A DNA stretch of 64,000 nucleotides from IMGVR_UViG_3300019776_000324:124001-188000, one strand, 5' to 3'; positions 1-64,000 are shown, numbered from the stretch's first letter. Notes: generated by a model not told the origin, from the sequence alone. Numbers and translations are program-made.

Positions 1-1
1 A

Positions 2-178
2 ATCAAACCCAAAAGTCAAAGCATTATTGAAGATAAAATGAAGTCTAGAGATCGTGCTATTGTAGCAATTAACTACGCCAAGTGGGATGCTGCTCAAAAA
101 TGGGCCAAAGCAAACGGGCTACACTTTAGAATTATCACCGAAGATCAAATCTTCCATCAAGGCGGCAAGAAAAAGTAG
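2..178 (+). CDS. 3' end of head completion nuclease (T4 gp4-like, TnsA-type endonuclease), partial
   Basis: My translation from nt 2: IKPKSQ...AINYAKWDAAQKWAKANGLHFRIITEDQIF, stop TAG 176-178; matches the gp4 (E)IKP..Q / N.AKW.AA / F.I.TE pattern. Confidence 0.7.
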   Translation: MKPKSQSIIEDKMKSRDRAIVAINYAKWDAAQKWAKANGLHFRIITEDQIFHQGGKKK

Positions 179-194
179 TCAATCCAAATGCCGC

Positions 195-200
195 TAAATA
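195..200 (+). promoter_or_regulatory. Late promoter TAAATA, 4 nt upstream of ATG 205
   Basis: T4 late-promoter core; recurs upstream of many genes in the window. Confidence 0.6.
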
Positions 201-204
201 TGGT

Positions 205-708
205 ATGACAAAAAAATTAGAAGAAATTTTTGGTTTTAACGAGTTAGAAACAGAAGACACTGTGTCCGATGATGCTCCTAAAACCACGGAAGAAACTAAA
301 ACAGCCATAGTAGAAATTGATGCTACTATTGATAAAATTGATGCAGCTCTACCAGCTATCCGTGACTTAGATGCTAGTGATAACGAGCTAGACGAAATAG
401 CCGAAATGGCCAAAGAAAGCTACCAAAATTTATCAGATCTAGGATTCAATGTTGATAGTCGTTATGCTAGCGAGTTATTTGCTGTAGCAAGCACCATGCT
501 TGGACATGCACTAACAGCCAAGACTACTAAACTAAACAAAAAATTAAAAATGCTTGATCTACAAATGAAAAAACTTAAATTGGATCAAGATGCGGCAAAA
601 AATGCTCCAGAAGAGCCTCCTGTAGGCGAAGGACGAGTATTAAACACTATGAATCGCAATGAATTACTAGAACGCTTAATTGGGTCAAGAGACCAAAAAA
701 ACAATTAA
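205..708 (+). CDS. Helical protein, possible terminase small subunit (gp16-like)
   Basis: 167 aa, coiled-coil, ELFAVASTML..ALTAK segment; head/packaging neighbourhood; function weakly supported. Confidence 0.35.
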   Translation: MTKKLEEIFGFNELETEDTVSDDAPKTTEETKTAIVEIDATIDKIDAALPAIRDLDASDNELDEIAEMAKESYQNLSDLGFNVDSRYASELFAVASTMLGHALTAKTTKLNKKLKMLDLQMKKLKLDQDAAKNAPEEPPVGEGRVLNTMNRNELLERLIGSRDQKNN

Positions 709-734
709 GCATAAATATGATATAGGGAATTAAC

Positions 735-1343
735 ATGAAAAATTTTAAAGACTACCTCACCGAATCCGAGCGCACTTACAACTACAGAATTAAACTTGTA
801 GGTGACATACCTTCTACTCTTATTAAAGATTTAGAAGGTAAACTAAAGCAATTTGACATTGTCAAGATTTCTGCTCCAAAGACTACACCAGTTCAAACTA
901 ATCCTGCAGATTTTCCTGCATTTTCAAATGAGCGTGTAACACATGTGGATGTAGAATTCCGCTATCCAGCAATTGAACCACAAATTCAACAAATTGTACA
1001 ATTGTTAGGAGTTGATCCTAATTGTGTGCGTATGTTGACAACACCATACGAAGAAGGTATGAATGTTGAGCGTGACAAGATTGAAGATCAAAACAAAGAT
1101 TTGTTAGCTGATACAGATTACCCTGCACCAGATGCAGAACAAAAAGCTCTCAGCAAAGACTACTCAGCTGATCCATATCAGCATGCTGTATTGAAAAATG
1201 CTTACAAGAGTGACTTTACTGTAGCTGGTGGAAAGACACCTGCTGCACAAACAACAAACGATTTGCCAATGGGTAATACTAGTCCAATGACAAAGATGAC
1301 CCGCAAACCAAAACCAGCTACTGGTGCAAACCCAAAAGGATAA
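735..1343 (+). CDS. Hypothetical virion/internal head protein
   Basis: N-terminus MKNFKDYLTE resembles the T4 capsid-targeting sequence; TAAATA at 712-717. Confidence 0.45.
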   Translation: MKNFKDYLTESERTYNYRIKLVGDIPSTLIKDLEGKLKQFDIVKISAPKTTPVQTNPADFPAFSNERVTHVDVEFRYPAIEPQIQQIVQLLGVDPNCVRMLTTPYEEGMNVERDKIEDQNKDLLADTDYPAPDAEQKALSKDYSADPYQHAVLKNAYKSDFTVAGGKTPAAQTTNDLPMGNTSPMTKMTRKPKPATGANPKG

Positions 1344-1347
1344 CAAA

Positions 1348-3405
1348 ATGAGTTTTTTTTACGACCTAAACAAAAGATTAGCCGCATTGGCTAGCAAGCA
1401 AGATCAGCAACTTACTGAAAGTAAGGCCGCTGTTGAAGAAAGCAAGTTCAGTAAACTTGCTAAAGAGATTGGTAAAAATCCAAAGGTTAAAAATCCTGCA
1501 GCAGTTGCAGCCACAATTGGTCGTGAAAAGGATGGTCAAAAGGCCATGACTGCCAAGGCAGTTGCTGGTAAGAAAAAAGCCAATGAAGAAGAATTAGATG
1601 AAGCTGGTTACTCTGCTAAAGCTGGCCGTGCTGGTAAAGACTTAGGCAAGCCAGGCAAGAACTTTGCTAAGATTGCCAAAGGTGCTGCTGAGCGTTATGG
1701 CTCTAAAGAAGCTGGCGAGCGAGTTGCAGGCGCAGTACTAAATAAACTCCGTCATCCAAAAGAAGACATTGCCGATGAAGGCAACGCATTCACAGGCCAA
1801 TTAGCTAAGACACCAAAAGGTGGCAAGTTCAAAGTAGGCAACAAAGAATTTACAGATACAAGTAGTATTGAAGAAAGTGCATGCCCAACATGCGACTGTG
1901 CTCCATGCAAGTGCAACGAAGGTAATGCATTTACCGGCGCATTGGCCAAGACACCAAAGGGTGGCAAGTTCAAAGTAGGCAACAAAGAATTTACAGACAA
2001 CAGCGACCTTGAAGAAGGCTATGCTGAAATGGATGCATGGTTAAAGAGCCGCGAAAAAGAAAAAGGCACTGGCAAGTTCGATGTTAAAGACACAGGCTAT
2101 TCTAAGCGTTATACTCGTAAAGAAGAGCCAGAAGCATCTGATGACGAAGTTAGCACAGAACCTAAGCGTCGTGGTCGTCCAAAGGGTGCACCAAAAGGTC
2201 CAGAGCGTGTAACAGCCAAGAGCTACAAATATAAAGCAGGTCGTCCTGCTAAGACCAACGAAGGCGATGTTACTATTACTGATCGTGGTGAGTACGATGA
2301 CGAAGCGGGGATGGCAAAGGACTCTTTACATACTATCATGCGCCATGCTAAAGAACTTGAAAATGCTTTACACAGCAACGAGAACTTGCCTGAGTGGGTA
2401 CAAGAAAAAATTGGACAGATCAAAGGTATGATGTCCAGCGTTACTGATTACATTATCAGCACACACGAGCGTGGCATTGAACAAGCCACAGGTAAAGAAA
2501 GTATCACTATGCCTGTAGCTGAAAAAGCTGTAAGCAAAGCTCAACAAAAATTTATGGGCATGGTTCATGCCGCACAAAAAGGTGAAAAGCCAGCTAGTAA
2601 AGAAGTTGCTAAGGTAGCTAAAGAAATGCCTAAGAAGGCAGCTAAAGACTTTGCTAGTACTAAGCACAAAGGTTTGCCAGCTCATGTAGAAGAAGAATCT
2701 ACTGAGAAGGAAGATACTAAAGCTGAAAAAGCTGGTAAAAAAGTAGCCAAAGATATTGAACACGACGAAGGTCACAAAGCCAAAGGCGATAACAAAGCTG
2801 AAAAAGCTGGTAAGAAAGTTACCAAAGACATTGAGTACGATGACAAAAAAGACAAAGAAGAAAAAGTTGACGAAACAACAGTTGCTGGATCAGTAGCAAC
2901 AGCAACTACCAGTGGTAAGTCTAACAAGGGTGGCATGCAGTTTGGCAAAGGTGTTTACGAAAGTTTAGACCGTCAGTTTAAACAAGCATTAACAGAAAGT
3001 ATTTCCGTTGAATCGACAATGGGCGAATGCGGTGAAGGCGAAATGTCTCCAAGCATCACTATTACTGCTGATGGCGAAGAAGCTGCTAAGTTAATGATGT
3101 TGTTAAAGTTAGCCGGACTTGAAGGTCAATCTCCTGCAACATGCCCAACATGCGGCAGCGCACCTTGTGCTTGTGCTGAAGTAGTCGATGAGAACAGTCC
3201 AAATTGGCCAACCAACACTGAAGTTGGCGGCAAGAATGATCCGACTCTATCAACTTATGCAGGTGGCCTGAACAAACCTAAGTCAACAGGACAAACAACA
3301 ACTCCAACATTAGGAAGCGCAGATGTTCGTCGCCAAGTAAGTATGGAAGAGTCAGTTAAACTTGAGCGTAGCTTGTTCAATACTTGGAAAAATTATAAAG
3401 GTTAA
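1348..3405 (+). CDS. Modular Lys/Glu-rich prohead-core/internal-head polyprotein-like protein
   Basis: Probable start ATG 1348 after AAGGA; duplicated modules, AT-hook-like KRRGRPK, many (L/I/V)xE sites. Confidence 0.55.
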   Translation: MSFFYDLNKRLAALASKQDQQLTESKAAVEESKFSKLAKEIGKNPKVKNPAAVAATIGREKDGQKAMTAKAVAGKKKANEEELDEAGYSAKAGRAGKDLGKPGKNFAKIAKGAAERYGSKEAGERVAGAVLNKLRHPKEDIADEGNAFTGQLAKTPKGGKFKVGNKEFTDTSSIEESACPTCDCAPCKCNEGNAFTGALAKTPKGGKFKVGNKEFTDNSDLEEGYAEMDAWLKSREKEKGTGKFDVKDTGYSKRYTRKEEPEASDDEVSTEPKRRGRPKGAPKGPERVTAKSYKYKAGRPAKTNEGDVTITDRGEYDDEAGMAKDSLHTIMRHAKELENALHSNENLPEWVQEKIGQIKGMMSSVTDYIISTHERGIEQATGKESITMPVAEKAVSKAQQKFMGMVHAAQKGEKPASKEVAKVAKEMPKKAAKDFASTKHKGLPAHVEEESTEKEDTKAEKAGKKVAKDIEHDEGHKAKGDNKAEKAGKKVTKDIEYDDKKDKEEKVDETTVAGSVATATTSGKSNKGGMQFGKGVYESLDRQFKQALTESISVESTMGECGEGEMSPSITITADGEEAAKLMMLLKLAGLEGQSPATCPTCGSAPCACAEVVDENSPNWPTNTEVGGKNDPTLSTYAGGLNKPKSTGQTTTPTLGSADVRRQVSMEESVKLERSLFNTWKNYKG
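1777..1997 (+). repeat. Intragenic direct repeat, about 80 bp x2 (1777-1856, 1918-1997)
   Basis: Both copies encode EGNAFTG(Q/A)LAKTPKGGKFKVGNKEFTD; offset 141 nt. Confidence 0.9.
2719..2844 (+). repeat. Intragenic direct repeat x2 (starts 2719, 2794)
   Basis: KAEKAGKKV(A/T)KDIE(H/Y)D(E/D) twice; offset 75 nt. Confidence 0.85.
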
Positions 3406-3410
3406 TTAAA

Positions 3411-3893
3411 ATGAGTCAAGCCAATGTCTACACCTCAGTTGCAAATGCAGTATGGTATACTGATAAGTGCGAAATTGTTACAGGTAGTACTGCTGTAACC
3501 TACAACATCTATGTTATGCAAGCCGGTAATCCTACTGTAGGCATTTTAGGTTCAGTATCTAGTGCTAGTAATGTAATGATTTCAACCAATGCTAGTCAAG
3601 AGTTAATTGGCGCAACATTTGCCACAGGTACTGGTGTTGCCAATACAGTTACAGTGATCAGTGCAGTTAACGGACAAAGTCTTGTTATGAGTGCTAATGC
3701 AACTGCAAATAGTACAGGCCCATATACTTTAACCACAGGCAATCAAGGCAATTTATACAGTGCCGCACCACAAGTGGCAGTAAATAGTCGCCAACAAATT
3801 TATGTTGGTGCTGGTAACAAGCTAACAATTACAGGTAGCAGTTTTACCGCCAGAGAACTCGGAACAGCTAGCTCGGCCACAGCAGGACATTAA
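3411..3893 (+). CDS. Small beta-rich structural protein
   Basis: 160 aa, rich in Ala/Thr/Ser/Gly/Asn, late operon. Confidence 0.45.
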   Translation: MSQANVYTSVANAVWYTDKCEIVTGSTAVTYNIYVMQAGNPTVGILGSVSSASNVMISTNASQELIGATFATGTGVANTVTVISAVNGQSLVMSANATANSTGPYTLTTGNQGNLYSAAPQVAVNSRQQIYVGAGNKLTITGSSFTARELGTASSATAGH

Positions 3894-3895
3894 TT

Positions 3896-4276
3896 GTGCG
3901 AGCTCGTGAGTTTATTGCCGAAGGTACTAGAGGCGGATCCAGATCCTCCGCTTCCCATGAGTTTGAACGAGCACATCCAGGACTACTAACTCCAGGCGGC
4001 CAAGGTGATGTTTACTGGGGCCGTTACTATGATCACTATCGTGTAAGCAGTCTAGCAGGTATGCATCCAGATGATATTGATGCAGTAGACGAAATTAGTT
4101 TCTTTGGTAATCTTCCTTTGTTTAGTGCTTATACCGAGTATGATCGCAAAAAACTAAAAGCGATTATGAAAAAACTCAAAATGAAACCGCAAGAAAAAAT
4201 TTCAAACGGTAGTCAAGAAACCGACAATACTAATGCAGTAAGTCCAGTAAAGTCGTTTAAAGGCTACAAACGCTAA
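3896..4276 (+). CDS. Putative internal head protein, paralog 1
   Basis: Starts MRAREFIAE, ends SPVKSFKGYKR. Confidence 0.55.
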   Translation: MRAREFIAEGTRGGSRSSASHEFERAHPGLLTPGGQGDVYWGRYYDHYRVSSLAGMHPDDIDAVDEISFFGNLPLFSAYTEYDRKKLKAIMKKLKMKPQEKISNGSQETDNTNAVSPVKSFKGYKR

Positions 4277-4277
4277 C

Positions 4278-5153
4278 ATGTGTGTCATTGTTGCCAAATA
4301 CTTTGATGGTATTGGTTGGGCCGGTGCTAAAAACAGAGACCGCAACTATACCCCTGTATTAGATTTTATTGAAGACGAACAAGATGGTGTAGATCGTATG
4401 ATGATGCACGATCGGATCACAGGGTATAAAGAAGGAATTAACAGTCGCGGCGTTAGTATATTAAACACAAGTTTAGATGTGTACGACGACGAAAGTGAAA
4501 TAGAAGCTGGTACAGCTAAAACTAGTCCCGATGGCAGAACCATTGCCGAAGCATTGTTGAAAGACACAGCTCAAGAAGCAGTTCAAGTAATTATTGATAG
4601 AAAAATGGGCGGTTGTACTATTGTATTTGATCGTGATAATCTGTTTTTAATTGAAGCCAGCGACTGGGATAGAAAAAAGCCCTACAGATATGTTGCTAAA
4701 CGAATCCCTAAAACAGAAACTTTAGCCAGAACCAATCACGGCATCTGGATACCTAATGCAGGCTATCAACGCAACCCTGAAAACAAAAGCCAAACACTAA
4801 GCAGAATTAGTAGCGAATCAAGATTAGCGCAAGCTGAAGCAGTGGTTACTGCTGCACAAGATCCAGAGGATTTAGTTGATGGATTATGTCAAGTCTACAT
4901 CAATGATCCACAGCTAAATATAATGCGTACCAGTACAGAACGAAAGAAAATGCGTACAACTAGTCAGCAGTTGTGTGTTCCTAAAGAGAGAACACTATAT
5001 TGCCGTCCAGTTAGTAGTCATTTAGAATTTGATTTTTGGTCACTTAATCGTCCTAATACCAATGTATGGGTTGAGATATTAAGTAACCGTGCTCTATGGC
5101 AGAACACCAAAGGTGATCCGCCATTTGGCCATATGAACATGAAAGATTATTAA
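4278..5153 (+). CDS. N-terminal-nucleophile (Ntn) cysteine hydrolase (C45/NRDE-like)
   Basis: Cys2 after Met, AKNRDR, EGIN..GV, RTNH motifs. Confidence 0.7.
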   Translation: MCVIVAKYFDGIGWAGAKNRDRNYTPVLDFIEDEQDGVDRMMMHDRITGYKEGINSRGVSILNTSLDVYDDESEIEAGTAKTSPDGRTIAEALLKDTAQEAVQVIIDRKMGGCTIVFDRDNLFLIEASDWDRKKPYRYVAKRIPKTETLARTNHGIWIPNAGYQRNPENKSQTLSRISSESRLAQAEAVVTAAQDPEDLVDGLCQVYINDPQLNIMRTSTERKKMRTTSQQLCVPKERTLYCRPVSSHLEFDFWSLNRPNTNVWVEILSNRALWQNTKGDPPFGHMNMKDY

Positions 5154-5551
5154 TGAGAGCAGTGGAATTTATTACCGAAGCAAAATATGGCAGTGCTGCC
5201 GATGTTCCGGCCAATGCTAAAAAATTGCCAAACCACCAAGCCACTGCTATCAAGGGTGCTATCAGCATGCCTGACATTAGTATGACCAAGCAAGGCGGCA
5301 GTCCTTATACACAATGGCGATTTGGTATTGCCATGGCCGGTGCACCTGACTATCCTACACCAGCTGCTGGCGCATTTGCCGGCGATCCACTGTTGGCAAC
5401 TTACAGCGATGCTGACTTAGAAATTATTAATTCAGCCGCTAAGATGGTTGGCGCAGGTGAAGTTAAAAAGCTCACTGATAATCGTAGTACTGAACACGAT
5501 GCAATTTATAAAACAAGTCCGGTTACTGCATTCAAAGGATACAAGCGATGA
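5153..5551 (+). CDS. Putative internal head protein, paralog 2
   Basis: Starts MRAVEFITE, core YTQWRFGIAMAGA, ends SPVTAFKGYKR. Confidence 0.55.
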   Translation: MRAVEFITEAKYGSAADVPANAKKLPNHQATAIKGAISMPDISMTKQGGSPYTQWRFGIAMAGAPDYPTPAAGAFAGDPLLATYSDADLEIINSAAKMVGAGEVKKLTDNRSTEHDAIYKTSPVTAFKGYKR

Positions 5552-5949
5552 GAGCCAAAGAATTTATTCGAGAAGACATTGACGGCCGAACAGGTTCGAT
5601 AACATTTGATGTAGCTCGTGCGTTGCCTGGTGCATTTAAGATTCCTGCACTTAAAAATCAAGATCCATATTTACAATATCGTTTTGGTGTGGCTATTGCT
5701 GGCGCCAAAGGGGCTGCTCAACGCAAAAAAGATGGCGTTCCGGCATTTGACGGCAAAGAAAGTCCGTTTGGCGAAAACGAAATAGTAGTAAGTTACGATC
5801 CGCATGTAGTGGATTATATACACGATGCTCTTAAGTCCATGGGCATGCCCCCTAGTGATGCTATTCAAGTAGGTTCAATGAAAAGCGAAGAAATGCCGGA
5901 AGTAGTAAAAGTAAGCCCAGTAAAGGCATTTAAAGGTTATTCAAGATAA
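5548..5949 (+). CDS. Putative internal head protein, paralog 3
   Basis: Starts MRAKEFIRE, core YLQYRFGVAIAGA, ends SPVKAFKGYSR. Confidence 0.55.
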   Translation: MRAKEFIREDIDGRTGSITFDVARALPGAFKIPALKNQDPYLQYRFGVAIAGAKGAAQRKKDGVPAFDGKESPFGENEIVVSYDPHVVDYIHDALKSMGMPPSDAIQVGSMKSEEMPEVVKVSPVKAFKGYSR

Positions 5950-5950
5950 A

Positions 5951-6661
5951 ATGAAAAAAATATTTGCAGTATTATTGTTTGCTCCACTTGTAGCACTAGC
6001 ACAAATCAACCAACAGTGTCCACAGTTTACAGCCAATGGCACACCACAATATCAAGCACAGCCAGGCGATCAAGAAATTTGCCATACAAACTATGCAGTA
6101 ATTCACAAGTGTAGTGTTAAGGCTCCGGTGGCAGTATTTGAACATTTAACAGTGGCCGCAATGACGGGCCCAAGCAAGCGTAAAGACAACTTCCGTCCTG
6201 ATCCACTGGTATATCCAGATTGCAGTGCTACCTTAGCTGACTATGCTACTGTAGGCCGCACACACGATCGTGGACATATGGCTCCTGCAGGTAACAACAC
6301 ACAGAATGATGCTATTATGTCAGAGTCATTCTTCCTGAGTAACATGGTAGCGCAAGTGGCCAACAACAATCGTGGCATTTGGAAGCAATTAGAAACTTGG
6401 GAGCGCCAATGGGCAGCTAATACAGGCACTGACTTTTACATTATCTCTGGTGGTATCTACGATCCAGGACATCCTGTAACTGGTAACGGCTTAGGTATCC
6501 CTACACGCTTATACAAGATCATTATTGAAAAGAACAGTAAGAATGTACAAGCATACCTAATGCCAAATGCTCCGCTACCTGTAGCAGATTTACCAAAATA
6601 TCAAACCACAATGACCGCTGTAGAACAAGCCACAGGCATGCGTTTTAATTTAGGGCAGTAA
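5951..6661 (+). CDS. DNA/RNA non-specific endonuclease (NucA/EndoG family) with signal peptide
   Basis: DRGHMAPA, SF.LSNM..Q...NRG.W..LE; N-terminal MKKIFAVLLFAPLVALA. Confidence 0.9.
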   Translation: MKKIFAVLLFAPLVALAQINQQCPQFTANGTPQYQAQPGDQEICHTNYAVIHKCSVKAPVAVFEHLTVAAMTGPSKRKDNFRPDPLVYPDCSATLADYATVGRTHDRGHMAPAGNNTQNDAIMSESFFLSNMVAQVANNNRGIWKQLETWERQWAANTGTDFYIISGGIYDPGHPVTGNGLGIPTRLYKIIIEKNSKNVQAYLMPNAPLPVADLPKYQTTMTAVEQATGMRFNLGQ

Positions 6662-6684
6662 TCAAACTGGCCATAAATTAATAT

Positions 6685-8250
6685 ATGGCTCAAGATGTAT
6701 CAACCTTAATTAAAACACCGTATAAAAATACGGCATTTACTAACGAACAACTTGAAGAATTCTTAAGGTGCGCAGACCCTGATACGGGTCCTGAGTACTT
6801 TATGGATCATTTCTTTCACATACAACATCCTACTAAAGGTAAAATGTTGTATCATCCTTTTGAGTATCAAAAGAGACTGATTGATACCTATCACAAATAT
6901 CGTTTCAGCATATCAATGATGCCTCGACAAACAGGTAAGAGTACCAGTGCCGCAGGTTACTTGTTATGGTACGCGATGTTTGTGCCGGACAGTACTATTC
7001 TTATTGCTGCTCACAAGTACACAGGTTCTCAAGAGATCATGCAACGAATTAGATACGCATACGAACTATGCCCAGATCACATTCGTGCAGGCGTTACCAG
7101 TTACAACAAAGGTAACTTAGACTTTGAAAATGGTAGCCGTATTGTGTCAGCAACAACTACTGAAAACACAGGACGCGGTATGTCCATATCCTTACTCTAC
7201 GCTGACGAGTTTGCATTCGTTCGTCCCGGTATTGCCAAAGAATTCTGGACTTCTATCAGCCCTACACTAGCAACTGGTGGTAAGGCAATTATTACAAGTA
7301 CACCAAACAGTGACGAAGATCAATTTGCGTTGTTGTGGAAGGGTGCTCTCAAGTGCGAAGATGAGTACGGTAATCCTACAGAAGTAGGCGTCAACGGATT
7401 TAAGTCTTATCGTAGTTACTGGAACGAACATCCTGACCGCGACGAAGCATGGGCCACAGCACAACGAGCACAGCTAGGTGAAGATCGTTTCCGTCGTGAG
7501 ATGGGTTGCGAATTTATTATTAACGATGAAACACTTATTGCTCCTGCTAAGTTAATTGATTTGCAAGGACACGAGCCCTTGTATAAAACTGGGCAAGTGC
7601 GTTGGTATCAAAAGCCCAAAGAAGGGCGCACCTATGTAGTATCGTTGGACCCTAGTCTTGGCACAGGAGGTGATGCAGCTGCCATACAGGTATTTGAAGC
7701 CAATACAACAGAACAAGTAGCAGAGTGGCGTCATAATCGTACACCCATTCCAGAACAAATTAGAATTCTAGCAGACATCTGCAACCATATCAACGAAACA
7801 GTAAACGATATCAAAAGCATCTATTTCAGCGTGGAAAATAACACCATTGGTGAAGCAGCCTTGATCAGTATTGCTGAATACGGCGAAGAAAACATCAAGG
7901 GCTATTTCCTAAGCGAACCAAACGGTGGCGGCAGTCGTAGATATCGCAAAGGTTTTAATACCAGCAACAAGCCCAAACTATCAGCTTGTAATAAACTTAA
8001 AACTTTGATAGAATCTGGAAAAATGAAAATTCGTAGCGCAGGGCTTGTTTCAGAGCTTAAAACTTTTGTAGCAAGCGGAGCTGGATTTGCCGCTAAACCT
8101 GGCGAAACTGACGACTTAGTAATGGCCACTGTACTAAACATCCGTATGCTACAACTGCTACAAACTTACGATACTGGCATTGATAATCAAATGCGAGATC
8201 ACGGGGATATTATAATTGCCCCGATGCCGTTCATATCAGTAATGCGCTAA
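6685..8250 (+). CDS. terL: Terminase large subunit (T4 gp17-like)
   Basis: PRQTGKS Walker A, YADEFAF Walker B, ITSTPN, nuclease DPS.G.GGD and DDLVMA. Confidence 0.95.
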   Translation: MAQDVSTLIKTPYKNTAFTNEQLEEFLRCADPDTGPEYFMDHFFHIQHPTKGKMLYHPFEYQKRLIDTYHKYRFSISMMPRQTGKSTSAAGYLLWYAMFVPDSTILIAAHKYTGSQEIMQRIRYAYELCPDHIRAGVTSYNKGNLDFENGSRIVSATTTENTGRGMSISLLYADEFAFVRPGIAKEFWTSISPTLATGGKAIITSTPNSDEDQFALLWKGALKCEDEYGNPTEVGVNGFKSYRSYWNEHPDRDEAWATAQRAQLGEDRFRREMGCEFIINDETLIAPAKLIDLQGHEPLYKTGQVRWYQKPKEGRTYVVSLDPSLGTGGDAAAIQVFEANTTEQVAEWRHNRTPIPEQIRILADICNHINETVNDIKSIYFSVENNTIGEAALISIAEYGEENIKGYFLSEPNGGGSRRYRKGFNTSNKPKLSACNKLKTLIESGKMKIRSAGLVSELKTFVASGAGFAAKPGETDDLVMATVLNIRMLQLLQTYDTGIDNQMRDHGDIIIAPMPFISVMR

Positions 8251-8254
8251 ATAC

Positions 8255-10282
8255 ATGACTATGTCAACACAAACGCCTTCTAAACAACTATTTGATCTAC
8301 TAGTTAGTAGAGATTTTGATCCTGAAATGCTGGATGTTCAGGGCAAACCTGCTCCAGATCCTAGCAAGGCTGAACTTTTTAACTTTGATTTCCGTGCAGA
8401 TTCTGGCAAAGATTACGGTACTGTAGTAATCATGTTGGGCGATGACAATAATCTTGAAGTTTACTTTGGCGACAATGTAGGTCGTACAATGGAAGGCCAA
8501 GACAAGAATGACTGGTATCAGTTTTTACAACAACTAAAGCATTTTGCAGTTAAGAACTTCATGAGCTTTAGTCCAAAAAATCTTAATCGCTTGCGTTACA
8601 GTATGCAAGGACAAGCAGCAATCAAAGAAGGCCTGTTTGAATCATGGACAGGCACAAAGACACAAAGCTGGAACGGCAAGCAAACAGAAGCTCGCTTGAT
8701 GATCAAGCATAAAAAGACTCTAGGCGAGAACGATGCTCGCTATCGTTACATTGAAAGTTTGTTTATTGAAACAGCCGAAGGTGAACGCTACAAGTTACCA
8801 TTTACTAAACTATCAGGTGGTCGTGCCATGGTAGAACATGTACGCAATGGTGGCAAGCCATACGACATTCGCGGAAATCATATTGCAGAAATAGTTGAAG
8901 AACTAAATGTACTAAGTCGTTTCAAGCGAGCTAACCAAGGTAAAATCTTTGAAGGCGACACAGCACAGTTAGTAGAGCAGACTAATGCTTATTACGAAAC
9001 AGCACAGAAAACATTAAAGAGTCTGAGCACCAACAAAGGATATACAAATTATTTTGAGTCATGGAATCCAGCAGAGATTACTGAACAAGAAGTAGTTATT
9101 GAAGGGTTAAAACATTTATTTGTGACACAAAGTATTGACACAAGAATTGAGTCAGCGTTACCCTTGCTGGCCAAAATACAACAACAAGGAAACGCTATGA
9201 AAGAAGCTAACATATTTGAAGCATGGGCAGATCGCCTGATGGAAGGTACATGGCAATTGCCAGACACACCAGAGAAACAAAACAAGTTAATTGAACTAAT
9301 GAGTCAAGACTTGCCAGTTGGTGCTGATGCTACTAATGCTACAGAACAATTGTATGATCTAATCGGTGATGACGAATTATTTGATCAATTGGAAGCACTT
9401 GCTGACCGTGACGCTAACGCTGATGCTCGTCAAGTCATCTATGATCGATTACAACAATTAAGTGATCATCCTGAAGTATTAAAAGTGGTTAACAGTTTAA
9501 ATATTGATGCTGATGTAGAAATGAATCCGCCCGAAGCTACTAACCCAGCTGACCTGCAACCAATGAATGAAAGTCGTTTAATGGATGCTACTGGTGAAAC
9601 TATCGAACACATTTTAAATCGTTTCAAGCACGAAGTTAAGACATTTGAACAAGGCGGTGACCTAGACGAAGACCTATATCACGCCCTATTTGACTATTGG
9701 AATGATGCCGGCGAGATTCCTTATGGTGTACAAAAGGCTCGCACAGGTGATCCATACGAGTGGGTAGCAAGCAATTTAGAAAGTCATTTACAAGGTGGCG
9801 GTATTGTTGGCGGCAATCCAGATGAAGATTATATGGATGAAACAGTTAAAGATCCAATGACTCAAACTGAAGATCCAGCTAACACACAACAACCAGAGTA
9901 TCCAGAATATCAGGATGACCTAGCTGGTATTCTTAAAACAGCTGGAGTTCCTGCTGTAGTGCAACCAGCACCAAACTATGAAACCGGTGACCTAGAAGAA
10001 GCAATCCCAACTACACTTGAGAATGAAGAAGAAACAGATGAAGGCGTAATTGGTTCTATAGCTGGTGCCGCATTAGGTGCAATGACACCAGTTCCAGGCG
10101 GCGCACTAATTGGTAGTCTGGCAGGCGATGCTATTCAAGACGAATTGTCAGATGAAGAAGAAACAGACGAAGACACAAGTCCATTGGCTGGTAAGTATGG
10201 ACACAGTGGCAAAATGAAAGCAGTATCCAAAGACTTGTCGTTCTTGGATCGTTTGAAAGAACTTTCAGGATTGAAGAAGTAA
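8255..10282 (+). CDS. Large hypothetical protein with acidic C-terminus and glycine-zipper-like segment
   Basis: 675 aa ORF; TAAATA at 8248-8253; GSIAGAALG...GALIGSLAG near the C-terminus. Confidence 0.6.
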   Translation: MTMSTQTPSKQLFDLLVSRDFDPEMLDVQGKPAPDPSKAELFNFDFRADSGKDYGTVVIMLGDDNNLEVYFGDNVGRTMEGQDKNDWYQFLQQLKHFAVKNFMSFSPKNLNRLRYSMQGQAAIKEGLFESWTGTKTQSWNGKQTEARLMIKHKKTLGENDARYRYIESLFIETAEGERYKLPFTKLSGGRAMVEHVRNGGKPYDIRGNHIAEIVEELNVLSRFKRANQGKIFEGDTAQLVEQTNAYYETAQKTLKSLSTNKGYTNYFESWNPAEITEQEVVIEGLKHLFVTQSIDTRIESALPLLAKIQQQGNAMKEANIFEAWADRLMEGTWQLPDTPEKQNKLIELMSQDLPVGADATNATEQLYDLIGDDELFDQLEALADRDANADARQVIYDRLQQLSDHPEVLKVVNSLNIDADVEMNPPEATNPADLQPMNESRLMDATGETIEHILNRFKHEVKTFEQGGDLDEDLYHALFDYWNDAGEIPYGVQKARTGDPYEWVASNLESHLQGGGIVGGNPDEDYMDETVKDPMTQTEDPANTQQPEYPEYQDDLAGILKTAGVPAVVQPAPNYETGDLEEAIPTTLENEEETDEGVIGSIAGAALGAMTPVPGGALIGSLAGDAIQDELSDEEETDEDTSPLAGKYGHSGKMKAVSKDLSFLDRLKELSGLKK

Positions 10283-10317
10283 TTTAACAGTTAGAACAAC
10301 CGCGTCATAAATATTCG

Positions 10318-10346
10318 TTGACGCTAAGGAAATAAGCGTGTACACT
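10318..10346 (+). promoter_or_regulatory. Sigma70-like promoter for gp32
   Basis: TTGACG (10318-23), 17 nt, TACACT (10341-46). Confidence 0.55.
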
Positions 10347-10373
10347 ACAACAGTGAATACGCTTTTTTCTTTT
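10334..10373 (+). terminator. Intrinsic terminator overlapping the gp32 promoter
   Basis: AAGCGTGTACACT-ACAAC-AGTGAATACGCTT stem followed by a T-rich run. Confidence 0.6.
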
Positions 10374-10380
10374 GTATCAC

Positions 10381-10440
10381 AGGCAACTTAAATCTATACA
10401 TTAGATAGGCAACACATTTTAGACAACTTAGAAAGGCAAC
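10381..10440 (+). repeat. Four AG(G/A)CAAC repeats in the gp32 leader
   Basis: Copies at 10381, 10407, 10421, 10434; the last overlaps the SD. Confidence 0.8.
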
Positions 10441-10445
10441 TAAAA

Positions 10446-11441
10446 ATGGCATCATTAGCAGAAATTCGCGCTCGTCTAGCCGCTAGCGAATCAAAACAAG
10501 GCGGTAGTAATCAATCCACAGGTGGTGATAACGCAATTTACCCACATTGGAATATGGAAGAAGGTCAAGCAGCAACACTTCGATTCCTCCCAGATGGTAA
10601 TACAAAAAATACATTCTTTTGGCAAGAACGCCAAATGATTCGCTTACCATTCAATGGTATCAAAGGCGAAATGGATTCAAAACAAGTTTATGTACAAGTA
10701 CCTTGTGTGGAAATGTGGCAAGAGACTTGCCCAGTCCTTACAGAAGTGCGTGGCTGGTTTAAAGACAAGAGCTTGGAAGAAATGGGTCGTAAGTACTGGA
10801 AAAAGCGTAGTTACATTTTCCAAGGGTTTGTTCGTGAGAACCCACTTGGCGACGACAGAACTCCGGCTAATCCAATTCGTCGTTTCATCATTGGTCCTCA
10901 AATCTTTACTACTATCAAATCAGCATTAATGGATCCAGAGTTGGAAGAATTGCCAACAGACTTAATGCGTGGTTTAGATTTCCGTATCACCAAAGGTGCC
11001 AAAGGTGGCTTTGCTGACTACAGCGGATCTAAGTGGGCCCGTAAAGAAACAGCACTTACAGAAGCTGAACAAGCAGCTATCGCTGAACATGGTTTGTTTG
11101 ATCTTTCAACATTCTTACCTAAGAAACCAACCGAAGCAGAAGTTCGAGTAATTAAAGAAATGTTCGAAGCTTCAGTTGACGGTCAGAGTTATGATACAGA
11201 TCGTTGGGGTCAATACTTCCGTCCAGCTGGTGTTAGTGCTCCTGCTGGCTCTAGTGCTCCGGCAACAGAAAGTGCTCCAGCACCACAAGTATCTGCTCCA
11301 GCACCGGTAGCAACATCAAGTGATTTTGATGATGAAGAACCAGCTGTAGCAACTGCTCCTGTAGCAACTCCAGCAAGTGGCGAACCTAAACAAAATGCTC
11401 AAGACATTTTGGCTATGATTCGTAGTCGTCAAAAGCAGTAA
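10446..11441 (+). CDS. gp32: Single-stranded DNA-binding protein (T4 gp32-like)
   Basis: LRFLPD, CPV, YWKKRSY, G.DF.I.K, Y..SKW, acidic/Pro-Ala tail; upstream of uvsX. Confidence 0.85.
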   Translation: MASLAEIRARLAASESKQGGSNQSTGGDNAIYPHWNMEEGQAATLRFLPDGNTKNTFFWQERQMIRLPFNGIKGEMDSKQVYVQVPCVEMWQETCPVLTEVRGWFKDKSLEEMGRKYWKKRSYIFQGFVRENPLGDDRTPANPIRRFIIGPQIFTTIKSALMDPELEELPTDLMRGLDFRITKGAKGGFADYSGSKWARKETALTEAEQAAIAEHGLFDLSTFLPKKPTEAEVRVIKEMFEASVDGQSYDTDRWGQYFRPAGVSAPAGSSAPATESAPAPQVSAPAPVATSSDFDDEEPAVATAPVATPASGEPKQNAQDILAMIRSRQKQ

Positions 11442-11447
11442 TAAAAA

Positions 11448-11471
11448 TAGTCTAGGGGAAACCCTAGACTA
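11448..11471. terminator. 10-bp GAAA-tetraloop hairpin after gp32
   Basis: TAGTCTAGGG-GAAA-CCCTAGACTA; no U-tract on plus, T-run on minus. Confidence 0.55.
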
Positions 11472-11489
11472 CTAACTTACTATATAATA

Positions 11490-12398
11490 ATGAAATTTTC
11501 TTTGGTGTTTGATAATTCAGGTGATACCTTGCCCTTCGAGGTTGTGTATAACCACGAGTTATTTGAGTTCTTTGTAAATCAGTCTAACGCAGATTCACAA
11601 AACTCTTTTTCAAATCGTCAAGCATTGTTCAATGACATTGATAAAAAGATCACACACTTACATTGGGCAATATCAAAAACCAACGAAGTGTTATATTCTT
11701 TGATAGGCAAATCATTTGATCAACAAACAAACTTAGAAAAATATTTAAACCAAGATTTTTTAAATAAAACACATTGTGATTGGGTCTTTTCACAACTCAA
11801 TACTGTTGATATTGATAAACTCAGGTTTAACAGCAATTCTAAAATTGCTTCTCTCGGTTGGCAGTTACATGAGATGTATCCAGACGAAATTCGCATTGTT
11901 AAGACTAGCGAAATTTTAGAAAAGTTAGGATATATCTATCCATACGAAGAGGTAAATTTAGGAGTACATAGATTAGAATCAGCATTTAATAAATCAAATT
12001 TAGAATTTAGTGCCGACAATAAGTGGAAAGTTTTTCCAAATCCGTTTAAGGACACAATGGTTAGTAACAACAGCATTGTTAATTTTTCATTCGGTTACAC
12101 TTATGTTGGTAGACAGTACTACAACAAGTTTGAATACTTCGATGACAAGTTAACCTATGGCGATCACTACAATTATGAAAATTTAGAATTTTCATTCCAA
12201 CTAAATTTGCAAAAGGCTCAAACAATTGATTTCAGCCCAGAAGCAAAAAAGTGGGCGCAGGAAAAAAACATTCCATTGATTGCTACTCAAGTACCTATTG
12301 CTAATATACCAAATCTAACAGAAAATTTATTTGAATATAGAAAAGTTTTATATAGAAATTCTCGAGATAATAATCGAGCTCGCATTGTTTTAAACTAA
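11490..12398 (+). CDS. Hypothetical protein, distant paralog of 22075-22875
   Basis: 302 aa, AT-rich; shared N..H, H..E and (V/L)G(R/K) segments. Confidence 0.6.
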   Translation: MKFSLVFDNSGDTLPFEVVYNHELFEFFVNQSNADSQNSFSNRQALFNDIDKKITHLHWAISKTNEVLYSLIGKSFDQQTNLEKYLNQDFLNKTHCDWVFSQLNTVDIDKLRFNSNSKIASLGWQLHEMYPDEIRIVKTSEILEKLGYIYPYEEVNLGVHRLESAFNKSNLEFSADNKWKVFPNPFKDTMVSNNSIVNFSFGYTYVGRQYYNKFEYFDDKLTYGDHYNYENLEFSFQLNLQKAQTIDFSPEAKKWAQEKNIPLIATQVPIANIPNLTENLFEYRKVLYRNSRDNNRARIVLN

Positions 12399-12409
12399 AG
12401 AGGACTAAC

Positions 12410-13477
12410 ATGGGTAAACCATTTGATATATCAAAATTCCGCAAGGACATCACTAAGAGCATTGATGGTCTTAGTATTGGATTTAACGATCCAACAGACT
12501 GGATCAGCACAGGCAACTTTGCCTTGAACTATCTTATCTCAGGCGACTTTAACAAAGGCATACCACTTGGTAAGGTAACAGTATTTGCTGGCGAATCAGG
12601 CGCAGGTAAATCATACATCTGTTCTGGCAACATTGTCAAACATGCACAAGAGCAAGGCATCTTTGTTATCTTAGTTGACTCAGAAAACGCACTTGACGAA
12701 AAGTGGTTACACGCATTAGGTGTTGATACAAGCGATAGCAAGTTGCTTAAACTTAACATGGCCATGATTGACGATGTAGCTAAAACTATTAGTACATTTA
12801 TGACAGACTACAAAGCACTACCAGATGGCGAGCGCATGAAAGTCCTGTTTGTTATTGACTCATTGGGTATGTTGTTGACTCCGACTGACATGAATCAGTT
12901 TGAAGCAGGTGATTTGAAAGGTGACATGGGTCGTAAACCTAAGGCACTTACAGCACTTGTTCGTAACTGTGTAAACATGTTTGGTAGTTACAATGTAGGC
13001 ATGGTATGTACAAACCACACATACGCTTCACAAGATATGTTCGATCCAGATGACAAGATCTCAGGTGGACAAGGCTTTATCTACGCATCAAGTATCGTAG
13101 TAGCTATGAAGAAAATGAAGCTGAAAGAAGATGAAGATGGCAACAAAGTATCCGAAGTAAACGGTATCCGTGCTGGTTGTAAGATTATGAAAACACGCTA
13201 TGCTAAACCGTTTGAAGGCGTACAAGTTAAGATTCCTTATGCAACAGGTATGAGTCCATACTCAGGCATGGTAGACTTGTCCGAGAAAAAGGGCTTGCTT
13301 AAGAAAGAAGGCAACAGTTTAGTTTACACAACACTTGATGGCGAAATCATTAAACAGTTCCGTAAAAAGTGGGAAGCCAACGAAGATGGTTGCTTAGATA
13401 CAATTATTTCTGAGTTCGGTAAACACCCAATTGAGTCAGTAGAACTAAGTACTGAAGACACAGACTCGGAGGAATAA
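12410..13477 (+). CDS. uvsX: RecA-like recombinase UvsX
   Basis: AGESGAGKS, DSENA, VIDSLG, TNHTY, SGG.G..YASS. Confidence 0.93.
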   Translation: MGKPFDISKFRKDITKSIDGLSIGFNDPTDWISTGNFALNYLISGDFNKGIPLGKVTVFAGESGAGKSYICSGNIVKHAQEQGIFVILVDSENALDEKWLHALGVDTSDSKLLKLNMAMIDDVAKTISTFMTDYKALPDGERMKVLFVIDSLGMLLTPTDMNQFEAGDLKGDMGRKPKALTALVRNCVNMFGSYNVGMVCTNHTYASQDMFDPDDKISGGQGFIYASSIVVAMKKMKLKEDEDGNKVSEVNGIRAGCKIMKTRYAKPFEGVQVKIPYATGMSPYSGMVDLSEKKGLLKKEGNSLVYTTLDGEIIKQFRKKWEANEDGCLDTIISEFGKHPIESVELSTEDTDSEE

Positions 13478-13479
13478 GA

Positions 13480-13731
13480 ATGTCAGTAGAATTAAGCAAA
13501 GAAATTTGGGACGAACTCAAGCGTTATGTTAATACAGTAGATCGTGATGAAGCAGCAGAAACATTGGTTTCTGTATTGATCGATAATGATGCAGATGCAG
13601 ATGATATTAAATCTGTGTTTAAAAGTGATAGCGAAGTTAAGCGAGCTCTTGCAAGTTATCTCAAAGATCACGAGGATGAAGAAGACGAAGAGGACGAAGA
13701 TGATGATTATGAAGAGGACGACGACTATTAA
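13480..13731 (+). CDS. Small acidic hypothetical protein
   Basis: 83 aa with D/E tail, between uvsX and uvsY. Confidence 0.65.
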   Translation: MSVELSKEIWDELKRYVNTVDRDEAAETLVSVLIDNDADADDIKSVFKSDSEVKRALASYLKDHEDEEDEEDEDDDYEEDDDY

Positions 13732-14183
13732 TGTGGTATAGTCGTGTCACTTCTGATCTTAGTGCAATTCCAGATTTTATTGCACATTATGAACACGAAC
13801 TCGAATCTGCTAAAGCTGAATGTCGTGTGGGCGGCCGTATTGAAAAAAATATAGCCGCCTTGCCCGGCATCACTGAACACAGATTTAATCAACTTCAAGA
13901 AATCGAAGCAATTCTAAACTATCTTAATATTCAATTAAGAAAAATCCGACGAAAATATTTTCAAAAGTATTTAGAAGGATATGCTCGTGCATTAACTAGT
14001 CGTGATGCAGAGAAGTATGTTGATGGAGAAGACGAAGTCATTGACTTTGAAACACTAGTTAACGAAGTAGCGTTGTTGCGTAACAAATATCTTGGTATCA
14101 TGAAAGGTCTAGATGCTAAGAGTTGGCAAATGGGCCATATTGTTCGATTGCGCACAGCTGGTATGGAAGATATACAAATTTAA
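13731..14183 (+). CDS. uvsY: Recombination mediator UvsY
   Basis: Helical; AEKYVDGE, K.LD.K.WQ.G.IV.LR; next to uvsX. Confidence 0.75.
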   Translation: MWYSRVTSDLSAIPDFIAHYEHELESAKAECRVGGRIEKNIAALPGITEHRFNQLQEIEAILNYLNIQLRKIRRKYFQKYLEGYARALTSRDAEKYVDGEDEVIDFETLVNEVALLRNKYLGIMKGLDAKSWQMGHIVRLRTAGMEDIQI

Positions 14184-14938
14184 TGTTTACAACAGATCAA
14201 TCTCCAGACCGTCCCAGCCTCAGTGTATTAAATTCATTGTACGAATACGATGATTTTATGTCCAGTGTTAGCACTTTAGTTGATCTAGGGTGCGGCGATG
14301 GCCACGACATTGATTGGTGGGCAACAAGAACCACTAGGGATGAAAATCCTTTGCCTCTTAACATTCGATGTGTAGGAGTAGATCTAGAAGATAGGTTAGG
14401 AAGAATTAAAAAAAATCCAAACATAACATATCAGCAAACTAATTTTGAAGAAACTATACATACACCATCAAATAAACCATTTGATATATTATGGTGTTTT
14501 GATGCTTTTCAGTATTGTATCAATCCGTTGGAAACATTAAAGAACTGGAGAAATATTTCTAGTGAAGGTTCGATGTTGGCTATTTCTGTACCGGACACAT
14601 TGACAATTAAACATCGACAAATGTCTTTTTCTCAACCAGACGGATGTTATTATCATCACACTATGGTTAGTCTTATTCATATGTTGGCTGTCACCGGGTG
14701 GAATTGTAACATAGGTTTTTTTCAAAAACAAGTAAATGAACCGTGGACACATGCAATTGTATATAAAAGTGAACACGAACCAATGGATCCTAGAACTACA
14801 TCCTGGCATCAATTGTCTGAAATGAAGTTGCTACCCGACTCTGCTGAACAAAGTGTGTATGCTCATGGATATCTAAGACAGCAAGATTTGATTGTTCCGT
14901 GGATCGACCATAGTTTAACATTAATGTCTCAGATCTAG
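14183..14938 (+). CDS. Class I SAM-dependent methyltransferase
   Basis: LVDLGCGDG motif I, FDILWC; probable start ATG 14183 overlapping the uvsY stop. Confidence 0.8.
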   Translation: MFTTDQSPDRPSLSVLNSLYEYDDFMSSVSTLVDLGCGDGHDIDWWATRTTRDENPLPLNIRCVGVDLEDRLGRIKKNPNITYQQTNFEETIHTPSNKPFDILWCFDAFQYCINPLETLKNWRNISSEGSMLAISVPDTLTIKHRQMSFSQPDGCYYHHTMVSLIHMLAVTGWNCNIGFFQKQVNEPWTHAIVYKSEHEPMDPRTTSWHQLSEMKLLPDSAEQSVYAHGYLRQQDLIVPWIDHSLTLMSQI

Positions 14939-14956
14939 CCCTGCGTATTAACGGCA

Positions 14957-14964
14957 TATAAATA
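14957..14964 (+). promoter_or_regulatory. Late promoter TATAAATA
   Basis: Exact T4 late consensus, 5 nt before ATG 14970. Confidence 0.7.
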
Positions 14965-14969
14965 GAAAC

Positions 14970-15650
14970 ATGATTCCAATTTTTATCGGGTATGATCCTC
15001 GAGAAGCAATCGCTTTTCATGTATGCGCAAACAGTATTATTCGACATGCTAGCCAACCTGTGGCAATTGTGCCGTTGGCTCTTAACCTATTTAAAGATTA
15101 TAACGAAACACACACAGATGGCAGTAATCAATTTATCTACAGTCGTTTCCTAGTTCCTCATTTAATGAGCTATAACGGTTGGGCAATTTTTATCGATGGT
15201 GATATGATTGTTCGCGATGATATTACTAAACTGTGGGACTTACGAGATAGTCATAAAGATGTCATGGTAGTCAAGCACGACTACAAAACCAAAATGAAAC
15301 AAAAGTATCTTGGTAGTAAGAACGAGGACTATCCTAGAAAAAACTGGTCCAGTGTTATTCTTTGGAATTGCAATAATCATCCAAATAGAAAATTAACTCC
15401 CGAATTCATTGAACAATCAACTGGTGCATACTTACACCGTTTCAGTTGGATCGATGATGAGCGCATTGGCGAACTACCAAAAGAATGGAATTGGTTACCA
15501 GACGAATATGGACCAAACCTAGATGCTAAACTACTACACTATACTTTGGGTACTCCGTGTTTTCACGAGTTTGCTACAACACCTCAAGGTGACGAATGGC
15601 ATCAAGAGAGAATGCTAACAGATTACTGCTTACAAAAAACACATGATTAA
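14970..15650 (+). CDS. Glycosyltransferase (GT-A, GT8-like)
   Basis: IFIGYD.RE, F.YSRFLVP, FIDGDM, YPRKNWSS, LHYT.G.P. Confidence 0.85.
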   Translation: MIPIFIGYDPREAIAFHVCANSIIRHASQPVAIVPLALNLFKDYNETHTDGSNQFIYSRFLVPHLMSYNGWAIFIDGDMIVRDDITKLWDLRDSHKDVMVVKHDYKTKMKQKYLGSKNEDYPRKNWSSVILWNCNNHPNRKLTPEFIEQSTGAYLHRFSWIDDERIGELPKEWNWLPDEYGPNLDAKLLHYTLGTPCFHEFATTPQGDEWHQERMLTDYCLQKTHD

Positions 15651-16575
15651 TGTAGCAGTATATCACCTTAGTGTACCAAAAAAGTTTAACGAAGAAAAAA
15701 CCAATATGCTGGAATTTTTTTCTGAAGGAGTTAGGGCAGTCGGTGATAACTCAACTGATGTTCGTGCTCATACCTACCTGGCCAGTGATGTGGCAGTTAT
15801 ACAAGGATGGATTGCAAATAAAACATCAAGTCCACATTTAAAATTACGGAATGATGTAATTAATCAACAACGCGATGCCAATCGTTATGTAGTTACTGCT
15901 GATAGTAATTTATTTTTATATGCAAACAAGGACAATCCGTTGCACTATCTAAGATATAGTTTTAACGGAGTATTTCCCAACACAGGTATCTACTGTGATA
16001 CCATAATAGATCCCAAGAGATGGCAACAGATACAACAAGACTTAAATATTTCTCTTAAAGATTATCGAACCAACGGTAACCACATCTTAGTTTGCTTACA
16101 GCGTGATGGTGGATGGAGTATGGGAACGCAAACAGTTAAAGAATGGACTGAAACAACATTAGCACGCCTGCGACAGCATACACAAAGACCCATTGTATTA
16201 CGAGCACATCCAGGCGACAAACAAAAAGACACATATCTTAAACCGTTGTCTGCATTAGCCAGCCGTTATAATTTTACAATATCATCAAATCCAAGATTAC
16301 AAGACGATCTAGAAGGGTGCTGGGCAGTAGTTAATCGTAATTCTAGCCCAGTGGTTGCAGCTGCTATTGAAGGATATCCTGTATTTGTAACTGATCCTGC
16401 GCATAGCCAGTGTCAAGAGATTGCTAACACCAGTTTATCACAAATTGAAACACCTGTAATGCCCGATAGACTAGCATGGGTTCAGCGATTAGCAATGAGT
16501 CATTGGAATTTTAGTGAACTTAGATCTGGACAGGCGTGGGCTCACATGCGCCAGTTTGTTCGCGATACAGTTTAA
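15643..16575 (+). CDS. GT-B / capsular polysaccharide biosynthesis-like protein
   Basis: IVLRAHP, NSS..V.A.IEG.PVF; paralog of 18780-19610. Confidence 0.65.
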   Translation: MINVAVYHLSVPKKFNEEKTNMLEFFSEGVRAVGDNSTDVRAHTYLASDVAVIQGWIANKTSSPHLKLRNDVINQQRDANRYVVTADSNLFLYANKDNPLHYLRYSFNGVFPNTGIYCDTIIDPKRWQQIQQDLNISLKDYRTNGNHILVCLQRDGGWSMGTQTVKEWTETTLARLRQHTQRPIVLRAHPGDKQKDTYLKPLSALASRYNFTISSNPRLQDDLEGCWAVVNRNSSPVVAAAIEGYPVFVTDPAHSQCQEIANTSLSQIETPVMPDRLAWVQRLAMSHWNFSELRSGQAWAHMRQFVRDTV

Positions 16576-17242
16576 ATCGTTGTGCCCATTCTGATCTAAT
16601 TTTTTTCATATCTTCATGATTGTATAATTTTTTATTATACTGACGATCTTGAAATGTTGCATCTAGATTGTTGCCCGTTACATCAAAACGATCGTGAAAT
16701 ACACTTACTGGGATTTCCTTAACAGCACCTGCTTCGTGACAGATATCTTGTATCCAAGAATCGTTCAATTGATGCAAACTAATCTCACCAAACAACTCAA
16801 TCCAAACTTTAGGGATTAACGGAAATAAGGTTAGGGTCTTTTTAAAATTTTCAGTAGTCATGTGTAGTAAACCAACATAGTCCTGTTCTGCGGCCAAATG
16901 TTGATCCCAGTCTGGAGTGAGCATTACAGCATCATCATTCCAAACCATAAGCCACTGTCCTTGTGATTGTTTTGCCATGGCAGTATAGTAGAAGTTAAGT
17001 CCACTGTACCCCCAACAAGGACAACAACACACTTGGGTATGAGAACCAAAACGATCAATCAAGTCACTCCACTGCGCACTGTTAAAGTACTCGTGACTGT
17101 TGGCATCATCCTCGTCGTAAGCAATCATGATTTCAATTTGGCCAGGATTGTCGCTGTTACTTAATAGGCTTTCAACTGTGCGCTTGACTAACGGAATTCG
17201 GTTTCTTGTGGGTAAAAGTACGCTGACTAAAATATCGCTCAT
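16520..17242 (-). CDS. Glycosyltransferase family 2-like
   Basis: VSVLLPTRNR, YDEDD, WNDDA; probable start ATG 17242, 4 nt after minus-strand TAAATA (17247-17252). Confidence 0.8.
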   Translation of the reverse strand: MSDILVSVLLPTRNRIPLVKRTVESLLSNSDNPGQIEIMIAYDEDDANSHEYFNSAQWSDLIDRFGSHTQVCCCPCWGYSGLNFYYTAMAKQSQGQWLMVWNDDAVMLTPDWDQHLAAEQDYVGLLHMTTENFKKTLTLFPLIPKVWIELFGEISLHQLNDSWIQDICHEAGAVKEIPVSVFHDRFDVTGNNLDATFQDRQYNKKLYNHEDMKKIRSEWAQRFKLYREQTGACEPTPVQI

Positions 17243-17280
17243 ATTATATTTACTCAAAAACTACGCATATAAATATTCCT

Positions 17281-17988
17281 ATGCTAGCTTATGTTATCGG
17301 TCTTGGTCAAATTCCTAGTTCTTTCGAAAGTGCAGTACAAGTCTACAACCAACTAAAAGAGTATGGATTAGACGCACGGTTCCACGAAGGTACCTACGGC
17401 AACCACGCACAAAAAATATTTGATTCAGAAGGCCGAACTCTTTATCATACTAGTTTCAAAGGTAATCCTGTTGACGACGAATATCGTGCCAGTGCTACAC
17501 GCCCTGGAGTAATGGGTTGTTTTCATAGCCATTTTAGATTATGGCAACGATGTGTAGAAATCAACGAACCCATACTAATTTTTGAAGATGATGTTATATT
17601 TGAAAGAGGCTGGACGCCAATTGAATGGGAAGATGTATTGCTAGTAGCCACAGGCAAATCTGTTTATAAAGACGAATGGTATGCGGAAAAATTGTATAAC
17701 CCTACAGGTACACCACATGCAGTTCCTCTTAATCGCAAAGTCATGCCTGGAGCAGTTGGATATGGACTTACTCCACAGGGTGCAAAGAAACTTACAGACT
17801 TTTATAAAAATTATTTTGCTCCAGCTGACAATTCAATGAATGCCACTGTGGTTAGCTTACAGTGTCACACTTATCTTATGGGCCGTGCAGCCATTGATGA
17901 AGATGGAAAGAAAAGTTTAACTAAAACTAAAATGTGGGACAAGCAACCTAAGTCTAAGACAGCGATTGCCAATATGCCTCGGGTCTAG
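17281..17988 (+). CDS. Glycosyltransferase family 25-like
   Basis: GCF.SH..LW, ILIFEDD, GY...P.GAKKL; TATAAATA at 17268-17275. Confidence 0.8.
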   Translation: MLAYVIGLGQIPSSFESAVQVYNQLKEYGLDARFHEGTYGNHAQKIFDSEGRTLYHTSFKGNPVDDEYRASATRPGVMGCFHSHFRLWQRCVEINEPILIFEDDVIFERGWTPIEWEDVLLVATGKSVYKDEWYAEKLYNPTGTPHAVPLNRKVMPGAVGYGLTPQGAKKLTDFYKNYFAPADNSMNATVVSLQCHTYLMGRAAIDEDGKKSLTKTKMWDKQPKSKTAIANMPRV

Positions 17989-18763
17989 CCATTGTAAGAT
18001 CTGTTTTATTACTTTTGCCTGACACTTTTCTAGCACCTTTAAGATGGTCCATAAATTGTCCTAGGTCAGAATTTATAAACGGATGCCCGGCTCGTCCTGG
18101 CTTTTGTATCACAGTACTCAGATTGTGAAATTGATTAGTATCGTGAAATTTACGACGAATTTCATCCCACACATAACTGTCGTGCCATTCAGGAAGTTCA
18201 AAGATTCTATCCTGGTCATACATGCCCTTGAGTTGTGCTATAAAGTTTCTAGTTTCTGGATGATCTAAATTATATGCAACCCATCCACATTCTGAATGAT
18301 ATTTCTCGCCTCGTCCTAAGTAGCTAATCATTGCTGTTGAAGGACATAGTTTTTCCAAGTCAGCTATGGTAATGTCGCTGTGAGTACAAGTATCTGCATC
18401 TAACCAAATTAACCAACCTCCGCTAGTGTAGTTTGCTAACAGGGCAATAGAATAAATTTTATAAGAAAATCTTACTGCGTCCCATCTAAACGACTTCTTT
18501 GCATTGAACACTTCGGGTGGGCCGTCTTGTCCGTGTGCCTTGGGATTATTACGATGCCGTTCAATAAAAGTGTTCAACGGTGTGCTTAGTTTTAATAAAT
18601 CGTAAACCTTGACATTTGGTTTAGTAATAACAGGCTGGCAATTTTCAGCACAGGCAACTAGTTCTACTTGGTCTGGCCAATGCTTTTCAAATGTATCTAT
18701 CATGCGCTGACCGTATTGTTTTAGTCCATCAGCATTAAATGTGGTAACTACAGTATATTTCAT
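17954..18763 (-). CDS. Nucleotide-diphospho-sugar transferase (GT-A)
   Basis: VVTTF, RFSYK, LIWLDAD, SECG, EWHDSYV, HLKG.RK. Confidence 0.75.
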   Translation of the reverse strand: MKYTVVTTFNADGLKQYGQRMIDTFEKHWPDQVELVACAENCQPVITKPNVKVYDLLKLSTPLNTFIERHRNNPKAHGQDGPPEVFNAKKSFRWDAVRFSYKIYSIALLANYTSGGWLIWLDADTCTHSDITIADLEKLCPSTAMISYLGRGEKYHSECGWVAYNLDHPETRNFIAQLKGMYDQDRIFELPEWHDSYVWDEIRRKFHDTNQFHNLSTVIQKPGRAGHPFINSDLGQFMDHLKGARKVSGKSNKTDLTMARPEAYWQSLS

Positions 18764-18779
18764 ATAAGTATTTAACCTT

Positions 18780-19610
18780 ATGCGAGTAGCCTACTTCCCA
18801 AATCAATGTGCGTTAAACAGTATTCCTGTTATGCAGGCCATATTAGATAGTCTACGGACTGCCGGTCACACTCCTGTGGAAAATGGTGAAGACTGTGATG
18901 CCGCAGTAATATGGTCAGCACTATGGTATGGCCGAATGGCACCTAACAAAAGAATTTACGAACTTTATCGTAACAGTGGCAAGCCGGTTATTATTGTAGA
19001 TGTTGGCGCACTGTATAGAGGTGAAACTTGGAAGATTGCATTGAATCATATCAACCGATTAGGTTACTACGGACATACTGAAAACTTAGACATGGACCGC
19101 CCAAAGAAGTTAGGCATAAGTCTAGCAATTAATCTCAGTAAGAATCCTGCTATTCTAATCGCCGCACAACACAGATTTAGTTTACAGTTGGCCAATCAAA
19201 ATCATGAAGAATGGATCATGGACATTGTAGATGAGATTCGGCGTGTATCAGACCGGCCTATTGTTATTCGTCCGCACCCAAGAAGCCCACTGCAAATTGG
19301 AACATTGAATCAAACAATCACAATTGAAAAGCCACAAAAGTTAGAAGACACCTATGATAGTTTTGATATGCATTTTGATTATCATGCTGTAGTGAACTAC
19401 TGTTCTGGCCCAGGAATACAAGCAGCCATATCTGGAACGAGACCTATAGTTGGAACTTATAGTTTAGCTGCACCGGTATCTGTAGCAATTGAGGATCTGG
19501 ACAAGCCATATGATATAGATAGAGATCAGTGGTTGGTAGAAATATGCCATACAGAATATACTGTTAAAGAAATCAAGGAAGGTCTATGGATCCAACGATT
19601 GCACCTATAG
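18780..19610 (+). CDS. GT-B / capsular polysaccharide biosynthesis-like protein
   Basis: IVIRPHP, V..SGPGIQAAI.G; paralog of 15643-16575. Confidence 0.65.
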   Translation: MRVAYFPNQCALNSIPVMQAILDSLRTAGHTPVENGEDCDAAVIWSALWYGRMAPNKRIYELYRNSGKPVIIVDVGALYRGETWKIALNHINRLGYYGHTENLDMDRPKKLGISLAINLSKNPAILIAAQHRFSLQLANQNHEEWIMDIVDEIRRVSDRPIVIRPHPRSPLQIGTLNQTITIEKPQKLEDTYDSFDMHFDYHAVVNYCSGPGIQAAISGTRPIVGTYSLAAPVSVAIEDLDKPYDIDRDQWLVEICHTEYTVKEIKEGLWIQRLHL

Positions 19611-20308
19611 ACTGTGCTTGTGTAATACATAGTGATGGATACTCGTGGGACTATGTTGAACGATTGTACAATATGTTAGATCGTAACATTACTCCAGACA
19701 TACGATTACATGTCTATACCGAAGCAGATAGGCCAGTACCAGACAAATTTATTAAACACCAATTAGTTGACTGGCAAATTGCAGGGCGTAAGCAATCCTG
19801 GTGGTATAAAATACAATTGTTTAATCCTGAACATCATAGAGGTTCGTTATTGTACTTTGATTTAGATACTGTGATAACTGGAAACATTGATTGGATCTGG
19901 CAAACGCCGCCAGAGTATCTGTGGGCCGTGAGAGACTTTAAACACTTATGGCGGTCTGGTTTCAGCGGATTCAATTCTAGTGTCATGTGGTGGAACACTG
20001 AAAAATATTCTTACATTTGGGAAAAGTTTAAACAACAATCCTTAGATCAAATGATGAGCAAATATCACGGTGATCAGGATTATATTACAGACATGATCCC
20101 AATTCACGACAGGCGCTTTTTTGACCTATCCCGTGTGCAAAGTTATCGTTGGCAGTGCTTAGACGGTGGCTACGACTTTACTAAACGGCGCCATCAGCAC
20201 CCAGACACAGGTGTTGCACTGTTACCAGAGACTAGCATCGTGGTATTTCACGGAAATCCCAAGCCAGCAGAAGTATTTGACCCTATAATACAGCAACACT
20301 GGCAGTAA
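19586..20308 (+). CDS. Glycosyltransferase (GT8-like)
   Basis: WW.K..LF, LYFDLD, NSSVM, GDQ, FHG.PKP. Confidence 0.8.
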   Translation: MDPTIAPIDCACVIHSDGYSWDYVERLYNMLDRNITPDIRLHVYTEADRPVPDKFIKHQLVDWQIAGRKQSWWYKIQLFNPEHHRGSLLYFDLDTVITGNIDWIWQTPPEYLWAVRDFKHLWRSGFSGFNSSVMWWNTEKYSYIWEKFKQQSLDQMMSKYHGDQDYITDMIPIHDRRFFDLSRVQSYRWQCLDGGYDFTKRRHQHPDTGVALLPETSIVVFHGNPKPAEVFDPIIQQHWQ

Positions 20309-20335
20309 CCTCTTGTTTTTAAAGGGATTTTTTAC

Positions 20336-20366
20336 GGTTGACCGTTAATTGCCTTTATTGTATAAT
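20336..20366 (+). promoter_or_regulatory. Early sigma70-like promoter
   Basis: GG-TTGACC (20338-43), 17 nt, TATAAT (20361-66). Confidence 0.85.
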
Positions 20367-20412
20367 AGTTGTATAGTAAGAAATTAAGATAACTTCGGAA
20401 AAGGAAACAAAG

Positions 20413-20658
20413 ATGAACATTAAATTAAAAGCAGGATTAGAAGTAGCAGGATTTATCGCAGGACTGGTAGTAGTGGTAGCAGGTGTAAGATCAATTTTAA
20501 CATATCTAGCCGAAACATACGGCGCAGAGGCCATGCTAAACGGTGCGGCATTTTGTTTTATGAGTGTTGCGGCTTATGTAGCGGCATCGTTATTATACGA
20601 TATGCGAGTTGCCCAACTTGCATACAAACAAAAACTCAACGAAATGGTCAAGAAGTAA
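20413..20658 (+). CDS. Small early membrane protein
   Basis: 81 aa, two hydrophobic segments, AAGGA SD. Confidence 0.7.
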   Translation: MNIKLKAGLEVAGFIAGLVVVVAGVRSILTYLAETYGAEAMLNGAAFCFMSVAAYVAASLLYDMRVAQLAYKQKLNEMVKK

Positions 20659-20660
20659 CA

Positions 20661-20691
20661 GGTTGACCAGAAATTACCGATTTGCTATAAT
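20661..20691 (+). promoter_or_regulatory. Early sigma70-like promoter
   Basis: GG-TTGACC (20663-68), 17 nt, TATAAT (20686-91). Confidence 0.85.
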
Positions 20692-20721
20692 AGTATATAC
20701 AATAATAAAACGGAGTTATAA

Positions 20722-20853
20722 ATGAGCGCAGAAACAAGAAAACAATATGCAATTTTGCTCATCAAAGCCGAAGCCGCTAGAGCAGTAAGCGATTTTGAGG
20801 ACTACCGTGTATATAAAGACCTAGCAAATCGGTTGACCAATAAATCCAAATAA
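20722..20853 (+). CDS. 43-aa early protein (below ORF-track cutoff)
   Basis: MSAETRKQYAILLIKAEAARAVSDFEDYRVYKDLANRLTNKSK; GGAG SD and its own promoter. Confidence 0.7.
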   Translation: MSAETRKQYAILLIKAEAARAVSDFEDYRVYKDLANRLTNKSK

Positions 20854-20861
20854 CTTATAAT
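20831..20861 (+). promoter_or_regulatory. Early sigma70-like promoter
   Basis: GG-TTGACC (20833-38), 17 nt, TATAAT (20856-61). Confidence 0.85.
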
Positions 20862-20894
20862 AGTATTATCAACAATTAATTAAGGGAGCTAACC

Positions 20895-21944
20895 TTGAGT
20901 ACAGTGAATATTAAAAATGGTGTGTATCGCAATATACCAGTGCAAAATGTTGCGTTTACATTAGTTAAAGGATTTCAGACAGGCGCTAAAGGAGGCTATG
21001 TGACTGTAAATGCAGATGGCTATTTTGGCCCAGACTTACCTGAAGTAGTTCGCATCAATGTGAACACAATTGAAGATATCGAATTTGTGGCAGATGGTGT
21101 GTATTCACCTTATGTACCTGCTCCGATTGTTCAAGAAGTAGCATCAGCTAAAGTTGAAGCACCAGTTGAAACTGATGAAGAAGTTATGGCTCGTATTGGC
21201 GAACGCTTTGACATTTTAGATCAGATGACTAAAGCTACAATTGCAGGTGATGTTCGTGCAATGATTGTAGTTGGCCCTCCTGGTGTAGGCAAGAGTTATG
21301 GTGTAGAAAAACAGTTAGAGCATAGTGGTTTGTTTGACAAGTTGAGTGGTCGCAAGATCAAGTACGAAGTTATCAAAGGTGCAATGACTCCGATTGGTTT
21401 GTACTGCACTCTATACAAACATTCAGACAAGAACAATGTGCTAGTGTTTGATGACTGTGATAGCGTATTCCAAGATGACCTTAGCTTGAACATTCTTAAG
21501 GCGGCATTGGACTCAGGTAAGAAGCGTCGTATCTACTGGAATAGTGATAGTGCTATGTTGCGTCGTGAAGGCGTTCCAGATATGTTTGACTTTAAGGGTG
21601 CATGTATCTTTATCACAAACTTACAGTTCAGCAACCTTAAGAGTAAGAAATTGCAAGATCACTTGGAAGCACTACAAAGTCGTTGTCACTTTTTAGACTT
21701 GACTCTTAACACTATGCGTGATCGTTTCTTGCGTATCAAGCAGATTTATCGTAAGGGCGAGTTGTTTGCAGATTACAACTTTACTGAAGAACAAGGTGAC
21801 ATGGTCATTGAGTTTATGGAGCAAAATCAACACCGCTTGCGTGAGATGAGCTTGCGTATGGCACTAAAGATTGCAGACTTAACCAAAGTTTCAGATACAA
21901 ATTGGAGAGCATTAGCGGCTACAACTTGTATGAAAAATTCTTAA
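20895..21944 (+). CDS. AAA+ ATPase (early gene, TTG start)
   Basis: GPPGVGKS Walker A, VFDDCD Walker B, FITN sensor 1, SR finger; GGGAG SD. Confidence 0.85.
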   Translation: MSTVNIKNGVYRNIPVQNVAFTLVKGFQTGAKGGYVTVNADGYFGPDLPEVVRINVNTIEDIEFVADGVYSPYVPAPIVQEVASAKVEAPVETDEEVMARIGERFDILDQMTKATIAGDVRAMIVVGPPGVGKSYGVEKQLEHSGLFDKLSGRKIKYEVIKGAMTPIGLYCTLYKHSDKNNVLVFDDCDSVFQDDLSLNILKAALDSGKKRRIYWNSDSAMLRREGVPDMFDFKGACIFITNLQFSNLKSKKLQDHLEALQSRCHFLDLTLNTMRDRFLRIKQIYRKGELFADYNFTEEQGDMVIEFMEQNQHRLREMSLRMALKIADLTKVSDTNWRALAATTCMKNS

Positions 21945-21981
21945 GGGGATTGTAAAACGGTTAAGTAGTAACAGTAGCTCC

Positions 21982-22041
21982 TGGGTAGTTCAAACACTAC
22001 CCACTTTGACCAGGTACCCCTAAAAAGGTACCTGTTTTTTT
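21982..22041 (+). terminator. Tandem hairpins ending in an intrinsic terminator
   Basis: TGGGTAGT/ACTACCCA (21982-22003), then CAGGTACC/GGTACCTG (22011-22034) plus T-run. Confidence 0.8.
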
Positions 22042-22074
22042 ATTTGCAATTTTACGGTCACTAAATATCTTATA

Positions 22075-22875
22075 ATGAAACTAATATTGTCAAATGGTAC
22101 AATTATAGATTTAATACTAAACAATTCCCCACTAAGTTTACAGTACCAAAAAATTTATAAAAATTTATCACATGTCCCTGTTCCTTTTAAACCTTGGGAC
22201 AATCCGTATTACCTCAGTGATATGAGCTACGAGCAATTGGTGGACCAGCTAATTTACTATGCTACCCAAGTATCAGTTGAAATTGATAAAGCCCGTTGTT
22301 TAGAACAAGATCAAGAATACTTTAATACAATACACAAAATTTATGAAACAAACTACAACGGCGAATCAAAGTGGTTAGATTTTCACGAACATATTCATCT
22401 GTGCGAGCTTTACTATAACTTTACAAACTACTCATTGAACATTGACTACAGAGAGAAGTCGGGTCTATTAGAAAAACCATTTGACCAGACCTGGTTAACA
22501 GATGCAAGTACAAAGATCTCTGCCGGTACTGTATATGTGGCCTGGGCCGAATTAGGAAAAACACCATATTCATATTGGGAAAACAATGAACCAGACGATA
22601 TAGATCGTATGTGTGCGCTGGCCAAGCCTTGGTTAAAATTGCGTCCAAAACTTGTGATTGCACTTGAAAATATTGATACTCTAACGGATATACAAGTCGA
22701 GGAATTTGATCATTGGTGGAAAAATTACAGCGATCGTTGGTGTAAGCATTGGGAGTTGACATCGTGGACAGTTCAAGACATGCATGCGGTATCGGTACTT
22801 GGGCATATTCCAGATCTTGATAGATTGTTAGTGGAATTAAAGAATAAAAATTTTCCAGTGCGAGTAACTTTATAA
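22075..22875 (+). CDS. Hypothetical protein, paralog of 11490-12398
   Basis: 266 aa; HEHIHLCE, WAELGKTPY; TAAATA at 22062-22067. Confidence 0.65.
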   Translation: MKLILSNGTIIDLILNNSPLSLQYQKIYKNLSHVPVPFKPWDNPYYLSDMSYEQLVDQLIYYATQVSVEIDKARCLEQDQEYFNTIHKIYETNYNGESKWLDFHEHIHLCELYYNFTNYSLNIDYREKSGLLEKPFDQTWLTDASTKISAGTVYVAWAELGKTPYSYWENNEPDDIDRMCALAKPWLKLRPKLVIALENIDTLTDIQVEEFDHWWKNYSDRWCKHWELTSWTVQDMHAVSVLGHIPDLDRLLVELKNKNFPVRVTL

Positions 22876-24017
22876 TGACATGGCCAGTTATAATCAAAGA
22901 TGGACCAGACTTGAATCAAACTCTAGCTGGCATAAAGTTTAACAAATTTGGAGCACCTACCAACCAACCTATCTTTATATGTAATGATTGGGTTTCGGGT
23001 TACCAGTGGGCCCAGGAACAAAACTATAAACAGGCATTGTTTGTCAACAGTGGTACTGTTATTACAGATTGGGAAGCCTGGCAAGAATTAATAAACACTT
23101 ATCCTCATAATGGACTGATTGCGCATTTGATCTGGCATCCAAACCAATTGCTACACTTAGATGAACAATGTTGGTTTATGGACATTGATAAATTCAACGA
23201 CTCTGATTTTAATGCGTCAGCAGTGACTTATCCAAAAGCTGTGCGCAGTAGTAAAAATTTACATGACGATTATACACCGTTGTGGGTACGCCCAGGAACC
23301 ACACTAGTATCTCATAGTGTTACAAACTTTGGTCAAGGGCTGATATCTGCTCAGCTGAATAACGGATCGCCAGTTGTTAATTTTAACAATGCCGCTAGAG
23401 ATTTGAAATTTTTTCTTTATAACACAGACTCATACTTGGACAAATTTAGCGACTACAAGCAACTAGCCGAAAACCAATTATGGGTGTTTAACAATGAACC
23501 CATAGTGCTAGTTAAAAAGGAAAAATTATTAACTCCGGGCTCAGGGCTGTCTTGGATGTTAAATATTGTTGAGCCCTTAACCAGCTCAGTACAAATAGTG
23601 GACATAAGCAGTTGCCAGATTGAGTTCTGCAAGGAATTATGGAAGTCGTGGGACGGTGAAAACTACGGACAGTTTGTATGGGATTTCATTGAGCAAAACA
23701 ATATACCACGCTATCAACTTGATAACCCCAACCTAACTCAGTTAGACTATTTAAAATTAAAAAATAAATCTAGGTTTATTGAATATGTCAATACTACATT
23801 TAACAACCTAGTCGACGATAGTTTTAAGCTGTCATGGCAACAGGCAAAATTAAGTAAGACTGTAACTTTTATACATGGTGACTTGATCAAATGGGTAATA
23901 GATAACGATACAACTACTTTTGATAACATATGGTGCTCGAATATACTAGACTACAAGTGGACATTGTTGCACACAACCAAAGATGACTATTTAAAGTTTC
24001 AAGAAAAAATAAAATGA
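22875..24017 (+). CDS. Hypothetical protein, possibly GT-like N-terminus with methyltransferase-like C-terminus
   Basis: 380 aa; HDDYTP; C-terminal IVDIS, GDL, IWCSNI resemble Rossmann MTase elements. Confidence 0.4.
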   Translation: MTWPVIIKDGPDLNQTLAGIKFNKFGAPTNQPIFICNDWVSGYQWAQEQNYKQALFVNSGTVITDWEAWQELINTYPHNGLIAHLIWHPNQLLHLDEQCWFMDIDKFNDSDFNASAVTYPKAVRSSKNLHDDYTPLWVRPGTTLVSHSVTNFGQGLISAQLNNGSPVVNFNNAARDLKFFLYNTDSYLDKFSDYKQLAENQLWVFNNEPIVLVKKEKLLTPGSGLSWMLNIVEPLTSSVQIVDISSCQIEFCKELWKSWDGENYGQFVWDFIEQNNIPRYQLDNPNLTQLDYLKLKNKSRFIEYVNTTFNNLVDDSFKLSWQQAKLSKTVTFIHGDLIKWVIDNDTTTFDNIWCSNILDYKWTLLHTTKDDYLKFQEKIK

Positions 24018-24730
24018 AGAAAAAAATAAGTGAGCTGATGATTAAAAAATATGCAGGACAACAGTGCGTGTTGCCAGCGTACAATCCTTCTGCTGACTTT
24101 GATTGGATACAAAATGAATCTGGATTACCGTGGTTAAAATTAAACATACAAGTTCCTTACAAACAAATCCTTGAAGAAATTGAAAAGGTTAACGGTTTGT
24201 TAGTTAACCACAGAGGCGAGTACGAAGAACATGCAGGCTGGAAAAGTTTTTGTATATGTGGTAAAAGTTTTGATGCTACCAAAGAAGATGAGTTTTACAA
24301 TGATGATCGTCCGTATATTTGGACTCCGGAAGCCAAAGCATATATGCCAAACACAGTGAAGTATTTTTCAGACTGTTGGCCCGCTAATACATTCTTTCGA
24401 GTAAGAATCATGTTACTCGAACCGCATGGTTACATATCTATTCATAAAGACACAGAGATCTCACAACTATACCCTGTCAATATTGCTATAACACAGCCAA
24501 CCGATTGCCTATTTGTAATGGAAAAACACGGAGTCATTCCGTTTTCACCAGGAGATGCTTATTGGTTAGACATATCAAACAACCACGCATTAGTTAATAA
24601 CAGCGATCAACCAAGATGGCACATAATTGTACATCAAAAAATCGATAACAACGAATTCGAATCGATGGTTGTAAATTCATATCATATGCTGTATAATAAC
24701 TATAATGAAAACAGCTACAATAATAATTAA
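24014..24730 (+). CDS. Aspartyl/asparaginyl beta-hydroxylase-like 2OG-Fe(II) oxygenase
   Basis: RVRIMLLEP.G.I..HKD, NIAI, H...N.S...R.HII. Confidence 0.8.
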   Translation: MKKKISELMIKKYAGQQCVLPAYNPSADFDWIQNESGLPWLKLNIQVPYKQILEEIEKVNGLLVNHRGEYEEHAGWKSFCICGKSFDATKEDEFYNDDRPYIWTPEAKAYMPNTVKYFSDCWPANTFFRVRIMLLEPHGYISIHKDTEISQLYPVNIAITQPTDCLFVMEKHGVIPFSPGDAYWLDISNNHALVNNSDQPRWHIIVHQKIDNNEFESMVVNSYHMLYNNYNENSYNNN

Positions 24731-26165
24731 GGACGAAGTAAACATTAAGATCGAAGGACTCGAACTTGATGCCCGTCGTGCTTTGGTTAATGCGTTTAAA
24801 TATGATGTTCCTGGTGCCCGCTATTTGCCCGCAGTCAGGCTTGGACGCTGGGATGGCAAAGTAAGTTACTTTCAACTGGGTGGTAGTACCTATGTAAACT
24901 TGTTGCCTGAGATTATTCCTATCCTTGAGAAGTTTAACTATGACATTGACTTGGATGATCAGCGTGACTACTCAGTTAATTTTGAATTTGCACCAGTAGC
25001 AGAAAATGCGTTTATTCATATTATGTGGCCCAAGGGGCATCCAATGGAAGGCAAGCCAATGGAGTTGCGTGACTATCAAGTTGAAGTCATTAACAACTTC
25101 CTTAGCAATCCACAATGCATACAAGAGATTGCTACTGGTGCAGGCAAGACAGTTATTACTGCGGCCTTATCAAATGCAGTTTCTCCTTATGGTCGTAGTA
25201 TTGTAATTGTTCCTAACAAGAGCCTAGTAACACAAACAGAAAAAGACTATATCAACATGGAACAGGATGTTGGTGTTTACTTTGGAGATCGCAAAGAGTG
25301 GGGTCGCCAACATACTATTTGCACCTGGCAAAGTTTAAATGTATTACTTAAGAATACCAAAGCAGGAGTTGGTGATTGCACCATTGGTGAGTTCTTAGAA
25401 GATGTTGTATGTGTTATTGTTGACGAAGTACACATGGCCAAAGCTGACGCACTCAAGAGCTTGCTTACAGGCGTAATGGCCAAGATACCTTTGCGTTGGG
25501 GATTAACAGGCACAGTACCCAAAGAACCATTTGAGTTTCAAGCGTTAAAGTGCAGTCTAGGCCCAGTAATCAATCAACTCAGTGCCAGTGAACTGCAAGA
25601 CCGTGGTGTACTTGCACAATGTCATGTGAATGTTGTACAGTTAGTTGATCACGCAGAGTTTGCCAACTATCAAAGTGAATTAAAGTTCTTGTTAGAGGAC
25701 GAAAATAGATTAAAAACAATAGCACATCTAATAGCACAAGTTAACCAGACTGGCAATACCTTGGTACTGGTAGATCGTGTAGCCGCAGGCCACGCACTAG
25801 TAGCATTGTTAGGAGATATGGCTGTATTTGTAAGCGGTGCTACCAAAGCAAAGGACAGACAAGATGAATATGATGAAGTTGCAGAAGCTACTGGAAAAAT
25901 TATTGTTGCTACTTACGGTGTCGCTGCTGTGGGGATTAACATTCCTCGTATTTTTAATCTTGTGCTGGTGGAGCCTGGAAAGAGTTTTGTTAGAGTTATC
26001 CAAAGTATAGGACGAGGCATTCGAAAAGCCGAAGACAAAGATCATGTACAAATATGGGATGTAACTAGTACCTGTAAGTTTGCCAAAAGGCATTTGACCA
26101 AACGCAAACAATTTTACAAAGAAGCAAACTACCCATACACACAAGAGAAACTAGAATGGAAATAA
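24705..26165 (+). CDS. uvsW: SF2 DNA helicase UvsW
   Basis: LRDYQ, ATGAGKT, DEVH, GLTGT, QSIGRG.R. Confidence 0.9.
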   Translation: MKTATIIIKDEVNIKIEGLELDARRALVNAFKYDVPGARYLPAVRLGRWDGKVSYFQLGGSTYVNLLPEIIPILEKFNYDIDLDDQRDYSVNFEFAPVAENAFIHIMWPKGHPMEGKPMELRDYQVEVINNFLSNPQCIQEIATGAGKTVITAALSNAVSPYGRSIVIVPNKSLVTQTEKDYINMEQDVGVYFGDRKEWGRQHTICTWQSLNVLLKNTKAGVGDCTIGEFLEDVVCVIVDEVHMAKADALKSLLTGVMAKIPLRWGLTGTVPKEPFEFQALKCSLGPVINQLSASELQDRGVLAQCHVNVVQLVDHAEFANYQSELKFLLEDENRLKTIAHLIAQVNQTGNTLVLVDRVAAGHALVALLGDMAVFVSGATKAKDRQDEYDEVAEATGKIIVATYGVAAVGINIPRIFNLVLVEPGKSFVRVIQSIGRGIRKAEDKDHVQIWDVTSTCKFAKRHLTKRKQFYKEANYPYTQEKLEWK

Positions 26166-26166
26166 A

Positions 26167-26196
26167 GGTTGCAACTATACTAAAATATGTTATAAT
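26167..26196 (+). promoter_or_regulatory. Sigma70-like promoter
   Basis: GGTTGCAA...TGTTATAAT upstream of ATG 26203. Confidence 0.55.
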
Positions 26197-26202
26197 AAAT
26201 CT

Positions 26203-26703
26203 ATGAGAATATTAACACTTGACGATACACCGTATGATTTGGATCATCTTCCAGACGAAGTAGATGACATGCGTTTTGCTATATTTGATAACAGCGATCC
26301 CAAAGATCCAGACTATCATTATATTCCGCTAATCTTTTTAGAAAGTTTTACTGCGCCTGCGTTGGTCTTGCGCATTGGAACCAATCTTGTACGCATGCCA
26401 GTGGATTGGCAAATCTTAATTGGTGAACCAGACTTGGGTGATCTTGAAGTACTACCTTTAACCAGCATCAATGATCGTGGATTCAAAGCATTTCAATTCA
26501 ATCCATTGAGTAGTTTTAGACCTAGTTTTCTTGATATAGAAATTGTAGATGTCTACCAAGAAGTAACATGGTATGCTCCTAAGTTAAAAAATGGTCAGAT
26601 GTTATGTGTACCAGTTAGTAACGGTGAAAAGCCTGAGTGTGTTTATTTTGTTAAAGATATTAGTCGCAACTGTGAAGTAGTTGATTACAATCGAGCTTGG
26701 TAG
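26203..26703 (+). CDS. Stand-alone protein with degenerate Hint (intein-like) pattern
   Basis: ILTLDDTPYDLDHL ~ block A without Cys1; LVLRIG...VRMPVDWQILI ~ block B; IEIVDVY..V.WY ~ block F. Confidence 0.45.
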   Translation: MRILTLDDTPYDLDHLPDEVDDMRFAIFDNSDPKDPDYHYIPLIFLESFTAPALVLRIGTNLVRMPVDWQILIGEPDLGDLEVLPLTSINDRGFKAFQFNPLSSFRPSFLDIEIVDVYQEVTWYAPKLKNGQMLCVPVSNGEKPECVYFVKDISRNCEVVDYNRAW

Positions 26704-27149
26704 TGGATAAGTTAAACATACAAAACGAAATGTTGCAGTTCGATCGTAAGAACAGAGATTTTTACGACGAGTTAACCCCAGAAGAAAAGAAAAAGTTTAG
26801 TAACTATCTTATGATTCGCTGGGGCAGTAGTGTGCAAGGTGCTCCAGAGTTACAAGGATACTACTTGCAAAGTTGTAATCACTATTTTAACAAACGATTC
26901 TTTGATATTAATCGCCATCCTAAACTACAGTGGCTATGTGCTACAGCAGTTAGTCCAGGGCTAGGAACACAACGGCATCAATGGATTGCTCCTAAGAAGA
27001 AGGAACCTGGTGCTAGTGGCATTCGTAAACAGTTAATAGAATTATATCCTCATATGAAGGATGACGAAATCGAAGTAATGTCCAAGATTAACACTAAAAA
27101 AGAAATAGACGCATACCTTAAAGACCTAGGACGAGAAGTTAAGAAATGA
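26697..27149 (+). CDS. Sliding-clamp loader small subunit (T4 gp62-like)
   Basis: KKFS.YL..RW.S, N...F.I..HP.LQW, R..WI...KK. Confidence 0.65.
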   Translation: MVVDKLNIQNEMLQFDRKNRDFYDELTPEEKKKFSNYLMIRWGSSVQGAPELQGYYLQSCNHYFNKRFFDINRHPKLQWLCATAVSPGLGTQRHQWIAPKKKEPGASGIRKQLIELYPHMKDDEIEVMSKINTKKEIDAYLKDLGREVKK

Positions 27150-27820
27150 AGTATACCTGTCAGTATTGTAAGAAAGATTTTGTTAAAGAATCTAGTCTTG
27201 CGGTGCATTCATGCGAACCGCGTCGTCGTCGCATGGAAAAAGATGAAGCAGGTGTACGATTGGGCTTTCATGCCTACATTAAATTCTATGAGCTTACACA
27301 AGGTAGTGCAAAATTAAAAACATTTGATGACTTTGCAGACAGCCCTTATTATAAAGCCTTTGTTAAGTTTGGTCGCTATTGTGTAGACATCAAAGCTATC
27401 AACCCCGAGCAATTTGTCAAGTGGGTACTCAAACAAAATAAAAAGATTGATCATTGGGCCAAAGATTCAGTGTATACAGAATACTTGCTAGACTATTTGC
27501 GAGTTGAAGCAGTCAATGACGCACTGGCTAGGGCCGTTGAGTTTGGTATTACTTGGGCAGAAGAAACAGGACATCCTGCACATGATTGTTTACGCTTTGG
27601 CAATTCAAATAAAATGACTTATGCAGTCAGTACAGGTCGCATTAGTCCGTGGATTATCTACAACTGCGAAAGCGGACAAAAGTTTCTAAGTGAATTGGAT
27701 TCAAGCCAAGTTGCAATGATATGGCCTTATATTGATGCAGACTTTTGGATGCGCAAGTTCAAAGACTATCCAGCAGATCACGAATATGCCAAAGATATAC
27801 TACAGAAAGCAGGTTGGTAA
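27146..27820 (+). CDS. Hypothetical protein with N-terminal zinc finger
   Basis: CQYC..F..E..L..H.C; GRISPW. Confidence 0.65.
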   Translation: MKYTCQYCKKDFVKESSLAVHSCEPRRRRMEKDEAGVRLGFHAYIKFYELTQGSAKLKTFDDFADSPYYKAFVKFGRYCVDIKAINPEQFVKWVLKQNKKIDHWAKDSVYTEYLLDYLRVEAVNDALARAVEFGITWAEETGHPAHDCLRFGNSNKMTYAVSTGRISPWIIYNCESGQKFLSELDSSQVAMIWPYIDADFWMRKFKDYPADHEYAKDILQKAGW

Positions 27821-28398
27821 TGTCAGCAGATATTGACTTAGACTTAGCTGATAGAGATCAGTTATTACAATTGATACAAGCTACATCTGCACGACAAAGT
27901 CATCAAGGACAAGTGCGCAGACACAACAGTGGCGTGTATGTCACTGACATTCCGTATGATCCAGTTAACAAATGTGCTGCAATAGACTACGAGCAAGCAG
28001 AAGACCGCGGTTACTTTAAAATTGATTTGTTAAACATGAGTGTTTATGAATTGGTTACAAGTCCAGAACACTATCAAGAAATGCTGGCTAAAGAACCACC
28101 GTGGGAAAGATTATGGACAGATACAGCATGGGCCAGCCAACTGGTACACATAGGAAATTATGTTGACTTATTGGCTAAAATGAAGCCGGATAGTATTCCT
28201 AGAATGGCAGCGTTTATTAGTATTATTCGTCCAGGTAAAGCTCACTTGCAAAACAAACCATGGGCAGAAGTGTTTGATTCAGTGTGGGATGGTGATGATA
28301 GTCGAGGTTTTGTGTTTAAGCATGCACATGCTATTGGATATGCGGCACTGGTTGCACTACATATGAACTTGCTTAATCAATCTTCCGTACAAGAGTAA
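27820..28398 (+). CDS. dnaE: Miniature DNA polymerase III alpha (DnaE)-like protein, 192 aa
   Basis: ADIDLD, HNSGVY, GYFKIDLL, IIRPG, FKHAHAIGYA in canonical DnaE order; ATG 27820 overlaps the upstream stop. Confidence 0.8.
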   Translation: MSADIDLDLADRDQLLQLIQATSARQSHQGQVRRHNSGVYVTDIPYDPVNKCAAIDYEQAEDRGYFKIDLLNMSVYELVTSPEHYQEMLAKEPPWERLWTDTAWASQLVHIGNYVDLLAKMKPDSIPRMAAFISIIRPGKAHLQNKPWAEVFDSVWDGDDSRGFVFKHAHAIGYAALVALHMNLLNQSSVQE

Positions 28399-28750
28399 TT
28401 GATTTTCGCTTGGATTTCTTGCGACCCATTTCGCTTAGACTGCAAACAGGGCCATGTAGTATTTCCAAGTCCTTGTTGGTAAAAGTACGCAAATAGGGCT
28501 TGAAACCATCCCATTCATGTTTAAGGAATATGTTAATAGGAACGCTACGATTGCTTTCCCACCACCAAACATTAGCTAACTCTAAAAACAGTCGTTTTGC
28601 TTCAATGTCTTGAATAGCACCGAAATCGTAGATAGTAGTAATAGCATCGTCTTGATTTTGTACAATTCCTATATATTCGTTAGAGGCGTAAACACACAGC
28701 GTTATAAACGGATATTTTTCAGCTAATTTAGTAAAGATTTCGGCATTCAT
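28373..28750 (-). CDS. Hypothetical protein
   Basis: 125 aa, WWWESNR.VPI; minus-strand TATAAATA at 28760-28767. Confidence 0.7.
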   Translation of the reverse strand: MNAEIFTKLAEKYPFITLCVYASNEYIGIVQNQDDAITTIYDFGAIQDIEAKRLFLELANVWWWESNRSVPINIFLKHEWDGFKPYLRTFTNKDLEILHGPVCSLSEMGRKKSKRKSITLVRKID

Positions 28751-28759
28751 ATTATGGGA

Positions 28760-28798
28760 TATTTATACTTTGGAAATGGCCGTTTAAAACTATAAATA
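28760..28798. promoter_or_regulatory. Divergent late promoter pair
   Basis: TATAAATA on minus (28760-67) and on plus (28791-98). Confidence 0.7.
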
Positions 28799-28802
28799 CA
28801 TC

Positions 28803-29996
28803 ATGTATTCAACTACCGCCTATATATACCAACAGATCACACGAGTATTGCTAATAGACACTGGCGATGGTGAAACTTTTACTTATAGGTATAACCCCGT
28901 GTACGCTAAACGACTAACAATTAATAAAGGTGTTGACAATGTGCTCTTGTTTGAGTTTGTCAACCAAGAGGAAAAACCTGTTAATATCACAGGTAGTTCA
29001 TTCATGTTCCGTGTTGTGGATACAACAGGAACTACTATGATTATTGAACAGCCAATGACTGTGCTAAATGGCCCAACTGGCCGTGCTAAAGTTACACTGA
29101 CTAGAGATCAACTGTACAATGTACTAGCAGAACCAGGCAACTACAGCATCAGTAGAACACAACCCATGGGCGGCCTAACAGAAGCTGTATTCACAGATGC
29201 ACAATCTGGTGCTGCTGCACCCATTGACATTGTAGACAGCGTATATCCACAGTTTGTACCTAGTCGTCCACTTACAATACCTACAACAAAATTATCAGCA
29301 CAGGGCAGTTATGCTGGTGCCAGTTTTGCCAACTATCCAGTAGCAGCCAGCTATTGGTCTGGAAACCCTAACGGCGCTAATTATTGGAACAGTTTCTTGA
29401 ACACAGAATTCTTTAGTAGTTTTGTTATACCTAAACAGGGCGTTACTACTATTCAAATGGACCTAATTGGTTATACAGGAACAATCAAGGCACAAGCCGC
29501 AGAAGATTATGAAGCAGTCCCATTTAATGTGACCGACAGTACAACTTACTACAACCACACTGGAACAGTATATCTAAACATCATTGGTTGGTATCCGTTG
29601 GTTAGATTATGTTTTAACAACAGCATATTTGCTACACCAACTCAACCTGGCACTCCGGCAATTGCGTATGCTGTATGCGAAAACGGAACGGTTGCCAGTA
29701 TCAATGTTGTCAACGGTGGTAGCGGATATCTTGCACCTCCTCAAATTGATATTATTGGCGATGGTGCTGGCGCAACTGCTAGGGCTATCATGAGCGCAAC
29801 CTACCCAATTGGTCATCCAGCAGCTGGTATTGGATACGGTTCGGTAATTGGTATTGAAGTCATTACCGGAGGTAGCGGATATTGGGTAGTTCCAAATGCC
29901 GGTATCAACACTCCTGTTTATCCTGTGGCTCCAAACAATCAAGGTGCAATGGTCTTGATTGGTACAGGATTTGTGGACAATTTATACTACAGATAA
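28803..29996 (+). CDS. Virion structural protein (baseplate/tail-associated)
   Basis: 397 aa; I.V.NGGSGY...P.I.I.GDG.GA.A motif typical of T4-like baseplate proteins; late promoter. Confidence 0.55.
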   Translation: MYSTTAYIYQQITRVLLIDTGDGETFTYRYNPVYAKRLTINKGVDNVLLFEFVNQEEKPVNITGSSFMFRVVDTTGTTMIIEQPMTVLNGPTGRAKVTLTRDQLYNVLAEPGNYSISRTQPMGGLTEAVFTDAQSGAAAPIDIVDSVYPQFVPSRPLTIPTTKLSAQGSYAGASFANYPVAASYWSGNPNGANYWNSFLNTEFFSSFVIPKQGVTTIQMDLIGYTGTIKAQAAEDYEAVPFNVTDSTTYYNHTGTVYLNIIGWYPLVRLCFNNSIFATPTQPGTPAIAYAVCENGTVASINVVNGGSGYLAPPQIDIIGDGAGATARAIMSATYPIGHPAAGIGYGSVIGIEVITGGSGYWVVPNAGINTPVYPVAPNNQGAMVLIGTGFVDNLYYR

Positions 29997-30032
29997 GTTG
30001 ATCTTTACCAAACAATCTGCTATAATAGTAGC

Positions 30033-30995
30033 ATGATTGATGTGGTTTCTTTTTTACCTGCTAAACGAAAACAAACAAGTTCTGGTTGGATAAGTTTCAA
30101 CGCACCTTGTTGTGTGCATCGTGGCGACTCACAAGACAAGCGACAGCGTGGCGGACTTAAACCCGGCACAGATGGTTCGTGGTCATATCATTGTTTCAAC
30201 TGTGGCTATACTGCCTCGTTTGTGCTAGGCCGCAATCTGACATTCAAAGCTCGTCGATTACTAGAGTGGCTTAATGTGCCCACAGAAGAAATAGAACGAA
30301 TCAATCTTGAAAGTTTAAAGCATAGATCAATCGAAGGCTTATTAGGCGAGCGTCAAGAAGTAATACAAAAATTACAAAGTATTGAATTTGAAGATAGAGA
30401 TTTACCTGCAGATACATACCCACTCAATGACACAGCTACAGAATATTTAAAAAATAGATGCGTTCCACTAGACTATCCATTCCTGTATAAAACAATGCCA
30501 CGCCCCGGAGTTGTAATTCCCTTTACACACGATAATCAAGTAGTAGGACATACAACACGATTCTTAGATGATCGAACTCCTAGATATATTCAAGACATAC
30601 AACACGGTTATGTGTTTGGCACAGACTTGCAAAAAGATTCATGGCAATCAGTGATTGTTGTTGAAGGTGTATTTGATGCATTAAGCATTGATGGGCTTGC
30701 AGTGTTGCATGCCGAGATCAACGATGCACAAGTTAGACTAATACGCAGTCTAGGACGAGAAGTTGTTGTAGTCCCGGATCAAGATGAAGCTGGTATAAAA
30801 CTAGTAGATCGTGCTGTGGAACTAGGGTGGGCAGTAAGCATACCCGAGTGGCCAGAAGGCATCAAAGATGTCAATGACGCTGTAATTCGTTTGGGTAGAC
30901 TTGGAACTTTGCTAATTATAATGCAAGCCAAAGAAACTAGTAAAATTAAAATAGAACTAAGGAAGAAACAACTTGTTAAAAGACTACGGACTTGA
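30033..30995 (+). CDS. gp61: DNA primase (gp61-like)
   Basis: Zn-binding PCC/HCFNC, TOPRIM VEGVFDA, PDQDEAG, KDVND; TTGATC-17-TATAAT upstream. Confidence 0.85.
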   Translation: MIDVVSFLPAKRKQTSSGWISFNAPCCVHRGDSQDKRQRGGLKPGTDGSWSYHCFNCGYTASFVLGRNLTFKARRLLEWLNVPTEEIERINLESLKHRSIEGLLGERQEVIQKLQSIEFEDRDLPADTYPLNDTATEYLKNRCVPLDYPFLYKTMPRPGVVIPFTHDNQVVGHTTRFLDDRTPRYIQDIQHGYVFGTDLQKDSWQSVIVVEGVFDALSIDGLAVLHAEINDAQVRLIRSLGREVVVVPDQDEAGIKLVDRAVELGWAVSIPEWPEGIKDVNDAVIRLGRLGTLLIIMQAKETSKIKIELRKKQLVKRLRT

Positions 30996-32385
30996 TGTCC
31001 AAAAACTATTCTTAGAAATGATGTTGCAAGACGCAGAGTCGTATGTGCGTGTGCAGAACATTTATAACCCAGAAAACTTTGATAGAAGTTTGCGCCCAGT
31101 AGCAGAGTTTATTGCCACTCACAGCAATGAATATAAAACATTGCCTGGCACAGAACAGATCAAAGCAGCAACAGGTGTACAACTAAATCATATTCCAGAG
31201 TTGAACGACGGTCACTTTGAGTGGTTTATGAATGAGTTCGAAGGGTTTACTCGCAGACAAGAACTTGAACGAGCAATTTTAAAGAGTGCAGACTTGTTGG
31301 AAAAGGGCGAGTATGATCCGGTAGAGAAACTGATCAAAGATGCAGTACAAATTAGTTTGACCAAGGACATGGGTACAGATTACTTTGCTGATCCAAGACT
31401 TCGTATTGACAAGTACTTTAATTCAGGTGGACAAGTAAGCACAGGTTGGCCACAGATGGACAAGATCTTGTATGGTGGATTTAGTCGTGGAGAACTTAAC
31501 ATTTTTGCAGGTGGTTCTGGTTCAGGTAAATCACTTGTTATGATGAACATAGCATTGAGTTGGTTGCAAGCAGGACTCAGTGGTGTGTATATTAGTTTGG
31601 AACTCTCTGAAGAACTATGTGCCCTGCGTACTGATGCCATGTTGGCAGGTATGAGTACCAAAGAGATTCGCAAAGATATTGATCAGACTGAACTCAAAGT
31701 CAAACTTGTAAGCAAGAAGTCTGGACAGTATCGTATTAAAGCATTGCCAGCACAGAGCAACATTAACGATATCCGTAGTTACATCAAAGAAGTGCAAGTG
31801 CAAACAGGTATCAAAGTAGACTTTATCATGTGTGACTACTTGGACTTGTTGATGCCAGTTAGTGCCAAAGTTAGCCCAAATGACTTGTTTGTCAAAGACA
31901 AATATGTGTCAGAAGAATTGCGTAACTTGGCCAAAGAACTTAATGTGTTGTTTGTAACTGCATCACAGTTGAATCGTAGTGCGGTAGAAGAAGTAGAATT
32001 TGATCATAGTCATATTTCGGGTGGTATCAGTAAGATCAATACTGCAGATAATGTGTTTGGTATCTTTACAAGTAGAGCTATGCGTGAGCGTGGCAAGTAT
32101 CAAATTCAGTGTATGAAATCTCGTAGTAGTACAGGTGTTGGCATGAAGATTGATTTGGACTATAACATTGAAACCATGCGTATTACTGATCCTGGAGAAG
32201 ATGCTGGCCCAGTTAATTCATTTGGTCGAGGCAATTTGTTAGACAGTATCAAAGCTAAAAGTACAATGACTGCCGCTACGCCTCCGGGTCCGTTTGGTAA
32301 TTCCAACGACAATGATGGCAAAATTACAGCAGATGTACAAAGCGCCAAGTTAAAACAATTGCTAGGGCAAATCAAACAGTCATAA
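30973..32385 (+). CDS. gp41: Replicative DnaB-like helicase (gp41-like)
   Basis: GGSGSGKS, SLELSE, DYLDL, TASQLNR, MKSR. Confidence 0.92.
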   Translation: MLKDYGLDVQKLFLEMMLQDAESYVRVQNIYNPENFDRSLRPVAEFIATHSNEYKTLPGTEQIKAATGVQLNHIPELNDGHFEWFMNEFEGFTRRQELERAILKSADLLEKGEYDPVEKLIKDAVQISLTKDMGTDYFADPRLRIDKYFNSGGQVSTGWPQMDKILYGGFSRGELNIFAGGSGSGKSLVMMNIALSWLQAGLSGVYISLELSEELCALRTDAMLAGMSTKEIRKDIDQTELKVKLVSKKSGQYRIKALPAQSNINDIRSYIKEVQVQTGIKVDFIMCDYLDLLMPVSAKVSPNDLFVKDKYVSEELRNLAKELNVLFVTASQLNRSAVEEVEFDHSHISGGISKINTADNVFGIFTSRAMRERGKYQIQCMKSRSSTGVGMKIDLDYNIETMRITDPGEDAGPVNSFGRGNLLDSIKAKSTMTAATPPGPFGNSNDNDGKITADVQSAKLKQLLGQIKQS

Positions 32386-33374
32386 TGCAAACTTGTATTG
32401 ATGCTTTTAAAAATCTCAATGTTGTAAAATATGGTAATCAATTATCGTTATCGCCTTGTTGCGTGTCTCCTCCAAGACTAGCAGATAAGATTGAATTTTA
32501 CGATAACCAACATTTAAAACAAATCAGAGAACAATGGACGCAGGGTAATTTTCCAGCCGCATGTTCATCTTGTCAAGCAGCAGAAAAATCCACAGGATCC
32601 AGTCGGCGAATACACAGCAATCAGTGGTATCAAGATCATGGGTATTATAACAATACTGTTGAAATGCTACGATTGGATTATTGGACTGGTGACCAATGTA
32701 ACTTGGCTTGTGCTATATGCGGACCACACAGCAGTAGCACTTGGAAGCAAGAACTAAAACTAGAAATTCCATTGGAAAAAACAATAATTAATCATTTTTG
32801 GAAAACATTGGATTTAACACAATTAAAATTTGTACATTTCAATGGTGGTGAGCCATTGCTTAGTAAAGAACATGTTAATTTTTTACAGTCAATACCCGAT
32901 AAAAAACAAGTACAACTTAATTACAATACCAATGCTACAATATTGCCCAGCAAACAATTGTTAGAGTTGTGGGAGCAGTTTGATTTAATTAAACTTGATT
33001 TTAGCATTGATGATATTGCAGCAAGATTTAATTACCAACGGTACCCAGCTGATTGGACCCGAGTGACCAATAACCTACAGTGGTTTGTAGATCAAAGCCC
33101 GCACAATTGTATGTTGGCTGTAAACACCTCTATCAGTGTGTTAAATCACTATACTATTGCAGATTTAGATCTATGGTTAAATCAGAATTTTTACATCAGT
33201 CGTTTTGGTGATCAAATTGAACATCGCCGACAACCTGTAACAGGCATTTTAGCCTTGGATAACATCAAATACCCTTACAAAATACAGGATTATTTAAATT
33301 CCTTAGATAACCGCCGCAATACCAACTGGGAATCAACATTTCCTGAGTTAAAAAGTATCTTATTAAACCCTTAA
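32385..33374 (+). CDS. Radical SAM protein with N-terminal SPASM/twitch-like Cys cluster
   Basis: CNLACAIC (CxxxCxxC), GGEPL, YNTN, SID; N-terminal PCC...C..C. Confidence 0.85.
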   Translation: MQTCIDAFKNLNVVKYGNQLSLSPCCVSPPRLADKIEFYDNQHLKQIREQWTQGNFPAACSSCQAAEKSTGSSRRIHSNQWYQDHGYYNNTVEMLRLDYWTGDQCNLACAICGPHSSSTWKQELKLEIPLEKTIINHFWKTLDLTQLKFVHFNGGEPLLSKEHVNFLQSIPDKKQVQLNYNTNATILPSKQLLELWEQFDLIKLDFSIDDIAARFNYQRYPADWTRVTNNLQWFVDQSPHNCMLAVNTSISVLNHYTIADLDLWLNQNFYISRFGDQIEHRRQPVTGILALDNIKYPYKIQDYLNSLDNRRNTNWESTFPELKSILLNP

Positions 33375-33408
33375 AATCTAATAAATAATAAAAAGGTCCT
33401 GGACTAAA

Positions 33409-33657
33409 ATGCAAAAGAAAACTCGCAGTTTATTAGAAGAATTAGACTCAATGTACATTGAGCGTGATCAACGCCATGTTATTGAAAACCGTGCATCTAA
33501 CATTATTGCTAGTGCTATTCGTTTACTTGAACAAATTGAAGAAAGTTATAGTCCTGAAGTAGCACAGAATTTACAGCGTAAATTGCTCAATGCTATTAAT
33601 CAACGCGACCCTGGTAAGTTTACAAGAACCGTGAGAAAAACAGATGCAAATTCATGA
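33409..33657 (+). CDS. Hypothetical late protein
   Basis: 82 aa; TAAATA at 33382-33387. Confidence 0.65.
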   Translation: MQKKTRSLLEELDSMYIERDQRHVIENRASNIIASAIRLLEQIEESYSPEVAQNLQRKLLNAINQRDPGKFTRTVRKTDANS

Positions 33658-34354
33658 AATAACAACAACTAAATTAAATGAAGGCATTGTTGATGCTATT
33701 AAATCCGGCTTTGCTGGAGCTAAACAAGGCTATAAAATAAGCCAAACTAATCGTGCAATACAAATGATAGCTGACAAAGCCTATCCAATTTGGGTAAACT
33801 ACGCCAAACGATTAGAGCAATCAATTACAGATCCTAGAGCCAAACAGGCATTTAATAATCGCACTGACGGTCTTTATCAAAAGGCCCTTACTGCATTTGT
33901 ACAGAAAAACTTATTAAAAAATGTTGGAATCAACGACGCTATTAATAAAGATCAGATTGTTGGTTTAATTAAACAACTAAGCGAGCCTAAAATTGCAGTA
34001 GCAAAACCTGCACCAGCTTCACCTGCGCCAGCACCACAAGCACAATCTACTATAGTTAATCCGGCAACCAATAAACCCTTTACGCCTGCCCCAGTGTCAG
34101 AAGCACTAAATTCAAATACAGAAAAACAATTGTTTACACAGTTGGTACAAGTTGCTAGTTTGGCTCAAGCTGACCCAACTAAACAACAAACTCAAGGTGG
34201 TGCGCAACTTATCAGTCAAGATCCTGCGATTGTTAAATTTGACGGAAGAACATACGGATTAAATGACAACGGAGAATGGGCTGATATTAAAACTTCCAGA
34301 CAGCCAGAACCATCTGTAAACGCATATCTAGATCAAGTAGCAGGTATTGCCTAA
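33644..34354 (+). CDS. Hypothetical (putative internal head) protein
   Basis: Starts MQIHEITTTKLNE; Pro/Ala linker. Confidence 0.55.
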   Translation: MQIHEITTTKLNEGIVDAIKSGFAGAKQGYKISQTNRAIQMIADKAYPIWVNYAKRLEQSITDPRAKQAFNNRTDGLYQKALTAFVQKNLLKNVGINDAINKDQIVGLIKQLSEPKIAVAKPAPASPAPAPQAQSTIVNPATNKPFTPAPVSEALNSNTEKQLFTQLVQVASLAQADPTKQQTQGGAQLISQDPAIVKFDGRTYGLNDNGEWADIKTSRQPEPSVNAYLDQVAGIA

Positions 34355-34355
34355 G

Positions 34356-36308
34356 ATGAATATCTTTGAAGGTGGAAATGTCTTTAAGGACGGCGATGGT
34401 CGCGCACTAACACAGCGTATCAATCAGACTGATGTAAAAACTACATTGGCATGGTTAGAGGAAATGCTTCCTAGTTTAGATTTACAAAATAATACTCTTG
34501 GGTCAACTGGTATTAAAGATACATCTGGTGACTTGGATATTGCCATCGATGCAACCAAATACACTAAAGAACAATTAGTAGCCGAGCTAACTCGCTGGGT
34601 ATTGAGCCAAAAACAAAAGCCCGAAGACTGGGTTAAGAAAACCGGTAGTGCAGTGCATTTTAAAACGCCAATTAACGGCAATCCTAACAACGGATATGTG
34701 CAAACTGATTTTATGTTTTTAAACAATGTACCTTGGTCAAAGTTTGTACTGGGTGCCATGCCCGCAGACAGCAAGTACAAAGGCCGTGAGCGCAATGTGT
34801 TAATGAATAGTATTGCCAAGAGCATGGGTTACAAGCTAAATCAAAATGCAGGTATTGCTGACCGTGCAACCAATGAGCTTATTACTGACGATCCTGATAA
34901 GGTTGCTAAAATATTGTTAAACAAAACAGCTACCAGACAAGACTTAGCATCAGTAGAAACTATACTACAAGCATTAAGCACAGATCCTAATCGTGACGCT
35001 AAACTAGCAGACTTTAAAGCTCACATGGAACGCGAAGGGTTACCGTTTCTAGAATCTACAATGGAAAGCACTGACTTATATCAACCAGTTAGTGATGTAA
35101 ACTTCTTAGCTCGTTTGCGTGACCGCATTGTCAATCAAGGCATGCAACCTATATTTGAAGGAGTAATGCCACAGGTCGGCGGTCGTGCTAAAGGTATCGA
35201 ACATATTGAAGATTTAGTATTCCGTAATGGAACAAAAGGTATTCAACAAGCTCTAGATGTTATTGAGCACATGAAAACCGACACAAAGAAATCTACCACA
35301 GTTAAGTGGGACGGTAAACCTGCCTTGGTATTTGGACGCATGCCCGACGGCGGATTTGTATTAACTGATGTGAGTGGATTTACTGCTAAAGGATACGATG
35401 GTTTATTCCGTAGCCCCAAACAAGCAATTAAATTATTAGCTCAGCGTGATGCAGATGCCGAAGCTCAAGGTAAACCTGCAACTCGTGTTGAAACACTAGG
35501 ACCACTTTATCAAAAGTTATTTCCTATGTTAGAAGCTGCTGTTCCAGAAAACTTTAAAGGTTTTATACAAGGCGATTTGTTATACACACAAACTCCTCCT
35601 GAGCAAGCAGGTAATTTAGTATTTCAACCTAACACTATTGCGTATAGTATTCCTGCTGCTAGTAAGTTAGGCCAAGAAATTGCCGATAGTGAAGTAGGTA
35701 TTGCCATCCATACTCGTTATAAAGAACCTGGAGCCGCTAAACAACCCCTGGGCCGTCCTAATTTAAATCCAGTTAACGGACTTTTATTAATGGAGCCAAT
35801 ACATCCTACTGAGAATGTAGAGCCTGTTGACAGCAAGAGTGTTAAGCAGTTAAAACAATTAGTTACTAAACACGGTGCCGCAATTGATGGCTTGTTTAAT
35901 CCCAATGATTTGCGAGCAGCACAAGTAACAGACCTACCCAAGCTATGTATTGATTATATTAATTGGACTATTCATAATTCAGGAAATGATAACCAGTATA
36001 TTAATAATTTTGATCCTGTAAACTTCCTTAGAGAATTTGTTGGGGCATATCTCCGTGGTGCAGTTAGCGAACGTAAGTATCAAAACATTGGGCAGTACAT
36101 TACAAGTCCAAGAAGTAATCAAGTTGGCATAACAGCGGCCTTTACGGCATTTATTCTACTGCACAATATTAAAATGGACATCCTGCAACAACTAGATCGC
36201 CAGGTTCCTGGACAAGAGGGTTGGGTAGTTACAGTGCCAGGCGGAGTGGTTAAGTTTGTTAATCGCTTTGAATTTACCCGTGCAAATCGCCTAGTAAACC
36301 CCAAATAA
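34356..36308 (+). CDS. Pol-beta-type nucleotidyltransferase fused to a ligase-like (KxDG) domain
   Basis: LGSTG...GDLDI...VQTD in the N-half; TVKWDG, QGDLL, EGWV, KFVNR in the C-half; probable start MNIFE. Confidence 0.6.
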   Translation: MNIFEGGNVFKDGDGRALTQRINQTDVKTTLAWLEEMLPSLDLQNNTLGSTGIKDTSGDLDIAIDATKYTKEQLVAELTRWVLSQKQKPEDWVKKTGSAVHFKTPINGNPNNGYVQTDFMFLNNVPWSKFVLGAMPADSKYKGRERNVLMNSIAKSMGYKLNQNAGIADRATNELITDDPDKVAKILLNKTATRQDLASVETILQALSTDPNRDAKLADFKAHMEREGLPFLESTMESTDLYQPVSDVNFLARLRDRIVNQGMQPIFEGVMPQVGGRAKGIEHIEDLVFRNGTKGIQQALDVIEHMKTDTKKSTTVKWDGKPALVFGRMPDGGFVLTDVSGFTAKGYDGLFRSPKQAIKLLAQRDADAEAQGKPATRVETLGPLYQKLFPMLEAAVPENFKGFIQGDLLYTQTPPEQAGNLVFQPNTIAYSIPAASKLGQEIADSEVGIAIHTRYKEPGAAKQPLGRPNLNPVNGLLLMEPIHPTENVEPVDSKSVKQLKQLVTKHGAAIDGLFNPNDLRAAQVTDLPKLCIDYINWTIHNSGNDNQYINNFDPVNFLREFVGAYLRGAVSERKYQNIGQYITSPRSNQVGITAAFTAFILLHNIKMDILQQLDRQVPGQEGWVVTVPGGVVKFVNRFEFTRANRLVNPK

Positions 36309-36340
36309 TTCACACCAAACTCCTGAATTTTACCAAAAGG

Positions 36341-36348
36341 TATAAATA
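36341..36348 (+). promoter_or_regulatory. Late promoter TATAAATA
   Basis: Exact consensus upstream of AAGGAG SD and ATG 36390. Confidence 0.75.
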
Positions 36349-36389
36349 AAAGTAGACCCAATGAGGTCACATATTAAGGAGATTTAAAA

Positions 36390-36788
36390 ATGGCTTATAT
36401 TACTAAAGTTTCTGGTGGATCACAACCAGTATTCGCATCTGACGTATTGAACGGTCCAGTTGCACAAACAGCAAACATCGCTACTCAAGGTCCTGTACAA
36501 GTTGCTGGTCCTAAGTTAGACTTTTACACATTCACAGCTAACGCTGCGTTGACAACAGCTGGTGGTGTAAATGGTTTCGTTGCTAACGTTATCCAAGCAG
36601 TTCAACAAACAACTACAGTTGCTATGTACCAAGTTACAACAGGTACAACAATCGCAGTTGCTACATACCCAACTGGCGCATTTGCTAACGTTGCTACAGC
36701 TTTAGCTGCTGCACAATCTGCAAACGGCACAATCGGTATCAGTTCTGCTACTGGCACAGCTGCATTCACAAACTTAGCTGATCTATAA
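36390..36788 (+). CDS. Probably abundant small virion protein
   Basis: 132 aa Ala/Thr-rich, biased codons, own promoter, strong SD and terminator. Confidence 0.6.
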   Translation: MAYITKVSGGSQPVFASDVLNGPVAQTANIATQGPVQVAGPKLDFYTFTANAALTTAGGVNGFVANVIQAVQQTTTVAMYQVTTGTTIAVATYPTGAFANVATALAAAQSANGTIGISSATGTAAFTNLADL

Positions 36789-36811
36789 TTAGTTAGATTT
36801 GTAATCACACT

Positions 36812-36834
36812 AAACCTGCTTCGGCAGGTTTTTT
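36812..36834 (+). terminator. Intrinsic terminator with cUUCGg tetraloop
   Basis: AAACCTGC-TTCG-GCAGGTTT then T-run. Confidence 0.9.
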
Positions 36835-36867
36835 GTTGGCTTATTTTTACGCCTTAAATACATCACT

Positions 36868-37122
36868 ATGCAAGTTAGCAAAATAACTGAAGTAACGATA
36901 TTTGAAAGTCCAGATGGTGGTCGTACTGTGTATGCTCGTCGCCCTGGTGAAAACGCTAGGAATCTGCACAGCCAAGATCCTGAACTACAACAACTTTCAA
37001 AGGATTTAGAAAACTCCAAACGCTGGGTAGAAATATTCCAAGCTCGACGAGACAATGCATCATTGGATCAATTGTGCGAACAAGTAGAAATACTTTACGA
37101 ATTATCAAAAGGATCTCAATGA
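36868..37122 (+). CDS. Hypothetical protein
   Basis: IFESPDGG.TVY.R; TAAATA at 36855-36860. Confidence 0.7.
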   Translation: MQVSKITEVTIFESPDGGRTVYARRPGENARNLHSQDPELQQLSKDLENSKRWVEIFQARRDNASLDQLCEQVEILYELSKGSQ

Positions 37123-37535
37123 GATTCGAGTGTTACACTACTTTTGATATTACAGCTACCGGTGTTGTAGGACACTTTAAAAGCAATAAAATGCCTTTTA
37201 AAGACCGTAACGGTAATGATATAAATGATGCTGAAAGCTGGAATCGTGCAAGAAATCAACAGAGAAATTGGGAAACATTAACTCAGTTAATATCTCTTAG
37301 AGCTCAAATTTTTGATTTAACAGATCCAGTTAAAGATAACAACCAGTGGAGTTTTGAGTTTGAAGTAGAAACAGCCGGTATATTTGGCCCAGACAATGAT
37401 CCAGTTGCAGTACTACGGGACGATGCTGACTGTATTCCAATGATTGATATTGCTCAAACACAATTATCACCAATTTTGATTACTAACGGACCAGACCAGA
37501 ATATATGGTTCAGTCAAAAAGTAATAAATAGTTGA
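37119..37535 (+). CDS. Hypothetical protein
   Basis: T.FDITATG, RNQQRNWET; probable start ATG 37119. Confidence 0.65.
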   Translation: MRFECYTTFDITATGVVGHFKSNKMPFKDRNGNDINDAESWNRARNQQRNWETLTQLISLRAQIFDLTDPVKDNNQWSFEFEVETAGIFGPDNDPVAVLRDDADCIPMIDIAQTQLSPILITNGPDQNIWFSQKVINS

Positions 37536-37548
37536 TAAGGAAACTATT

Positions 37549-37812
37549 ATGGTTGAAGCTACAGATATTGAAAAGAAAAGCCTTGAAGCGCATGTGGAAC
37601 TCTGCGCCGAACGCTACAATGCACTTGAAACTAAATTAGCTACATTAGATAGCAAAATAGGCAGTGTTGCTACAATGGTTAAAGAAGTCAAGGACTGTGT
37701 TAGCAAAATAACTGAAAAACAAAACGACCGCCTTATTGGATGGGGTGTTGCAATTATAGCTTCATTATGCGGTCTTTGTGGATGGCTTATTGCCCATTAT
37801 GTTTTTAAATGA
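37549..37812 (+). CDS. Coiled-coil protein with C-terminal transmembrane helix (XhlA/holin-like architecture)
   Basis: LEAHVELCAERY coil plus hydrophobic C-terminus; TAAATA 37525-30. Confidence 0.5.
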   Translation: MVEATDIEKKSLEAHVELCAERYNALETKLATLDSKIGSVATMVKEVKDCVSKITEKQNDRLIGWGVAIIASLCGLCGWLIAHYVFK

Positions 37813-38306
37813 ATTTTAATCACGAAGTCAATCGTCTATTTAGACAGGAATTTCCAGATCTTCTGCCCAATGCTATCTGGCGCAACGAAGATGGAAGTTA
37901 CGAAGTTTTTGGCCGCTATCGCATACTGCCAGAAAAAACAAAATATAGAGTCTACTGTTTAGCCACAGATGTGGGATTGTTTAACAGCACAAAAACAGCA
38001 CTTAGCTGGTGTATAGCTGACAAGCATCAAGCATATAATCTGGCTCGAGAACTGTTAGAAACTGATATTAAATTGGGCACACTAACCAATGATATTAACT
38101 CTAGAGCAAGTGTAGCTGATCGCAGTAAAAACTTTGAATTTCGCGATAATATCGGCACCAAGCTAGAAACTAAAATTATAAGAAAAAAACAATTAGAAAA
38201 TCAATTAGCCAAAAGTGTAAATTGGGCTAAATATATTCAACAACGAGGATTCAATAATGAAACTGCAAGAACTGGCCGCAATCAGCCCAACAAAACAAGC
38301 CGCTAA
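37809..38306 (+). CDS. Hypothetical protein
   Basis: 165-aa coupled ORF. Confidence 0.6.
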   Translation: MNFNHEVNRLFRQEFPDLLPNAIWRNEDGSYEVFGRYRILPEKTKYRVYCLATDVGLFNSTKTALSWCIADKHQAYNLARELLETDIKLGTLTNDINSRASVADRSKNFEFRDNIGTKLETKIIRKKQLENQLAKSVNWAKYIQQRGFNNETARTGRNQPNKTSR

Positions 38307-39156
38307 GGTTTTCGAAAGCTACTTTGGAAATAGTGTTAAATTTGACGCTATTACCTCTAGTCAAGCTACAAAACTTTTAAATCGTGTTCGTTCACTAGTG
38401 CGTGAACATCGCCGCACTCCTGCTTTCCATAAGAGCGAACAAGATCCTTCATATCTTAAATTGGTTATGCTAGAGCAAGCATTATCAGCTCGCGTTAGCG
38501 AAGATGCTGGCATTGCTGCTGGTGGAATTCAACCAACTGCTAATGTAGTAGGTACAGCTAATCCGCAACAGCAACAGGCAATGATGGCTGCTCAAGTTCA
38601 GCAAAAGAAGCGTCAAATTCAAGACGCTATCAGAGCTAAACAAAAAGAAATTCAAGACCTACAACAGCAGATGAATAATCCTACAATGACTGCAATGGAA
38701 AATCGTCGCATGCGTCGCAAGTTAAAAGAATCTGAAGTACAACAAGCTCAAGTAGTCTTGGCCTCGCAAGACATGGTTGATCAAGTACAGAAGATGTTAG
38801 AACAAGTTAGTGCTATGCAGTTCAAAGACTTGCCAGCATTAGTTGATCAAGTTAAAAATCAAATTGGTGTTGACCAAGCCATGCAATTTAATACAGACGC
38901 AAGTGCTGCATTAACAGGCATGATTCAAAATCTTCAAGCCAGTAAAGGTCAATTGGAACAAGCACTTGGTGTAGTAACTGGCCAAGCTCCTACAGTTCCA
39001 GGCGAAGATATGGCTACTGCACCTATGCCAGGCGAAGAACAAGTTGATGTTGATGCAGAACTTCCTGCTCCAGACGGCGGCGAAGAAGATATCGATGCAG
39101 AATTTGATTCTAACCTAGAGACCCCTAAAGCAAGTTTAGGCCGCGCTCGTCGTTAA
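38257..39156 (+). CDS. Coiled-coil putative prohead core/scaffold-like protein
   Basis: Gln-rich coils, acidic tail, xxE sites; TAAATA 38228-33. Confidence 0.45.
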   Translation: MKLQELAAISPTKQAAKVFESYFGNSVKFDAITSSQATKLLNRVRSLVREHRRTPAFHKSEQDPSYLKLVMLEQALSARVSEDAGIAAGGIQPTANVVGTANPQQQQAMMAAQVQQKKRQIQDAIRAKQKEIQDLQQQMNNPTMTAMENRRMRRKLKESEVQQAQVVLASQDMVDQVQKMLEQVSAMQFKDLPALVDQVKNQIGVDQAMQFNTDASAALTGMIQNLQASKGQLEQALGVVTGQAPTVPGEDMATAPMPGEEQVDVDAELPAPDGGEEDIDAEFDSNLETPKASLGRARR

Positions 39157-39158
39157 TA

Positions 39159-39494
39159 ATGCGTATTTTTGAAGTAGCAGATCCCAATGGACAGAAACTA
39201 ATGGCACTAAGCCAGTTTCTGTCTGGTCGCAGTGAAGACGAATCTGCAGAAAAACAAATTAGTCAGGATGCATTTATTGATTTGGCTAAAAGTTTAGGTG
39301 TTAATGTTACTCCTGATAATTTAGGAGATCTAATTGCCCGGCCTCCACTTAGCAATGTATTAGAACCACTAGATCCAAATTCTGGTGTTGTTCGTTTCAA
39401 AGGCGACACAGAAGCCTCTACCGGAATGAGTGTAGACCAAGCTCGTGCAGTAGTAGACTCAAACGCCAAAGCGGCAATGAAGCGCCGCTCTTAA
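39159..39494 (+). CDS. Hypothetical protein
   Basis: Starts MRIFE; 111 aa. Confidence 0.6.
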   Translation: MRIFEVADPNGQKLMALSQFLSGRSEDESAEKQISQDAFIDLAKSLGVNVTPDNLGDLIARPPLSNVLEPLDPNSGVVRFKGDTEASTGMSVDQARAVVDSNAKAAMKRRS

Positions 39495-39549
39495 TCAAAA
39501 CCGTTGTAAATAATCTAGCAGTGTGTTATAATATACAAAGGAGTATAGA

Positions 39550-39933
39550 ATGGCCTATTCAGAAAAAGTAATCGATCACTATGAAAATCCACGAAATGTG
39601 GGCAAGTTGGAAATAGACGACACTATAGGTACAGGTATGGTTGGTGCTCCTGCTTGTGGTGATGTAATGAAGCTACAAATCAAAGTCAAAGATGGAATTA
39701 TTACAGATGCGAAATTTAAAACATATGGCTGTGGGTCAGCGATCGCGAGTAGTTCGCTCGTTACGGAATGGGTCAAGGGTAAAACGCTGGAGCAAGCTGG
39801 ATCTATTAAGAATGTGCAGATTGCAGAGGAGCTCGCATTACCCCCGGTTAAGATCCATTGCAGTATCCTTGCGGAAGACGCTATTAAAGCCGCTATAGCA
39901 GACTATAGAGCCAAGCATGATAACTCTAACTGA
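39550..39933 (+). CDS. iscU: Fe-S cluster scaffold IscU
   Basis: MAYSEKVIDHYENPRNVG, APACGDVM, GCGSAIAS, LPPVKIHCS; TTGTAA-17-TATAAT upstream. Confidence 0.97.
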   Translation: MAYSEKVIDHYENPRNVGKLEIDDTIGTGMVGAPACGDVMKLQIKVKDGIITDAKFKTYGCGSAIASSSLVTEWVKGKTLEQAGSIKNVQIAEELALPPVKIHCSILAEDAIKAAIADYRAKHDNSN

Positions 39934-40237
39934 AAAAGCTATCAGTAAAATTGCACAAAACATTTCTAAGCGCGGACACGGCGTGGGCATTCGCGTTGGT
40001 GTTAGAACTACAGGTTGCTCAGGACTTGCTTATGTGTTAGAATATGTAGACAAGAGCGAAGAGTCTGACTTTGCTGCAAAGTTTAACACATTTGAAGTAT
40101 TCATAAGTCCCAAAGACGCTCCGTACCTAGACGGCCTAACTGTTGACTATGTGCGCCAAGGCCTAAATGAAGGCTTTGAATTTATTAATCCTAACGAAAA
40201 AGACCGCTGTGGATGCGGAGAAAGTTTTAGAGTTTGA
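39917..40237 (+). CDS. iscA: A-type Fe-S carrier IscA
   Basis: TTGCSGLAY, F.NPN, CGCGESF. Confidence 0.95.
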   Translation: MITLTEKAISKIAQNISKRGHGVGIRVGVRTTGCSGLAYVLEYVDKSEESDFAAKFNTFEVFISPKDAPYLDGLTVDYVRQGLNEGFEFINPNEKDRCGCGESFRV

Positions 40238-40413
40238 AAGAGATTTATAAACCTACTGGCGAAGTTTATTGTTTTGTAAGTGTAGAACACGGCTTGTTAA
40301 AAATAAAACTAAACGACGGGCCCGGTAAAGGATATTCAGTCCAGTTAGATGAAAAGATAATTCCACAACTTAAACAAGCATTAATCGAAGCAGAATTCTT
40401 TAAAACTTTATGA
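40234..40413 (+). CDS. 59-aa hypothetical protein (TTG start)
   Basis: Fills the iscA-deaminase gap with TTGA/ATGA overlaps at both ends. Confidence 0.55.
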   Translation: MKEIYKPTGEVYCFVSVEHGLLKIKLNDGPGKGYSVQLDEKIIPQLKQALIEAEFFKTL

Positions 40414-40829
40414 AACAAAAATTAAAACTAGCATACATGCAAACGGCAAAAATATTTGCTGAACTCTCTCATGCTCGCAGACTGCATGTTGGTGCTATTA
40501 TTGTAAAAGAAGATCGTATTATTAGTATTGGCTACAACGGTATGCCTGCAGGTTGGGACAACAACTGCGAAGATACTGTCAACAACGAATTAAAAACAAA
40601 ACCAGAGGTATTACATGCTGAAACGAATGCTATTGCAAAACTGGCGAGAAGTAGTGACAGCGGCTTGGGCGCTGACTTGTTTGTCACTCATAGTCCTTGC
40701 TTGGACTGCGCCAAACTCATCTATCAATCTGGTATTAAGCGTGTTTGGTATGGCGCTGAATATCGTAGTAGCGATGGACCTGATTTCCTTAGAAAATCTG
40801 GAATAGAGGTAGAACAACTTGACATATAA
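40410..40829 (+). CDS. dCMP deaminase
   Basis: GYNG.P.G, HAE.NAI, SPC..C. Confidence 0.92.
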   Translation: MKQKLKLAYMQTAKIFAELSHARRLHVGAIIVKEDRIISIGYNGMPAGWDNNCEDTVNNELKTKPEVLHAETNAIAKLARSSDSGLGADLFVTHSPCLDCAKLIYQSGIKRVWYGAEYRSSDGPDFLRKSGIEVEQLDI

Positions 40830-41535
40830 TCCTAAATTTAACTATCACGAATTAAGTCGTACCAGCGAAGAAGGCAAGCGTTTATACTCTACCCCAGATG
40901 GTAGCAAGGTGCCAAGTGTTACTACTATCTTAGATAAAACTAAACCAGCAGAATCAAAAGCTGCTTTAGAACAATGGCGTAAAAATGTAGGGCATGCCAA
41001 GGCACAACAAATTACCACAGAAGCTGCCAACCGTGGAACCCGCATGCACACTTACTTGGAACACTATGTTAAAACAGGTGAACTAAAAGATCGGGGAACA
41101 AATCCATTTGGTTGGGCAAGTCATGCCATGGCCAATACTGTTATTGAAGCCGGACTATGTAATGTTGATGAGTTCTGGGGAGTAGAGATTCCTTTATATT
41201 TCCCTAAACTATATGCTGGAACAACAGACTGCTGTGGCATACACACAGGCGACGAAAGTATTCTAGACTTTAAACAAACCAACAAGCCCAAGAAGCAGGA
41301 GTGGATTACAGACTACTACTTACAACTAGTAGCTTATGCTCTAGCACACAACGAAGTATACGGAACAAACATACGCAAAGGTGTGGTATTAATGTGTGTT
41401 AAGCCCAATACAGATGACATGGGCAACCTACTTACACAGCCGGTATATCAAGAATTTACCCTAGAATCCAAGGACTTTGACTACTGGGCAGACCAGTGGT
41501 GGCGCCGTTTAGAGCTTTACTACCTTCAAGCCTAA
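40819..41535 (+). CDS. PD-(D/E)XK exonuclease
   Basis: PSVTTIL, RGT.MH, AGTTD, DFKQ, QL.AYA. Confidence 0.85.
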   Translation: MTYNPKFNYHELSRTSEEGKRLYSTPDGSKVPSVTTILDKTKPAESKAALEQWRKNVGHAKAQQITTEAANRGTRMHTYLEHYVKTGELKDRGTNPFGWASHAMANTVIEAGLCNVDEFWGVEIPLYFPKLYAGTTDCCGIHTGDESILDFKQTNKPKKQEWITDYYLQLVAYALAHNEVYGTNIRKGVVLMCVKPNTDDMGNLLTQPVYQEFTLESKDFDYWADQWWRRLELYYLQA

Positions 41536-41571
41536 TCCAGCTAAATACTGGATAGAATTTAAGGACTAAAA

Positions 41572-43146
41572 GTGGCCATTGTACAGATCTCGCAAATTAC
41601 TAACCGTAAAGGGTTAGCCATTGATTTACCACAGTTAGCTGGTGCAGAATTAGGCTGGTCTACGGACACACGCCAGTTATGGATCGGTAACGGCACACTG
41701 GAAGACGGTGCTCCGGTTATTGGAAACACTGAAATTTTAACAGAATTTAGTGACATTGTTAATATTGCTGCAATATACACCTACAAAGGTCAAGCAGCGG
41801 GTTATACAGTTCAAACAGGTCCAACATCTGGTACTCCTGTAGTACAAAGTTTACAGTCATGGCTGGACCAATACGCTACAGTTAAAGACTTTGGCGCAGT
41901 AGGCGATGGTATCACTGATGATACAGCAGCAATTAATCGCGCACTATATCAATTATTCTGCAGAGAGTCAAATCCACAAATTCGTCGCAGTTTATTTTTC
42001 CCAGCTGGCGTATATCTAGTTAGTGGCACAATTAATATTCCTCCATATGCTACGCTCTACGGCGAAGGTGCAGATAATTCTGTAATTACTTTAGTTGACG
42101 ACAGCGGAAGCATTCGTTATGTTGCACAAACAGCAGATAGTTTACAGCAGGTTGGTCTAAACATTGGTAGTAATGGTGCAACACCTCCTGAGTATATTAC
42201 AATTAGTAATCTTGGATTCAGCAGTTTAGATCCATTATCAAATCCTTTCTATGTTAACGATGCTACTAATTGCCGTTTTCAAAATGTAGGATTCTACGGG
42301 CCGTTAACTGAATCACAGTTAACCACAGAAGCAAACAACACTGTCGGTGTTAACTTTGGAAGCACTGCAAGTTTAGTTACTTCACAAATAGTGTTTGACG
42401 GTTGCGTGTTTAATGGCACAGTTTGGGGTGTTAATACTAGTCAACAAATTCAAGGAGTTACAATTTGTAATTCCAACTTTGATACTTTATACAATGGAGT
42501 ATTGTTAGGAACCAGCACACCAGTACTTGGTGGCCCAACTGGTGTAAGGATTGTTAGCAATACATTCAACAATATCTATGCTGAAGGTATTATTTTTGGT
42601 GATGTCAGTTTGAATGCATCCGGTCATAATATTTTTTATGATGTAGGCAATCACTTTACAGGAAGCACAGGCACACCAGCAACAGCCGTTATTAGTATAC
42701 AGAGTGCAAACAATTTAAGCATTAGCGATCTGTTTCAACGCACCGCTAGTTTTTCAACTGTATTTCCTAGAGTTGACCTAAACGATTTACCAAGTATTGC
42801 TACTACTAACGGTAGCGAACTAGCATTAGGAACTTATGTTCGTGAGTCTGGCTACGCAGTTACTTTAATCAACGACACAACCGATGACTTGTTTACAGTT
42901 AATGCTAATTTAGTAAAAGCATTCAAGGTAGATTACACTATTGTTCGAGATACTGATTATCGAACTGGTACTATTGTTGTAGCTACAGCTACTCCGCTGA
43001 CATTTGGCGATGAGTATACAGAAAATAACAGCACAGGAGTTACTCTTGATGTTGCACAGGTTGGATCAACTGTTACTGTAAGTTACACCACTACTGACAC
43101 TGGTGTTCCAGGAACCATACATTATTCTATTACTCATTTAGCTTAA
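41572..43146 (+). CDS. Tail fibre/spike-like protein with pectate-lyase-3-type beta-helix
   Basis: LPQLAGAELGW..D...LWIG N-terminus; VKDFGAVGDG.TDDTAAI, LFFPAG.Y; TAAATA 41542-47. Confidence 0.7.
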   Translation: MAIVQISQITNRKGLAIDLPQLAGAELGWSTDTRQLWIGNGTLEDGAPVIGNTEILTEFSDIVNIAAIYTYKGQAAGYTVQTGPTSGTPVVQSLQSWLDQYATVKDFGAVGDGITDDTAAINRALYQLFCRESNPQIRRSLFFPAGVYLVSGTINIPPYATLYGEGADNSVITLVDDSGSIRYVAQTADSLQQVGLNIGSNGATPPEYITISNLGFSSLDPLSNPFYVNDATNCRFQNVGFYGPLTESQLTTEANNTVGVNFGSTASLVTSQIVFDGCVFNGTVWGVNTSQQIQGVTICNSNFDTLYNGVLLGTSTPVLGGPTGVRIVSNTFNNIYAEGIIFGDVSLNASGHNIFYDVGNHFTGSTGTPATAVISIQSANNLSISDLFQRTASFSTVFPRVDLNDLPSIATTNGSELALGTYVRESGYAVTLINDTTDDLFTVNANLVKAFKVDYTIVRDTDYRTGTIVVATATPLTFGDEYTENNSTGVTLDVAQVGSTVTVSYTTTDTGVPGTIHYSITHLA

Positions 43147-43559
43147 TGTGGTTACCTTCATTTGATAGCAGGCTCGCTAGCTGGAATCAGCTACGAGCAG
43201 ATGCCCAAACTCTTCCTTTAGAATCAGCACTACTTAAAATTAATCAATGGTGGTTTGACTCACCTTGGCGCCCGTACTACTTGCACTGGGATGATCAACC
43301 CATTTGGCCAGATCCTTGGCAACTTTTGAGCGATAATGTCTATTGTGATCTTGCAAGAGCACTAGGAATCCTCTATACTATAAGTTTAGTCGACCGTAAG
43401 GATATGGCGCCTGCAACCTTGATTTTAACTGAAGATGGCAGTAATTTAGTCCAGGTCGCAAAAGAAAAATATATACTTAATTGGAACCCAGGTAGCATCG
43501 TAAATACCTTCCAAGAAGTAAAAATCAAGAAGAAGTACCAGTCGCACCCTATCGTATAG
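43146..43559 (+). CDS. Hypothetical protein, possibly transglutaminase-like Cys-protease fold
   Basis: WPDPWQLL.DN.YC pattern; catalytic His not evident. Confidence 0.4.
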   Translation: MWLPSFDSRLASWNQLRADAQTLPLESALLKINQWWFDSPWRPYYLHWDDQPIWPDPWQLLSDNVYCDLARALGILYTISLVDRKDMAPATLILTEDGSNLVQVAKEKYILNWNPGSIVNTFQEVKIKKKYQSHPIV

Positions 43560-43595
43560 CAGTACAAAGTAAAATTAAAACAAATAGAGAGTTAA

Positions 43596-45923
43596 ATGAC
43601 GCAAATTACAGTAGTTAAAAGAAGCGGATTAAAAGAGCCACTACATATTGAAAAGTGGCAAGCCCAAGTGGCTAAAGTCTGCCAGGGAATTGCAGATGTC
43701 AGTCAATCAATGATTGAGATAAAAGCACAATTACATTTTTATGATGGAATCACTACACAAGAGATCGATGGAATTACGCTAAGAGCAATCGTTGATCTCA
43801 TTGATATTGAAAGTAATCCAGATGTGGGTCATACCAACTATCAATATGTGGCAGGCAAGCAAAGACTTAGCATGTTGCGTAAAGATGTATATGGAACTTA
43901 TGATCCTCCACACCTGTATGAAATTGTTAAAAAGAATGTAGCCACAGGTTTATATACGCCAGAACTTCTTCAATGGTACACAGAAGAAGATTGGAATCGT
44001 ATGAATGATATGCTCGACCATGAGAAAGACGAAGGTTATTCTTATGCGGCCATTGAACAATTAATTGAAAAATATTTGGTGCGCAATCGTGCCACTAAGG
44101 AAATATATGAAACCCCACAAGTTCGCTACATGGTTGCAGCAGCAACTGTGTTCCATAAAGAAGAGCCTAACTCAGCTCGCATGCGATATATCAAAGAATA
44201 TTACAATGCTGCTAGTGACGGTCTTTTCACTCTCGCTACTCCTGTACTTGCTGGTCTGGGTACCCCTACAAAACAATTTTCGTCCTGTGTACTCATTCGT
44301 AGCGATGATGATCTTGATAGTATATTTGCTAGTGGAGAGATGATGGCCAAGTATGCTAGCAAACGAGCTGGCATTGGTTTAGAGATTGGACGCTTGCGTA
44401 GTCTAGGCAGTCCTATCCGTGGCGGAGAGATTATGCACACAGGTATGATTCCATTCCTTAAAAAATGGTTTGGTGATTTGCGTAGTTGTAGTCAAGGAGG
44501 AATTCGTAATGCTAGTGCTACAGTTTTTTATCCTATCTGGCATCATCAGTTTGATGATCTTATCGTTCTCAAAAATAATCAAGGAACTGAAGAAACTCGA
44601 GTCCGCTTCATGGACTACGGAGTTGTCTTATCCGCTTTTTTCTGGCGTCGCTTTAAGAACAAAGAGAATATTACATTCTTTGATCCTAACGAAGTACCAG
44701 AGTTGTATGAGGCTTTTTACAAAGATACAAAACTATTTGAAGAGCTTTATGTAAAATACGAAAAGCGTAAAGACTTGCGTACAAAAACAATGGCCGCAGA
44801 GGATGTATTCAAAGGTGGCATACTAAAAGAACGCACAGACACTGGCCGTATCTATTTGGTGTTTATTGACAATGTACAAAATCAAGGACCATTTGATCCA
44901 GAGTATCACACAATCTATCAAAGTAATTTGTGCTGTGAAATTTTGTTGCCTACCAAACCATTTAAACGATTAGATGACGAAGAAGGTCGTATTGCCTTAT
45001 GTACACTAGGCAGTATCAACTGGGGTGCTTTCCGTAACCCAGAAGACATGCGTCGTGCTTGCCGTATCCTACAGCGTAGTCTATGTAATATCCTTGACTA
45101 TCAAGACTTTTTAAGTATTCAAAGTCAGTTAAGCAACAATGAAATTCAACCCTTAGGCATTGGCATTACTAACTTGGCCTACTGGCATGCCAAGCGTGGC
45201 CTACAATACGGCGAGAAAGACAGTCTACAAGAAGTTAAGTCATGGATGGAACATCAAGCATACTATCTCACAGAAGCCACAGTAGAGTTGGCCAAAGAGC
45301 GTGGTCCTTGCTTGCACAGTGACAAGACACGCTATGGACAAGGTACATTCCCGTGGGAGCTTCGTGCCAGTGCTGTAAATGAATTAGCCGACTTTACTCC
45401 AGAATTAGATTGGGAAGCATTGAGAACCAATATGAAACAGTACGGCGTTCGTAATGCTACCTTGATGGCTATTGCTCCAGTTGAAAGTAGTAGTGTTGTT
45501 ATTAACAGTACCAACGGCATCGAAATGCCAATGAGTTTGATTACTGTTAAAGAATCAAAAGCAGGTAGCTTGATTCAAGTGGCACCTGAGTACAACAAAC
45601 TAAAGAACAAGTATCAACTCATGTGGGCACAAAAAGATTGCGCCAACTATCTAAAGACAGCAAGCGTATTGGCTGCGTATGTGGATCAAAGTATTAGTAC
45701 AAACACATTCTACAATCCAGCACACTTTGGCGATAGAAAAGTTCCAACTACATTAATTGCTAAAAACTTAATGCAGGCACATCGTTGGGGCTTAAAGACA
45801 TTCTACTACAGTTTGATTAACAAGCAAGGTAGTAAAGGACAAGACGACCCGGTTGCAGAAGCTGGCAAGTTAGAAGTAATAGATTTTGATGATCAAGAAG
45901 ATTGCGAAAGTTGCAAATTATGA
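43596..45923 (+). CDS. nrdA: Ribonucleotide reductase class Ia alpha subunit
   Basis: ATP cone VVKRSG, FSSC, SNLCCEI, KTFYY, C-terminal CESC. Confidence 0.97.
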   Translation: MTQITVVKRSGLKEPLHIEKWQAQVAKVCQGIADVSQSMIEIKAQLHFYDGITTQEIDGITLRAIVDLIDIESNPDVGHTNYQYVAGKQRLSMLRKDVYGTYDPPHLYEIVKKNVATGLYTPELLQWYTEEDWNRMNDMLDHEKDEGYSYAAIEQLIEKYLVRNRATKEIYETPQVRYMVAAATVFHKEEPNSARMRYIKEYYNAASDGLFTLATPVLAGLGTPTKQFSSCVLIRSDDDLDSIFASGEMMAKYASKRAGIGLEIGRLRSLGSPIRGGEIMHTGMIPFLKKWFGDLRSCSQGGIRNASATVFYPIWHHQFDDLIVLKNNQGTEETRVRFMDYGVVLSAFFWRRFKNKENITFFDPNEVPELYEAFYKDTKLFEELYVKYEKRKDLRTKTMAAEDVFKGGILKERTDTGRIYLVFIDNVQNQGPFDPEYHTIYQSNLCCEILLPTKPFKRLDDEEGRIALCTLGSINWGAFRNPEDMRRACRILQRSLCNILDYQDFLSIQSQLSNNEIQPLGIGITNLAYWHAKRGLQYGEKDSLQEVKSWMEHQAYYLTEATVELAKERGPCLHSDKTRYGQGTFPWELRASAVNELADFTPELDWEALRTNMKQYGVRNATLMAIAPVESSSVVINSTNGIEMPMSLITVKESKAGSLIQVAPEYNKLKNKYQLMWAQKDCANYLKTASVLAAYVDQSISTNTFYNPAHFGDRKVPTTLIAKNLMQAHRWGLKTFYYSLINKQGSKGQDDPVAEAGKLEVIDFDDQEDCESCKL

Positions 45924-47020
45924 GTAAAGAACAATATAACCTAAGTACAAAAACAGACTACCTGCATCGCAAGATGTTCTTGGATCCAGCTGGCCCTGTT
46001 ACCATTCAACGATTCGAAGAAGTAAAGTATAACAAGCTGACCAAGTTTGAAGCAGAAGCTCGTGGATTCTTTTGGGTACCTGAAGAAGTGTCACTGACCA
46101 AGGATGCCAATGACTTTAAAGAAGCCAGCGACACAGTTCGTCATATCTTCACAAGTAACTTGCTACGACAAACAGCCTTAGACAGTTTACAAGGTCGTGG
46201 TCCTACACAAGTGTTCACCCCTGTATGTTCAATCCCTGAACTTGAATCATTGATGTTTAATTGGGGATTCTTTGAAACCAACATTCATAGTCGTAGTTAC
46301 AGTCACATCATTCGTAACATTTACAATGTGCCTAAAGATGCGTTCAACACCATTCATGACACTAAAGAAATTGTTGAAATGGCCTCAAGTGTAGGCAACT
46401 ACTACGAAGCATTACATATTGTAAACTGTAAAAAAGAACTAGGCGAAACTGTTACTGAAAAAGAACACATCCGTGCTATCTGGTTAGCTCTACATGCAAG
46501 TTACGCATTGGAGGCATTCCGCTTCATGGTAAGTTTTGCTACAAGTTTAGCAATGGTAGAGAATCGTATCTTTATTGGCAACGGCAATATCATCAGTCTA
46601 ATCTTACAAGACGAAATCTTACACAAGGATTGGACAGCTTGGTTGATCAATCAAGTATGCAAAGAAGATCCACGCTTTGCTGAAGCCAAAGCAGAATGCG
46701 AAGCAGAAGTGTACGCATTGTACATGGATGTTATCCGTGAAGAGAAAGCCTGGGCTGACTATTTGTTTAACAAAGGTCCTGTGATTGGTCTCAATGCTAA
46801 CATTCTCAAAGACTTTGTTGACTATACAGCAGTAGGCGCACTTAAGGAAATTGGAATCAAATACCAAACTCCAGCACCAAAAACTACACCTATTCCGTGG
46901 TTCAATAAACATGTCAATGTGTCGAACAAACAAACTGCACTCCAGGAGTCAGAATCGACTAACTATGTTATTGGAGTCATGTCTGATTCATTGGACTATG
47001 ACGAATTACCAAATTTATAA
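45920..47020 (+). CDS. nrdB: Ribonucleotide reductase class Ia beta subunit
   Basis: FFWVPEE, ETNIHSRSY, EAFRF, DEILH, QESE...Y. Confidence 0.96.
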   Translation: MSKEQYNLSTKTDYLHRKMFLDPAGPVTIQRFEEVKYNKLTKFEAEARGFFWVPEEVSLTKDANDFKEASDTVRHIFTSNLLRQTALDSLQGRGPTQVFTPVCSIPELESLMFNWGFFETNIHSRSYSHIIRNIYNVPKDAFNTIHDTKEIVEMASSVGNYYEALHIVNCKKELGETVTEKEHIRAIWLALHASYALEAFRFMVSFATSLAMVENRIFIGNGNIISLILQDEILHKDWTAWLINQVCKEDPRFAEAKAECEAEVYALYMDVIREEKAWADYLFNKGPVIGLNANILKDFVDYTAVGALKEIGIKYQTPAPKTTPIPWFNKHVNVSNKQTALQESESTNYVIGVMSDSLDYDELPNL

Positions 47021-47022
47021 AA

Positions 47023-47226
47023 ATGTCTATGATTATAAAGTTAATTGATACCATCTGGCCAATTGTTCGAGCACCCAAGAACGGAGATCGTGTAACCGAT
47101 TCGCTTAGATACGGTACTGTAGTAGCCATTAGTGATTACGACTATACTACAGTGCAATGGGACAATGATAATGAAGTAGTACATTTAACCAAAGAGTTAA
47201 AGATAATTAGAAAAGGAAAAATATGA
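47023..47226 (+). CDS. Small hypothetical protein
   Basis: 67 aa; GDRV...GTVV...VQWD, SH3/KOW-like. Confidence 0.55.
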   Translation: MSMIIKLIDTIWPIVRAPKNGDRVTDSLRYGTVVAISDYDYTTVQWDNDNEVVHLTKELKIIRKGKI

Positions 47227-47447
47227 AAGCTGTAGTATGGAGCAAAGACGCCTGCCCTTTTTGTGTACAGGCAAAAGCATTATTAGAATCAAAAGGTATT
47301 GAATTTGAAGAACGCAATATCATGCATGGCTGGACCAAAGAGCAACTATTAGAAGCAGTTCCTAATGCTCGCACTTTACCACAAATCTTTTTAGATGATG
47401 CACATATCGGCGGATTTACAGAATTAAGAAAACATTTACAAGGATAA
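47223..47447 (+). CDS. grx: Glutaredoxin
   Basis: CPFC, TLPQIF, IGGF. Confidence 0.95.
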   Translation: MKAVVWSKDACPFCVQAKALLESKGIEFEERNIMHGWTKEQLLEAVPNARTLPQIFLDDAHIGGFTELRKHLQG

Positions 47448-47448
47448 C

Positions 47449-47751
47449 ATGAACATAGCATTAGATGAAGTTTACACACTCAAAATTGCCAATGGCGATG
47501 AAATTGTAGCAAAAATTACCGCACAAGACGACACAACTTATACAGTAGCCAAACCATTAACTGTAGTGCCAGGTCCCCAAGGCATTAACATGATGAATAG
47601 CCTGTTTACCGCAGATCCTGACAAAAGTGTGACTATAAATAAACAACAAGTATCTATCATTGCACCTAGCCGCGAAGAAGTGTGCGACAGTTACTTGGAA
47701 GCAACCACTGGTATTAAACCAGTACGCAATAGTAAAATTTTAATGGGATAA
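47449..47751 (+). CDS. Sm-like fold hypothetical protein
   Basis: TLK..NGDEIVAK, Y..ATTGI. Confidence 0.55.
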   Translation: MNIALDEVYTLKIANGDEIVAKITAQDDTTYTVAKPLTVVPGPQGINMMNSLFTADPDKSVTINKQQVSIIAPSREEVCDSYLEATTGIKPVRNSKILMG

Positions 47752-47752
47752 T

Positions 47753-48046
47753 ATGCCAGGACAAGTACAACGAGTTGGAGATCGAAATGCTGTAGGGGGA
47801 GTAATTCTTACCGGCGATCCTACGGTACTTGTTAATGGAAGACCTGTAGCTACAATAGGCGCATCAATCAGCCCTCATCCATGTTGTGGTGTTAAAGGTT
47901 GCCCTCCGACACATTGTGCTGCAAAAACTACAAGTACTAATGCTAAAGTGTTAGTTGGCGGCAAGCCAATTGTTACCACTGGCGACATTGATACTTGTTT
48001 TCATCCAAGAGTCTCTGGAAGTTTTGATGTAATAGTAGGTTTGTAA
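47753..48046 (+). CDS. PAAR-like baseplate spike-tip protein
   Basis: RVGD, V.VNGRPVA..G, GD.DTC.H; TATAAATA at 47634-41. Confidence 0.85.
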   Translation: MPGQVQRVGDRNAVGGVILTGDPTVLVNGRPVATIGASISPHPCCGVKGCPPTHCAAKTTSTNAKVLVGGKPIVTTGDIDTCFHPRVSGSFDVIVGL

Positions 48047-48047
48047 C

Positions 48048-49004
48048 TTGGTTAATAGTGTACTTACTCCCTTACAGTTAGATGCCGGCGCTGGATTATT
48101 ACAAAATCAAGGCATCGGTATTAATGGCGGACTAACAACAGCAATCGCCAGCTACGAAAACACAGCACTGCTATCTCCATTTTTAAATGCACTTGCAGTT
48201 GGTACTACTGGAAATATTTTATCAGCAGATGTTGTATTAAGTCTTGAAACTTTAGCAGCAAATACCTGTGCGGCTCTTAGTAATAGTCTAACACCAGCAT
48301 ACAGTAGTCTTGGTGTTCAAATGACAGATGTAATTCTTGCCGAAGCAGCAGTTGATATTTGCGGTAGTAATGTTAGTAAAGTTGCTCAAGCAGTTAACCA
48401 GGCACAAGGATACACTGAACAAACAAGTAATTTTGTTAGTAGCGCAGTAAACAGTCAAACATATCTTGGTAATACATTTACCACAATGAATGATATGATC
48501 ACTGGCAGTATCACTCAAGTAAACTTGGCCACGCAGGCGTTTGGTACAGATTTAAAAAATCTTGGACAACTAATAAATTTATCAACGCTGGGTAATCTTG
48601 GCACTCCACTAGCACTGGTACAACAAATATTTTCTATAACCGGAACTGTACCTGTGGTATCGCTAACATTTATTGCCGCTGGAGTTCCGCAGGACATCGT
48701 TTTAAATCTAGACAGCCCAACAATTAGTGTTACAGATTCAATACAAAAGTTAATGTACAATGGCATGACACAAATTACCGGAGATAGTTTAAATCAAATT
48801 TTAAGTGTAATGGGTGTTACCACTGTAGGTATCACTACCATGGCTGATTTATTAAATCCTTATAAATTATTTCCTAACAGTTTCCAAAGTTTAACAGCGC
48901 CAACAGCGAACGGTCCTATTGCTATCTATCTTAACAGCACTGGTACTGTTAACACTGCATTGGTTACCGAATTACCTTTTTATGTGGTCAAGACTTTAGT
49001 ATGA
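48048..49004 (+). CDS. Putative structural protein
   Basis: 318 aa uncharged, ADLLNP.KLFPNSF; follows PAAR. Confidence 0.55.
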   Translation: MVNSVLTPLQLDAGAGLLQNQGIGINGGLTTAIASYENTALLSPFLNALAVGTTGNILSADVVLSLETLAANTCAALSNSLTPAYSSLGVQMTDVILAEAAVDICGSNVSKVAQAVNQAQGYTEQTSNFVSSAVNSQTYLGNTFTTMNDMITGSITQVNLATQAFGTDLKNLGQLINLSTLGNLGTPLALVQQIFSITGTVPVVSLTFIAAGVPQDIVLNLDSPTISVTDSIQKLMYNGMTQITGDSLNQILSVMGVTTVGITTMADLLNPYKLFPNSFQSLTAPTANGPIAIYLNSTGTVNTALVTELPFYVVKTLV

Positions 49005-50023
49005 TATCATTAGAACGCTTACAACAAATTATACCAGCCGATCAAGCACTGGCCAACAAAGCATTATCTATTAGTCTACAACAAATTGCAGGCATTACTA
49101 ATATAAATCTACCAACTCTAGCCAACGCAGTAGTTGAAATGGAAACAACCAAGGATCTTCCTGAAATTTCTGCATTAACTCAAGCGGTTCCTCCTGAAAT
49201 AGCAGACTATTATATTTCTTTAGGGAACAATGGACAGCCAATAGCAGTATGTGATGTATTAGGAATTGCCGCCGGTTATAAGGTTGCTAATATTTTTATC
49301 AATACAGTTTCAACACTTGCAAATACAAATGTTTCATATCTAACTACAATATATCAAACCATGAACAGTGTAGTTGGAAGTGTATATGGAGATCCAATCA
49401 GTGGTCCTGTAACTATTCCAGGCGGTCAGCCAGCTGCTGGGACATACTATGCCGAAACTGGAAATGTCGGAAATGTAAGCAATGTAGTGATAACAACTGC
49501 AGCTACAAATGCGTTTACCGGTGGTGCCGGTGGCGACGGTGATGGAAATGTTTTCCCAGCAACAGGCCCTGGGCTCTTATCAGTTTCATACCCAGAAATT
49601 TCTAATATCGCTACCAGCAGTCCAGGCCAAGTTTCAACTCTGAATTCTTATTTTACTTCATTGGGTGCTCAAGTAGCATTGGAAAAAGATTTACAGGCAA
49701 AAGCACAAATTGATTTTGCAAATTTAATTCCCAACAGTACTCCTACCGTTTATAGTTTAATTACTAGTTTACCGTTTTATGGTCAGCAGAATGAAGAAGG
49801 CGGTTTATTTCAATTTTGGGAAGGTATTGCTGACCTTGGAACATTTACAGGCCAGGCCCTAGTTGCTACATTACGCGAAGGTCACAACCAACCTTATCTG
49901 GGCAATGCCGGCATACAAACTAATAATCACATACCGTCTGATCCAGTACCTCCTATTCCTACTGCTAATCTAATACCATCCACATACTCAGCACAAGAAG
50001 CCGCTAATTTAGTCATAAAATAG
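49001..50023 (+). CDS. Putative structural protein
   Basis: 340 aa; GQA.VA.LREG.N; coupled to the previous gene. Confidence 0.55.
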   Translation: MISLERLQQIIPADQALANKALSISLQQIAGITNINLPTLANAVVEMETTKDLPEISALTQAVPPEIADYYISLGNNGQPIAVCDVLGIAAGYKVANIFINTVSTLANTNVSYLTTIYQTMNSVVGSVYGDPISGPVTIPGGQPAAGTYYAETGNVGNVSNVVITTAATNAFTGGAGGDGDGNVFPATGPGLLSVSYPEISNIATSSPGQVSTLNSYFTSLGAQVALEKDLQAKAQIDFANLIPNSTPTVYSLITSLPFYGQQNEEGGLFQFWEGIADLGTFTGQALVATLREGHNQPYLGNAGIQTNNHIPSDPVPPIPTANLIPSTYSAQEAANLVIK

Positions 50024-50049
50024 TGTTGTAAAAACGCCACAATCCAAAA

Positions 50050-50080
50050 GGTTGACCCAAAATAGCTCTTTTGTTATACT
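50050..50080 (+). promoter_or_regulatory. Early sigma70-like promoter
   Basis: GG-TTGACC (50052-57), 17 nt, TATACT (50075-80). Confidence 0.8.
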
Positions 50081-50109
50081 AGCATTATAGTGATAATAAA
50101 GGAGCAGAT

Positions 50110-50373
50110 ATGTTTGAAACAGCCGTAGATCAATTAGTTAAACTTACTCTTGCCAACGAACCAGTTAAAACTGAGTTTTACAATGGCACCTTGTTTGTAC
50201 GCACAATCACCGAAGCACAAGCTCGTCGAGTATTCCACGAATTGTCCAAGACCCTAGGCTTGGGCACAGTTCAAATCAGCCCAATTGGTAGCACAGGCGA
50301 ATATGCCTTTGACTTCGTTGCAAAAAAACAACAGAGTGAAGATTTCAGCCCTTTTGCTACTGTAAACAGTTAA
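50110..50373 (+). CDS. Early hypothetical protein
   Basis: 87 aa; AAGGAG SD. Confidence 0.7.
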   Translation: MFETAVDQLVKLTLANEPVKTEFYNGTLFVRTITEAQARRVFHELSKTLGLGTVQISPIGSTGEYAFDFVAKKQQSEDFSPFATVNS

Positions 50374-50443
50374 GTTCTATCTCCAAACCGGGCAGACGAC
50401 CAGGGTAGAGCTAAAAACTCGTAAATCCTAAGTCCCGGATAAT

Positions 50444-50474
50444 GGTTGACCAATAATTACCAATTTGTTATAAT
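50444..50474 (+). promoter_or_regulatory. Early sigma70-like promoter
   Basis: GG-TTGACC (50446-51), 17 nt, TATAAT (50469-74). Confidence 0.85.
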
Positions 50475-50504
50475 AGTTGTATAGTTAATAATAAGGAGCA
50501 AGCA

Positions 50505-50816
50505 ATGACACAGAATCATTTAGCAGAGTACAATGTAGAAGAATTGCAAAGTTATTTGAGCGACTTCCACAAGGACTTCTTTGGTTTTCGTCCTCGTTAT
50601 GCTACTCCTGAGCAGTGGCGCGATCGTGAATATTTAGAAGCTTCAATCAATGCTATCCATAACACTATGGACAAGATGAAGGAGACTTTTAGCGGTCGCG
50701 AAGAATTGCGTCGTCAAGGTTGGGTAGTTGACGAAGCAGAATTTGCTGATATCATTGATCCAGAAGAATACGCCAACTGGTCAGCCGATCAAGATGCTGT
50801 CTACTACGGTGCCTAA
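50505..50816 (+). CDS. Early hypothetical protein
   Basis: SDFHKDFFGFRPR; AAGGAG SD. Confidence 0.7.
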   Translation: MTQNHLAEYNVEELQSYLSDFHKDFFGFRPRYATPEQWRDREYLEASINAIHNTMDKMKETFSGREELRRQGWVVDEAEFADIIDPEEYANWSADQDAVYYGA

Positions 50817-50817
50817 G

Positions 50818-51084
50818 ATGAACGAGCGAATTACAGAACTTTATGTGCAGGCTAACAAATATGCTTCGGAAGCAGGTTTCAAGAAATATGACAAAGCCGG
50901 CGATGTAAACTGGCAGTGGGAAGACACCGTGTTTGAAAAGTTCGCCGAGTTGATTGTAGATGAATGCCTTGCTATGTGTGCTGTTGATTCCGACGAAGGA
51001 TCACTAGACTATAAACGAGGTGTTATTTTTGCTATGAATAGATGCCAGAAGAATATTCTAGATCATTTCGGAGTAGAAGAATAA
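50818..51084 (+). CDS. Hypothetical phage protein
   Basis: MNERI.EL...EKFAELIV.EC...HFGVEE; probable start ATG 50818. Confidence 0.7.
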   Translation: MNERITELYVQANKYASEAGFKKYDKAGDVNWQWEDTVFEKFAELIVDECLAMCAVDSDEGSLDYKRGVIFAMNRCQKNILDHFGVEE

Positions 51085-51422
51085 TGGGAGATGATCTAAC
51101 TTGGTTATTTGACCATCATCAAATTCCACAGCACACTCGCGAAACATTGGTTAACTATTTGACTAAAGGTTGGGAGCCAGGCGGTTTTGTTACTAGTATG
51201 TTGTCCATGGACATGGAACGAGCAGTATATGCCGCAGACTTTGTAAATGGCCCTGCTATGCAACCGATTGCCAAATGGATTATCGAATATCTCCCACGCG
51301 AATCTTGGGGCAGTTACGATCAAGTGGAAGCCTGGTGTAAGGATATCAATGGTCGCAGAAGTGCATTTGCTGACCGTGTTGAAAAAGAAGAAGTGTGGAA
51401 TATTTTAAAGGATAATGCATAA
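51084..51422 (+). CDS. Hypothetical phage protein
   Basis: G..PGGF, P.ESWGS; probable start ATG 51084. Confidence 0.65.
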   Translation: MGDDLTWLFDHHQIPQHTRETLVNYLTKGWEPGGFVTSMLSMDMERAVYAADFVNGPAMQPIAKWIIEYLPRESWGSYDQVEAWCKDINGRRSAFADRVEKEEVWNILKDNA

Positions 51423-51601
51423 TGGAACCGAAGAAACAATACAAAATTAGCTACACAATGAAGAAGGAAGACATTATGACCTTTGTGTCGGGCTTACATG
51501 AAGTACAAGCAGACATGATTGAGTGTGCAGTAATCAGTAAACAGAAGCAAGGCTTTCCGGAAGCAACCGCAGTACTTAAACATATCATGGAGAAAAAATG
51601 A
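51422..51601 (+). CDS. 59-aa hypothetical protein
   Basis: MEPKKQYKIS...LKHIMEKK; overlaps both neighbours. Confidence 0.6.
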   Translation: MEPKKQYKISYTMKKEDIMTFVSGLHEVQADMIECAVISKQKQGFPEATAVLKHIMEKK

Positions 51602-51756
51602 AACAAACATCCTTTAGACTTTGGTTGCAAAGAATGTATATGGATCACAAAGACGAAGCTATAAATCTTGGCTTTCCTACATGCGATGCTGATACTTACT
51701 TTCGCATGTACAAGTATTGGTTAAAACGCGAATATCGTTATCAACAAAATGCTTAA
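51598..51756 (+). CDS. 52-aa hypothetical protein
   Basis: MKQTSFRLWLQ...YKYWLKREY; ATGA overlap. Confidence 0.6.
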   Translation: MKQTSFRLWLQRMYMDHKDEAINLGFPTCDADTYFRMYKYWLKREYRYQQNA

Positions 51757-52018
51757 ACATTTAGTCATGATTGGTACTGTGGCGCTGGTTGGTTGTGCAA
51801 GTCAACCAGCCCCAACCTTTCAGCAGGCTAACATGACTAATTTTGTAGCAAATTGTAGAGTTGCAAAAACTCAAATTGATTTTTTAAATCAGCGCATTAA
51901 TGAGTACCAGGATTATTTTCGCAACCATACTCCTACCTTAGAAGATCAACGCTACTACGGTAAGTTAAAAAATAATATTTGGTCATTAAGATCTACATGT
52001 CCAGCAAAATACCTTTAA
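51749..52018 (+). CDS. Lipoprotein
   Basis: Signal peptide with lipobox LVGC. Confidence 0.7.
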   Translation: MLKHLVMIGTVALVGCASQPAPTFQQANMTNFVANCRVAKTQIDFLNQRINEYQDYFRNHTPTLEDQRYYGKLKNNIWSLRSTCPAKYL

Positions 52019-52560
52019 TCCTTGTACTGTTTGCCACGACAGTCAATGCTGATTGTTATGTTAGATCAGCTATAACTAATCAAACATCTATGAGTATCAC
52101 AGCAGTTGCAGATGTGGAACCATTGGTTGTCCCTATTTCCTTTACACAGAACAAGTGTATAGTAACTTTCAGGGCACAAGTAAACGGTGATTGGATTACT
52201 GCCGAAGGTGAAAAGATTGGACCTAAAACTCAAAGCGATCAAGAGTTGTGCAATGGTGCAGTTGATAGTGGACGCATACAAATACTAAGTCGTGCCAATG
52301 GTGGCAAACTAGCAGTAGAGCAAAATATGGTTTGTAATGACCAACCCGAAATCAAAGTAAGAGTAGTCAAGCGTGGTGAAATGGTTAGAGAAAGCGAAGT
52401 TCGACCACATCCACACTTTCCAAAACCTTTTACCTACCGAACTAGTCAGTGTCGGTGGTTTATAGAACCTGAAGTAAGACCTGGTCGTGATCTACTACAA
52501 CGCCAGGGCATTATTTGTCAAGTAAATGGTAACGCATGGCAAGTGGTTGACAAATGGTAA
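51997..52560 (+). CDS. Secreted/periplasmic Cys-containing protein
   Basis: MSSKIPLILVLFATTVNA-DC signal peptide; six Cys in the mature part. Confidence 0.6.
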   Translation: MSSKIPLILVLFATTVNADCYVRSAITNQTSMSITAVADVEPLVVPISFTQNKCIVTFRAQVNGDWITAEGEKIGPKTQSDQELCNGAVDSGRIQILSRANGGKLAVEQNMVCNDQPEIKVRVVKRGEMVRESEVRPHPHFPKPFTYRTSQCRWFIEPEVRPGRDLLQRQGIICQVNGNAWQVVDKW

Positions 52561-52609
52561 GGATTGTAGTAAAATGTTGTTATCGTAAACAAACCCTAAG
52601 GGGATCGAA

Positions 52610-53341
52610 ATGAAAAAAGTAGCAATTACACTCGCAGTAACAGGTATTTTAACAGCTTGTGGTACAAGTGGCACCAATTATAGTGCTATGTACTCGGGCC
52701 AGAACCAAGTGCAAACAGCACAAATGGCGTCGGCTATTAGTCAAGCACCAGAATGGATGAGCAAGTTGCCCAAATCACCTGGCTATGTGTTTGAAAATGG
52801 CACAGCAACATCCGGTGACTTTGGTATGGCTGATATGAAAGCCAAGGCAATGGCCTATGCTAAGATTTGTACTGCCGCAGGTGGTAAGATTCGTCAGCAA
52901 ACTAAGATTTATCGTGCAGACTCAGGCGACACTAGTATCGATCAAAGTGAGTTGGCAATCCGTAGCATGTGTGCTGACATTGACATTACAGGTGTAGAAA
53001 CTGTAGAAATGAAGCATGTGTCAGAAGGTAATCGCATTAGAACTTATGTATTGGTTACACTACCACTTGGCGACAAGAATGTGTTAAAGACTACTAAAGA
53101 CGCACAAGCTCGAGCTCCAGAGGCATTTAAAGAACTGGATGAAGTTACTACTGGCAAGAAGCCAGCTGAAGTTACTCCAGTTGCTCCACAACGAGGTACT
53201 GAGGTTAGTGTAGTGCAACCTAATGGCACTACAAGTACTCTTAATTTGATGCCTGTGGAAAATGCTGAATACAAGGCTCGTCGTGCAGAAGCAATCCAGA
53301 AACCAGGCGCAGTAGTTGGTCAAGTATCTGTTGCTAACTGA
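52610..53341 (+). CDS. Lipoprotein (LPP20-like)
   Basis: Lipobox LTAC, APEW, A..KA...A; TTGACA-17-TAAAAT at 52547-52575. Confidence 0.7.
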   Translation: MKKVAITLAVTGILTACGTSGTNYSAMYSGQNQVQTAQMASAISQAPEWMSKLPKSPGYVFENGTATSGDFGMADMKAKAMAYAKICTAAGGKIRQQTKIYRADSGDTSIDQSELAIRSMCADIDITGVETVEMKHVSEGNRIRTYVLVTLPLGDKNVLKTTKDAQARAPEAFKELDEVTTGKKPAEVTPVAPQRGTEVSVVQPNGTTSTLNLMPVENAEYKARRAEAIQKPGAVVGQVSVAN

Positions 53342-53349
53342 TTAAATAA

Positions 53350-54729
53350 ATGAACACCATAGACTTTACCGGTGATCAATTTAACGAGATCAAAGTGGCC
53401 GCAGACTGGATTAGAGACCTAGAAGCAAGCGACAGCCGTTTACACAAAGAATCAGTAATAGAGAAGGCCCTAATGGCAAGTAAGTTAGGGTCCTCTAATG
53501 CTCAATGCTTCTTGTTCAACTGCTACCAAGCCTACAACCCCTACTATGTGTTTGGCGTTAAGAAGGTTCCAGAGACTGTAGGATTAGAAAATAAACCTAA
53601 TCCTTGGCCAAAGTTTTGGGCCATGTTAGAAGGTTTGCGTACTCGTAGTCTTACCGGACATAATGCTAAAACAGCCATTGAGTTTATGAGTGAACAGTTT
53701 GACTCAGTTGAGTGGAATGGTCTTGCTCGTAGAGTTATTATCAAAGACCTACGCTGTGGCATTAGTGAAAAGACCCTAAACAAGGTGCTTGGCAACACAG
53801 AATGGAAGATCCCAGTGTTTACTTGTCAACTAGCTACAGACAGCGAAAAGCACACAGCCAAGATGACTGGCAAAAAACGCATTGAACAAAAGTTAGATGG
53901 TGTGCGTGTGTTGGCAGTAGTAACCAAGACCACAGTTAATCTATACAGTCGCAATGGTAAACCCTTTGATAACTTTCCGCATATTGTAGAGTCGTTAGAA
54001 GATATTAAAAATAAGTTTGCTCGATTACTTCAATCCAATCCTCATGGTTTTGTATTAGATGGCGAGATCATTGGTGAAAGTTTCCAGGCCTTAATGAAAC
54101 AAGCACAACGCAAGAGTGATGTGCAAACAACAGGCATGACATATAGTGTGTTTGATTGGGTTCCATTAGCAGGATTTGAACATGGTTTTTGGAACGCTCA
54201 ACAATATAAACGATTAGAAATTCTTGAAGGATATCGCGCAGTGTTTGACTCAACTGATTGTGTGCGTCTTATGGACGGTATTGAAGTTGACTTGGACACA
54301 GCTGAAGGACATGATGTTATGCGTCGCTATGCTGAAGATGCTGTAGAGGCAGGCTTTGAAGGTATTATGATTAAAGACCTAGGAGCACCATATGAGTGTC
54401 GTCGTAGTACATTTTGGATGAAGTGGAAGCCTACTATTACAGTAGACTTAAATATTATTGGATTTGAAGAAGGCACAGGTCGTAATGCAGGTCGATTGGG
54501 TGCTATAATTTGCGAAGGAGATGATAATGGTCGTCGTATTAATGTTAATGTGGGCAGTGGCCTTTCCGATGCTAATCGTGATGAATATTGGAGTGCCCGA
54601 GATCAGTTACTTGGCGATGTTATTGAAGTCGAAGCAGACGCAGTAACACAAAACCAAGATGGCACTTACAGTTTGCGATTTCCTCGCTTTGTTCGTTTCC
54701 GTGGATTTGAACCTGGAGAAAAATTATGA
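53350..54729 (+). CDS. ATP-dependent DNA ligase
   Basis: KLDGVR, LDGE, EGIMIK, WMKWK, SLRFPRF. Confidence 0.95.
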   Translation: MNTIDFTGDQFNEIKVAADWIRDLEASDSRLHKESVIEKALMASKLGSSNAQCFLFNCYQAYNPYYVFGVKKVPETVGLENKPNPWPKFWAMLEGLRTRSLTGHNAKTAIEFMSEQFDSVEWNGLARRVIIKDLRCGISEKTLNKVLGNTEWKIPVFTCQLATDSEKHTAKMTGKKRIEQKLDGVRVLAVVTKTTVNLYSRNGKPFDNFPHIVESLEDIKNKFARLLQSNPHGFVLDGEIIGESFQALMKQAQRKSDVQTTGMTYSVFDWVPLAGFEHGFWNAQQYKRLEILEGYRAVFDSTDCVRLMDGIEVDLDTAEGHDVMRRYAEDAVEAGFEGIMIKDLGAPYECRRSTFWMKWKPTITVDLNIIGFEEGTGRNAGRLGAIICEGDDNGRRINVNVGSGLSDANRDEYWSARDQLLGDVIEVEADAVTQNQDGTYSLRFPRFVRFRGFEPGEKL

Positions 54730-54842
54730 TGGATTGGATGTTAGAGCATTGGTTTGTTGAAGGTATTGTCATTATAGCCGGATCGTTTCTAATCGGTATC
54801 ATTGTAGGCAAAGCTATTGCCTGGGCAAATGGTGACAACTAA
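54726..54842 (+). CDS. 38-aa single-pass membrane protein
   Basis: MMDWMLEHWFVEGIVIIAGSFLIGIIVGKAIAWANGDN; overlaps both neighbours. Confidence 0.55.
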   Translation: MMDWMLEHWFVEGIVIIAGSFLIGIIVGKAIAWANGDN

Positions 54843-55135
54843 TGTCTACACTAGACCCAAGAGATATTGATATGACCTACCCAGATGGAACAGTAGGCTC
54901 ATTTAAAATTCAAAGTCCAAATACCGTGCTTACTGAAACTACGATTGGTCAAAGCTACTCTGATGAATACCAAAATTCAATCAGTTTTCACGCACTAGGC
55001 GACGAAATGCTACGCTGTAGCCCAGATGGATTTTATGTTCGCGGAAAGAAGATTGAACAGGATGACAACGAAGCACGAATAGTATATAATAGTTTTAAAG
55101 AATGGTTAACTTGGCAACAACTCAACAGAGGCTAG
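54842..55135 (+). CDS. Hypothetical protein
   Basis: EMLR...DGFYVRG. Confidence 0.65.
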   Translation: MSTLDPRDIDMTYPDGTVGSFKIQSPNTVLTETTIGQSYSDEYQNSISFHALGDEMLRCSPDGFYVRGKKIEQDDNEARIVYNSFKEWLTWQQLNRG

Positions 55136-55136
55136 T

Positions 55137-56357
55137 ATGGCAACAGAAAACGAACAACAATTACTAATTGACACATTAAAATTTACACCATGCACCTATA
55201 AGATTAGTATCTGGGGCTACGGTGGCGAAAAGGTTATGGGCACAGTCAGTCAAGAAGTTTGGGACTACTGTATGGAACACCAAGTTGATCTAAGTGATAT
55301 TGCTTGGGATAGCGATGCTGCGGAAGAAATGGATCTTGACCCAGACATGTTGCCATTCCCTCCTGGATCATGGTATGAGTGCGATGATATGGGTCATACT
55401 AATGGTGCAAGTCGTGATAGTGGTACCTTACAGATCGAAGACGAAAACGGTAATGTAGTTTTTGAAAAGTCCTTAGGCGACTGTGATGGATTAGACGGTA
55501 GTCCAAGTTTGAATTGCATTGACGAAGTATGGATTGGCTCACGCAAAAAAGGCGAGATTGTATTTGTTGGATCAAGCAACGAAAAAGGTACTTTCTTTGA
55601 AGCAGACTTAGAACTTACAGCACCCTTTGATATTGAAAAATTAGAGCTATGCTATGAAGATTTTGATGGCGAAGACATTGTTAGTGGGTTAACCTACAAC
55701 GGTGAAGACATTGACAACTGGGGTGGTGGTACAGATGGTAAGAGCAGTGACTTTAACATGGTTCGTTTAATCGACGACGAAGGCAACTTTGAACGCTACG
55801 AACCTGAAGATAAAGATTGGGGACATCCTGAGTATGGCACAAGCCCAGAGTCGTGGGAACGGACTGTAGACTTTGCCTTTGCTAAACACCAGCCTGTGCA
55901 TCCGGGATATTATAATGCGGTATGGAGTAACTTTGGCACCACTTATGGATCATTGTATTGGAATGGTGAAAACTTTGGTGAGTGGGAGTATGGCAAGTTT
56001 ACTGCTATTGCAGGTGTTAAGACATGGTCAGGATATAACTGGGACACAAGTTCGTGGGAGAATCGTCCCAAAGAGCCAGTTGATATTAAATGCGATAATA
56101 AAAAATGTGGCTGGGTAGGTATGGGAGAAGATCGTCGCACAGATGATGACTACACCGATCATTGCCCTGATTGCGATGGCACAGAGTTTACTTGGATTGA
56201 CTATGATCCTAATACCAAAGAAGGCCGTGCTAACCGTGAAAAGTATTGCGAGCCAACTGAAGCAGAAAAAGCAAAGTTTATTGCAGGGCTTGATGCGGCA
56301 TTAGCAGAGCTTGCCGCAGAGTCTGGCATTGAATTTGATAAAGAAGGAACATACTAA
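55137..56357 (+). CDS. Acidic hypothetical protein with C-terminal Zn ribbon
   Basis: 406 aa; C...CGW.G and CPDC. Confidence 0.65.
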   Translation: MATENEQQLLIDTLKFTPCTYKISIWGYGGEKVMGTVSQEVWDYCMEHQVDLSDIAWDSDAAEEMDLDPDMLPFPPGSWYECDDMGHTNGASRDSGTLQIEDENGNVVFEKSLGDCDGLDGSPSLNCIDEVWIGSRKKGEIVFVGSSNEKGTFFEADLELTAPFDIEKLELCYEDFDGEDIVSGLTYNGEDIDNWGGGTDGKSSDFNMVRLIDDEGNFERYEPEDKDWGHPEYGTSPESWERTVDFAFAKHQPVHPGYYNAVWSNFGTTYGSLYWNGENFGEWEYGKFTAIAGVKTWSGYNWDTSSWENRPKEPVDIKCDNKKCGWVGMGEDRRTDDDYTDHCPDCDGTEFTWIDYDPNTKEGRANREKYCEPTEAEKAKFIAGLDAALAELAAESGIEFDKEGTY

Positions 56358-56551
56358 TGCAAGCAAAACCAGGAACAGTAGGTGGTTGTGGATGTGGCCG
56401 TAGCCCAACAGGTAAATGTTGTGGCTGGCATGCTCTAACTGAAGATCAGTATCGTGTCAAGAAAGACGAGTATGATCTAGCGCAATACCGAGAACAAGCT
56501 GAAGAACTTTGGTTCTCGGGTGGCTCGTGTACAGGCGGCCGACCTGAGTGA
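56357..56551 (+). CDS. CDGSH-like iron-sulfur/zinc finger protein
   Basis: CGCGRSPTGKCCGWH resembles C-x-C-x2-S-x4/5-C-D-G-S-H. Confidence 0.6.
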   Translation: MQAKPGTVGGCGCGRSPTGKCCGWHALTEDQYRVKKDEYDLAQYREQAEELWFSGGSCTGGRPE

Positions 56552-56650
56552 ATTAAATATCAAAATCGCTATTGTGTTAGCGATATATTATGCTTTAAAC
56601 CTACTAATACTTTGGTTGGTGCATATCTTTACTAAAAAATACGACGACAA

Positions 56651-56875
56651 ATGAATCCAATCACACTACTTACAAATGGCCTTAATGATTTATGGTTCTG
56701 GACCTATGGCATTATCGCTGGTTGGGGATTGACTTTTACTTTAGTTGTTGTAGCACTGACATTGTTATTGGTAAGAACAATTAACCTACAACGCCGTATA
56801 GATCGATTAGAAAGTCGTTTAGTACACGCCGAAAGAGATTATAACCTGTCTATTTCTCAAAACAAATACAAATAA
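56651..56875 (+). CDS. Small membrane protein
   Basis: Hydrophobic helix followed by a coil. Confidence 0.6.
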   Translation: MNPITLLTNGLNDLWFWTYGIIAGWGLTFTLVVVALTLLLVRTINLQRRIDRLESRLVHAERDYNLSISQNKYK

Positions 56876-56885
56876 ATATTAAGTT

Positions 56886-58415
56886 ATGATATTTGGATAC
56901 TTTACATTATTTGTGGCCTTGTTAATCGAGGTAGTTGGTGCTTACTATAGTATCACTGGACTTGCGGCGATCTTCTCTGGAGCAGTAGTTCCAATTTTGA
57001 TCATGGGCGGTAGCTTAGAGCTAGGCAAAGTCACAGCGGCAGTATGGTTAAAGAACAACTGGCATCGTGCTAGTGCTCAATTTAAACTATATCTATTGCC
57101 AGCAGTAGTAATGTTGATGTTTATTACAAGTATGGGTATCTTTGGATTCCTTTCAAAGGCACACAATGATCAAAACTTGGTAAGTGGTGATGTACAAAGC
57201 AAGATTGCCATTTACGATGAAAAAATTAAGATACAAAAAGACAACATTGAATCTGCTCGTCGTACATTACAACAAATGGATGCCGCAGTTGACCAAACCA
57301 TGGCTCGAAGCACCAACGAACAAGGTGCAGACAAAGCTACAGCAATTCGTCGCAGTCAGTCCAAAGAGCGTGGTAACTTACAAAAAGAAATTGCCACAGC
57401 ACAATCTGAAATTGTCAAGTTAAACGATCTTCGCGCTCCTATTGCCGCAGAAGTGCGCAAGGTAGAAGCAGAAGTTGGTCCTATTAAGTATATTGCTAAA
57501 ATGATCTACGGCGATAATCCTGATGCTAACATACTAGAAAAAGCAGTGGTATGGGTTATTATTATGATTGTTGCTGTATTTGATCCGTTGGCACTTGTAT
57601 TAATTTTAGCTGCACAACAAAGTATTCGTTGGGCCCGAGGTGAAGATGATCCAGACCCTACTCCACGCAAAACTTTGACCCGCGGTGAATATATAAAACA
57701 ACTTCGTGGGAAGTTTATCAAAAAACCTCAACAAGAATATGATCAGTCTGACAATCTTGAACCTGTAGTAAACGAAGTAGAAATTCCTGATGAATATTTC
57801 AATGAATCGGCTACTCAAGAAGATAAGAAATATAAGATACTATCTAGTCTAGACAGTATGTGGTCAAGCGCCAAGCGTTTGGTTAAAAAAGACACCGAAG
57901 CCGAACATGCTCCTATTGAAGAATTAATTATAGATGATCCTCTACCTGCCGACGAGCTTATAAGCATAGAAGAAAAAGAAGCTCGCCGTCGCTGGAAAGA
58001 AGCCAACCCAGAAGATACAATCAAACATCAAAAACGATTGTTAAGCATTGGTGCTATTTCAGACTTACCGTGGAATGATAAAAAATATTGGCCATCGTTG
58101 GGTCTCGAAGCTGACAATGCGCCGGATAGACTTGCTGGCGAAGTTAAAGGCTTTGGCACACAGTTCCCAGCAAAGCCATCTAAGAGTGATATGTTTTTGC
58201 GTGTGGATCAATTGCCAAGTAGATTATACAAATTTAACGGAAATCATTGGATTGAAGTAGACAAGACATTAAGTGATCAATATGCATACGACGAAGCATA
58301 CATCGATCACCTCATTGAAAAAATTAGTACTGGCGAATTTGATCTTGACTTGTTAAGCGAAGCTGAACGAGCTAGTATTGAACAACGCTTAAACGATACT
58401 CAAACAAAGGCATAA
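56886..58415 (+). CDS. Multi-pass membrane protein with coiled coil
   Basis: Three N-terminal TMs, coil, VFDPLA TM, acidic C-terminus; TAAATA 56873-78. Confidence 0.7.
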   Translation: MIFGYFTLFVALLIEVVGAYYSITGLAAIFSGAVVPILIMGGSLELGKVTAAVWLKNNWHRASAQFKLYLLPAVVMLMFITSMGIFGFLSKAHNDQNLVSGDVQSKIAIYDEKIKIQKDNIESARRTLQQMDAAVDQTMARSTNEQGADKATAIRRSQSKERGNLQKEIATAQSEIVKLNDLRAPIAAEVRKVEAEVGPIKYIAKMIYGDNPDANILEKAVVWVIIMIVAVFDPLALVLILAAQQSIRWARGEDDPDPTPRKTLTRGEYIKQLRGKFIKKPQQEYDQSDNLEPVVNEVEIPDEYFNESATQEDKKYKILSSLDSMWSSAKRLVKKDTEAEHAPIEELIIDDPLPADELISIEEKEARRRWKEANPEDTIKHQKRLLSIGAISDLPWNDKKYWPSLGLEADNAPDRLAGEVKGFGTQFPAKPSKSDMFLRVDQLPSRLYKFNGNHWIEVDKTLSDQYAYDEAYIDHLIEKISTGEFDLDLLSEAERASIEQRLNDTQTKA

Positions 58416-58416
58416 C

Positions 58417-59613
58417 ATGTCAGAAGCACTAACTCACTGTAGTTTTTGTGACAAGCATAGAAACCAGCTTGGCAAGTTGATTGTTAGCCACAAGGTTGCT
58501 ATCTGTAACGAATGCATTGATCTGTGTAGCAACCTGTTAAAAGACACAGCAAAAACAACAAACACTACTAAAAAATCTGTACCAGATCCTAGAGACATCA
58601 GAGATTATCTCGATGAGCGAGTGATAGGTCAAGACCGTGCTAAGATCATTTTGTCGGTGGCCATTGCTAATCACTATAAACGCATTAACAATTTAAACTC
58701 TGGGCACAACATTGACAAAGGCAATATTTTAATGATAGGGCCAACTGGCACAGGTAAAACATTGTTGGCTCGTAGTGTAGCAGAATACTTAGATGTGCCA
58801 TTTGTAGTAGCAGATGCAACCACATTAACTGAAGCTGGATATGTAGGAGACGATGTTGAAAGTTTAATTGCTAGATTGTACACAGCCGCTGATAACGATA
58901 TTGAACGCTGTCAGCGTGGTATTATATTCCTCGATGAAATAGATAAAATCAGTCGTAAAAGCGAAAGCTCAACAGTAAGCAAGGATGTGTCTGGTGAAGG
59001 AGTTCAACAGGCATTGCTTAAATTAATTGAAGGAACTAAGTGTAAGATTATACCACAAGGATCAAGAAAACAATCAACTAGTGATGGTATAGAAATTGAC
59101 ACCACTAATATACTGTTTGTGGCTGGCGGTGCTTTTGTTGGCCTGGAAAACATTGTTAAAAACAGAGTGCAAGGTACAAGTATAGGATTCAATGCTCAAG
59201 TTGGCGCTGAAAATGTTGATCTAGCAGAAGTAACTCCCGACGACTTGGTACGCTATGGATTGATTCCAGAATTTGTTGGTCGATTCAGCAGTTATGTAAG
59301 TTTACACAGTTTGACCAAGGAGCAACTGGTACAGATCTTAACTGAAGTTAAGAATAACTTTGTTGGTCAATACAAATGGTTGTTTGATCAAGACGGTGTA
59401 GAACTAGCATTTGATCCAGCTAGTTTAGAACTAATAGCAGATCGCACACTGCAAACCAAGACCGGTGCTCGTGGCCTACACACTGAATTAGAGCGTATAT
59501 TGATGCCTCATATGTTTGATTTACCTAGATACAAAAAGAACAACATTTTACAGTTGACAATCAATAAAACCCAGGTAAATACTCCTATGACACTATTGCA
59601 GGAAAATCAATGA
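58417..59613 (+). CDS. clpX: ATP-dependent Clp protease ATPase ClpX
   Basis: CSFC...CNEC zinc domain, [39 protein letters not shown]. Confidence 0.95.
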
Positions 59614-59831
59614 AACATTACGGAAAAGTAGTTATCGTCAAGGACGGTAATGTAGAAAAAGCTCTCCGTAAATTCAAGAAAAAAGTCCAGGAATCTGGAT
59701 TACTTGATGACCTCCGTGCCCGCGAGACTTACGAAAAACCAACCACTGAGCGTAAGCGTAAAAAAGGCGCTGCCAAAGCCCGTTTAAGAAAACAAATCCG
59801 CGGTCAACAACTTCCAAAAAAACTTTACTAA
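59610..59831 (+). CDS. rpsU: 30S ribosomal protein bS21
   Basis: V.V....[10 protein letters not shown]....G...DLR.RE.YEKPT.ERKRKK.AA. Confidence 0.93.
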
Positions 59832-60071
59832 GTGTTTATAGAATTTAAAACACCAGCGGAAAATCCGCAGTTTCTTGCAGGCCACATTTTAAAGATGGTT
59901 GAAACAGAAATCAAGTCTTGGGCCGAAACAAACGAGATTCCTTATACCTGTAAATACTACAAGAATACTTTTAGAGTAGCATTCAACGACGACAAACACT
60001 ATATCGTTTTCCGTTTGACCTGGACAGATTTACCCTATACTGAACATAAAATAATTGACAGAACTTGGTAA
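59832..60071 (+). CDS. Hypothetical protein
   Basis: 79 aa, GTG start. Confidence 0.55.
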   Translation: MFIEFKTPAENPQFLAGHILKMVETEIKSWAETNEIPYTCKYYKNTFRVAFNDDKHYIVFRLTWTDLPYTEHKIIDRTW

Positions 60072-60147
60072 AACTGTTATAAATAAATTTGTAGATGCCA
60101 ATTGGGTCTACTTTATTACTTGCTTATTTTTAAGGAGAAATTACATG
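60055..60147 (+). promoter_or_regulatory. Overlapping early/late promoter followed by ROSE-like leader
   Basis: TTGACA-17-TATAAATA (60055-85); hairpin 60091-60111; ACTTGCTTA (60118-26) near AAGGAG (60132-37). Confidence 0.6.
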
Positions 60148-60212
60148 TCAAAGCATACCTATCTGACCTAGCGTCAACTCCCAAAAATTTAATCATCTTT
60201 ACAACATAACTG

Positions 60213-60241
60213 TTGACACGGCTACCTATCTGTGTTACAAT
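60213..60241 (+). promoter_or_regulatory. Sigma70-like promoter for groES-groEL
   Basis: TTGACA (60213-18), 17 nt, TACAAT (60236-41). Confidence 0.8.
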
Positions 60242-60283
60242 AGTATGTTGTGGTAACATCATTTATATTTTAAAGGAGTTATA

Positions 60284-62210
<1,927 letters not shown>

Positions 62211-62228
62211 TTAGTAGTTAATTTGTAA

Positions 62229-62301
62229 TAAATATTACTGTGGGTGCCGATGGTCGGGCCCACAGTATTATGTCACTTGCTTAATAAAGGAGAAAACAAT
62301 G
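62229..62301 (+). promoter_or_regulatory. Late promoter plus ROSE-like RNA thermometer of hsp20
   Basis: TAAATA 62229-34; stem TACTGTGGG/CCCACAGTA 62236-67; ACTTGCTTA 62275-83 near AAGGAG 62287-92. Confidence 0.7.
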
Positions 62302-62742
62302 ACAAGACTTACAACTCTGGACCTCAGTCCATTCTATCGCAACTCAATCGGTGTAGACAAATTATTTGATCGTTTGCTTGGTCAAATTGATGCTGGCGGA
62401 ACTACACAGAACTATCCACCATACAATATTGTAAAAACTGGCGACAACACCTACGAGATTCAAGTAGCTGTTGCTGGCTTTACGCAGGGTGAAGTTACTG
62501 TAAATGTTAACGAAGGTAATTTGATTATCACTGGTGAGAAATTATCTAAAGAATTGCCAGAAGGTCATGTGTATGAGCATCAGGGCATCAGCGCCCGTCG
62601 TTTTATGCACACATTTACCTTGGCTGACTATGTAGAAGTAACTAGCGCACTAAGCAAGGACGGTATTCTTACTGTCAAGCTAGAACGCCAAGTTCCTGAA
62701 GCAATGAAGCCTAAAACTATTGCGATATCATACGAATCGTAA
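62299..62742 (+). CDS. Small heat shock protein Hsp20 (IbpA-like)
   Basis: NYPPYNI, AVAGF, GIS.R.F...F.LA, DGIL. Confidence 0.95.
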   Translation: MTRLTTLDLSPFYRNSIGVDKLFDRLLGQIDAGGTTQNYPPYNIVKTGDNTYEIQVAVAGFTQGEVTVNVNEGNLIITGEKLSKELPEGHVYEHQGISARRFMHTFTLADYVEVTSALSKDGILTVKLERQVPEAMKPKTIAISYES

Positions 62743-62759
62743 TATAATATAGTAAATAC

Positions 62760-62784
62760 AGTGGAGGGCATACTGCTCTCCACT
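62760..62784 (+). other. 11-bp hairpin between hsp20 and clpS, directly after TAAATA (62753-58)
   Basis: AGTGGAGGGCA-TAC-TGCTCTCCACT. Confidence 0.65.
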
Positions 62785-62804
62785 ATAATAACAAAGGAAC
62801 TTGT

Positions 62805-63113
62805 ATGTCACAAGCTGGAACAGTTACAAAAATAGAAGTTAATCAAATTCTTAAAGAACCTCCAATGTTTAAGGTGATCTATCTTAACGATAATCAAACC
62901 AGTATGGAATTTGTAATTGAAACTCTATTAGACTTTTTTAATTATACTCCAGACACCGCAGTAAAAATTACCCAAGATATCCACGAACAAGGATCAGCAG
63001 TGGTAGCAGTATTGCCATATGAAGTTGCTGAACAAAAAGGCATCGAAGTAACAGTAAGTGCCCGCAGTCAAAATTATCCACTACAAGTTAAACTAGAGCC
63101 AGAATCGGCTTAA
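62805..63113 (+). CDS. clpS: Clp protease adaptor ClpS
   Basis: PPMFKVIYLND..T.MEFV, IH..G.AVV, E.AEQK, YPL. Confidence 0.92.
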   Translation: MSQAGTVTKIEVNQILKEPPMFKVIYLNDNQTSMEFVIETLLDFFNYTPDTAVKITQDIHEQGSAVVAVLPYEVAEQKGIEVTVSARSQNYPLQVKLEPESA

Positions 63114-63234
63114 CAGAACAGTCCGGTCAAGCCTATGGGGTAGGAATACCTTATGCTCACTTTGATATAGCTAGAATTTACTAGTGAACTCTCGGGACGC
63201 CGAGTGCTACGGGCATCATGAGGGCGATAAGCCT

Positions 63235-63999
63235 TCACCTAATTTCAATACGCTTGGGATAATACGCCAGTTGAGAATACTCAGTGTCCCCACGACCTCG
63301 GCAGTTGTTTGTAAATCTAACTCCTGCAAAGTCACGGTCAACACTTTTATGATAGTGCCCAAAGCACCAAGTTTTAATTTTGTTTTCAGTATCTTCATCC
63401 AGCACTGACAACAAATGTCGATTGCCCATGCAATTAAATCTCCAGGTATCAACTAGTTCTAAATCATGATCTATAATCCATGATGCTGGCAGAGTATGAG
63501 TTACAATTATTATTGAATGTACATCTGGATGTGTTTGTAATCTAGCAACACTATTAATTAAATATACAGCATCATGATAAGCCACACCATTTATATTATT
63601 TGCTGCGGATAGAGTAATGTCATTCCTTTGTTGATACCATTCGATGGTTTGCGCAACTTCGATATTTGGATCAAAATCATAACACCACCATCCATTTGTG
63701 GCCAAGATAGCAACGCCATTGACAATAACTACATTGTCTTGCATGTAAACAACATTTGGAATATTACTAACTTGCTGAACTAACTCTTGATAGCTTGCTC
63801 CAAGATCTTCTAAAGTATAACGATGCTCATCGTTGCCATCAATATAAAATACAGCGGCATAGCATTGTCCTAAATGAGTTAGTACATCAACAAGAACACT
63901 GCGGTCTCTACACACATCTCCGGCCACGACACAATATGGGCTGGTAGCTTGTCCAGTCCAGTCGAACTCATCCCAGGTTTCGATGTGTAGGTCAGAAAT
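63235..63999 (-). CDS. Calcineurin-like metallophosphoesterase, 5' end beyond the window
   Basis: Frame stays open to the window edge (ISDLH); AGD, GNDE, VTH, FGH.H, N.RG. Confidence 0.85.
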   Translation of the reverse strand: MSDLHIETWDEFDWTGQATSPYCVVAGDVCRDRSVLVDVLTHLGQCYAAVFYIDGNDEHRYTLEDLGASYQELVQQVSNIPNVVYMQDNVVIVNGVAILATNGWWCYDFDPNIEVAQTIEWYQQRNDITLSAANNINGVAYHDAVYLINSVARLQTHPDVHSIIIVTHTLPASWIIDHDLELVDTWRFNCMGNRHLLSVLDEDTENKIKTWCFGHYHKSVDRDFAGVRFTNNCRGRGDTEYSQLAYYPKRIEIR

Positions 64000-64000
64000 T

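What the first reader, a model, noticed from the sequence alone, without database searches (positions are those of the whole stretch)
34356..36308. Nucleotidyltransferase-ligase fusion with apparent head-protease sites: injected nucleic-acid repair or signalling enzyme?
Seen: the N-half has the pol-beta NTase signature (GS...DLD...D). The C-half has covalent nucleotidyltransferase/ligase-like motifs (KWDG, QGD, EGWV, K). The protein starts MNIFE and the linker carries FLE, TME and IFE, and the gene lies among late virion genes, not replication genes. A separate normal DNA ligase exists at 53350. Inference: a packaged polyprotein cut into an NTase and an RNA-ligase-like enzyme, which could repair host-cleaved tRNA/RNA, nucleotidylate proteins or make nucleotide signals right after injection.
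Basis: partly seen in the sequence, partly recalled or inferred. Interest (0 to 1): 0.75.

Follow-up and report, generated by a model that had tools for sequence, protein, structure and literature searches.

The report
Phage polymerase-X plus ligase fusion enzyme
This jumbo T4-like phage gene fuses a very small family-X-type polymerase to an uncharacterised ligase-like enzyme (DUF6267). It is most likely a fill-and-seal repair enzyme encoded next to the replication genes, and there is no positive evidence that it is a virion polyprotein.

Summary
The ORF (34356-36308, +, 650 aa) and the reported motifs are real and conserved. More than 4,000 same-length homologues exist in metagenomes.

- **N-half (aa 1-235).** The confident AlphaFold model matches family X DNA polymerases (Pol beta, lambda, TdT, ASFV Pol X) over palm plus thumb (Z 9-10.7). 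Other Pol-beta-type NTases match only the palm core. G49-S50, D59, D61 and D118 are conserved; G52, D59, D61 and D118 are invariant.
- **C-half (aa 278-650).** This is Pfam DUF6267. Its model matches only covalent nucleotidyltransferases (RNA and DNA ligases, capping enzymes), at modest Z (about 7). Ligase motifs I (K317-W-D-G), III, IV (E621-G-W-V) and V (K633...R637) are invariant or nearly so. There is no OB domain; a 125-aa helical insertion sits between motifs IIIa and IV.
- **Context.** The gene follows primase-helicase, as its relatives do in Atu_ph07, Melnitz and cyanomyoviruses. DUF6267 is a core gene of all 16 cyanomyoviruses compared by Sullivan et al. 2010, a group reported to lack a gp30-type ligase.
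- **Head-protease idea.** A gp21-type protease exists in the genome. [LI]xE motifs are not enriched in the protein, and homologues were not reported in four virion proteomes. Two boundary sites are conserved, so packaging is not excluded.

Best reading: a bifunctional gap-filling and nick-sealing enzyme. This is a new variant of a known kind.

The parts
34356..36308 (+). Whole gene: 650-aa PolX-like / DUF6267 ligase-like fusion protein
   Evidence: ORF. More than 4,342 homologues, the best 120 of them 606-654 aa and 69-100% identical. 1,716 cluster representatives hit.
34356..35060 (+). N-domain (aa 1-235): minimal family-X polymerase-like palm plus thumb
   Evidence: AF2 model pLDDT 92. Foldseek E about 1e-4 and VIA Z 10.7 to Pol beta/lambda. 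In the unbiased scan the top 10 are all family X. Swiss-Prot models: B. subtilis PolX, Pol lambda, Pol beta, TdT.
34368..34388 (+). Near-invariant N-terminal motif E5-G-G-N-V-F-K11, preceded by [LI]3
   Evidence: E5, G6, G7, N8, F10 and K11 are at least 90% conserved in 60 diverse homologues, including internal copies in multidomain proteins. In structural alignments it overlays Pol beta residues about 98-108.
34500..34538 (+). NTase catalytic signature G49-S50-T-G52...S57-G58-D59-L-D61
   Evidence: G52, D59 and D61 invariant; G49, S57 and G58 at least 90% conserved.
34707..34709 (+). Third catalytic carboxylate D118 (in V-Q-T-D-F-M-F)
   Evidence: Invariant in 60 sequences.
35061..35186 (+). 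Interdomain linker (aa 236-277) with conserved helix D247-M263, F[ML]E 231-233 just upstream and [LI]xE 266-268
   Evidence: pLDDT is 57-82 in the N model and below 50 for aa 266-278 in the C model. Helix 247-263 is nearly invariant among 137 fused homologues. TME 236-237 is an insertion in only a few.
35187..36305 (+). C-domain (aa 278-650): DUF6267, covalent nucleotidyltransferase (ligase-like) fold
   Evidence: PF19782 E 3.6e-34. AF2 pLDDT 90. Best structural matches are NgrRnl, TbREL1, Trl1, DNA ligases I/III/IV, T4 Rnl2 and Rnl1, and capping enzymes. AFDB cluster 'RNA ligase domain-containing protein', E 2e-6.
35196..35213 (+). Conserved I281-E-H283-I-E285-D286 motif at the start of the C-domain
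   Evidence: E285 and D286 invariant; I281 and H283 at least 90% conserved. Cyanophage DUF6267 proteins start almost directly at this motif.
35304..35315 (+). Ligase motif I, K317-W-D-G320 (predicted AMP-accepting lysine)
   Evidence: K, D and G invariant in 51 sequences, including P-HM1 and Melnitz.
35571..35585 (+). Motif III-like G406-D407-L-L-Y410
   Evidence: D407 and L409 at least 90% conserved.
35622..35645 (+). Motif IIIa-like F423-x-P425-N-x-x-x-Y430
   Evidence: P425 and Y430 invariant; F423 at least 90% conserved.
35832..36203 (+). About 125-aa all-helical insertion between motifs IIIa and IV (aa 493-616), with invariant K606
   Evidence: DSSP of the AF2 model: helices 243-366 of the fragment. 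It lies outside most of the 165-183 residues that align to ligases.
36216..36227 (+). Motif IV, E621-G-W-V624
   Evidence: E, G and V invariant.
36252..36266 (+). Motif V-like K633-F-V-N-R637
   Evidence: K633 at least 90% conserved, R637 invariant. The ends of the structural alignment (model 396-397 to NgrRnl 339) are compatible with motifs IV and V lying near their NgrRnl counterparts (the residue-level mapping is inferred).
33409..34354 (+). Two tightly coupled upstream genes (82 aa and 236 aa) in the same gene string
   Evidence: Overlapping starts and stops. The 82-aa protein belongs to phrog_11854 and is homologous to Atu_ph07 gp068 'virion structural protein' (E 2e-10). The same order is seen in L011 and L012.
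30033..32385 (+). DNA primase and DnaB/gp41-type helicase: the conserved upstream neighbourhood
   Evidence: phrog_47 E 1.5e-38 and phrog_19 E 3.2e-70. Helicase-then-DUF6267 synteny in P-HM1, Melnitz, S-CAM4, S-RIM2, Atu_ph07 and a 48%-identical relative.
53350..54729 (+). Separate canonical ATP-dependent DNA ligase (not part of the fusion; relevant comparison)
   Evidence: PF01068 8e-20 plus DNA_ligase_OB_2. It is the only PF01068/PF09414 match in the genome.

Best explanation
The gene encodes a bifunctional nucleic-acid repair or maturation enzyme made of two active modules.

**Module 1, aa 1-235.** This is a stripped-down family-X-type polymerase with palm plus thumb and no 8-kDa or fingers domains, comparable in size to ASFV Pol X. 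It would extend a 3'-OH at a gap, nick or break by two-metal catalysis using D59, D61 and D118. The G49-S50-T-G-x-K54 loop would hold the triphosphate.

**Module 2, aa 278-650 (DUF6267).** This is a divergent ATP-dependent polynucleotide ligase.
- K317 of motif I would be adenylylated.
- AMP would pass to a 5'-phosphate.
- The nick would then be sealed with help from motifs III, IV and V.
- Instead of an OB or DNA-binding domain it carries a 125-aa helical insertion, which probably supplies the nucleic-acid clamp.

**Biological role.** The gene is encoded in the primase-helicase string. The enzyme most likely fills and seals gaps or nicks in phage DNA, possibly with a ribonucleotide at the 3' side, during replication, recombination or damage repair. 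It would act alongside the phage's canonical gp30-type ligase.

**Shown:** conservation of the catalytic motifs, the predicted folds, the fusion and adjacency patterns, and the synteny.

**Inferred:** the substrates (DNA versus RNA, dNTP versus rNTP), ATP as cofactor, the cooperation of the two domains, and cytoplasmic rather than virion action.
For: - **N-domain fold.** AF2 pLDDT 92. All top-10 hits in an unbiased scan of 48,161 PDB representatives are family X polymerases, with 158-180 residues aligned over palm plus thumb (Z 7.1-10.2). TUTases, CD-NTases, PAP and CCA enzymes align over only about 88 residues, at Z 7 or less. Searches agree.
- **N-domain catalytic residues.** The catalytic triad and glycine-rich loop are invariant or near-invariant in 60 homologues.
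- **C-domain fold.** AF2 pLDDT 90. Ranks 1-30 and 32-36 of the unbiased scan are RNA ligases, DNA ligases, capping enzymes and one NAD-ligase adenylation domain (Z 4.3-7.0); rank 31 is snurportin-1's cap-binding domain.
- **C-domain motifs.** Motifs I, III, IIIa, IV and V occur in the canonical order, with invariant K317, D319, G320, E621, G622 and R637.
- **Association of the two domains.** They occur standalone, fused in either order, and fused with CTP_transf_like or HAD phosphatase domains. In Atu_ph07 the PolX-like gene (E 3e-20) overlaps a KxDG...EGVV protein that weakly hits PF09414 RNA_ligase and is named RNA ligase in UniProt.
- **Synteny.** The position after primase-helicase is conserved across distant T4-like phages.
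- **Phyletic pattern.** DUF6267 (T4-GC71) is in all 16 cyanomyoviruses and none of 10 gp30-bearing T4-likes. Cyanomyoviruses are reported to lack gp30 (PMC2984593). PF01068 and PF01653 are absent from P-HM1, S-CAM4, S-RIM2 and Melnitz.
Against: - No sequence profile links either half to a named polymerase or ligase family. Pfam, NCBIfam and PDB HMM searches found nothing. hhalign to the window's own ligase found nothing.
- The C-domain structural scores are individually in the 'middling' range (Z 7.6 or less).
- Motif V has K...R rather than KxK.
- There is no OB domain.
- The closest solved structures to the C-domain are RNA ligases rather than DNA ligases, so the substrate could be RNA.
- The phage already has a canonical DNA ligase, so a DNA nick-sealing role would be partly redundant.
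- No activity, expression-timing or localisation data exist for any family member. No paper mentions DUF6267.
- The frequent partner, a cytidylyltransferase-like domain, has no obvious place in a simple fill-and-seal scheme.
Confidence: 0.55

Rival explanations
1. RNA repair enzyme. The PolX-like NTase restores nucleotides lost from cleaved tRNA or mRNA ends, and the DUF6267 module is an RNA ligase that rejoins them. This would counter host anticodon nucleases or other RNase defences, like the RlaP-RNA ligase pairs and the T4 Pnkp/Rnl1 system.
For: - The best structural matches of the C-domain are RNA ligases: NgrRnl/Rnl5, TbREL1, Trl1 and T4 Rnl2.
- An AFDB cluster hit is named RNA ligase domain protein.
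- The C-domain has no OB domain, as in RNA ligases.
- The Atu_ph07 partner of the PolX-like gene weakly hits PF09414 RNA_ligase.
- Pol-beta NTase plus RNA ligase pairing is an established theme in jumbo phages (RlaP; PMC7824862).
- Some relatives carry HAD phosphatase domains that could heal 3'-phosphate ends.
Against: - The N-domain matches DNA polymerases of family X over palm plus thumb, not RlaP. There is no PF10127 hit. RNA-specific NTases match only the palm core.
- The genome has no PNK3P-type end-healing enzyme and no Rnl1 (the Rnl1 search had no positive control).
- The gene is 170 kb from the tRNA cluster.
- It is syntenic with primase-helicase in every relative examined.
- The Z-score margin of RNA over DNA ligases is small (7.0 against 6.2).
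Confidence: 0.2
2. The protein is targeted to the prohead, cut by the gp21-type prohead protease at [LI]xE sites into separate NTase and ligase enzymes, packaged, and injected with the DNA to act immediately after infection.
For: - The genome encodes a Peptidase_S77 (T4 gp21-type) protease.
- [LI]xE lies at aa 3-5 and at 266-268, exactly before each domain. Both sites are conserved in 137 fused homologues.
- Most non-cyanophage standalone homologues have a short leader ending in a hydrophobic-x-E just before the conserved core. These recall T4 capsid-targeting leaders (from memory, not tested).
- The adjacent 82-aa gene is homologous to a virion protein of Atu_ph07.
- The conserved partner cytidylyltransferase (T4-GC190) was detected in S-SM1 virions.
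- A TATAAATA late-promoter-like motif lies just downstream, at 36341.
Against: - Motif density is at or below the genome background.
- FLE and IFE are no better conserved than the surrounding, nearly invariant linker. TME is not conserved.
- E5-G-G-N-x-F-K is a conserved part of the domain itself, also present at internal positions of multidomain proteins.
- Only 4 residues precede E5, which is too short for a T4-type targeting leader.
- Cyanophage DUF6267 proteins have no leader at all. They have no proteomic detection in the cyanophage table covering three virion proteomes.
- Atu_ph07 gp065 and gp066 are annotated as hypothetical, unlike the neighbours gp068 and gp072, which are annotated as virion structural proteins after a survey that added 112 virion-associated proteins.
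- The TATAAATA motif precedes the next gene, not this one.
Confidence: 0.13
3. Not a nucleic-acid end-joining enzyme. The two NTase modules, together with the recurrent cytidylyltransferase-like partner, would make or transfer nucleotides for another purpose, such as a nucleotide second messenger, a cofactor, a DNA modification, or nucleotidylation of a protein.
For: - CTP_transf_like (PF01467) domains recur, fused in every order or encoded by the adjacent gene.
- A radical-SAM gene lies between the helicase and this gene string.
- No biochemical data exist for DUF6267.
Against: - CD-NTases and OAS match only the palm core, at Z 5-6, whereas PolX matches palm plus thumb.
- All structural relatives of the C-domain act on polynucleotide 5' ends.
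- In this genome the CTP_transf_like genes are far away, at about 203, 265 and 273 kb.
Confidence: 0.07

Closest known systems
ASFV DNA polymerase X (174 aa minimal family-X polymerase), working with the ASFV DNA ligase in viral base-excision repair
   Same: The N-domain superposes on 158 of 176 residues of AsfvPolX (Z 9.1). Like it, the N-domain has only palm plus thumb, with no 8-kDa or fingers domains. The virus pairs it with an ATP-type ligase (AsfvLIG is among the C-domain matches).
   Different: Here polymerase and ligase are one polypeptide. There is no detectable sequence-profile similarity to PolX families. An extra conserved N-terminal E-G-G-N-x-F-K motif and C-terminal helices (aa 200-235) are present. 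The host is a bacterium, not an animal cell.
Bacterial LigD (NHEJ ligase-polymerase-phosphoesterase fusion)
   Same: The logic is the same: a gap-filling or end-extending polymerase fused to an ATP-dependent ligase, with phosphatase domains added in some relatives (HAD/NT5C fusions). The M. tuberculosis LigD ligase domain is among the structural matches (Z 4.9).
   Different: The LigD polymerase is an archaeo-eukaryotic primase-type enzyme, not PolX. The LigD ligase has an OB domain and hits PF01068, whereas DUF6267 does neither. No Ku partner was looked for.
Rnl5-type nick-sealing RNA ligases (Naegleria gruberi NgrRnl, Deinococcus DraRnl), plus Rnl2/REL1
   Same: These are the best structural matches to the C-domain NTase core (Z 7.0-7.6, about 180 residues). 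They share the KxDG...EG...K motif order and the lack of a C-terminal OB domain.
   Different: NgrRnl has an N-terminal OB-like domain; this protein has a PolX module and a long helix instead. DUF6267 has a 125-aa helical insertion between motifs IIIa and IV. No ligase profile hits it.
RlaP (PF10127) Pol-beta NTases associated with RNA ligases in phages
   Same: A Pol-beta-superfamily NTase is genetically coupled to a ligase in jumbo phages (PMC7824862).
   Different: There is no PF10127 match. The fold match is to family X polymerases, including the thumb. The context is replication genes rather than RNA-repair genes.
Pfam DUF6267 (PF19782) / cyanophage T4-GC71
   Same: The C-half is a bona fide member (E 3.6e-34, above the cut-off). 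The family is a core gene of T4-like cyanophages.
   Different: The family has no assigned function. In cyanophages it is standalone (about 300-400 aa) and followed by a cytidylyltransferase-like gene. Here it is fused to a PolX-like module.

Membership tests
Family X DNA polymerases | Pol-beta-type palm with hG[GS]-x(8-9)-DxD and a third catalytic Asp | tested here: met
   G49-S50...D59-x-D61 and D118. G52, D59, D61 and D118 are invariant and G49 is at least 90% conserved in 60 homologues.
Family X DNA polymerases | Palm plus thumb architecture superposable on solved PolX enzymes | tested here: met
   Predicted model only. Z 9.1-10.7 with 158-180 residues aligned to Pol beta 139-335, Pol lambda 337-575, TdT, Tth PolX and AsfvPolX. 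Other NTase families match only the palm.
Family X DNA polymerases | 8-kDa dRP-lyase and fingers (helix-hairpin-helix) domains | tested here: not met
   The domain is only about 235 aa. Alignments start at Pol beta residue about 100-140. This is the same reduction as in ASFV Pol X.
Family X DNA polymerases | Match to PolX sequence profiles (Pfam DNA_pol_B_palm/thumb) or to PolX chains by sequence | tested here: not met
   No Pfam hit at E up to 1. The PDB profile search found no PolX. Only a language-model hint links it to clusters carrying DNA_pol_B_palm/NTP_transf_2.
Family X DNA polymerases | Template-directed or terminal nucleotide addition to a primer 3'-OH | not testable with these tools
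   Needs a primer-extension assay.
ATP-dependent polynucleotide ligases / covalent nucleotidyltransferase superfamily | Motif I KxDG with an invariant lysine | tested here: met
   K317-W-D319-G320 is invariant in 51 sequences, including cyanophage and Melnitz proteins.
ATP-dependent polynucleotide ligases / covalent nucleotidyltransferase superfamily | Motifs III, IIIa, IV and V in canonical order | tested here: inconclusive
   G-D407-L-L-Y, F423-x-P-N-x-x-x-Y430, E621-G-W-V and K633-x-x-x-R637 are conserved and in order. Motif V is K...R rather than KxK. A 125-aa insertion separates IIIa and IV. The residue-level equivalence was inferred from alignment ranges only.
ATP-dependent polynucleotide ligases / covalent nucleotidyltransferase superfamily | Nucleotidyltransferase (adenylation) domain fold | tested here: met
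   Predicted model. Ranks 1-30 and 32-36 of 48,161 PDB representatives are ligases, capping enzymes or an NAD-ligase adenylation domain, and rank 31 is snurportin-1's cap-binding domain. Z is only 4.3-7.0 there and 7.6 or less.
ATP-dependent polynucleotide ligases / covalent nucleotidyltransferase superfamily | C-terminal OB-fold domain (DNA ligases, capping enzymes) | tested here: not met
   The protein ends 13 residues after R637. No OB strands appear in the model.
ATP-dependent polynucleotide ligases / covalent nucleotidyltransferase superfamily | Match to ligase sequence profiles (PF01068, PF09414, PF09511) | tested here: not met
   None of 49 members hits a ligase family; the best is RNA_lig_T4_1 at E 0.26 in one member. 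The PDB profile search was negative. hhalign against the window's own ligase was negative.
ATP-dependent polynucleotide ligases / covalent nucleotidyltransferase superfamily | Formation of lysyl-AMP and sealing of 3'-OH/5'-PO4 nicks | not testable with these tools
Rnl5 (NgrRnl/DraRnl) RNA ligases | N-terminal OB-like domain preceding the NTase domain | tested here: not met
   In most rows only NgrRnl 143-339 (the NTase domain) aligns. Upstream of the C-domain NTase lie a long helix, the linker and the PolX module.
RlaP (PF10127) | Match to the PF10127 profile | tested here: not met
   Not listed at E up to 1.
Pfam DUF6267 (PF19782) | Profile match above the gathering cut-off | tested here: met
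   119.2 bits against a cut-off of 27, aa 281-644 covering profile positions 4-371 of 376.
T4-type capsid-targeted, gp21-processed internal proteins | gp21-type prohead protease encoded by the phage | tested here: met
   PF03420, 82 bits, at G000 89271-89714.
T4-type capsid-targeted, gp21-processed internal proteins | [LI]xE cleavage motifs at functional boundaries, more than expected by chance | tested here: inconclusive
   Motifs at aa 3-5 and 266-268 are conserved. Overall density is 0.77 per 100 aa against 0.95 genome-wide. The first motif is part of a conserved domain motif.
T4-type capsid-targeted, gp21-processed internal proteins | N-terminal targeting leader of about 10 aa | tested here: not met
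   Only M-N-I-F precedes E5, or 7 residues from the TTG start.
T4-type capsid-targeted, gp21-processed internal proteins | Protein present in purified virions | not testable with these tools
   Indirect evidence only. Homologues were not reported in the S-SM1, S-PM2, Syn9 or Atu_ph07 virion proteomes.

The most novel reading that the evidence does not exclude
The PolX-ligase protein, and its standalone relatives that carry short leaders ending in hydrophobic-x-Glu, would be capsid-targeted internal proteins. The gp21-type prohead protease would trim them at the conserved [LI]xE sites before each domain. They would then be injected with the genome as a ready-made 'DNA repair kit' that fills and seals nicks or breaks made by host defences before any phage gene is expressed. 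A second, more probable novel reading (about 0.4) is that DUF6267 is the long-missing ligase of T4-like cyanophages.
Probability: 0.12. Interest if true: 0.8.

Novelty: new variant of a known kind. Interest (0 to 1): 0.58.

Why it matters
- **A function for DUF6267.** The family has thousands of members and no assigned function, and no held paper mentions it. The evidence here assigns it a concrete, testable activity: a divergent polynucleotide ligase without an OB domain and with a helical insertion.
- **A new enzyme architecture.** This is a previously undescribed fusion of a minimal family-X polymerase with a ligase. It is a phage counterpart of the ASFV Pol X/ligase pair and of bacterial LigD, built from different parts.
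- **A link to a 15-year-old gap.** T4-like cyanophages have the full T4 replisome but no recognisable gp30 ligase (PMC2984593). DUF6267 is a core gene of all 16 cyanomyoviruses compared by Sullivan et al. 2010. In the three examined here it lies 2-3 kb downstream of gp41, which makes it the obvious candidate for the missing ligase.
- **Possible use as a tool.** A compact fill-and-seal enzyme could also have value in molecular biology.

Tried and rejected
- **Sequence-only links to known families.** Pfam, PHROGs, NCBIfam, PDB phmmer and PDB profile searches gave only DUF6267 and phrog_455.
- **hhalign of the C-domain profile.** Comparison with the window's own DNA ligase and with Atu_ph07 gp066 gave no significant match, apart from a short motif-I stretch.
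- **Profile bridge through Atu_ph07 gp066.** Only 3 close homologues exist, too few for a profile.
- **Cyanophage neighbours as hidden PolX-like domains.** PHM1_160, PHM1_163, Melnitz_15 and _18, and S-RIM2 SWTG_00142 and _00144 showed no similarity by BLASTP or hhalign.
- **Structure prediction with two GenBank-derived rows.** I rebuilt the alignment without those rows.
- **Co-folding the C-domain with ATP.** The tool did not fold it. This is not evidence either way.
- **Expression timing from cyanophage transcriptome supplements.** The tables held no class for this gene.
- **Atu_ph07 supplementary proteome table.** It was not searchable by gene name, so I relied on the GenBank product names.
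- **T4 late-promoter motif TATAAATA.** It is not enriched in the window (7 found against 5.5 expected). None precedes this gene. The nearest precedes the next ORF.
- **Burroughs & Aravind 2016 (RNA repair systems).** The paper is not held.


Full report
**1. What is at the coordinates**

A single ORF runs from the ATG at 34356 to the stop at 36306-36308 on the + strand and encodes 650 aa. A TTG nine bases upstream is an alternative start. The ATG lies two bases after the stop of the preceding ORF, so the two genes are translationally coupled.

The window is bases 124001-188000 of a complete 344,244-bp virus genome with direct terminal repeats. This is a jumbo phage with T4-like genes:
- large terminase, UvsX-like recombinase and helicases;
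- primase and a DnaB/gp41-type helicase;
- ribonucleotide reductase, dCMP deaminase, an exonuclease and an ATP-dependent DNA ligase;
- a gp21-type prohead protease elsewhere in the genome.

**2. The observation**

The catalytic ones are far more than chance strings.

N-half, from 60 diverse homologues taken from a 50%-identity representative library:
- Invariant: T30, G52, D59, D61, P105, G108, D118, G166.
- At least 90% conserved: E5, G6, G7, N8, F10, K11, R21, G49, S57, G58, H101 and others.

C-half, from 49-51 diverse homologues including Prochlorococcus phage P-HM1 and Methylophilales phage Melnitz:
- Invariant: E285, D286, K317, D319, G320, P425, Y430, H452, K606, E621, G622, V624, R637, F640.
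- At least 90% conserved: D407, K633.

The separate DNA ligase at 53350 is canonical, with PF01068 plus an OB domain.

Two parts of the observation do not hold.
- The gene does not lie among late virion genes. It is the fifth gene of a co-oriented, tightly packed string: primase, helicase, a radical-SAM protein, an 82-aa protein, a 236-aa protein, then this gene.
- The 'protease sites' are not enriched. [LI]xE occurs 0.77 times per 100 aa here against 0.95 genome-wide.

**3. The N-half is a minimal family-X polymerase-like module**

No sequence profile recognises it.

AlphaFold2 with the 60-sequence alignment gave a confident model: pLDDT 92.2, with aa 11-230 mostly above 95.

Structure searches agree:
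- Foldseek against the PDB returned only family X polymerases in the top 50 (E about 1e-4, probability 1.0).
- Re-alignment gave Z 10.7 over 160-180 residues, covering Pol beta 100/139-335 and Pol lambda 337-575, that is palm plus thumb.
- An independent scan of 48,161 PDB representatives put ten family X enzymes first: the Pol beta palm-thumb fragment, Leishmania Pol beta, TdT, Tth PolX, Pol lambda, ASFV Pol X, Pol mu and Deinococcus PolX.
- ASFV Pol X scored Z 9.1 with 158 of its 176 residues aligned.
- TUTases, poly(A) polymerases, CCA enzymes, CD-NTases, OAS and MenT matched only the roughly 88-residue palm core, at Z 7 or less.
- Swiss-Prot models gave the same order, with B. subtilis PolX first.

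The module therefore has the PolX palm and thumb but lacks the 8-kDa and fingers domains, like ASFV Pol X.

From memory, not tested: the loop G-S-T-G-x-K...S-G-D-L-D resembles the Pol beta G-S-F-R-R-G...S-G-D-M-D loop. The segment G-Y-K-L-N-Q resembles the thumb motif of ASFV Pol X.

**4. The C-half (DUF6267) is a ligase-type covalent nucleotidyltransferase**

Pfam assigns aa 281-644 to DUF6267 (E 3.6e-34). No paper in the held library mentions this family. No ligase profile hits any of 49 members.

The AlphaFold2 model is confident: pLDDT 90.2, pTM 0.87.

Structure searches:
- Foldseek gave weak scores (E 0.02 or worse). Most of the better hits were DNA ligase IV, ASFV ligase, archaeal ligases, Trl1, T4 Rnl1 and Rnl3, with some unrelated Fdc decarboxylase entries mixed in.
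- VIA re-alignment gave Z 7.6 for the NTase domain of Naegleria RNA ligase and Z 6-6.8 for Trl1, DNA ligase I/IV and T4 Rnl1.
- In the unbiased scan, ranks 1-30 and 32-36 are RNA ligases, DNA ligases, capping enzymes and an NAD-ligase adenylation domain. Rank 31 is snurportin-1's cap-binding domain.
- An AFDB cluster named 'RNA ligase domain-containing protein' matched at E 2e-6.

Each Z value is in the range the tool calls middling. The argument therefore rests on three things together:
- the near-exclusive family composition of the hit lists;
- the canonical order of the conserved motifs I (K317-W-D-G), III (G-D407-L-L-Y), IIIa (F423...Y430), IV (E621-G-W-V) and V (K633...R637);
- the ends of the alignment ranges, which are compatible with motifs IV and V lying near their NgrRnl counterparts (inferred).

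Differences from known ligases:
- There is no OB domain.
- A helical insertion of about 125 aa (aa 493-616) sits between motifs IIIa and IV.
- A conserved I-E-H-I-E-D motif and a 30-residue helix lie ahead of motif I.

**5. The two modules belong together**

In the representative library the two domains occur in several arrangements:
- standalone;
- fused N-C, as here;
- fused C-N;
- in 800-1,300-aa proteins with a cytidylyltransferase-like domain (PF01467) in every order;
- occasionally with HAD-type phosphatase domains (NT5C, DUF2608).

In Agrobacterium jumbo phage Atu_ph07 the PolX-like gene gp065 (E 3e-20 to our N-half) overlaps the end of gp066. That protein carries K-L-D-G...E-G-V-V...K-x-K, weakly hits PF09414 RNA_ligase, and is named RNA ligase in UniProt. 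A PolX-like module is thus paired with a KxDG ligase in a second, independent form.

**6. Genomic context**

The order primase, helicase, small protein, roughly 230-aa protein, then the fusion recurs in a 48%-identical relative and in Atu_ph07.

In P-HM1, S-CAM4, S-RIM2 and Melnitz, standalone DUF6267 lies 2-3 kb downstream of gp41 and is followed by a cytidylyltransferase-like gene.

In the supplementary table of Sullivan et al. 2010, DUF6267 is T4-GC71. It is present in all 16 cyanomyoviruses and in none of the 10 other T4-like phages.

A 2010 review states that cyanomyoviruses have the T4 replisome genes but no homologue of gp30 DNA ligase. It leaves open whether a distant homologue exists (PMC2984593). 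I confirmed that P-HM1, S-CAM4, S-RIM2 and Melnitz contain neither PF01068 nor PF01653, whereas the present genome has PF01068.

The phyletic complementarity is suggestive, but it amounts to one clade against another.

**7. Most likely mechanism**

The most economical reading is a fill-and-seal enzyme.
- The PolX-like module extends a 3'-OH at a gap, nick or break.
- The DUF6267 module is adenylylated on K317 and seals the resulting nick.
- The gene is expressed with replication genes.

The likeness of the C-domain to nick-sealing RNA ligases (Rnl5, Rnl2/REL1) suggests a preference for a 3'-ribonucleotide at the nick. The LigD precedent points the same way (established knowledge, not tested here). 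That preference is inference. I put this overall reading at about 0.55.

**8. Rivals**

(a) RNA repair, in the manner of RlaP-RNA ligase pairs, at about 0.2.
- For: the RNA-ligase-like fold and the HAD fusions.
- Against: the PolX thumb, the replication synteny, the absence of a PNK3P end-healing enzyme, and a tRNA cluster 170 kb away.

- For: the genome has a gp21-type protease.
- For: [LI]xE at aa 3-5 and 266-268 precede the two domains and are conserved in 137 fused homologues.
- For: many standalone relatives have short leaders ending in hydrophobic-x-E.
- For: the partner cytidylyltransferase was found in S-SM1 virions.
- Against: the first site is part of a near-invariant domain motif that also occurs internally.
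- Against: the linker around the second site is conserved throughout.
- Against: cyanophage DUF6267 proteins have no leader.
- Against: T4-GC71 has no proteomic detection.
- Against: Atu_ph07 gp065 and gp066 are not among its proteins annotated as virion proteins after mass spectrometry, while the neighbours gp068 and gp072 are.

(c) Nucleotide signalling, cofactor synthesis or protein nucleotidylation, at about 0.07. It is motivated mainly by the unexplained cytidylyltransferase partner.

**9. Comparison with the known, and novelty**

The closest known systems are:
- ASFV Pol X with the ASFV ligase;
- bacterial LigD;
- Rnl5 and Rnl2 RNA ligases;
- RlaP-ligase pairs.

The protein is a member of Pfam DUF6267. 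It cannot be filed in any named polymerase or ligase family by sequence.
- It meets the fold and catalytic-motif criteria of family X polymerases and of covalent nucleotidyltransferases.
- It fails the profile-membership criteria for both.
- It fails the accessory-domain criteria: no 8-kDa or fingers domain, and no OB domain.

I rate it a new variant of a known kind. The fusion and the functional reading of DUF6267 appear undescribed. The chemistry proposed is conventional.

**10. Limits**

- All structural evidence comes from predicted models.
- Residue-level superposition could not be inspected.
- No experimental data exist for any family member.
- Localisation and timing are inferred from homologues' annotations.

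Noticed in passing
window 36341-36348 (also 14957, 17268, 28791, 60078): Exact TATAAATA (the T4 late-promoter consensus) lies on the + strand a few to about 40 bases upstream of ORF starts, including the Ala/Thr/Gly-rich 132-aa ORF at 36390 directly after the target gene. The total count is not above chance (7 against 5.5 expected), but the placement before ORF starts is suggestive.
   Followed up: partly
relatives: L001 5239-7133, L006 4390-7452, L002 5598-7547; P0139, P0141, P0145, P0151, P0163, P0201; own genome G000 203361, 265398, 272881: A cytidylyltransferase-like domain (PF01467) is the constant companion of DUF6267. It is the adjacent gene in the cyanomyoviruses examined and is fused in every order in metagenomic proteins. 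In S-RIM2 it is part of a 1,021-aa protein. Sullivan et al. 2010 detected it (T4-GC190) in S-SM1 virions. Its role next to a ligase is unexplained. In this genome the PF01467 genes are far from the target.
   Followed up: partly
window 33409-33657: The 82-aa ORF just upstream belongs to phrog_11854 and is homologous (E 2e-10) to Atu_ph07 gp068, annotated as a virion structural protein. It keeps the same position between the helicase and the PolX/ligase genes in both phages.
   Followed up: partly
homologues P0260, P0248, P0215, P0209, P0205, P0219, P0252, P0201 (N-termini): Standalone PolX-like and DUF6267 proteins from non-cyanophage sources start with short leaders of the type M-[KR]-h-x-x-[DE]-[LF]...h-x-E placed directly before the conserved core. 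Cyanophage DUF6267 proteins lack them. They recall T4 capsid-targeting leaders (from memory), and I could not test that.
   Followed up: partly
window 32385-33374: A radical-SAM protein (PF04055 below its Pfam cut-off, PF13353 just above; phrog_14086) is inserted directly after the helicase, overlapping its stop. It is absent from the same position in L012 and Atu_ph07.
   Followed up: no
window 60582-62210 and 58417-59613: The phage encodes a full-length GroEL-like chaperonin (phrog_5725, E 9e-179). Next to it is an AAA+ ATPase with hits to ATP-dependent protease and clamp-loader families.
   Followed up: no
window 39550-39933: A NifU-like Fe-S cluster assembly gene (phrog_8429, E 3e-43) lies among the nucleotide-metabolism genes. 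A Fe-S_biosyn gene occupies a similar position in the relative L012.
   Followed up: no
L012 4842-7037: In the 48%-identical relative the DnaB-type helicase is 731 aa and carries faint intein/HINT hits, which suggests an intein. The helicase in this window (470 aa) has none.
   Followed up: no
G000 330354-341019 (outside the window): A cluster of 28 tRNA genes lies near the right end of the genome. None is in the window.
   Followed up: yes
window 35094-35144 (aa 247-263): The interdomain helix D-V-N-F-L-A-R-L-R-D-R-I-V-N-Q-G-M is nearly invariant among 137 fused homologues. It also appears at the N-terminus of some standalone DUF6267 proteins (e.g. P0180). It may be a docking or nucleic-acid-binding element rather than a passive linker.
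   Followed up: partly
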